Of a stretch of 64,000 nucleotides of DNA, positions 1-64,000 are shown one piece after another (positions within the stretch are counted from its first letter, which is position 1; every line of letters begins with the position of its first letter). The notes beneath the pieces are model-generated. The model did no database searches, was not told where the DNA came from, and saw nothing but the letters and a program-made list of their open reading frames with translations. Source of the stretch: Pocillopora damicornis (taxonomy: Eukaryota); assembly GCF_003704095.1 (NCBI RefSeq), contig NW_020845073.1, positions 744,001 through 808,000 on the forward strand. The letters run 5' to 3'. A program made the position numbers and the translations under genes.

Positions 1-24800: not shown

Positions 24801-27800
24801 AAAAGATACAAAGAAAAGAAGAGAAGGCGTGCTCGAAAATTCAAGCTCGTCAAGACTCGAACGGGGCAGAAAAGAGGGCATGCAGGAAGGATTCTCGATG
24901 CCACAGTCTTACAAGAAAAGGAAGGACGGAGTTCAAGAAGACCTTAATGGCAGCAGTGCTAGTTTGATGCAGAAATCAGTTGACGGGTGAGTGGACAGTG
25001 TGACATTCTTCTTGGTTCTTTGCTGTTAACATCGGAGTCTAATTGGATTTAAGAGTAAGTTTGTTTACTTGGGGGCCCAGTCTTCAAAAACAAGGTACAG
25101 TTCTGCGCTCGGGAATGTAACCCAAGCTCGAGAGTAGCACAAATTTTCATATGTCTGGGCTTCAGTGATGATAAAAAATATCGGCAAAAAAGACTGTATT
25201 AAAGTTTTAATTTGACGACCTTTTTAGCATTCTACCATATTTCTCTCTCTTTTGATAATCTTGAGGGTATATCGAACACGTTTTACAGCCTCAAAGAACT
25301 TTTTCTTCGCCCCACGTACGCGACAACGGACCTCTCTTTGTCATTTTTTGTGTGTTGTATGGACTGCCGTTGATATTTTTGGTGGTTTTTTTTTTCCTCT
25401 GAAGAGTATTTTCTGATGGTGACTGTGGATCAAAGGAAGACCCGTGTATAAACTACATAAGGAACGCCTCTCGAAGAGGACAGCTGAGCGACCAAACTTT
25501 TGCCGCGGGTTTTTTGCGAATCAGCGACAATGATACAATGCCTTCGCCTGTGCGATTGTTTCACTGGGACACTTACAGCATGTACGGAGCGGGGCAAGAG
25601 CACGAATTTCCTGTCTACTTGTTGGACGTTAATGGTTTTTCCGTCAACGTTTTCGTACAGATAGAAACAACAGCACCACTCCCTTCCAAGCGGAGATCAA
25701 AGAAGAGATCATCGAAGAAAGCCAGTGAAAGACGCCTCTCTAAACAAGCTTCAGTCTCTGATAGGTAGGTATCGCCTGTCACGTGATCAGCACGTGATTC
25801 AATCAGCAAGAACGTACGTTAAGTTGCAATTGCGGCGATTACTTACAGCTTTTGTCTTGACGTCGACGTAATTCTAAGGTAGAGTTGCGTACAATATGGA
25901 AGGATAGGACATGAACGCCATCTTCATATCAAAATATCAACAGCTCATAAAGTATCTGTATTTAAAAATCCAGATTTTACAGAAGGGTGGGAAAAGGAAA
26001 GTAAAATGCTTCATTCTTTAAATTCGCTCCCAAATTTAAGTTTTCGTTTTTTGCCTCCCAATTGCAAAATATTTTCATACAAGCTGTCGCCATCAGGCTT
26101 AATCCATTAATAAGCGCTGAATATTGTTTTCCAGTATTTCTGGTAACACCCGTGGACCTGCTGGTCTGGACTCCTCAATGGGATCAAGCTCATCGGAACT
26201 GGACACCACGTTGGGAGAGGTAAGAATGGCTTCTACGGTTCGAAAGAGTAAAAATTGTGTCGATGAAAAGTTCCTGAAGTATGTGGTTCATCTGCATTCA
26301 CAGAAAGCAGTAAAAGGTAAAAACATCTCACCAGGTGGAGGAAAAAATCTCCCACCCTTTGACCCTAAGGATGACTGCTGTCTAATTTCTCCTTACAATT
26401 TTATCCTTGAATCGATTACTAAGGTCATGTGAATAAAGGAAATGATCACCGACTAAAGAAGCTCTTGATTGTTGAACAAATTTTCCTTGTCAGGACCTAA
26501 GTAAATATATAGAAAACAGTATGGGTAATATACATTCTAATGTGAGGATGTAAAGGGTCATGAGTGTGTTTGGAGCGAGTAACAGCTCGAACACACATAT
26601 TCACCTGAGTGCGAAAAAAAGGAGGCTTACCAGGTTGTGATTGTTTTAGTTTTTGAGAAGATAGTGCGAGATTTGTACACCAATCACGAAGTATACCAAA
26701 AAAAAAAAAACAAAAAAAAATCGCAATCCCTCATTGCTCTCGTCACTTTCAGTTAAGAATAAGAAGCTGTTATTAATTATCATATGAAGTCATCAGCGTT
26801 GTGAGTAAGAGAGGTTTTTGTGCATTTTGAAGAGAGAGACACTACGTGAATAGCGTTATTTTATTGACTTTGATTTAGGCCCCCACTTGGCTGAAAAATG
26901 AACTCAAAGAAGGAATCATACGCGTCGGTGAAGATCGTGATGACTCAGAGGATGAGGAAGGTGACAGCGAAGAAGCAGACAGTGAAACAGAAGAAACTGA
27001 CAATGGTGAAGTGAAAAATTTTGTATCGGCGACATTCACGGCTAAAATTCCGCATCTGCATACCATGAACGTAGAGTTAAGAACGTAATTGTGACCAATT
27101 GTGGGCTTGTAGACATATCTAGAACAGACACCTCTTTTGTATAATGTTACTTTTCTTTCTCAATCGAGGGTAAAACAAGTATGCGTGTTTATCTTAAATA
27201 TAAAGGTTAGGCGCTTACAGATGTAGAAAATGAAAAGGCCTCGGTGAAACCCATTTACTGAAACCGCTACATCGATGAACATAAAAGAGTAGCCTACGCA
27301 GATGAACTTTACATGATTGATAGATGCGCACAACGGGTCACATGAGGTATTTAATTAGAGCAGAGGAGATACATAATCAACTTCCTTTTTAAGTAATGGA
27401 TTCCCAACACAAGGTCGTAGTTAAGCAACTACTTTGTAACTCATTTTTTATTTATTTTTGTTTTTCTATCCCAAGCAGGTTTGGACAGAGAGAAATCAAA
27501 ACTGACGGTAGCATCAGCGGTGGAAAATGCATCAGACAGTGACAAGAATTCCAAGAGCGCCACAAAAAAGCTGGCAGAAAAGGTGGAACGATTTAAGCAG
27601 AGTCGAAAGTCTCACTCGGAGACAAGGATTGTTGGTGGTGTTGCTATAAACACTGTGGGTAACAACACTCCTTTGAGTGTACAGTCGAGTGCTGTGTCGG
27701 TGAAATCTGAATCAGAACTGGACAATATACAAAACAAGGTACTTCATTTATTTTTCTATCATTTTCTTCCATTCTGACTGTCGTATTCAACCTTTTTAGT

Positions 27801-30800
27801 ACTCTCTTCCTTCATTATGTCGGATTGTACCATTCCTTTGTTCCTTCCTCCCATACTCGTTCCCAATCCTCTCTCTCCCACAAAACCGTCTTTCTCCTTT
27901 CTTCCCACGCTTTCTCCACAACGAATATTACTAACGTGATCAATATTGGAGATTCTTCTTTTATGAAGATAAGCACTCCTTAGATCCTCATACAACCTCA
28001 GTGATGGTAGACACAGATGAATTGCAAGGCTTGCCGACCAATTTAAGCAGACAATTTCTAATGTTCTCCTGCAGTTTAAAATGATTCTAGGCGGCCTAAA
28101 ATATCCTAGCTCAGAGAGGCCGGGTTAAGTCGAATATGTTAATTACTCCATATTATATTCTAACCGCGATATCTGAACATTTTTGTTCCTGATGCTGATT
28201 AAATGAACGGCAGCTTCGTTTTCTCGATTAGCTCACTAGCTTCCATAAACGTCAATGTTTTGCGTTTGTGTCAACGTTAATTGATAGCTGCCTATTGTAC
28301 AATAAACGTTGGTAGTTAATTTGAGCTAGGAAAGTTTGCGTCGAGAAATGTTGTGGATGGTCACTCTCAAGAATGTTAGCTCGTTTAGGGGAATGAAAAT
28401 AATTTATCTGACCTTCAATTGTCTTCTAGGAAACTGGCTCCGAATCTACCAAGCGGACTAAACCCACCTCTAAAGAGTCATTAAACTTGTCCAAAGTGTT
28501 TCCTCGGCCCGCTAGTAGTCCAGTGACCTCAAAACACAAGCGTTCCTCATCGGATGGAATGATCATTGATGAAAAAACGAGGACAACCTCTGACTCTGGA
28601 GTAGAGTTAACACCTGTTGAAAAGTTTAACAGCTCAAGTGAAGGGTCAGGCAGCACGGCAAGTGGCTCCCGAAAAACTTCGTTAGAGTAAGTTATGGGCG
28701 CCGTTTCCTTGAATAAGGTTTCCCTTTATCCGGCGTAGCAGTCTTTTTTGTTTCGTTTTAGGCAAGAGGGAGAAGCTTGAGCTAAGTAGTTTGCCTAAAA
28801 AGAAACGAAAAAGACTTTGCGCAGGCTGACATATTAGTTTTTTTAAAGTTCCTGCCAAAGGCATGTAACGTGTCACAAGCTGGTACTATAGAAGAAGATG
28901 CTCAATAGTTGACATAGGCCTCAAAAGACTTTCGAGTCCTTTCGAAGCCAAAAAACTTCCGATGTCCCATACAAATGGTTTTCCACCTGGGTGGTGATAA
29001 GGTGGTGATCCAGGCCTCATACTAGGTTCAGGCGGTCTCACGAGTGACAAGCGTCCTGCAAACTGCCAGGGTCATCATTGTTGAGAGCGTTCTGTATGCA
29101 AGAAAGAAGAAGAGAGATGGTACATTCTGCTCTCGGTCATTGATCTTGCATCTAGATTAGTACCACACTCTACCCATTCCCGCCTGTTCTTCCGTCTTGT
29201 GAGCATGGACAAATAGAATTACCTTGGTTTTCCGTTATGAATTTCTGAACATTTTAAGCCGAGGATGCCTGTTTCCTGGTTATTAGCTCCTTCCTTCTTT
29301 AGCAAGAGAGTAACGAAATGCTTGAAACAAGGCATCGAATAAAATGCCAAAGAAGGACGTTAACGTGAGCTCTTCAGTCTTGTTTACTCATTTGTTTCTT
29401 TGTGTTTTAGCGTGCGAACTCCGAAGAAGAGCACTGGGTAAGATACTTTAGCTGATGAATATCAACATCTGTATGAAAGGAATGTAAAACTTTTAATACA
29501 TTCATCTCATTGTGTTACAAGGATAAATCGTACGTATTTTTTGAGACGCTTCTTTCTGGTGTTGGGACCAAAATTAGGTGGTTTTAGTTTTTTTAACAAC
29601 TTTTTCGGGTTTATAACATGGTACTAACTACAAAAACACATCACATAGAGACAAAAATAAATAAAGATGGGAACAAAAGTAATTCTAACCCAAAAGGGCA
29701 GGTGCGAACGGGACTAGCGTCCCATGCGAGGCACCGCCCGTTTTTGGTTGCATCAATAAATAAGCAGGAAATATAGATGGGAACGAAGGCATCTTTGTTC
29801 TATTACAACGCACCTTGCTGGTTTATTCTCTCGACAACAGCGGAAAACGTACTGGAAACAAAAGGCTTGTTAGATTTAGACTTATCGATAGATTTACTTA
29901 CTTTGACTTCATTCTCTAGTTTATCATTTCATTTTAACAGAATACGGTCGATTGATATGTATCAGTGGGTAATTATGTACACTTTTTGAGACTTTACGAC
30001 CAATTATCCCAATTGCAGTGGACTATACTATTTTAGTTTTTGTTTCAACAACTTTATTGTTTTTACGTGTTTTAGGAGCATGTCGCCCCAGGCTCCTCGC
30101 TCTCCAAGAGTCAGCGACAGGCAAACAAGCGTGAATAAATCCGTAGATCGACATCTGGAGCACAGGTGAGTTGAGTATGAGCCAATCAGTGAAATACATT
30201 TTGGTCACTCCTGTGTTTACAAGCAAAGAAATGATCCTCGCATATCAGCTTCAATTCGAGAAATTACAGAAAAGTAGTCTGAAAAAGTTCAGGGTTTGAC
30301 TAGATATTATTAACCTTGCCTCCCAGACACTAGGTGGGCGCTTCTACCAGTTGAGCTACGAAGCCACATGTCGAGAGCCAGACGATTTAAATGGGTTATT
30401 CGTTTCCGTTAATGAATCCAGTCAAAGTGAAATATCAATCTTGATGGGGCGGCTTATTCGGTCGCTTGACATGTTGTACGAATTTCGTGCAAGCCAAAAT
30501 ATTTGATACATTACCAAGCCCAGTGTTAAGTTCACCCATGACTACCATGTCATGTTATAATTACTTATTTTAAATATCATTTTCCAGGAGACCCGCCGGT
30601 AGGGCGCGTTATGGTCAGGGTCCATTCAGGAAAGGAGGGTAAGTCAGGAGTAACAGTTATCATGTCACTTTTTTTATCTATTTTCCGTCGGATTTCCCGT
30701 GGTTAATTTTTCTGACATTTTTTTAGGGGTTGATCAGGGTTTTTACTCCAGTTACTTAAATTACTCAAGCCGGAATATCTAGAGAGAAATTGTTTCGCTT

Positions 30801-33800
30801 CGCTCCATTTTTCACTTTTTATCTCAATAGTTTGCCTGGTCTGGATAACATGGTGTATCAGCCCAACAAATAATTTTTTTTGTTAATTTGGGGTGAAGTA
30901 TCTTGGGTATTTCTTGTATCATTTGCCGCCTAGTGATTCGGATGTTTGTCCTCACTTTTCCTCATCCCTTTCCGATTGTTTAAAAAAAAAAACATCAGTG
31001 GCTTTCACCGTACGTTCTTCATAATCTTTAAGGTAATTGATACATCGTGAAGTCAATTTCTATTTTCTGCTTTCGCAGTCGATCTATGATGGTCTTCTGG
31101 ATTAAGTCCTCACGTTGTTTCTCAAAATAGCCGAAATTTCTCTTCACTAAAAATTACTTCTGAAATGTAACTTACTGTCATTCAAACGTTTCAATGTAAA
31201 AAAAGCAAACAATTCTGATGAAAATTAACAAGCATTTTTTTCACTGTTGGAGTCAATATATCTTTTAAATGAATCCTATTTCAGCAATTCTTCTATTTAG
31301 GAGTGTTTTCATTTTTAAATGGGTTGAAACTTTGCATGAACCGCAAATTAACGTTCTGAGCCATCATGTGTTTTTGTGTTCAGCTTTCTGTTTTTACGCG
31401 TTTCGAGGCAACGGACAATTTTAGAACTGCATTTAGCTTTGCCTGGAAGGGTTTGTGAATTAATTACAGCAACCCAACGAAACGTTCGCGTTATCAAGCA
31501 TTGACGGGAAGTTATTCGTCGAGAAATATACCTGATAAATATCCGTATCAAGTTACTTATCAACGGATAAATGATTGAATGTTAAATCAAAATGCTACCG
31601 TTTTGAAAGACAATTTGAATTTATTCAAAGGAGAAAAGGCAGGCGGTAGCGTGTTTCTCTCTGATGTTTAGACATCAAACAGAATTACCCTTAATGGCAA
31701 GTTGAAGATTGTTTTGACGTATGAATAATTTTGTGTTTGGGGTGTTCTTTCCTTCTCTGTTCCTTCAGGTTATTGCTTTGCTATTTAGAGTTTTTGATTT
31801 TGTTTCGTTTTGCTAAACAGGGCCGGTCGTTCGACCGATGACAAGAAAATGGCAACGAGTGATACTCGATCGGCTCTCTCTCGACGGGAACAGGTATTTT
31901 TATTCTCTCGATCAATTACTTCTCGGTTCGTTTCCTTTAAAGCTGTGTTTCTACAATACGCCGCTCTTTAGCAAATCACGGAATTATAATTTGAAATGTG
32001 AACATTGGAAACGTTGCTTTGTTTACTTAGTAATAGATACAAAACCGTAAAGAAAGCTCAACTTGTGTTGAGGTCAAAGTGATTTGAACAAGGTTTTGTT
32101 TTGATATTAATTTTCTGTGAGAAATCTGCGAGCGAGAGATGCGATGAGTTTTGTCACGTGGCCTGAGTCGTAGATGAAGTGAGCGTGCTACATCAGGCGA
32201 TGTGTATTTTTAGCGTGTTTGATGGCATTTTTGAACACAACACAAATCACTTTTATTTTCTTTTAAACAAATTTCTTGACAGAAGCCAGTCTTAATTTGC
32301 AGAGCATACAGCCTTTGGATATCTTAACTGCGAAGATTTGTCTACAAGTCGTGTTTTGACATCCAGACTGGGCGAATAAAATTTACGCGATAAGTGTGCA
32401 AACCGAGCGTTCAGAGCGGCTCGAAGTGAAATGAAGGACTTTGGGAAGTCTAACTGATAGCTTTGCTGCGCGCATTTTAGAAACTTTAATTCTTCCGGGG
32501 GTTAAGTCTGAAAGAATAATCTGTGAGGTTTTTTAGACAGATAAGTGCCTTAAGTTTTCGAATTTCTTAACGCAGCTTATGCTTATTGATTTTATTGACT
32601 GACCGTCTGACTTAAGGACTGAATGACTGAGTTGTAGGCTTGCTCACTGTTTGCCAACCTAATCCCGTTCATTGACTCGTTCTGAGTGACATATTGACGG
32701 ACAGAAAGACAAACAGACGGACAGAATGAAAGACAGACAGAATAATCGACCGACTCTGTTTCTTGAAGGGAATTTTCAAATAACAATTGTTTTTTTGTTT
32801 TTTTGTTCGGCCAGGCCGTTTTGGAAGAGTTGCGCCGCGAATCTGCTGCAAAACACGCTTCTCTCCAAGAAGAAATCGATAGACTAAAACTTGAGAAGGA
32901 TGAGGTAAATGACACAACGTAAAAGAAAGATAACTCCTAATTTTAAGATTGGGTTCTAATCTTCATATCTTATCTGAACTGAGAGGTTTAATTTTTTATC
33001 CAGAACGAAAGACGATTACAAGACCTACACAGGAAAGAACTGGAAGTGGCGGAGAAAGCCTGGGGCGAGCAAGAGAAAGAGGCAAAGGTGAGTATTCAAT
33101 CTGTTCTCATAAGAATATATTTAGTTATAGTTTTCGTTGAGGCCCTTTATAGTTTTCTGAGCTTTATTGCACAGTCAACGAAGAATGACTCGAGCACTCA
33201 AGTGTGACTTGAGCCATTCAAGATAGCGAGATACGTCGCCCGACTTATGAAATTATCACGTTTTGCAGCGGTTTGCGTCGGAATCATTTTGAAACTTTAT
33301 TTTATTTAAAGTTTTACCAAGTAATTTTATTTGCTAAATTTCAGGAAAGAGAGGAGAAGTTGTCTCACGAAGTTCTTAATCTCAAAATGGAATTATCGAA
33401 GGTAAGGTCATGATTAAAAGAAGTGTGGAACGCTAATTTACATGACTATTAAATGGAATCATTTTCCCGCCATTTATGAGGAAGGTCTATTTGTTTATCT
33501 AAATTCCGGTGAATTTTCGCGGCCTTCGTTTCGTAATTGACTTTGGTGGCTGAATATATCAGCGGTTTTATCACTGAGTGTTCTGGGAGAAGGCATTGAT
33601 GCTCACCTTATCAATAATGTAGTAGATCATCGAAATTTTCTTTAATTCATCCGAAAATTTATACTTTAAATCGTGTAAATTTATATGGGAGGCTTTTTTA
33701 AGCTTCGTAGCTCTTTGAAGAAATTTGGAGACGGATCAGTTAGTTAGCTAACATAAACCCCAATCATACCAAAGCTTTAACACTTTTTAAAGCGGTTTTG

Positions 33801-34982
33801 TTTAACATAGAAGCTGCTTAAACCAATGTTTGTCTCGTTCAAATGACGTAGCTTGAAAAGGCAAATTAATGACCACCTGATACTTATGGAAAATTCAGTT
33901 TTTCAGTTCTCTATTTCTAATTTTCATTCAATTAAACCCAGTGTAACTAAACATGTTTTTCTGGTGTAAATGGGATAATAATGGTAACAGGTGCAATTAC
34001 AAAGTTAAAGAGCGCAAAATCAAAGAAAATGTGGGAAAAGAAGAAAGGGCAGCTTGGAGCACACTTAAGCCAAGCGCAAAAGACAAAGGGAATGACTGAC
34101 ATTTTTCTGCCGATAGTGGATCGGAAAGGTCCTAAAATGAAACGACAAATCATGGGACCGAAAATGCAACGTAAACAAACATTAATGTAGTGGAATAAAA
34201 AAAATTAAGGGCAGAAGGAAAAAGGTCCCAAAGGCAAAATGGTGAGATTGAAAAACTCTAAAAACAATGTCAGCAAAGATCGGCACTCTAGAAAGAGTGA
34301 GAAACTCGTTAAACAATATAAATGCAAAGAGCCCGAACGATGAAAATATAGAACGAAGGATACAGATGCGGGAGAGTTTTTTCCTGCTAGTGTAAAGTTC
34401 TCTTATGAAGCGCGTTCTTTTCCCATTTCCTGTGAATGACTTAAAACGGTGACATACGTAAACCATAGCCATTTGACGTATTTGTGTTTACTATCTTGTA
34501 GCAATTCGATAAACTTCAAGATAACTACAACGTGGTGTTGTCGCTACAGGAGCAGTTGGCTCGAATGCAGCAGGTACGTTGACCTCCCTACCCTCGACAG
34601 TGGCGTAATCAAAACTGAATCAGGAACATATTAAGTTAGGCCAGTAGTATGAAACACCTTTTTAAATCAATCTGTTGCCTCTTTTTCTCCTTTAGGAGCA
34701 GCTGAGACAGCAGGCAAAAGAGAAGGTGAGCCTCTTCAAATTTGTAAGTCATTGACCAGTTTTTCGAAGTGCGGTGACCGCCACTTGAGGATTAGAATGT
34801 AAAATTATCAGGGCCCTTTCCATTTGCACGGAAAACCTGGTCTTAATTATGGTGGTAAATCAAATTTTTGTCCGGAAATTTTCGATGTGAGCTCCCTAAT
34901 GCTTTGTTAACTTAATTTACAGCGTCAAAATTCAGCACGACAGAAACCCATGGCCAAGAGCTCTGTATGTGGAGTGATGTGA
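10927..34982 (+). CDS. NEK8/NEK9-family Ser/Thr kinase (~1448 aa, 34 exons) with N-terminal DUF4347-like domain, RCC1 repeats, coiled coil and CaaX. Exons 10927-11274, 11904-12080, 13894-13958, 14358-14467, 14796-14911, 15587-15693, 16175-16294, 16712-16847, 17023-17151, 17598-17648, 17779-17853, 19091-19167, 19796-19874, 20512-20666, 21256-21519, 22084-22200, 23004-23076, 23632-23850, 24447-24652, 25405-25764, 26135-26219, 26879-27005, 27479-27738, 28430-28686, 29411-29437, 30076-30165, 30588-30638, 31821-31893, 32815-32904, 33004-33087, 33345-33401, 34502-34573, 34696-34725, 34923-34982
   Basis: All junctions are GT-AG and sum to one uninterrupted frame (4347 nt). Kinase motifs: VGKGAYGAA, VILKEI, HPNIISYYDSF, EYADGG, HRDLKTANIFL, DFGISK, GTPYYISPE, KSDIWALGC. 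RCC1 blades: VYTWGSNCCGQLGHG, VFSWGCGEDGRLGLG, VYTFGDNQYGQLA. NEK8 versus NEK9 orthology is ambiguous, so no symbol is given. Confidence 0.92.
12240..12722 (+). mobile_element. 5'-truncated LINE (CR1/L2-clade-like) 3' remnant in NEK intron 2
   Basis: ORF 12186..12566 carries the typical post-RT C-terminal signature YSLR...LTVPRFQT...FKYHGAVLWN. It is followed by an AT-rich UTR, AATAAA and a (CAT)n tail. Confidence 0.7.
13223..13378. mobile_element. MITE with perfect ~38-bp terminal inverted repeats, TA-flanked (Tc1/mariner-like)
   Basis: ATATACAGCTATTTCAATTTACGTTGTCGGATCAAAGC (13223-13260) is the exact reverse complement of 13341-13378. Confidence 0.8.
17930..18812 (+). mobile_element. Degenerate Penelope-like retroelement fragment (C-terminal linker, GIY-YIG endonuclease, 3' terminal repeat) in NEK intron 11
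   Basis: PLISFKRDKNLGNFLVRS...GTFKCACSQCKTCPFI...SANVIYCITYTYYNKLYIGETGRQLGDRF matches the Penelope Zn-linker and GIY-YIG. The fragment is frameshifted. Its tail ends CACCACAGTTTCTTTAGAAACTTACCCCCTTTA. Confidence 0.9.
20075..20140 (-). repeat. LINE-like 3' tail (AATAAA plus (TATG)n on the minus strand)
   Basis: (CATA)n followed by AACTTTATTAAAGTGTCAAG...GTGGACACT, a short stem-loop. Confidence 0.45.
20900..21105 (+). mobile_element. Degenerate tRNA-derived SINE-like repeat; related fragments at ~39675-39835
   Basis: A-box-like GTGGCTCAGTG and B-box-like GAGTTTTGATTCTTC, followed by CGCTCGTGACAAGAC...ATCTTTCT, which is shared with the 39.7-kb copy. Confidence 0.55.
21527..21663. mobile_element. 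Hairpin MITE (~55-bp inverted arms); truncated copy at 20152-20190
   Basis: ATATCAGTATCTGGGCAACTGCCCACCTACCCCTCC pairs with GGGAGGGGTAGGTGGGCGGTTGCCAAGATACTGATAT. Confidence 0.8.
22788..22941. mobile_element. MITE with CAGGGCTCGAA...TTCGAGCCCTG termini and 5-bp flanking duplication AGTAG
   Basis: 11-bp perfect TIR. AGTAG at 22783-22787 and 22942-22946. Confidence 0.8.
24219..24228. other. Assembly gap (10 N) in NEK intron 18
   Basis: Run of N. Confidence 1.
24730..25230 (-). mobile_element. Highly degenerate LINE remnant
   Basis: (TTTA)n-like tail on the left followed by a purine-skewed segment with weak RT C-terminal-like fragments on the minus strand. No open frame. Confidence 0.35.
32590..32760 (+). 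repeat. Degenerate (GACT/GACA)n tetranucleotide tract; a similar tract lies on the opposite strand at ~60995-61170
   Basis: GACGGACAGAAAGACAAACAGACGGACAGAATGAAAGACAGACAG. Confidence 0.6.
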
Positions 34983-37900
34983 AGTGTCCCGTGCTACCTG
35001 ACAATGCATCTTTTCCTCGTAACCAAGATCTTCAGAATACCGATAAATGCCACAGAGTTGTGTCCATAGAGCTTCAAGCACTGTGTTAGCCAAGGAGACC
35101 ACCGTGAAGAGCTGTGTTTTACATTTTAACTTCCCTTGTGAAGCGCTATGATATCGTTTTAGGCTGAGTTGGTAGAAGAGTAATGGTTTGAGATCGGCCT
35201 TTGGCTTCATATGAAAAATATTTTCCCTTCTAAAAGGGTACAATTAAATTAAATTTAAGCTCATACTTAGAGCAATATAAATTATGAATGTCAGTTGTGC
35301 TCGGTGTCGGGCAAAAATTTGTACTAAAGAGAGAAGTATGCTTCACAATTTTGTAAACATTTTTGAGTGGTCTGACGTAGATGTTTCCATTTATGGTTCA
35401 CACCATTTCCTATGAAGTATGATTGAATTATCATAGAGTAATAGAGCAACTTGTAATTGAGTGTTGTAAGTAATCTGGGATTGCTTTGGTTTGGCTTGAC
35501 TTGTTCTATGATTGATGCAGAAAACTCACGCCACTTTCTAAACCAATCAGATTTAAAACTAAAACTAATCGCAACTTGGTCAGTCGCGTTTTCCCGCGCT
35601 TTACGCAGTTTGAATGTATCCTTATTGGCTCGCTGCGATATTTATATATATATTTCTTTTTTATTCGCTGTTGTGATTACTTTGGTTTCGGTTTTACGAC
35701 ACTCAATGGTAATCAGCGCTATTTATAGTGGCTTTGAGACTTTCTTAGATTTTGTTGGAAAAATTGGCATAATTTCTTCAGAAGAGGGAAGACATTTATC
35801 TTTCTTCTAAGAATGTCTCAAAACACTTCTTAAATGAGTTTTTCCTTGAAAGAGGCGTCCGCTAATATCTTTCAAAGTAGTTAATAATGAAACTGAAGTT
35901 ACTGCTGGGCAGTTAATCTTCTTATGGCTTTAAAGATTGAGAAATATCAAGATAAGCATAATTTTTGCTTAGTTCTCTTGTAAGCCTGCTTCTAAGACCA
36001 TCTGTGTCAGAACGGGCACATTTTTATCGGCGAAAGCTTTTTTAAGAAAATTATAGTTAAACATCTAATAAAGCCTAGTCATGTACAATTTAAGGCGTTC
36101 GATCAAAAGATTATTCTTGATAGCCCAAATTTAGGTCTGACTGGCAGAGCAAACTGAGATGAATTGTGGTAAAGAGGAGGGGGCCTGGTAAGTAAGTGGG
36201 TAGTTTTCGTCTAATGGCTGAATGCAAGTCCAGAGATCAGCCTTTGGAAGGGTTACGAGTCGAGTAGCGCGTTAGAGCTCTATTCTGTGTGTCCAAGTAA
36301 AAATATTCGTTTCCCTGGTATGTACTTTATTAAGTCAACCCTTTAACACCCCGAGGTAACTGTCATTTGATTTCTCCATGCGGTCCCAATGTAAAGATCG
36401 AATTCTCCTCTCTAATTTAGAATGACTTGGTAGAATTGTCAGTTGGTAGAATTACTGATTGGATCTTGAGAGTGAATGGGTTGAAAAGGACAGAAAAACG
36501 TTTCGGACCTTCTTTCTATCAGCTTTGCATAATGTACATGGTTTCTTTTGTGGGTACTATTTTAAAAGGAAAGGCACACTCTACGCTCTTAGTATGGTAA
36601 AACTATCTTACAGGTAAATTATTGCAGTGCAATCTGCCGAAAGCAAAGTATTTTTCGCATTTGTACAAATTGCCTTTAAATAAATGCAACGTACTTCTGT
36701 ATAGAACTTACTTCTTATTGGTCTCAGGTGTCATTTTGATGTTAACTTGTGTGAAATTTATTGAGTTAAATCTAAATCCAGAATCAAGTTTAAATGAAAG
36801 TCGGACGACCGACTTTCTCATCACAATTGGGGCAGGATCCGGTTAAATTTTAAACAGTGCGACAACTGCGATATAGCGATAGTAAAAAATGCTTTGGTTA
36901 TGTAATGATTTGTTGGTTATCACGGGGAATCCTGCGCCAAATTTGATAAATGTAGTGTATGTCGCTGGCATAGTGGTCCCACATCTCTGCTACAAAGGGC
37001 ACTCTACAGTATTGCCTTAATTGACACCAAACGCTCGAATTAGTGTTTGGGGCGCTTATTTCAAAGGGACACTTGTTTGCAGTCTTCTACCTTAGTAAGA
37101 CTTTGTCTTAGGTTCAAGTGAGCAAAACAAGTGATTCTTAAGAACATGACAAGAGCATAGATTTGATGTGGAACACAATTTGTATGCCAGGCGCAGATTT
37201 TTAGCGCGATTCACTGTTCGAAGTCCCAGTTAACCTGCAGATCTAGGTAAAGTCCAGGGTATAATTTTTTGCTAACGTCAAGTTCCATCGTCAAATATTT
37301 ACCAGCTCTAGGCGTCTAGAGCGGTCACATTTGTAAATAGATAGTATGCCTAAATACATTAAGTTTCACGGAATGTATTGCACGCCTTGCGCAAGAGACG
37401 GTCCGTCAACGCGCTGTCGGTAAGAATCGATTGTACGCATCGCCGTTTATTTCTCCTCTGTTGTTGCTCGCCGATAGAGAAAGTCGAATATAAGTAATTA
37501 TCAACATGGCTAAAAAAACAACTCGTTTTTTAAAAATTATTTCGCTTGCTTTTGGTCTGTTAAATAGATTACTAGTTTCCTAGTGGTATAATTGTCGCTG
37601 GGGACTGAGCTCTAGAAACTCCTTGTTAGGTCATTTGAATAATGGCCCAGTGTGCCCCTCGACGCTTTAGTGGAAAAGATGTCGGCAACTTTGTTGTTGT
37701 TTGAAGGCTTCTTGCAGGAGTATTTTGAATGAACTGCCGAAACCTCTCGCGCTGATGAATCAAAAAGCCGGTTTTGGTTGTTTGTTGTAATCATTGCCTT
37801 TCTGTTGAATTTTTTTCGTCGGTGAATGTTCAGTGTTTCGTGTCGCCGTACGCATCACCCCACGATTCTTTGTCGGTCTGCTTTTTCGGGAAGTGTAGGA

Positions 37901-38110
37901 GGTTTATTGGACAATTTTCGACCCTCTTGTGCTTGCCGACAATATAAACGTACAGACGTTTCTTTTGTGTGACAACTCTCTGAATACCGCCATACTTCAA
38001 CCGCTTATGAAGCGCTCTGGAAACCATTTTCATCACTGAGCATAACAACATTGGGAACATTTCAGCGACTGGAAGGATCGAAGTTTGGAAGCAAAGCGTT
38101 AGTACGTGAT

Positions 38111-41100
38111 ATGGAAATAGATGACATAGGTACGTCTTAACGGTGATGTATTCAGTTATTAGGTGTTGTGGCAACCGTCTTTTCAATTATGGTAACATTG
38201 CTAAAGTTTGCTTCGTCTTTCTTGTAGTAAGTACTATATGTGTAATTGAAGGTCGCGCGTGTCGAAGATATTCAAACGATCGCAATGTGTTCATATATCT
38301 GCAATTTTTCCTGTCAACGAGTTTCACAGATGTTTGTTTGACCTTGTCTCTGCGTTGAATGGCCTTCGTCGTTCTGGAGAGTTTTCGTTTTTAAGGTTAC
38401 TACTAGGGTTTTAAGCTTCAACGCGTTGTATTTGATCTAGTAAGCTTTGATGTTTCTCTTCGCCTTGTTTCATCTATCATGTTTGTCTCAACCTCTGAAA
38501 TTTTGACGCATTTTCCTAAACGTGTTTGGTCTGTCTTGACTCAAGCAAGACAGGTACTTGTCAGACAAGCACCATTCTGTAACAGCAAACATTCCATATA
38601 AGCCCATTACATGCCCTCTGCCTTCGTAAATATTTACTGTTTAAAGTTTCTAACTTCTTTTAAACCTGTCGCTAGTCACTCTTAAAAAAAGCATTTAAGG
38701 GTATAAAGATCTGTATATTCTATCATTCACTGACATTGTAGTCATTTAAGATAATTTCTGAAGTGCATAACTGCGTAGGAGAACGATTTTTTTGTTCATT
38801 TATGATTAGTGAAGACCAATTACAGTAATTAAAACTTTTTTCTTGATGTAAGATATGAAATTAAGCGTCAAAACTTGTCATCGTTGTTCTATGAAGGAGA
38901 TCAATAATCAGTTTGTTGTGCTGGTCTGATTGTGCTTTATCAGAAGCTCCACTTTCCTCTCAATCCTAAAAGTAGCTACCTCTAAAAAGTAGGTGTAAAT
39001 ATGATGCATGGAAAAAAGAAGCTGCCTCTGGAAAAGCATGCAATGACCTTGCAAAAGTAGTGACCTTAACACTTAAAACCCTTAGAGTGACTGGCATCAG
39101 ATTTCTCCTTACATTATCATCCCTGAATCACACATTAAGGTCATGAGAATAAAGGAAGTGATCACTAACCAAATAAGCTTTTGATTGGTAAACAAATTCT
39201 CCTTGTCGATACCTTAGGAAATGTATAAAGAGCAGTATGGAGAATATGCATACTGATTTTAGGGTGTAAAGGGTTAACAGCAGTTTTTGTTGTAAGCCAA
39301 GAAACAAGTACCTCCCATTTATATTTTTTCAGTTTGTTCCTACTTTTCTAATTTCTCATCAAAACATACACCAGGCTTTGTTCCAAAGCAGTTCTGTTTC
39401 CCCTTGAATGCATACAAGGGTGTATTCATTAACACAGTGTATTCTTTGTTTTACCTAGACGAGACATTCTTTGATAGAAACATAGATGAAATTGATGTGA
39501 GAGAAACTCCACAGTAAGTACATTTGGTTTTAGCATGTATTTATACCATCGTGTTAATGTTATATTATGTACATATATATATATTTGAACTTTGTTTTGA
39601 ATCAGTAGGATAGAAATGTCACTATAATTATTATCACTATATTCCAACATTTATTATGTTATAATGGAAACTGACATAAAGAAAGTTGTTTTTCATCTTT
39701 TCATGAGCATGAGACGAAGAAAAAATTCTGAGTCTTACACTTGTGACAAGACCAAAAACATCTTTCTCTATTTCTTTAATGAACTCAAAACTTACCATCT
39801 CTCTTATTCTATTTGAAACCAATATGTCATTTGACTTCATAAGCTTTTTTTTTTTTTGAGTGGCTTCCATACAGTCTATTAAATCTTAATTTATAACTTC
39901 ATTTTATATGTAGTCACTTCCCAAAGATAACCTTTCACTCCCAGGAGTGACCGATTAAGATTTTTTTCTTCAAGCATTATCAATATAATGTCAAGCGAAA
40001 GGGTGATTGGGCACCAAATTCTCAAAGCTTCAATTTGATGAAATGTTTTTCAGACTGTAAGGAAAAATTTTATTGAGATCTTGGGAGTGAAAGGGATATC
40101 TGTCATTTATAGTAAAGTTGCCTATGCTTACACAAGTAACGGGGTTTTCACTTGCAAGGAGATATGAAAAAGCCTTGGAATTGGCCTTGAGAGTAATGGT
40201 ATGAAGGGTCATAGAGAGCTATGGAAAACTATGGAATAATTGTTATCAGAGCAGTATAGCAATAAATACATTAAACAAAGGATGAGTGTCCTCATATTTT
40301 TGAAAAAGGTCACATCTTTAGTAAGTCAAATGAAAAGTTGAAAACATTGTGAATAAGGTCATGAATAGGCATTGAAGGAGGAGGAACCCTGATAAATAGT
40401 GAAAGTATTATCAAAATGAAGTCTACATTTTATAGATTTAAAGTGACAAATATAGGGCACTTTTTTCACCAGCCTGCAAGGTTTGTGTTTGTCTGGTAAA
40501 ATTGCTCATCCTCCATGCTAAGGAATCATGGGATTTGAGGATTGGTCATAGAAAGTTATATTCATAGAAAATGATTGAAAGTGAGGGTAATGATCCTTTT
40601 AGGAACAGTGAAAAAAGGAAATTTTTAATTGGTGATTGTTAAACATTATTCTGAAACAAATCTCATGATGTGAGGTCACGAAAAACCCATAAAACATTCA
40701 GAACAATCATGTTTTTTTTAAATGCATAAGAATGTGTAGGCTTATTAGGTTCTAGATTGTGATTCTTGTGATCTTTGTTTTTTAAAGCTGGGAACTTTCA
40801 GAGGAAGAAGAATCAGGAGGAAGTGATGTAGAGACATTGGTGAATCAACAACAGACTGGAGTAAGTATGACGGCAACTTTGACTATTTACTTTGGCATGG
40901 ACTGTGTATATATATATATAGGTAACCTTAGCGCAGTGCTTGGAGATTGAGAAAATTCTTGAAATTTATACTGAAATTGGATGAAGTTGAGGCTTTCTAA
41001 AACTTTGGAGAATTTTTGTAACCTTCTAAATGCTCTGAGAAAATTCCCTGCTGCCTTTGGATTGAAAAGAGAGCATCAACCATATTTACCCAATCTCATC

Positions 41101-44100
41101 CAAGAACAGCTTCAAAGATAATGCTCACAATGCCTATTTTTTTCATAAAAATTAATGTTTAACATATTTACTGTGCTGGATGCTGACCTATTCAGGTTTT
41201 TATTTGCATTGTTATCTTCGCTGGTCTGAGAAGTCGAGTCAGCTACTTTTACCATAGCCAGTGCAAAATTTCAATGATGCACAGTTGTGAGATGTGATTT
41301 ACTGTTTGGGCTGGAAATTACTCCCTTTTTCTTTGCCTAGCCTGAAAAATCAATAATATTTGAAAGCAGACTCTAATTAAAGTCACTTTCATTATGCTAC
41401 AATATTTATTTATAGAAGAGCTACTTGAAGTTCTTATTCAGCACACAAAAAAATACTGTTATCACATTTGTATTTTCTCTCTATAAACTAATTATTATTT
41501 CTCTAACTTGTGCATATTAATAGAAGAAAAAAGCAAGACAGCAGGTACCACATCAAGAGATGGCCCAAAGGAAAATTCCCACCTTACCACCCACATCTAA
41601 TCCAGGGAGAAACCTGCCTCTCAAACAAAATGGGTCCATTCCAAGTGTACCACAGACTCAAAGCCCTGCTATGAAAAGAAACTCTGATAATTCAGTTTCC
41701 TGTGGAAAAATACCCACTTTGCCTATGAATCCCAGTGTGGGAAAGAATGGTCAGGTGACAATGTCAGAGAAACAACCCATATCTCCAAGCTTGTACCGAC
41801 ATCCTCTGAAGAAGGAAAAAATTGATGCAATGGTGAAGGCCGCATACAATAATAAGGGAAATAGTGACTCTGTTAAGGTAATCAGGCTTTCTTGTATCTG
41901 CCAAATTTTGTGCATCTGTAACTTTTTACAATTTCAGTTTAATTGTCAATATGCTTGGCAAAGAGAATGTGGATAATGTACAACCAATTCTTAGTTTTAC
42001 AGACCTTTTACGAAACAAGTTAAAAATAGACACAGGGCAAAAAAATTGAACATTAGATTTTGGGTATGTGTATATTATAAAATGAAGTAGAGTATTGCAC
42101 ATTTTTATGTAGCCCAGCTATCACCACAGAGCTAAGAAAGCCTTTTTCTTCCTCCATAGGATTTTGGAGCCAGTGAAAGAGGAAAAATATCAGTTAAATC
42201 AAGCAAGAGTCAGGCTGCAGGAAACAGAGATAAAAAAGAAACTCTTGATGCTCGTATTTGGGATGAAGATGATGTGGATTCAGTGAAGGTAATGTTGTCA
42301 AATGTTAACTGATAAGTGTAAATGAACATGATTGTATTTTGTATCAAAGAAATAAAGTTTTTTTTTTTTTATATTTGGGGAAAATGTTGTTGCTGTTGCA
42401 TTATTATCTAATCAAGATATCGAACCCACTTTTATTTTGTAGGATTTTACAGGAAATGATCGCCAGAAGGAAGCAAAGTATATGGAGCGTACTGATGAGG
42501 CAATTTATCAGCGAGCTGCAGAGGAACACATTAGAAGACCGCCTCTTTGGCATGATGATGAGGTAGATTCTGTCAGGGTAGGTACTTGTCAAATGTAGTC
42601 CTTCTTATGCTTGGAATAAATTTAAAAATCCATGGTGGGAGATATACAATAGAAACTGTAGTTCTTTTACACTGTTCTTAATGTGATAATGTATTTTTTG
42701 ATGTAGTTTTTCCCACTCCTCTTGGTTTTAAGTTCTTTAAACATGGTGAAGATCCTGTGGGAAAAAAAAAACTTGATTATTATTGCCAAGAATACATCCA
42801 TTGTGCTACGTCTCTTCAAAACTCCATTTCCCTTTTTCACCATTATAGAAGCACATTACCTGTAACTCCAGAAGAGTATTTTCTAATTTTGAAATATTAT
42901 CCCTCAGGATTTCAGCCGTGTGTCTGGAAAACAAGAACCTCCATCAGGTTTAGCTAGTCAGCAACTGAGTAGGCTTCCTTCAGATGAGCACATATGTCTT
43001 TCTCCCCCCTGGAATGAAGAAGATGATGGACCTGTCAGGGTGGGTACATTGAATATACAGTACATTCTCTACACAGGTGTGCATGTGACTAACATTTTAG
43101 TCTCAGTAGATGTACTATATGGGCATGTGTGAGGGGCAGTGAGTCACTATTTTGTGTGAATGAAAACTTAACTGGAATTATTACTTAGTGAGATTGAAAC
43201 TTTGATTATCTTTCCAATCCTCAGCCATTTTATGGTTCCAAAATATTGTCAGAGGTGACTTGAGTTTGATTCAGGATTTTTTGTTTGTAACTTTGTGCAT
43301 AACTGTTTTTTTTTTAAGACAACAACAGTAACATGAAGTCAAAATCTTTATTTCCTTCAGCCATTTGTGACAGAAGAACCAGTTGCAAAGAACTTTAGCA
43401 TCAATAACATGGTGATAGAGGAACGTATGAGACAAGGACAGCCTCCCCCTTGGCATGAGGAAGATGAGAGAGATTCTACCAAGGTAGATACATATTTGTA
43501 CTGCACTCCAAAAGTAAAGTTATTCAGATTACTGATAGCATTGTCAACTTGAATATTATATGTACAAGCAGATATATTTCACAGAAACTCACTCAGCTGT
43601 GCAAGTTATTGGGGACATTCTTATTTTGCTCTGCTTTGCTTCCTGGTTTAGCTCCATGGTTACTGTGGGCGACTAGCGACAGATTCTATTTCTTTTTCTA
43701 TAATTTGATACGCTGCACATTACAGATGTTGTTGTTTTCACTTTGATATTCATGCACATGGTTTTAAACCGTTTCTCTGGTTTGTTGACTGTAACTTTAT
43801 CGACGTTTGATAATCAGTTGCCTGCATATAGAGAGAGCCAGCAGTCCGTATGGGTTTAACTTGATGTTTATGGTTAATTTTTTTTGTTTTACCTGCTGTA
43901 GGACTTTGCTGCCCAATATCGTAAAACAAGATCAATGGAAAACTCGCGCCGTCCTTCAGAAGAAAACATTTATCTGACTCCACCTTGGATGGAGGATGAT
44001 CGCCAGTCTTGTGGGGTGAGTACCTTCAATTGTCCACTTTGTAGGTAATTAATATTTGATAAACAACTAATTATTTTGCCAACCTGTGCTTGACTGTGCC

Positions 44101-47100
44101 CACTAAGTGCTGGTATCTAATTTGCTGCTGTGATTTATGATTTACAAACACCATAGTTCATCCTCTAAACGCAGTTATCAGTTTAATCGAGGCACTTGAA
44201 TTTTATAACATCTGCAAAAGGATCGGCAGCATATTAAAACTGGTTCTGCTTTTTTCGATTATATAGATAAGTGATTCCAAGCAAATCTTGCGATTTTTTT
44301 AGACATTTAGGACCTCAAGATGAATTTGTTGTGATTCAGTTTTATCCTTGGTTCAGTGATGGTTAATTTTTTGTTGCTTTTAAGTTCTTTTAACGCACTA
44401 TTAAAAGCACATAGGATAAATACAAATTTTAAACGAACGATGAGTTTGAGAGAGAGTATGTTAATAAGTTTTACCCTCAATCAGCTGTGAGGAGCCATTG
44501 CCGATAGTTAAAAACTTATAAACTCAACAATGTTTCAGCGTATTTATGTAATGCTGCTGTTAAAAATCTCACAGGGTCGGACCGGATCAGATCATTCTTC
44601 AAACCGATCGTACAGAATGACCCTGGAAGAACAGCGAGCTATTCAAGAGGAGGTCAGAAGCACAGGAATCGCAGAGGCAAGCGATAAAGTGCAAGTTCTC
44701 CGCGATGAAAAAGCCGCTGAGAAAACTGTTCAAGGAGTCGGACCACCTGTCCCGGGAGATAGTGGATTTTGTAGCGAGCAGGACCAGCATGCGCAGCAAG
44801 GACAAGGTATTCAGGCGCTTTACGTTTATCCTTTTTCGTTACCAGGAAGAGTAGTGGCACAACTGTCAGGGTGATGAAAATCAAGTCGGAGAAATTTTTT
44901 TTCGATCGTGTCATCAGACCGTCATCAAATTTTAAAGCCACTAATTCGAATCCAACAAGAGAATCACAGGGAACACGATTACATCTTTCTAAACATCTAA
45001 CAAAACAAATTTAACCATTTAGCAAATACATGTGCTTTGATATCGATTCATTAAGAGGACCATCGTTGGAATAAAACGATCAAATATCCACTGTGAAGTC
45101 TTGTCTAAATGCATCAGCCATGCTTTGTGAAAAATTGCCAGTGTTGTTTTAATGTACTAATGTGACTTGTTCCTCCACAGGACCCCCAGCTGATGGTGTA
45201 ACGAGTGAAGCTGTGCCACAGGGCGATCCACTAATTACCAAAGACATCGTTATCGTGGAGCCCCCGCAGGAAAAACAAACTCTTACTCAAGCCCAGGTCT
45301 CTAGTAAAGTTATGGCGGATACTTACAAGCCAGTTGCTTTGAATCCAGCTGACGATAGCAGGCTAGTCAATCAACCGTTACCTAGCAACAGGGATAGGCC
45401 GAGCAGATGCACTGGTCCACGTGAAGGGAGAAGTGGCCAAAACGAGAGAAATCATGGCGGCGTCGAAGGAGGAAACCATAATCGGGGCATCGCCAGGAGC
45501 ATCAGTCAGTCGAGTTTGGAAGCCATGTGTTATTCACCGCATGACGCTTTGGACGGCATGGAGACGTCCAGCCTGGTCAGTTTCGCCAGCACCGCGGCCA
45601 CTCACCACGACCTTGACACCCGAATCGACATGGTACAGTCTCTTTTGTCCATGCTAGGAACACATGACAAAGATGACATGTCACGAACTCTGTTGGCGAT
45701 GTCAAACAGCAAGGACAGTTGTGCAGCCATGAGGCAATCAGGATGTTTACCGCTTCTTATTGATCTGCTCCACGGTAAAGACTTTACGGACAAAAATTCG
45801 CGCCGTGAGGCTCGCGCGCGTGCTGGACTCGCTTTGCATAACATTGTCTACTCCAACGTGGAAGATAGGCGTGGTCGTCGCGAGATACGAGTTCTAAGAC
45901 TGCTGGAAATAGCGCGTGCGCACTGTGATGTTGTGCAGTTTAAAGGTTTAGCAGTACACCCCTGTGCGGAACGTTGGTATCCACCTCTGAGGGAATATGG
46001 GCCAGGTCCGGCCATTGCTGCCCTTATGAAGCTTTCGTTTGAAGAAGATCATCGCACGGCCATTTGCGAACTCGGTGGCCTTCAAGCTATCGCTGAACTC
46101 GTGCAGATCGATCACCAGGTGAATGGACAGTGCAAAGACTTCTACAGCATCAGTCTTCGTAAATATGCAGGCATGACAATTACCAATCTTACTTTCGGTA
46201 ATACGAAGAATAAGAGCTTGTTGTGCGGGATCCCAGGTGCTGTAGACGCCATTATCGCTCAGCTGAACACCATTGAAGAAGAAGAGATTATTCAAGTTTC
46301 TGCAAGTGTACTTAGAAACCTGTCTTGGAGAGCGGATGAATTTTGCCGCAAGACTCTTCGCGAAGCTGGTGCAGTGAAAGCGTTGTTGGCAGCGGCCCAA
46401 TCATTACAGGGCGAACCCGCCCTGAGAACAACCCTCAGTGCTCTTTGGAACCTGTCAGCTCATTGCTCGGATAACAAGGCAGAGATTTGTGCGGCACCAG
46501 GCGCCCTGAATTTCTTCGTCAGGTGTCTCAACTACTCGAGTCCCTCTGGTAACATTTCCGTGGTAGAGAGCAGCGGAGGAATTTTGAGGAATCTTTCGTC
46601 ACACATTGCCGTGCGTCCCGACTATCGTAAAACCCTCAGGGATTGCGGCTGCTTTCAGATAATGCTCACTCAACTACGTTCGCCAAGCCTAAGAGTCGTC
46701 AGTAATGTGTGTGGTGCCTTGTGGAACCTGTCGGCTCGGTGCGTCGAGGATCAGGAGCTCCTCTGGGAGCTCGGTGCTGTGTCTCTGTTCAAGTCGCTTA
46801 TCAATTCGAAGCACAAAGCCATTGCCCAGGCCTCAGCTGCAGCCTTACGAAATTTGATGGCTGTGAAGCCAGGAAGTTCTACTGATAACGAGTCAACATC
46901 ATCCCGTGCAGCCAGACACTATCGCAGTATGCCTGCGAATATGCGATCAGCAGAGGCACAAGCTAGAATTAAAAGTGATCCAGCTAGAGTGTTAAACAGT
47001 TCTTCGAGAACTCAGTCTCCAATACCCCAAGGCCAGGCTACCCAGCCTCCACTTTCCACGCGTCAAGCTGCAAAGCAGGATCACGAAGCTTCCTCTCACC

Positions 47101-48491
47101 CTGCAAATAATGTCCAACAATGTCCGCTACACCCCCATGGCCTTGTCTCTAAACAGACGGAAGACTTCAGATCGCAGCCTTCCTACTCCGCCGGTCAGGC
47201 TGGTATCGTCTCAGTCACAAGGCAAGATGTTGATGCCGCGTCACGTGTACAACAGTCTAGGAAAAAGAAAGTTGGATCTTCTGCCTCTCTCGCTCACTCG
47301 AGCTCAAGCTCCAACCATGGCGTTGTCCAGGATGTCGAGCCCAGTCCTTCCCTCCTACGGAGCAGATCAGATGTTGGTCCCAGGGTTCTGGCCGGTAGAC
47401 AACGGAGAGCTAAGGCACGAGGCGTTGACGCGAACAGTGTGGGCAGCGGAGCCTCTCTGGAGGGAAGACATGCTGCAAATTTTAAATGGAATCACAGCAA
47501 TGATTCACTGGCTAAGTATCGTCGCCAACCTCGCCGAGATGCCTCCGTGAGGCAGAATTACGAACGACCTGATGTCGATCCCCGTCATAGTGGACAAGCT
47601 ACCGAAAAGCGCCAACACACTCGTTCTTCGAGCGACGGCTGTGTGGTAATACCTCTATTGTGTGACTCGTACCCTTTACATGTATCACACAAACCCAAGA
47701 GAGACACATCAAGAGACAAGGGTTCTGGAGAGGCGTCTGTGATATCCAAGATCAGAAGTGTGGTACAGAAAAACTTTGAAGGAGGAGGCGGACACCCTCA
47801 GCAGTCAGTATCTCAGCAGGGAGAGACTACTTCCATGGTTTCCCCGTCTACAGTAAAAAGACTCAACCAGTGGGCTGAGGCATGTCCTGGAGAGACTTAC
47901 GAGATGACAGAGTTTGGGCTACAGGAAGAGAACTCCTCGAAAATACGTCAAGCGGTAAAGCAGCCCAGTACCTCGGATCAAATCTTCGCAAACATTGCGC
48001 GATCTGATCAGAAGCACTCAACACAGAAGTTCAAATCCTACCGTGACTCAGACAGTGACGCAGATACGGAGATCGCTATCGAAGGTGAACGAAACCTGTT
48101 CGGTCACCCTCGGAAAGTAATAGGTTATTTCGAGGTGGAAAATGCTTGGATTCAAAAACCAACATTCGAGGCTAATCCTTCTCGTTCAGCGGACACGGAG
48201 AGCGTTGCTTCATCAACTTGTAGCTGTGACCCAGTGGAGAATGTCTGGATTCGTCGTCCAGACGCCCAAAGCTCTACAAAAGGTAATTGTGGGAAGTGTA
48301 ATCGCAGTCGAGCCGTTAAGAATTCGGAAAAAAATATTCCTAAGAAACAGATGGTGAAAAGTAGACGAGATTCGACTGACTCTCCAATATCCAGCCCCAG
48401 CTTGCATCGTGTGTTCAAGAGCACGTCAGGGCGCGAACAGAAAAAGAATTCTGATTCAAGCAAAAGAGGAGTCAAAGTTACGTCGCTGTAA
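38111..48491 (+). CDS. APC: Adenomatous polyposis coli (APC) homologue, ~1535 aa. Proposed exons 38111-38129, 40802-40860, 41524-41877, 42160-42288, 42443-42577, 42908-43039, 43361-43483, 43902-44015, 44575-44806, 45181-48491
   Basis: The terminal exon encodes DMVQSLLSMLGTHDKDDMSRTLLAMSNSKDSCAAMRQSGCLPLLIDLLHG, RGRREIRVLRLLE, LMKLSFEEDHR...ELGGLQAIAEL, VLRNLSWRAD, LSALWNLSAHCSDNKAEIC and CGALWNLSARC, all very close to recalled APC ARM sequence. It ends VTSL* (human APC ends VTSV). Upstream exons splice in frame. The first two exons and the start codon are less certain. Confidence 0.88.
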
Positions 48492-48792
48492 GAAAGCCAT
48501 TCAATCTCACGCATGGAATTTTATGAAAAAATCAAGGAACAATTCCTTTTAAAGTGGTTTAATACATAGTTCATCATAATGGCAAAGTCTGTAGCTCATA
48601 TACTGAACACCTCTCGAGTGGTTTACATTATGAAAGGCTTTTGGTGTCAGCAAGTGGTAAATTTTCCTTAATGAGAACTCCGAAAGTTAACTTTATTCGT
48701 CAAGATCATCCTGATTGGCTGTTGATATCTGTTCAAGAAGGGATGTGGAGGGTATCAGGTGATTAAGTTGTGTCGAATACAAAATCACTGTA

Positions 48793-49325
48793 GATATATC
48801 TAGTGTTGCTATGTTAACGACAGCTTCTATTTGGGGGGAAAATATGCACGGATATTTGTCTGCGGATATTATCTGTTCCAAGATGCGAACAGTTTTCCGA
48901 GAACGAAGCTCGAGGAGATTTATATGGTTCGAGGAACAGATAATGTCCAAGGAACAGTATACGAGGATAATTTCGCTCATAGTAGAGGCTTTTGTGGTTA
49001 TTATCCTTCAAGTGTTTTGCAACGCGTGTGAAAAAATGTTTACAAACAGGGTACTGCTGCCGGTGTGGGGTGTTTTGTTTTTTATTCTCTTGTACGACTT
49101 AATGAACAAACAATTCTTTCCCTCCTTCAGTAACAACTACAAAACGCTCTCTCATTTTGAATTAAATTTTAAACGAGGATTTATGGTAGTGGACGTAAGG
49201 TTTAAAATTGGGGAACATCACTTGGGTGATATCCACGGATATCCCCCAGTTTTAGGTGGGAATATTCGGTCACGTTATTTTTAGACCAATCGCGCGCAAG
49301 CAAAAATAATCGATGGATCATAACG
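48793..49325 (+). mobile_element. Non-coding interspersed repeat inserted downstream of the APC stop codon (probable 3' UTR)
   Basis: Internally repeated GGATATT/ATCTGTTCC-GAACAGATAATGTCC inverted motifs. The ORFs over it (48811..49284 etc.) have no recognisable domain. Confidence 0.55.
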
Positions 49326-51055
49326 GTATATATTACATCATATACTCACAAATTATAATATATGGTCAAAGTTATTTGTATAAAACACCAGTCTTCTCAT
49401 CTTTTATGTGACAATGATTACAAGCTCATAAATTGCCTCATGGCTTAAATTGGTTTGAAGTTTGTTCAAGGCGTTGTTGGATTTAAATGTTGTCGTTAGC
49501 CACTGCTTTCGTTTGGAGGAGCTAGGAATGTTACCTTACGACGTTTGCATCCTCCAGGTAATTGGTAAAACATGCCAGAAATTAACGTGGACGCTAAAAC
49601 GCGGCGAGAATTTGGAACAGGCAGTGAATAGCGAACTTCTTAAGACTGAAGGTTTTTATCCTAACCTTTCACAAAAGCTTCTCTAATCACCTTCACCTTG
49701 TAGGCAAAGAAAAGTGGTTCAAAAGCCATCATTTTTTTTGTTATCTTCACGAGGTGTAACTGTTGCCTTTAGCTTCGTGTGCAATATTTGAAGATCAATA
49801 TTAACTTATTATTTTTGCAGAGTTAAGTTCAGAAGCTAAAGAGACGATAGTAATAAAAATTTAAATTATTTCTACTATGTGACTGTCTTTTCCTTGTACA
49901 GCTTCAGTGATCAAAATTCGGGTTGTTGGTGAAACCTTTTTAAAATCTGTTCGTTGTCACGTGTCATTAAATATGATTAAGTGAGAACTTTCGTTAGAGT
50001 ATGGATATAACAAAGCGTAATCAAAACTGCATGCTGAACAAATCGGAAAATATTTTTTAAGGACCTAATATTACATAAGTGGGAAAAGGTGAGCTAACAA
50101 GTCGCGATTAGTTGTTAGGTTAAAATACAGGCTCGATTATTTCGATCAAATCTTGGATAACTTTGGTCAATTGACGACTGCCTTCACCTAAAAACATCTA
50201 CTTGAAGGAGCCAACTGAATTGCACCCGGTCGAGATCAGCGAAAGCTGAAAGTTATTCCCTTCTGTATTTAGTTACCTATATGAAAATATTTTTCTTCAA
50301 GAAATTTTCGAAACTGTGACTGCGAAGATCCCTAACATAACCGTTCGTCGAATTTCTTCATACGAAATCATTCCATGTTTTAAGTTTCGTTTCAAGAGCG
50401 TTACAGCAAGGCCACTGTATGAGGTATGACGAAGTGATGTATGGGTAAACAACTTGCTATCTTGTACATAGTGAAGGAATTTTATTACCAATTTAAATTG
50501 GAGCAGGTCCACAGAATCACAGTGGAAACTGATTTTTCTTTTTAGTACATTAATAGCCTAGATTTCTGTGTTTGTCCAACATCATCGACAGAAAGGTAAT
50601 AGAGAAAGCAGCGAAATCACTATTTACTTTAGGCACTTCTAACGGTCAGAAATTAAAGTAACAAAATATAGCATCCTCGGCGAAATCTCACCAGTAGCCG
50701 AAAAATGTCCGACGTCATTTGGCTATTCGAGCTCCTGAAATATAGAGTTGCTTAGCAACGTCGATTCGTTTTTAGTCTCTTAAGCGAGGAATATTCTGAT
50801 GTCTGGGTGGAACGCTCGGATTCCCAAATTTTTCTGACTCTACTCCATATCCACGACTAGTATTTTAAAGTACAAATTACCACGCAATGCCCGCATAGTA
50901 TCCCTGACTCATCGCAATGAATTACAATATTTGTGAATTGTAGTAATTTTTTCCTGCCTATAAACTTGGGCAGAAATTACGCTTTTGAAATTCCTTTATA
51001 TAGCTAAATATAAATTGTCTTTCCTCTTATCAAGGACATTGATTCAATGATTTTT

Positions 51056-54000
51056 TTAAACCGCGATGATATCTAATGCTCTATCGTTTGGAAACAGTTT
51101 ACGCACAAGCATGACTACAAACTGTGGTCCTTCCATGAGAGAATTCAGAGGATTAGCAATAAATGAATAAGCTTCCATGATGTGTTCTGCTAGACTCGCG
51201 TATTGTTTGTTAACTCGAAGTGTTTCCAAGTTATTCAGAGCTTGCTCGGCTTCGGCAGTGGAAGAAATGACACGTCCGCCTGGGGCTAACTGCTTTGTCT
51301 GCCACGAAAGAACAAAAAAAAAAAGCAACATTAGGCACACTTTGGAAGTAGTTCTTCTACGTTGCACATTAAATTTCCAAGATGATTATTTGTAAAGCCG
51401 CAAAGAGTACGTTGTTAATGAGTCGAAAGTAATACATGATTGCATTAATTTCATTCATTTCGCCTTGTATTGGTGTAAAAAACTCACGTCATCCAATCAG
51501 ATGTGAAAATAAAGCCAGTTGCGCTCAGTTCCCTATCGTGTTACCGCGCTGGAAATCGAGTATTTGTGTTCCTTGAGATATCAGTGGTATATAAATTTTG
51601 CTCTTAATGGCCGTTGTGATAGCTATGGTTTTAGTTCTTCGACACCAGATGGTAAAGTGGTAAAGTATTCTGAAAGTTTCAGGAAAAAATTCTATTTTGA
51701 ATCTCAAACAGTGAAATTGGACTGAAGGATTCTGATCGTACCCCTTTCGGTTCTCGCACATATCCTGGGGCTTTGGCTTCTAGTCTCAAAAGAGAGTTTG
51801 AAGGCATCTGTGCCAGCAGGAAAGCTTCCAATGCGCGGCACATGAACCGGAATCTGCAAAGAAATGAGAAATTAAAGAACTACGTACAATGTACTGATTT
51901 TTAGGTGAGTTTGTTTCAACATAGTGTTAAAAACTGGAGATCGCTCAAGTGATTCACGAGTTTCTTCTAGCACCCTAAATCAACTACCCTCAATCACAGT
52001 TCTGTCAATAGAGGGCTACAGTTTATCAATCTTGAAAAATTCGACTGACACTTCTTTTAAAATTTTTGTTTATCCATCCTTCATCACCCTGTTTTTTTTT
52101 TTATTATCCTTATCTCGTAGATGTTTGTCAACCCGAAAAAAAATCATTTTAAGCTTTTATTTCATTCGGTGACAATACTCTGTGTCGCTGAAATGTGACC
52201 AAAAAAATTGCAAGGTGCTTCCTTCAAAGTAGTTGTGGTAGAAACTGCCCGCAGAGAGCGTCGACTGTGTTAGAGACAATCGGCTCAAAGAAAAAACACA
52301 AAAATACTCACTGAACACTAAGCTGCGACTTCTTTCCAAATCCAATTGCTCCTAACAAACCAGCAGAAGACTTGTCTTCTCCTAACGAATGCAGATACGA
52401 AGCAAGAAATGACAGCTGTTTGGTCAAATCTTGTAAAGGTCCTTTTGCATAGTAAACCTGTCTCACAGACAGTTGGAGAATCTTGTGCCACAGTAACGTA
52501 ACCTTAGTTTCAAATTCACGCCTATGATAAACGAGATTAAGAAACTCAAATAAAGGCAGGTTCAGACACAAATCTTTACCCCATGATCTGATTCGTAACT
52601 CTCCCTTGCAGATCTATACATTTCCTTTTAAATTGATCCAGAGAATCTTTTATCACATCGTGACAACTGTCTAACTCTCGAGCTGATGAGTGTGTATTCT
52701 GTTTCACCCGCTAAAAATCATATCCATATCCTCACCTCATTTTAATTTGCGAGCACCACGTGACTATATCAGTAAGAACAGACATCTCTTGGACTGGACT
52801 TTGACATGAGGACAACTTAAGGAGTATGTTTGTGTAGAGCGTCAGCAGAGCACCTTGCCTGACACATTCTGAAAGAATAATATAAATCACTCCATGAAAT
52901 ATGTCACTAACCGAATAAAAGTGCATTAGAGTAGCGCCCGAGTAGTTGCAAGAGTTTGTTTTATCAAAGGAGAAGACGCAGACTATTGGTTTTTTGTACA
53001 AATCTTCCAGCCTTCTTCTCCTACGCTACTAGCTGTCAATTCTGCGATAGATGGTGAGTTAAGTTAATACCCTAACAGTGTGCAGCTGAAAACAAACCAA
53101 AAAAAGAAAAACAACAACAACAACAACAACAGGAGTTCTTAAAATTTTCAAAGGCTATTACATCAGTACCACAAAATTGAGATTATTCATTCTCGATATC
53201 TAAGCGTGATAGTTGATAAGAGCAAAAACCAGAACTCATAACCGAACTATGAAATCACATAGGACTCGTGATCGAGTCTAGTCCGGGATTTTCGTGTTGT
53301 ATCCTCTCACAGTGTCACAATCTCTCTTTATATAGGTGAGCGGTTTGTCCCGAGGAGCTGGCGAGAATTGGCCTGGAAAATAAAACAAAAATAGAACTGA
53401 CCTTGAACAAATTCATCTTGTGCGAGCTCCGGCACCGCTACACTGGGCACAACTTGTGCCCAGCCTCCATCCACGTCCGTTTGAGCCCCAGTGGGGTTTG
53501 GTGGCGAATACTTTGTAAAAAATGACTGGATTCCAGTCTCCGCAACGGAGACCATGTACTGGATGTTAGCAAGGGTCCTACAAGCTGCCGATATGGACAC
53601 CAAGACAACCATTGTACAAGAAGTATCGCGGATGAACTGCAATATAGAGTCCAGAGTAACACGGAGTACATCTCCCACGGGAGAACAAATGTTCAAGAGG
53701 TTGAGTGCCTCGGACATCATCATGCACACCTCTGATGCAGTACTTGCTGGATCAACACCTAGGTGGAAGGTCATTCATAGTTCACAAGATGACATTCTAG
53801 AAATTCACGCCAAGTCAGAGAAAGCTGGTGACTGATCAACGTAAGTGGTCAAAACATATCTTAGGATACCTTTGAGAAAATCGAAGCTTTAACGGAAATT
53901 ACCGCTATAACAAGGGTGGCGCTTCTCACACTGCGCAACTTTCTGCAGGGAAGAGCGATAATTTCCCTTCGCGTTTTCTTGTGAAGCTATAGCGAGTGCA

Positions 54001-57000
54001 TTCCAAAGTGTTTTATTGGTTACTGAGCGTTTCTGCCTTGAAAATAATTCGAAATTTCTCAGACGAGGAATTTTCCGTTTGTAGGTTAATGCGCTCTTTA
54101 CTGACCTGAACCAGCAACAGACTCGATATCTTTAAGTACAAAAAAAATCACTGGTCCGTAAGATTTGACTTTGTGTTTTGTGTCCATCGAGCACTTGGAC
54201 AGCAAACTTGCTACACATCGAACGTACGACGCACGCTTTGCTGCTGTGTCCTGAAACAAGATAGAATTTTGGCTTGTTACTCGAAAATATTTGAAATGTT
54301 TATAATTTCCAAGTAACTTACACACAACTAACGATTATTAGCATTCCTGCCCATCTTGGATGGCAGGAAACTCAGGATGAGAACTCCCATAAAACATGGG
54401 GAAGGAAGGGTGTGTCATGCTTCTTGACTCTAACGATGAATTTCGCTCACGTTTTCGAAACGTCAGACCCTGTTATTGACAACAGTACTTTTCAGGACAA
54501 CGTTTCGCAAACGGACGATCAGACCACTTGATCGACTTCTTGAAACCGTGCACTCTAATTCAGAGCAAAGTAGGTTATCACCATGTCATACCTAAGACAT
54601 TAACTGCTCCCAGCTTGAGTAAAGATATGAAAAAAAAAAGAAGACTAGGCTTCCGTGGTCACAATCATGTTTCTACTCAATTCAGATCATGCCATGATAC
54701 CTTAGGGAGGTCAAAATTGTGCAATTTGTTGCACGCAGTTCTGCACTCGGGAATATGTACGAACGGGACAATTTGTCCCCACCGTGGGGGGGGGGGGGGN
54801 NNNNNNNNNAACCTCTAAAATTGCGTCTCGGTCAACCGCGATGGAGGGCTTTCATTCTGAAATTCTCTTTCCCTATTAGCAAAATTTCTGGTGAGGATGC
54901 CCATCTGCTATTTTCTCGACACGTTAAAATCTACGCTCTGGTTTGTACCGTTATTCCACCTATCACCAATTCTGGCTTATGTCTAAGAAGCTTGATGACA
55001 TGAGGAATGTTAAAATAGAAAACAATTAACAGGCCATTCTGCCCATTTTTAACAATCAGCACAGCAAAGGCATTTCAGAAGAAACTTACAGGGCGTGTAG
55101 GTTGCATGGAGCCATCTTCAGAGACTACAATTCCTGCAGCAGCTCTGATCAACCTAAAATAAAACAAAATACTCTAACACACCAACACACTATTAACTTA
55201 GTGTGCACCAACTACACCAGAGGCTAATTTGAAACCGCTGTCCTGTCTTGAGTAAGGACCGATTTGTTCAAACTGACCGAGACGACTACTGGAAATGTTT
55301 TTGAAAAAGCCTTCGGAAATCGAGGGATATATGTTTCTCTTCAATATATATCCCAACACCATTTCTTCAACCAATTCCAAATGGCTCTATTCATAACCAG
55401 GAAGTCTACCACAGTAAGATCACGAACAAACGGCCTTTTGTGTCGAAGCGGCTCATCAAACAGCAGTTACAAAAAGACGTTTTTGAAGTGAAAATCAGAT
55501 ATTGTCTTGAGAGTTATATTCATCGATAGATTGAAAAAACTGTGATGCCGGTAAAAGAACTGGAAGCATAATTTTCCAGGGTTTTGATTTCGTGTGGAAA
55601 AGCTAAGTTACTAACCTCAACGCATGCCAGATGCAAGATTTCTCGTCTAGCACCAACTCAGCCGAACCGTTATCAACTTGCCAAGAGACAACTTGCTCGA
55701 AAGTTCTGTGAAAATGAAAAAAAATGTCATTATTTTGTGGGATTTACTTCAGTTTGACAATTGGATTTTGCAAGACCAACCAAGGAAACAAAGATTTAGT
55801 TGACAACCAAAACAATCAAAACAAGACAAAACAAAAACCAACTTGCACTAAAGTGAGTATTCATTCTGCTTAATTCAATTGAATTCAATTGATGAGATGC
55901 TAACAAGCCGATTCATAGCTCTCCAAAGATCTAATCCCTCAAACTTAAAGTAGAATACCGGAAATCTAAAAGCAAAGCATTAGTTCAATACTTACCTTCC
56001 ATCAAGGTAATGCCAGGGAAATGCGAGAGCAACATTGAGCAACTCTGGCATCTTGGAACCCTGTAAACAGAACGTATCTTAAGTGTCTGATTCCAAATAT
56101 CTCAAAAAGAATTCTCCATCATAACCTCAGTCTCATTTCCTTGGTCCCCGAGGTGAGAACCTTCAATGTTACGTCTGTAGAAACCTTTGTTGGGGTATTC
56201 TCACAACCTACTTACTAACAAAAATGTAGATATAGTAAGGAGAAGGTGTACATTGATCATTTCTTGATGGAGAATAAGAGTTACACTTTTCCATCCGGGC
56301 TGACGTGACACCGTGTACTAAATCACAGCCAACCACAGCAAAAAGTACAACGTTCTTGAAGCATTCTATGTTACTTCTATGTCGCTAGTTGTTGCGCTAG
56401 AATTGTTTGGCAGTCCAGCGTAATATTCACGGCGCTGTAGTACGAGCAAGTCTCATTTTTTTCTTTCGCACTACTCTAGCAACGAGAATAGTTTTGTTCG
56501 CTTGACAGATTTTCACACCAAATGATTCATTTTGCGGTTCACCGGACACCGGTTTTTCTGCATGACGGGTCAGTTCATTTACCTGTACAGCCATGACTCC
56601 CTTCTCATTTGAAAACATGACCAATAGATGAAACAATGAAGAATGGAGACGAGTCACAGCCTCTGCGGTTTGACCCTCCCTAGATATAGAGAAATACGTG
56701 TAATTCCATTAAGTAAATTTAGAACACTCCTCGAAACGAACTTAAAGAGGGTGCAGTAAAATACTTTGACTGATCATGACCAGGTTACTAGTTTTTGCTC
56801 TTCTTAAAAACTGAAGAGGAAATACTCCCTTCATTTCTGCCTTGTGAGTATTTTGATGTTACCAACATCTTGGGTTTTTGTTTTTGTTCATGCACTTTAT
56901 GCAGTTGGTGAAGCATAGCATTTAGAGGAAGAACTTTACAGGGTCTAATTTAATTCTCTCTATCTCAGCTCCTGAAAAACGCTCAAGAAGCGACCCCGAA

Positions 57001-60000
57001 AACATACTACACTCCTGAGGTTGAAACATCATAGTGTCCGTTTTTGTCGGAAGACAACGAAAATCAGGCAACAGATGTAACAGGCTCTTTCTTCATATGC
57101 TCAATCTAACTAGAGAGCCCAAACAGTAGGGCGTAAACACGGAAAGATTTCTTATTCTTGATAAAAAAGAGTTTATGTTCGTTTTAGAGTCGTCAAAATT
57201 TTAGTACCTTAAAACTGGTCATGATCCAAACTTTAATTTTGCAAAAGTAACAACTCCGTAAAACGCGGTCCATCGAAAAGAGTACCAGGGTAGCTACTTT
57301 CAGAACTTAAAAGATACATAACACATGCAACTTACGAGTACAGAGAAATTATGTGGTTCCAGTCCATCAGAGGAAATACGGCACCAAGGAACCTAAAACT
57401 GTTCTTGCACACACCATACAGCTAAGAAGAGAGAAAATTATTACAATGTTACACGCTCTTCAAATATGTTTAAGAGCTTTGTTTACTCGAAGACCGACGA
57501 AAAGTTTAGAGGTCCTTCAAGCGCTCTCACCGGTCGATAGGTGTATTTAAATGAGGGTATGAAAACACGATTTTGACATTTTAGATTTTGGGAAATATTT
57601 TACAAATACAAAAGCAGATTTTATCCTCGTTTGAATCGTAGCCGCATCCAAGAGCTGGAGAGACTTGAGAAAAAACTCGGACGTTATGGAAACGTTTCCT
57701 AATTCTCCTCATCTCTTCCGACCCCCTCCCACCGCCTCTTTAGATAATACAGTGTGAACATAGTAAAGGTTTTCTGATGCTCTGATAACTTCGCCCTTCA
57801 TATGTTTTTGCATCCTGCAAACATCTTTGAAATATCTCCTACTACGAAAGTAGTGCTTATGTGTAACAAGAAAGCATTCTGAGAACTACTTTTTAAAGGG
57901 CAAAAACGCAAATTTTCAGAGAAAAAACAACAAACCTCCTGCATAAGTTGCATGTTGTGTAATGTCGGAATGAAGCTCTGCCATGGGAGTTGAAAGAACT
58001 TAGAGCGATACACTCTGAGCACGTATTCGGGTATTCCTTCTTTGGTTAAAGATGATACGAAGAAACTCCAAAACATGTTCATCATAGATGATCCGCTGTG
58101 AGGAGCTGAAATGTAAAGAAAACAAAACCACTCGGTCAAGAAAGATGCTAAAAGGGCTAACTTCAATTGATTTCGTCCCAGTCTGACTAAGTTAAATAAA
58201 AAAACAACAACAAGGCAAAGAGAGAAGACAAGAAGAATAAAAGAAGGAACAAATCATAGCAGAACCAACAAAAAATACAGCAGACCGTACGCTGTAAAAA
58301 CAGCAACGTCATGTTTGGCCTAACATATTATTATTATTTTTTTTTTTATCCGTTTTACTTTTCTCTATTCTGACCCACCCGTGTTCGCTCTTGGTTTCCT
58401 GTTGTCCGTTTTGCATTTTTCTTGAACAAATTTGGAGTATCTTCCAAAGGCGTTAATCGTAATCCTCCAGGAAAAGGTGCTAATAAACGTTTTATTCTTA
58501 AACCTTCGTCCACTTTGTCCTATATACATTTAAATCAGCACAGTTTTGCCTATATCATACCATTTAAATGGGTCTGCAGGCAGTTCAATGTATCGGTAAA
58601 CAAGTTGATCATATCTGCTGCTTGAGGAACTTCACTCTCATTCCAAGGAGCTACTGGTACATTCCTGTAAAACGAGTAGATCAGGTGTAACTGGTCATTC
58701 TCAAACCAAAAACGAAAAAACTTATAAAAAAGAAATACCAAACAAAAAAAAAACAAAAACCAAAAACCACATCCGAAGAAGCATTTACATATCAGCAGCA
58801 GCTCAAAGGTTTCCAGTGAGAATGGGAAAGTTAAATGATGTTCAAAACATACCCAGGAATAGGAGACTCTTGTGAGCAAATCCATGGCTCAAACACTCTG
58901 CAGATCAGCGCCCAGAGTTCTGTAAGAACTACAGAAATAAAATACAGCGATAGGGAATCACATAACTACTTGATCTGCGAGTGTGCATTATGTGGATCAT
59001 GGGGATTTCGTGGAAATTTTACGATTCCTCCTGATTTTCTTTTCATCCTCGCTTCGCACAATTTATCAGAATTCCCCGAAAATTATTAGTGTCATACCTA
59101 ATGTTCTTCATGTTTTCTCGAATAGAAGCCCAGGCGCTTATTTATGGTAAGGGCGCCTATTATTCTCCTGTACTGATTCCGTCGTAGTTGAAGCTTAAAA
59201 ATTTAGGAAGTAACAAAAGAAACAAGTTTTCCTTGCATTCCAACTATTTAAGAAACTGAGGGAGGATGGAGCGCTTATTCGAGAGGGGCGTTTGTTCGAT
59301 ATTGTAGCCTGAGATGGGGGGTGGCTTACTCGGGGGTGGGTGCTTATTAGAGCGTCAGCCCTTATTCGAGGAAATACGGTATCAGCCATTTCTTATAACA
59401 CAAGGCTTCATACCTTTCTCTAATCCTTGGCCCCGATTGGCATACACAACAGCCGCTCTTCTGACGACAATCTGCTGACACATGAAACCGAGGACAAGAG
59501 ACAGCTGCTTGATGTATGGCCTCCACATGGTGTAGAGGCCACCAGTCACGTGACCTCCTAGTTCAGCCCGTTGACCGCTGAAGTACTTGGTGAGCCAATC
59601 AAGAGTTTCGAGCACCTAAAAGATCGAAGCGAAAGAGGATATTGTAAGAGTTAGAGAAAAGAGTCTTTTTAACTGTTGGAATTTGACACTTATTTGACTC
59701 TCCATATCTAAAGTTAGTTGGGAGCAACAAGTGTGTAATGACATCGTCTACTTGATGGTAAATTTTGATATTCCTCCTGCTTATTTGCTTGAACATCAAT
59801 AACCAAGGAGATATTCAAAGCGATATTCGAACGAGATTTCGGGTTTGAACGCATAACCACAGAGATAACTCATATTAAGAACCATGCTTACTACAAAAGC
59901 CAACGGATGTTCTCCAACAGGGAATGAAAATATTTTCAAATTATTTGCCAAAAGGTTGTAATCAAGAAGCAAAACAGAACACAACTATTGTCGTTAACCG

Positions 60001-63000
60001 TCTAAAGCTCTTCATTAACTATGGAGAATTCACGTTTTCAACGAGTCTCGGTTGTAAGCAGTGATTTGTAAAAAATCATTCAGTGTTTTGAGATGTAAAA
60101 ATATATCGTAAAAGCTAGGGAAGAAAAGCAACACACGGATCCCGAAAGTCCACAAACCGAAGCTAAATTTTCTATATCAGATTACCAACAAGAATCCTCA
60201 AGGATTTTTACCTGTTCATCTCCCAGTACTTCCTTTGACGCGGTGGGAGGCTCCTTTTCATTGGTGGGAACACAGCCAATACAGGACAGAAACTTGTCCC
60301 ATACATCGAGACAAAGAGTCCGCTTACCTGAACCTTAAAACGAGGTAGAAAACTGTCAGTTCCTATATGCATTCTGCTCCAAACTACAAGTGATAGGTTT
60401 AGACAAACGTATCAAGATCAGCAGTGTTACACAGATATAACACCAAATTCTTTAAATATAATTAAAGTACGAATATCCAATCAGATCTTGGGACTTATAG
60501 GGTTCTCTCGCACATTTCAACCAGAGGTCCTGGATAGCAATGCGGTGTTGAATTTTGAACATTCACTGAAAACTGAAGCTTTCATCAAAAAGATTGTTTC
60601 TAGAGCTGCTATGGAGCTACCACAGTGCTTATAAAATTTCCTAACTGAAAGCCATCAGCGAACGTTATGCCAAGATTTGCCTTCTCGCCGCTTATCACAT
60701 GCGCTGCAGGCAGTTATCAGGTGTCTGTAAAGCAACATGTAACCTTAATAAAATTTAAAGGTGGTCATGTTATCCAGTTCTTGTACACGAGCATACGCAA
60801 TCACTGCACTTTTCTTACCTTCACACAGAAGCCTGAGACCATCACTGTATTGCTCCGGAAAATTGTACATCAGAACAATAGACAGATGGCGCAAATACAC
60901 CTAGATAATTGTTTAACGAGTGAGTATAAGGTTTAGATAGATACCACTTATTTGGTACATTTTGACAAGCAAAACTACCTTATTTAATGAGAAAGTCAGT
61001 CTGTGTATCAAAGTTATCAAGTTCATCGGTCCCATCACTGTATCAGTCTGTAAGTCCGTCAGTTTGTCAGTTTTTCAGATCGCCTATCTGTCCATCCAAC
61101 AAGAAGTGGACCAGTTTCGCCATCTGTCTGTCTCTTACTCCATTAGCTTCTGCGTGTGTCTGTCTATTGTCTAAAAGTCGTGACATCTATCGTTCAGTTC
61201 ATAAAAAAAAACCAGTGGATCCTCACTGTACCCCATTACGTCTCTTTGTTAACGTTTGAGTGGAAGAAGAAACTCTCAGAAAGGGAGAAATACAGAAAAA
61301 ATATTAAACTCACCTCTAAAATAGATCTTTTGTTATCGGGAGGTTCATATCCAACACTGCTCAGTGCTTCAAACACTGCGTGTGTGAGGGCTGACCTCTC
61401 CATAAGATTGCTGTTTGGTGAGGACAACCACTTACGCATCTCAAACTACAAGACAAAAAACACAAGCTACTGCAAGTGACAGTTAACAGTTGCTTTGCGC
61501 GACAAAATCTTACATCATTTGGGAAAAAATAGGAAAACCAAAACTTTGAAGAAAAGAGGGTTCCAGCCTAAAAGTTTTTAAAGTACTAGGTCACTTTTTA
61601 AATCATTGGTGCAAAGAGTGGAAAGAAAGCTGACGGCACTCCCGAAACTAGAATCCAGTTGAAATAATGAGTGTGTTGTACTGTTGGAAGTATAAATAAA
61701 TGAGCTACTGACAAATCGGTTTATTTTACCTTAGTGAGTAACGAGAAAACAAGATCTCCATCAGCCGTTTCTAGGATTCTGCGGTACATGGTGGTAAAGG
61801 AATCAGGGTTATCATTAGGGCTAAAAAATGGAACTAACAGCACCGAGATGGAAGTGTGTTCCAAGATGGCTGACAGAAGCTGTTCTGTCTGAGTGGGATT
61901 GTTCATAATAAATTCCTGCGGAACAAGCAAAAAACAATAGAAAAAGGATTAAAGATATCGCAGGAAAAGGGGGAAAGGAAAAAGAACTGCTGCAAGTTTG
62001 CTACTTTACAAGATTCTGGGAGAAATTCTGAACACGAACAAGAAGGATAATTGTACAGTTCTAGCTTTGAAATTTTTAGTTCTTTACTAGAAACTCTCCT
62101 ACTCTCTACAAAATATCGGAGAAGCTAGAGAATACAGCAAGCTGAGTGCTGTCGATCACTGACCTTTCCTAGTATCTCAACACAAGATGTAAAAAACTGC
62201 ACAGTTGGTTGGTAGTTCATAACACTGTCGTCCATTGCTCCGGTAACATGATAAAACAAAGCAGTCCCAATGTCACTGATTATCTCTGAAACATGAAAAC
62301 AAAAGTCAGCAAAGACAAAAGAGAATGTTAAGGAATGGAAACAATGTACCCTGTCGTAATCTCGGTTCTAGAGCGGGTTAGTTAAGCGCTTGCAAAGGAA
62401 AGCAAAAATTACCTTGTACGTTCCTCTCCGAAGAAGACTTTGCTTTGTTTACCAATGACCTTAAAGATAAATCATTTTCAATTTTTTACGTTAAAGTCAC
62501 AGCGCTACTGTGTCTTAGCAAGATGCCACCATCCAAGAGATGCAAGCATGAAAAAATCGCATTACCGTCATATCTTCAAACCCACCTGAGGTTTTCTAGA
62601 CTCAGGAGAGAGTGATTGCGATGTATGGCTTTAAAGTGAAAACGTGAGAAGGAAGGTGACTGAGTTTAACCCCACAAAAACTTTACCAGTATTCCGCGAC
62701 TTTTTAGAAAACAAAAAGATATTAGAGCAATAGAGACCCCAATAAAGGATTACTAAAGGAACATGATGGAAAAATATATATGTATATAAATACTCCTACT
62801 CACGTGATAATGCTCTCAATGTAAGCAGCACCTTCACACAAGCGAGCAGGGCATGGTTGGATGAAATTCTGCACAACTTGTTCCTGCTCACGACGATTAT
62901 CAGCAACCTTTCTGATCATAACTTCATTGGGTCGTTTAGCGAGGAACTATTACAGTAATAACAAGCAAATATAGATAAAAAAGCTTGGCGTTGTGTTGAA

Positions 63001-64000
63001 GAAATGCGAAGAAGTTCGTACACTCGTTCGTACCCTCGTTTGTACACTTGTTCGTACACTCGTTCGTACCCTCGTTCGTACACTCGTTCATACACTCGTT
63101 CGTACCCTCGTTCGTACACTCGTTCGTACACTCGTTCGTACACTCGTTCGTACCCTCGTTTGTACACTCGTTCGTACCCGCGTTCGTACACTCGTTCGTA
63201 CCCTCGTTCGTACACTCGTTCGTACACTCGTTCGTACACTCGTTCGTACAGTCTTCGATAGTTTGGCATAAAAGTCCGTTATTTTCAATCCGTGTTAATA
63301 TTCGCTATCTTAGCCATTCCCGTTCCGTTCAGTTGTCTTTTAACCTCTTTGGTACTTATCTACGCAAGCAACCAATTTATCTCAAAGCAAACTACGGTAA
63401 AGTGCCCTGACACGGGGAAACATGAGTGATATGAGTTATTTTAAGCTACATTTGATAGGTCGAGAGTGTGGTGTGTGTTCACTGCCAATCACAGCGCGCA
63501 GTGATTCAAAACCGATGGAATCCCAAAGTACTTCGACACTTAATTGAAACCTTCTCTACTAAGATAAGGTAGTCAGTTACAGACATTTTAACCTTCCCTC
63601 TCCTGCTGGGAAGAAACAAAAGTGATCTGTTACCTTTACGGTGAGAGTGGCAGGCCCTCGACACTGATGTTTGCGACAAGGAACTTGAACTACAACCTGG
63701 AGACGGAAAGCGATAAAAAAATTCAGTATTGAAACAAAAATACGAATTTCCAACACCAGTTTTGTAAGGGGCTAATAGGACTTGTACTCTAATCAGTAGC
63801 TTTGGAAGCTAATAGGCTGCTGCCAATATTGATAGCAAATCCCTAGGTCTTGACGTCTAACTGAAGTTGTAATCCACTGTATTTATAAAATGAAAACAAT
63901 GATGTTATCAACAATTCTAAGCTCAAGAATCAACCAGTAACAAGAAGGTAAATCATCACGCCTTACCTGGGACATCTCGTTTGAGTACATTTTAGGTATT
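51056..64000 (-). CDS. EPG5: Ectopic P-granules autophagy protein 5, 3' portion (>20 exons; the 5' part lies beyond the window). Last exons approx. 53759-53402, 52870-52735, 52519-52312, 51853-51742, 51298-51056
   Basis: LGEDKSSAGLLGAIGFGKKSQLS, FRFMCRALEAFLLAQMP and the C-terminus AEQALNNLETLRVNKQY...AYSFIANPLNSLMEG...LVRKLFPNDRALDIIAV* match the recalled EPG5 C-terminus. Upstream exons include YRSKFFQLPWQSFIPT, GLYTMWRPYI and VLLVPFFSPN...LVFSLLTK. Confidence 0.88.
54418..54530 (+). mobile_element. Penelope-type terminal remnant with a degenerate hammerhead-like motif
   Basis: TGACTCTAACGATGAATTTCGCTCACGTTTTCGAAACGTCA follows the TGAC-CTGANGA-stem-GAAAC-GTCA layout, but the CUGA box is mutated. 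Confidence 0.45.
54800..54809. other. Assembly gap (10 N) after a poly-G run in an EPG5 intron
   Basis: Run of N. Confidence 1.
59106..59381. mobile_element. Degenerate MITE (TACCGTATTTCCTCGAATAAG-type terminus) with internal GCGCTTATT repeats
   Basis: The right end CTTATTCGAGGAAATACGGTA is inverted relative to the left TTTTCTCGAATAG. GGCGCTTATT motifs are repeated internally. Confidence 0.6.
63014..63250 (+). repeat. 12-bp minisatellite CGTTCGTAC(A/C)CT, ~20 copies, in an EPG5 intron
   Basis: Direct tandem copies. Explains the five overlapping repetitive ORFs at 62916-63410. Confidence 0.95.

Follow-up and report, generated by a model that had tools for sequence, protein, structure and literature searches.

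The stretch of DNA analysed here (the window; 64,000 nt of the forward strand of the coral Pocillopora damicornis, positions 744,001 to 808,000 of contig NW_020845073.1) contains an APC-like gene on the plus strand. The encoded protein has an APC-type armadillo (ARM) domain (Pfam Arm, E = 8e-26; APC_rep, E = 2.5e-12), and these two matches together with its orthology to APC place it in the APC/APC-like family (InterPro IPR026818). In a tree of the ARM domain it lies among the cnidarian APC-like proteins with a support of 100/100. It is 99% identical to a database protein (P0001), and falls in the same 90% cluster as RefSeq XP_058943378.1 from Pocillopora verrucosa. The gene is single copy, this locus alone being returned when the genome of the coral was searched. 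A model of it is already present in RefSeq under the name "uncharacterized protein"; what has been worked out here is the unit, the motif, the exon structure and the phyletic range of an array of repeats, whose exons make up the N-terminal half of the gene. Runs of N occupy 24218-24228 and 54799-54809 of the window. Exons in the window were searched one by one, and contiguous protein sequence was taken from public transcript contigs (L001 to L006) and database proteins. Pfam searches of each window exon and of the full natural proteins gave nothing besides Arm and APC_rep.

The exon set given below is the one obtained when a public transcript contig, L001, is aligned to the window. The start codon lies in exon 1 (coding part 38111-38129; MEIDDI), at the methionine with which the RefSeq protein (P0122) also begins. 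L001 maps to 37678-38129, so that the 5′ UTR extends back to at least 37678. The ATG at 41560 was rejected as the start codon, given this cDNA map and a reading of the sequence. Exon 2 (39459-39513, 55 nt) encodes a conserved N-terminal module, DETFFDRNIDEIDVRETP, and is placed by the cDNA map and by the loose end of an RNA contig that matches it. Exon 3 (40788-40860, 73 nt), defined by RNA junctions and the cDNA map, opens with the first copy of a tryptophan-acidic sequence, W-E-L-S-E-E-E-E. Its donor at 40860 is joined to 41524 in the RNA contigs of three runs, and to 41527 in a fourth. Exon 4 (41524-41877; RNA and cDNA) begins with a poorly conserved Pro/Ser-rich linker followed by a helix, KEKIDAMVKAAY, that is predicted by AlphaFold2 with a pLDDT of about 80, and terminates in DSVK, which is the first half of the motif discussed below.

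The next five exons each encode one unit of the array, and their boundaries are set by RNA junctions. The initial annotation had described five consecutive phase-0 exons of 114-135 nt from the sequence; their borders, lengths and phases are as described, the coordinates have been refined, and all five begin and end in phase 0 between AG and GT. Unit 1 (exon 5, 42160-42288, 129 nt, 43 aa, phase 0-0) runs from DF to W-D-E-D-D-V-D-S-V-K. Unit 2 (exon 6, 42443-42577, 135 nt, 45 aa) comprises DFTGND, an amphipathic helix, RPPLW, an acidic run and DSVR. Unit 3 (exon 7, 42908-43039, 132 nt, 44 aa) starts with DFS and continues through SRLPSDEHICLSPPW and an acidic run to GPVR. The head of unit 4 (exon 8, 43361-43483, 123 nt, 41 aa) is degenerate (PF), and is followed by a short helix and then by PPPW, an acidic run and DSTK. 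The array ends with unit 5 (exon 9, 43902-44015, 114 nt, 38 aa), made up of DFAAQY, SRRPSEENIYLTPPW and an acidic run. Exon 10 (44575-44806, 232 nt, phase 0 to 1; RNA junctions) encodes a conserved helical segment beginning TLEEQRAI together with DSGFCSEQDQ, both of which are found in jellyfish too. The coding part of exon 11 (45181-48491; Pfam, RNA and cDNA) contains a linker, the APC-type ARM domain and a basic C-terminal region ending in VTSL, and the 3′ UTR in this exon runs to at least 49865 in the cDNA map.

All junctions of the array were recovered in Logan RNA contigs of four runs, each belonging to a different study (X1, X6, X7 and X12), within individual contigs as long as 9114 nt; the junctions from 41877 to 42160 and from 42288 to 42443 were each found in all four runs. 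It had been proposed that the array exons join 44575-44806 and 45181 and thus belong to the N-terminal part of APC. This is borne out by the RNA contigs of the four independent studies, where the exons are spliced in order, the junction from 44806 to 45181 is present, and exon 10 joins the ARM exon in frame. The repeats stand on the N-terminal side of the ARM domain, in contrast to those of bilaterian APC, as had been anticipated. The further suggestion that repeat number might be tuned by exon skipping found no support, in that no skipped isoform was seen in the RNA contigs, which drop rare variants, or among members of the 90%-identity cluster.

The units conform to a common pattern. Each starts with D/N-F/Y, usually continues with S-R-x-P-S-x-E-x-I-x-L-(S/T)-P-P-W, and then has an acidic run and D-S-V-K/R; most units finish with (S/T)PPW before the acidic run. 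Every intron cuts the conserved motif, between D-S-V-K/R on its 5′ side and D/N-F/Y on its 3′ side. Since one unit ends in the acidic run and D-S-V-K/R and the next begins with D/N-F/Y, the composite acidic-DSVK-DF sequence is completed only by splicing. The pattern W.[DE][DE].{2,6}[KR][DNP][FY] was observed four times compared to an expectation of 0.001 from 5000 shuffles, and P[PL]W.[DE][DE] four times against 0.002 in shuffled controls. At the extreme N-terminus, across exons 2 and 3, there is a sixth W-acidic copy that has diverged further than the others.

Self-alignments with a shift by units score 163-184 (Smith-Waterman). The units are homologous, there is one per exon, and the five exons of phase 0-0 are cut between K/R and D/N/P-F, so that this is a tandem exon-duplication array. 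The earlier proposal of an exon-duplication array with a motif assembled across phase-0 junctions is thus upheld by the exon phases, the self-alignment and the introns of the jellyfish Rhopilema described below. There is no tandem repeat at the DNA level across the array, indicating that the duplication is old.

The array was found in all the cnidarian APC-like proteins examined, i.e. those of stony corals, Nematostella, two scyphozoans, three hydrozoans and one long-branch cnidarian-type lineage. The initial annotation had called for a search of other cnidarian APCs for the motif, and a lack of conservation at D and F was to speak against its reading. Both positions are conserved across Cnidaria. 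Over 52 instances of the motif in 12 species the D is conserved in 83%, the K/R in 90% and the D/N in 88%, while the aromatic residue was imposed by the pattern used for searching. Outside the corals, intron positions were compared in the genome of the scyphozoan Rhopilema (locus L007) rather than in Nematostella (P0024). The Rhopilema gene has a phase-0 intron at the same position, between K/R and D/N-F, in five units. The presence of the jellyfish intron at the same K-DF position indicates that the exon duplication predates the cnidarian radiation.

Between coral and Nematostella the sequence identity is 65% in the array, 79% in the ARM domain and 26-43% in the flanking linkers. Judged by sequence comparison, only the ARM domain surpasses the array in conservation within the protein. 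In anthozoans entire units are nearly invariant, and conservation extends far beyond the short motifs. This conservation of whole units could instead mean that the array forms a long interface that folds upon binding, or that it has a function outside Wnt signalling. When 1.84 billion representative proteins were searched with a profile of the array, only cnidarian APCs and exon-sized fragments were returned; the profile was dominated by corals and of limited sensitivity, the jellyfish and Hydra proteins also being unlisted, so that this does not prove absence from sponges, placozoans and ctenophores. Two word-based searches with the region gave no relative beyond cnidarian APC, a sequence search of the PDB with the array gave nothing, and a search of the ESM Atlas for look-alikes gave no usable match.

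The array is acidic, with a pI of 5.1, compared to 8.8 for the ARM domain and 9.9 for the C-terminus. AlphaFold2 models of the N-terminal region have a mean pLDDT of 47 and contain isolated helices only, although with shallow alignments of 6 to 14 informative rows this is a soft indication of disorder. On these models the array is predicted to be an intrinsically disordered region built of units of about 40 residues. When the array and the ARM domain were modelled as one chain the ARM domain had a pLDDT above 90 and the motif blocks 30-40, with no sign of docking of the array on the ARM domain.

We have compared the array with the known binding elements of bilaterian APC. The 15-aa, 20-aa, SAMP and coiled-coil modules were found in no cnidarian APC among the matches examined. 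Neither the 20-aa repeat (PF05923) nor SAMP (PF05924) gave a Pfam match, and custom HMMs of these elements gave noise on the cnidarian proteins (1.8 bits or less), with E values of 6e-54 and 2e-32 respectively for the positive controls. The 15-aa and 20-aa repeats (PF05972 and PF05923) resemble the array in being multi-copy, acidic, Ser-containing and disordered, with D five residues before F/Y. They differ in that the bilaterian repeats lie C-terminal to the ARM domain and the cnidarian ones N-terminal, and in that the cnidarian motif has a basic residue where a hydrophobic one is required. Moreover the cnidarian units of about 40 residues each occupy their own phase-0 exon, whereas human APC repeats sit inside one giant exon. 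SAMP elements (Axin RGS ligands) are also repeated within APC, but are unlike the array in sequence and in their place in the protein. The bilaterian coiled-coil and oligomerisation domains (PF16689 and PF11414) do occupy the same place, upstream of the ARM domain. They are absent from all the cnidarian APCs in the match list, where the region is predicted to be disordered and not coiled-coil. Mammal-like APC proteins also stood in that list, one of which (P0044) played no part in the comparisons. There is also some likeness to arrays of tryptophan motifs, such as the kinesin-light-chain W-acidic motifs and the W-motifs of GW182, that bind multivalently on the surfaces of repeat proteins; these share a repeated W with acidic or small flanks in a disordered region, but the context in the coral protein is P-P-W-x-acidic, rather than L/M-x-W-D/E or G-W.

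The Nematostella ortholog (NvAPC-like) has been found to regulate Wnt/β-catenin signalling without the bilaterian binding repeats (PMC13455636, 2026). In vitro it bound robustly to Nv-β-catenin, at a site that was not mapped, and weakly to NvAxin and GSK3 (PMC13455636). The authors refer to two SMART internal repeats, "Repeat 1" and "Repeat 2", without stating their coordinates, and define neither a motif nor units, exon structure or phyletic range for them (PMC13455636). On self-alignment of the Nematostella N-terminus the top internal repeat is residues 149-322 against 192-359. This is the array, so that the published "Repeat 1" and "Repeat 2" are probably the same array, a correspondence drawn from our alignment because the paper provides no coordinates.

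We consider that the array is probably an ancient multivalent docking platform in cnidarian APC-like proteins, where the function, the regulation by phosphorylation and the identity of the partner are what we infer. The array arose by tandem exon duplication before anthozoans and medusozoans separated, and strong constraint has acted on it from then on. The platform would consist of short linear motifs, with phosphorylation of their serine residues probably regulating binding. The platform would replace the partner-binding modules that are missing from cnidarian APC, namely a coiled coil at the N-terminus together with 15-aa, 20-aa and SAMP elements, and its partners would most likely be proteins of the destruction complex. 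As a rough judgement, β-catenin bound in some non-canonical mode is a real possibility as the partner and the RGS domain of Axin one only slightly less likely, the sizeable remainder of the probability falling on some other partner. A more specific form of this proposal we put forward tentatively, as distinctly less secure than the platform itself: the array may be an independently evolved, exon-modular and phospho-regulated set of acidic-aromatic motifs, putatively binding β-catenin and/or the RGS domain of Axin. If that is true then the N-terminal array does the job of the bilaterian 15-aa, 20-aa and SAMP repeats, and this would explain how β-catenin is controlled by APC-like proteins that resemble oncogenic truncations. 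If it binds neither β-catenin nor Axin then the array would mark an unknown ancient function of APC. No part of cnidarian APC-like proteins other than the array and the ARM domain is strongly conserved, and the array can now be delimited residue by residue and exon by exon in a dozen species.

The first alternative is that the array is the cnidarian counterpart of SAMP, such that at least one unit binds the RGS domain of Axin and links APC-like to Axin; in that specific form we think it unlikely. SAMP is helical when bound to the RGS domain, and amphipathic helices are predicted in unit 2 and exon 4. AlphaFold3 "strongly predicted" binding of the NvAxin RGS domain to "Repeat 1" of NvAPC-like (PMC13455636), and the two proteins interact in vitro in the absence of a SAMP repeat (PMC13455636). 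On self-alignment the array moreover ranks first among the internal repeats of the Nematostella protein. Against this, there was no such prediction for "Repeat 2", no coordinates were given, and the APC-Axin signal in vitro was weak (PMC13455636). Neither the custom SAMP HMM nor Pfam finds SAMP in these proteins, as noted above.

The motif was likened in the initial annotation to β-catenin-binding repeats, and the corresponding reading is that the DSxK-DF sequences are ligands of the β-catenin groove, equivalent to the bilaterian 15-aa repeats but moved N-terminal. The first D would then contact the Lys435 "charged button", and the F would fill the aromatic pocket. The spacing is appropriate, with D at position 1, D/N at 5, F/Y at 6 and often S/T at 7, like D-x-P-I-N-Y-S. 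There is an acidic upstream flank, the motif is present in multiple copies, D and F are kept from Hydra to corals, and the robust binding of β-catenin by NvAPC-like occurs without a known repeat (PMC13455636). Yet the core of the 15-aa repeat is [DE]-x-P-[TI]-[ND]-Y-S-x-[KR]-Y, and the cnidarian motif has neither the Pro nor the SxKY half. No Pfam match to PF05972 was found at E ≤ 10 on P0001, P0024 and P0031, and HMMs gave nothing in either direction; one made from 29 bilaterian 15-aa repeats scored -3.8 bits or less on cnidarian N-termini, and one made from 31 cnidarian motif instances landed on no 15-aa repeat.

The consensus for β-catenin groove ligands is DxΦΦxΩx2-7E (PMC8228192). The cnidarian motif departs from this, with D in 83% of copies, mostly V/I/T at the first Φ, K/R at the second Φ in 90% of the 52 instances, and a distance to the downstream Glu that is not conserved. 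A strict regular expression for the consensus, which as a positive control recovered both kinds of bilaterian repeat (15-aa and 20-aa), gave nothing but a coral-specific DFAAQY...E that is out of register, and no match in Nematostella, Rhopilema or Hydra. The fit of DSTKDFAAQY to the spacing of the 15-aa repeat, which had been called exact, is likewise confined to corals, as Nematostella and medusozoans lack the second Y. In addition, the published AlphaFold3 model has NvAPC-like contacting β-catenin through its first ARM repeat and not through the N-terminal repeats (PMC13455636). The resemblance to β-catenin-binding repeats therefore does not hold at the level of Pfam, reciprocal HMMs or the groove consensus, which is broken by the K/R, and we regard canonical groove binding as improbable.

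It is less probable still that the array acts outside the destruction complex, in docking to the cytoskeleton or transport machinery, for example through W-acidic motifs that bind kinesin light chain or through S-R-I/L-P sequences resembling the SxIP ligands of EB1. The array would thereby supply cytoskeletal functions of the bilaterian APC C-terminus, and neither the EB1-binding nor the basic domain of Pfam is present in cnidarian APC. The W-acidic sequence occurs in six copies, and S-[RK]-[ILV]-P-S is recurrent in medusozoan units and found once per anthozoan protein. The kinesin-light-chain pattern needs W-[DE], however, and of the six units no more than one or two have D/E directly after W. 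The SxIP-like cores are in an acidic context, where the usual context of SxIP is basic.

Least likely, in our judgement, is that the acidic array acts inside APC, folding back on or bridging to the basic ARM groove or C-terminus in autoinhibition or in a self-association that replaces the coiled coil; the charges are complementary and the array takes the place of the bilaterian oligomerisation domains, but the DSVK-DF units do not contain the APC-ARM groove ligand consensus XGGG[DE]xΦΦ (PMC4860839), the nearest string (S-G-G-S-D-V, in exon 3) lacking the most conserved fourth Gly, and the single-chain AlphaFold2 model gave no indication of docking.

Returning to the docking platform, we note that its units are not equally conserved. 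Unit 2 is the most conserved, and is recognisable in Hydra and in jellyfish; its helix corresponds to residues 215-241 of the model. The core of unit 5 is identical in corals and Nematostella.

Unit 4 is missing from one non-RefSeq model of Acropora cervicornis (P0020), which is the only case with a unit lost.

The N-terminal repeat array of the Pocillopora damicornis APC-like protein is a pan-cnidarian, exon-modular and highly constrained element, predicted to be disordered, that arose by ancient exon duplication. Reading 41500-45400 directly and translating the proposed exons bore out the five phase-0 exons and the preceding exon end described in the initial annotation, with slight refinement of the coordinates. 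All exons lie on the forward strand. Exon 1 (ATG at 38111, ending at 38129), exon 2 (39459-39513) and exon 3 (40788-40860) were placed by mapping the public transcript contig L001 to the window, and exon 4 (41524-41877) ends in DSVK. Five exons follow that each encode one repeat unit, i.e. unit 1 (42160-42288, 129 nt), unit 2 (42443-42577, 135 nt), unit 3 (42908-43039, 132 nt), unit 4 (43361-43483, 123 nt) and unit 5 (43902-44015, 114 nt), every one phase 0-0 and flanked by AG and GT. Exon 10 (44575-44806), with phase 0 at its start and phase 1 at its end, is spliced in frame to 45181, the start of the long open frame of exon 11 (45181-48491), which encodes an APC-type armadillo (ARM) domain (Pfam Arm E=8e-26, APC_rep E=2.5e-12). 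The window exons were searched singly, and the contiguous proteins used are those of public transcripts or databases.

Four RNA runs from four studies were aligned on 39700-45600. One long contig (up to 9114 nt) in each of the four bears every junction, i.e. 41877/42160, 42288/42443, 42577/42908, 43039/43361, 43483/43902, 44015/44575 and 44806/45181, and all contig-supported junctions are GT..AG. L001 has the same exon set and supplies the 5′ end. Since L001 and the contigs from all four runs carry all the junctions, the repeat exons do not belong to a separate transcript, and their proposed connection to 44575-44806 and 45181 stands. Between 24 and 40% of the sequence words of 41500-45400 are present in RNA runs (corals and marine metatranscriptomes), approximating the exonic share. 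At a NAGNAG acceptor (41521-41529) 40860 is joined to 41524 in three runs and to 41527 in one, so that exon 4 begins with KKK or KK.

The five repeat exons are symmetric, so that skipping would preserve the frame, and it had been suggested that repeat number might be tuned in this way. No skipped junction was found in the assembled contigs of the four runs, which report presence only, carry no isoform ratios and lose rare skipped forms. The Pocillopora and Acropora cluster members listed differ by a few residues or are fragments. Unit 4 is missing only in the GenBank A. cervicornis model (P0020); the RefSeq proteins of A. millepora and A. muricata are full length (1527 aa).

Exon 11 shares 99% identity with P0001 (1576 aa), a protein whose sequence derives from a transcript. 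Residues 1-20 of P0001 (L001:391-450) are an artefact of the ORF caller, which took a non-ATG codon of the 5′ UTR as the start; the real N-terminus, as in the RefSeq protein and the orthologues, is MEIDDI or MEVDEI. RefSeq XP_058943378.1 (1558 aa, in the same 90% cluster as P0001) has the MEIDDI start and includes all the exons; a public model of the gene therefore exists, though an unnamed one. A profile of the N-terminus searched against the coral's own 234-Mb assembly matched this locus only, exon by exon.

Full-length APC-like proteins were compared from five stony corals, Nematostella, two scyphozoans, three hydrozoans and one further lineage (P0092 / L006), the last with a long branch that the ARM-domain tree places on the cnidarian side. 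A single module is common to all of them. It has a D/N-F/Y head, often followed by S-R-x-P-S-x-E-x-I-x-L-(S/T)-P-P-W, and then an acidic run and D-S-V-K/R. Anthozoan units are arranged head to tail, so that the W-acidic tail adjoins the DSVK/DF head of the next unit, which is the pattern originally noted. In medusozoans long linkers space the same units; the unit is therefore DSVKDF...PPW, and the W-acidic/DSVK adjacency is secondary. Over 52 head-motif instances (12 species, not mutually independent), D is found at position 1 in 83%, S at position 2 in 73%, V at position 3 in 62%, K/R at position 4 in 90% and D/N at position 5 in 88%, the F/Y at position 6 being fixed by the search pattern. 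The D and F positions singled out in the initial annotation are conserved to this extent. The Pocillopora composite pattern was observed four times, compared with 0.001 expected in shuffles, and a sixth, U2-like copy (...RETPxW-E-L-S-E-E-E) lies at the extreme N-terminus. P0092 / L006, from an ENA metagenome or transcriptome, has a compact three-unit array.

In the Rhopilema genome (L007) five units are each interrupted by a phase-0 intron with AG/GT borders, which falls exactly between K/R and D/N-F, the same position within the motif as in coral. Self-alignment of the N-terminus at a unit shift scores 163-184 in Nematostella and Pocillopora. Tandem exon duplication, as first proposed, is thus borne out as the origin of the array, and it is ancient, older than the anthozoan-medusozoan split. 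There is no DNA-level tandem repeat in 41500-45400, and no sign of recent change in copy number in the array. Pocillopora and Nematostella are 65% identical in the array, compared with 79% in the ARM domain, 26-43% in the flanking linkers and 34% in the C-terminal region. The array is acidic (pI 5.1), and the ARM domain (pI 8.8) and C-terminus (pI 9.9) are basic. AlphaFold2 gave a mean pLDDT of 47 for the 447-residue N-terminus, a soft call from an alignment of only six rows, with isolated helices only, in exon 4, unit 2, units 4 and 5, and exon 10. This softly fits a disordered region that might fold on binding.

Array-only word searches with coral and jellyfish queries returned cnidarian APC-like proteins only. 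When 1.84 billion representative proteins were searched with a profile, the matches were two cnidarian APCs, a fragment of 362 aa and 88 short proteins of 47-198 aa, which correspond to exon-sized stretches of the profile; the profile is coral-heavy and has no medusozoan proteins among its matches, so its sensitivity is limited. The array had no match in the PDB or ESM Atlas. The current picture, which is not proof, is that the array appears to be cnidarian-specific.

We consider it moderately probable that the array would act as a multivalent docking platform for destruction-complex partners. Wnt/beta-catenin signalling is regulated by the Nematostella protein NvAPC-like, which binds Nv-beta-catenin robustly in vitro, and NvAxin and NvGSK3 more weakly, and lacks 15-aa, 20-aa and SAMP repeats (Sun et al. 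2026, PMC13455636). The definition of the array provides a precise handle on an acknowledged current question, where cnidarian APC-like proteins bind these partners (PMC13455636), the docking mechanism itself being a proposal. The gene model in RefSeq and a glimpse of the repeats in one paper were already known; the unit definition, exon logic, phyletic range and negative tests are new.

The initial annotation proposed that the motifs may be beta-catenin-binding repeats akin to 15-aa repeats. The Pfam families for 15-aa, 20-aa and SAMP repeats, for EB1 binding and for the N-terminal coiled coil are absent from every cnidarian APC in the match list, and bilaterian APCs in the same list possess them. 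One custom HMM was built from 29 distinct 15-aa repeats of arthropod and fish APCs, another from 31 distinct instances of the cnidarian motif; with filters off, neither matched the other set. HMMs for 20-aa and SAMP repeats had no cnidarian match (positive controls E=6e-54 and 2e-32). The groove-ligand consensus is DxΦΦxΩx2-7E (PMC8228192). The cnidarian motif has the D, one hydrophobic and the aromatic, but the second Φ is K/R in 90% and the downstream Glu lies at a variable distance. A strict groove regex picks up the 15-aa and 20-aa repeats of bilaterians; its sole match in the cnidarian APCs examined is DFAAQY...E of unit 5 (43902-43940), in a different register and in corals only, and it is lacking in Nematostella as well as in Rhopilema and Hydra, the two medusozoans scanned. 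The supposedly exact 15-aa fit of DSTKDFAAQY depends on this coral-only second Y. Pfam, reciprocal HMMs and the groove consensus all argue against likeness to 15-aa repeats, and the array failed every test of membership in known APC repeat families; the resemblance therefore comes down to the spacing, in an acidic context, of an acidic residue and an aromatic five positions after it. As a function of the proposed docking array, binding of beta-catenin in a non-canonical mode would be less likely than not.

For the N-terminal repeats, the only structural indication in print comes from modelling and favours Axin, not beta-catenin. AlphaFold3 "strongly predicted" the Axin RGS domain with "Repeat 1" but not "Repeat 2", and put the contact with beta-catenin in ARM repeat 1 of NvAPC-like, residues 708-753 (PMC13455636, which gives no repeat coordinates). 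The top internal repeat in our Nematostella self-alignment is 149-322 with 192-359, so these repeats are very probably this array. The Axin RGS domain as partner is rather unlikely, and the remaining probability falls to partners other than these two. Abbott and Nathke (bioRxiv 10.1101/2022.11.14.516391) remarked on the unusual distance of the ARM repeats from the N-terminus in Hydra APC-like, and gave no description of the region ahead of them.

Within the units, S-x-x-D/E and S-x-x-x-S spacings in DSVKD and SRxPSxE would fit CK2 and primed-GSK3 sites. S-R-I/L-P-S resembles the EB1-binding SxIP core, but its context is acidic. Kinesin-light-chain W-acidic motifs, also considered, require W-D/E, which occurs in only one or two of the six W-acidic copies. 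Intramolecular docking of the array on the ARM domain finds no support in an AlphaFold2 model of the two in one natural chain (ARM pLDDT above 90, motif blocks 30-40), and the APC-ARM ligand consensus XGGG[DE]xΦΦ (PMC4860839) is absent from the array units.

An S-[RK]-[ILVR]-P-S-x-E core, which resembles both the SxIP core and a CK2-primed GSK3 site, recurs in the units (42980-43010 and 43950-43985; medusozoan proteins P0121, P0252-P0254 and P0031). Medusozoan proteins have it in 3-4 units, as SRIPS or SKIPS and occasionally as SRVPS or SRMQS, in each case ahead of a conserved SG-I/C-QTP tail. Exon 10 (a helix TLEEQRAI... and DSGFCSEQDQ) is conserved from corals to jellyfish, with 50% identity to Rhopilema, and is a second conserved element between array and ARM domain.

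The post-ARM region (46860-48491) is very basic (pI 9.9), ends in VTSL, and contains no 15-aa, 20-aa or SAMP repeat by Pfam or custom HMMs. The 3′ UTR (48492-49865 and beyond) is long, L001 continuing unspliced to 49865, and the 9114-nt contig of RNA run X1 continues ~7 kb beyond 45600. In intron 2, summed contig depth at 39700-39900 is very high, with a bin mean of ~155-500 and single positions up to ~2100, in all four runs. The contigs there have many distinct loose ends and fixed differences, and the stretch resembles a dispersed repeat or a piece of a transposon with expression at many loci.
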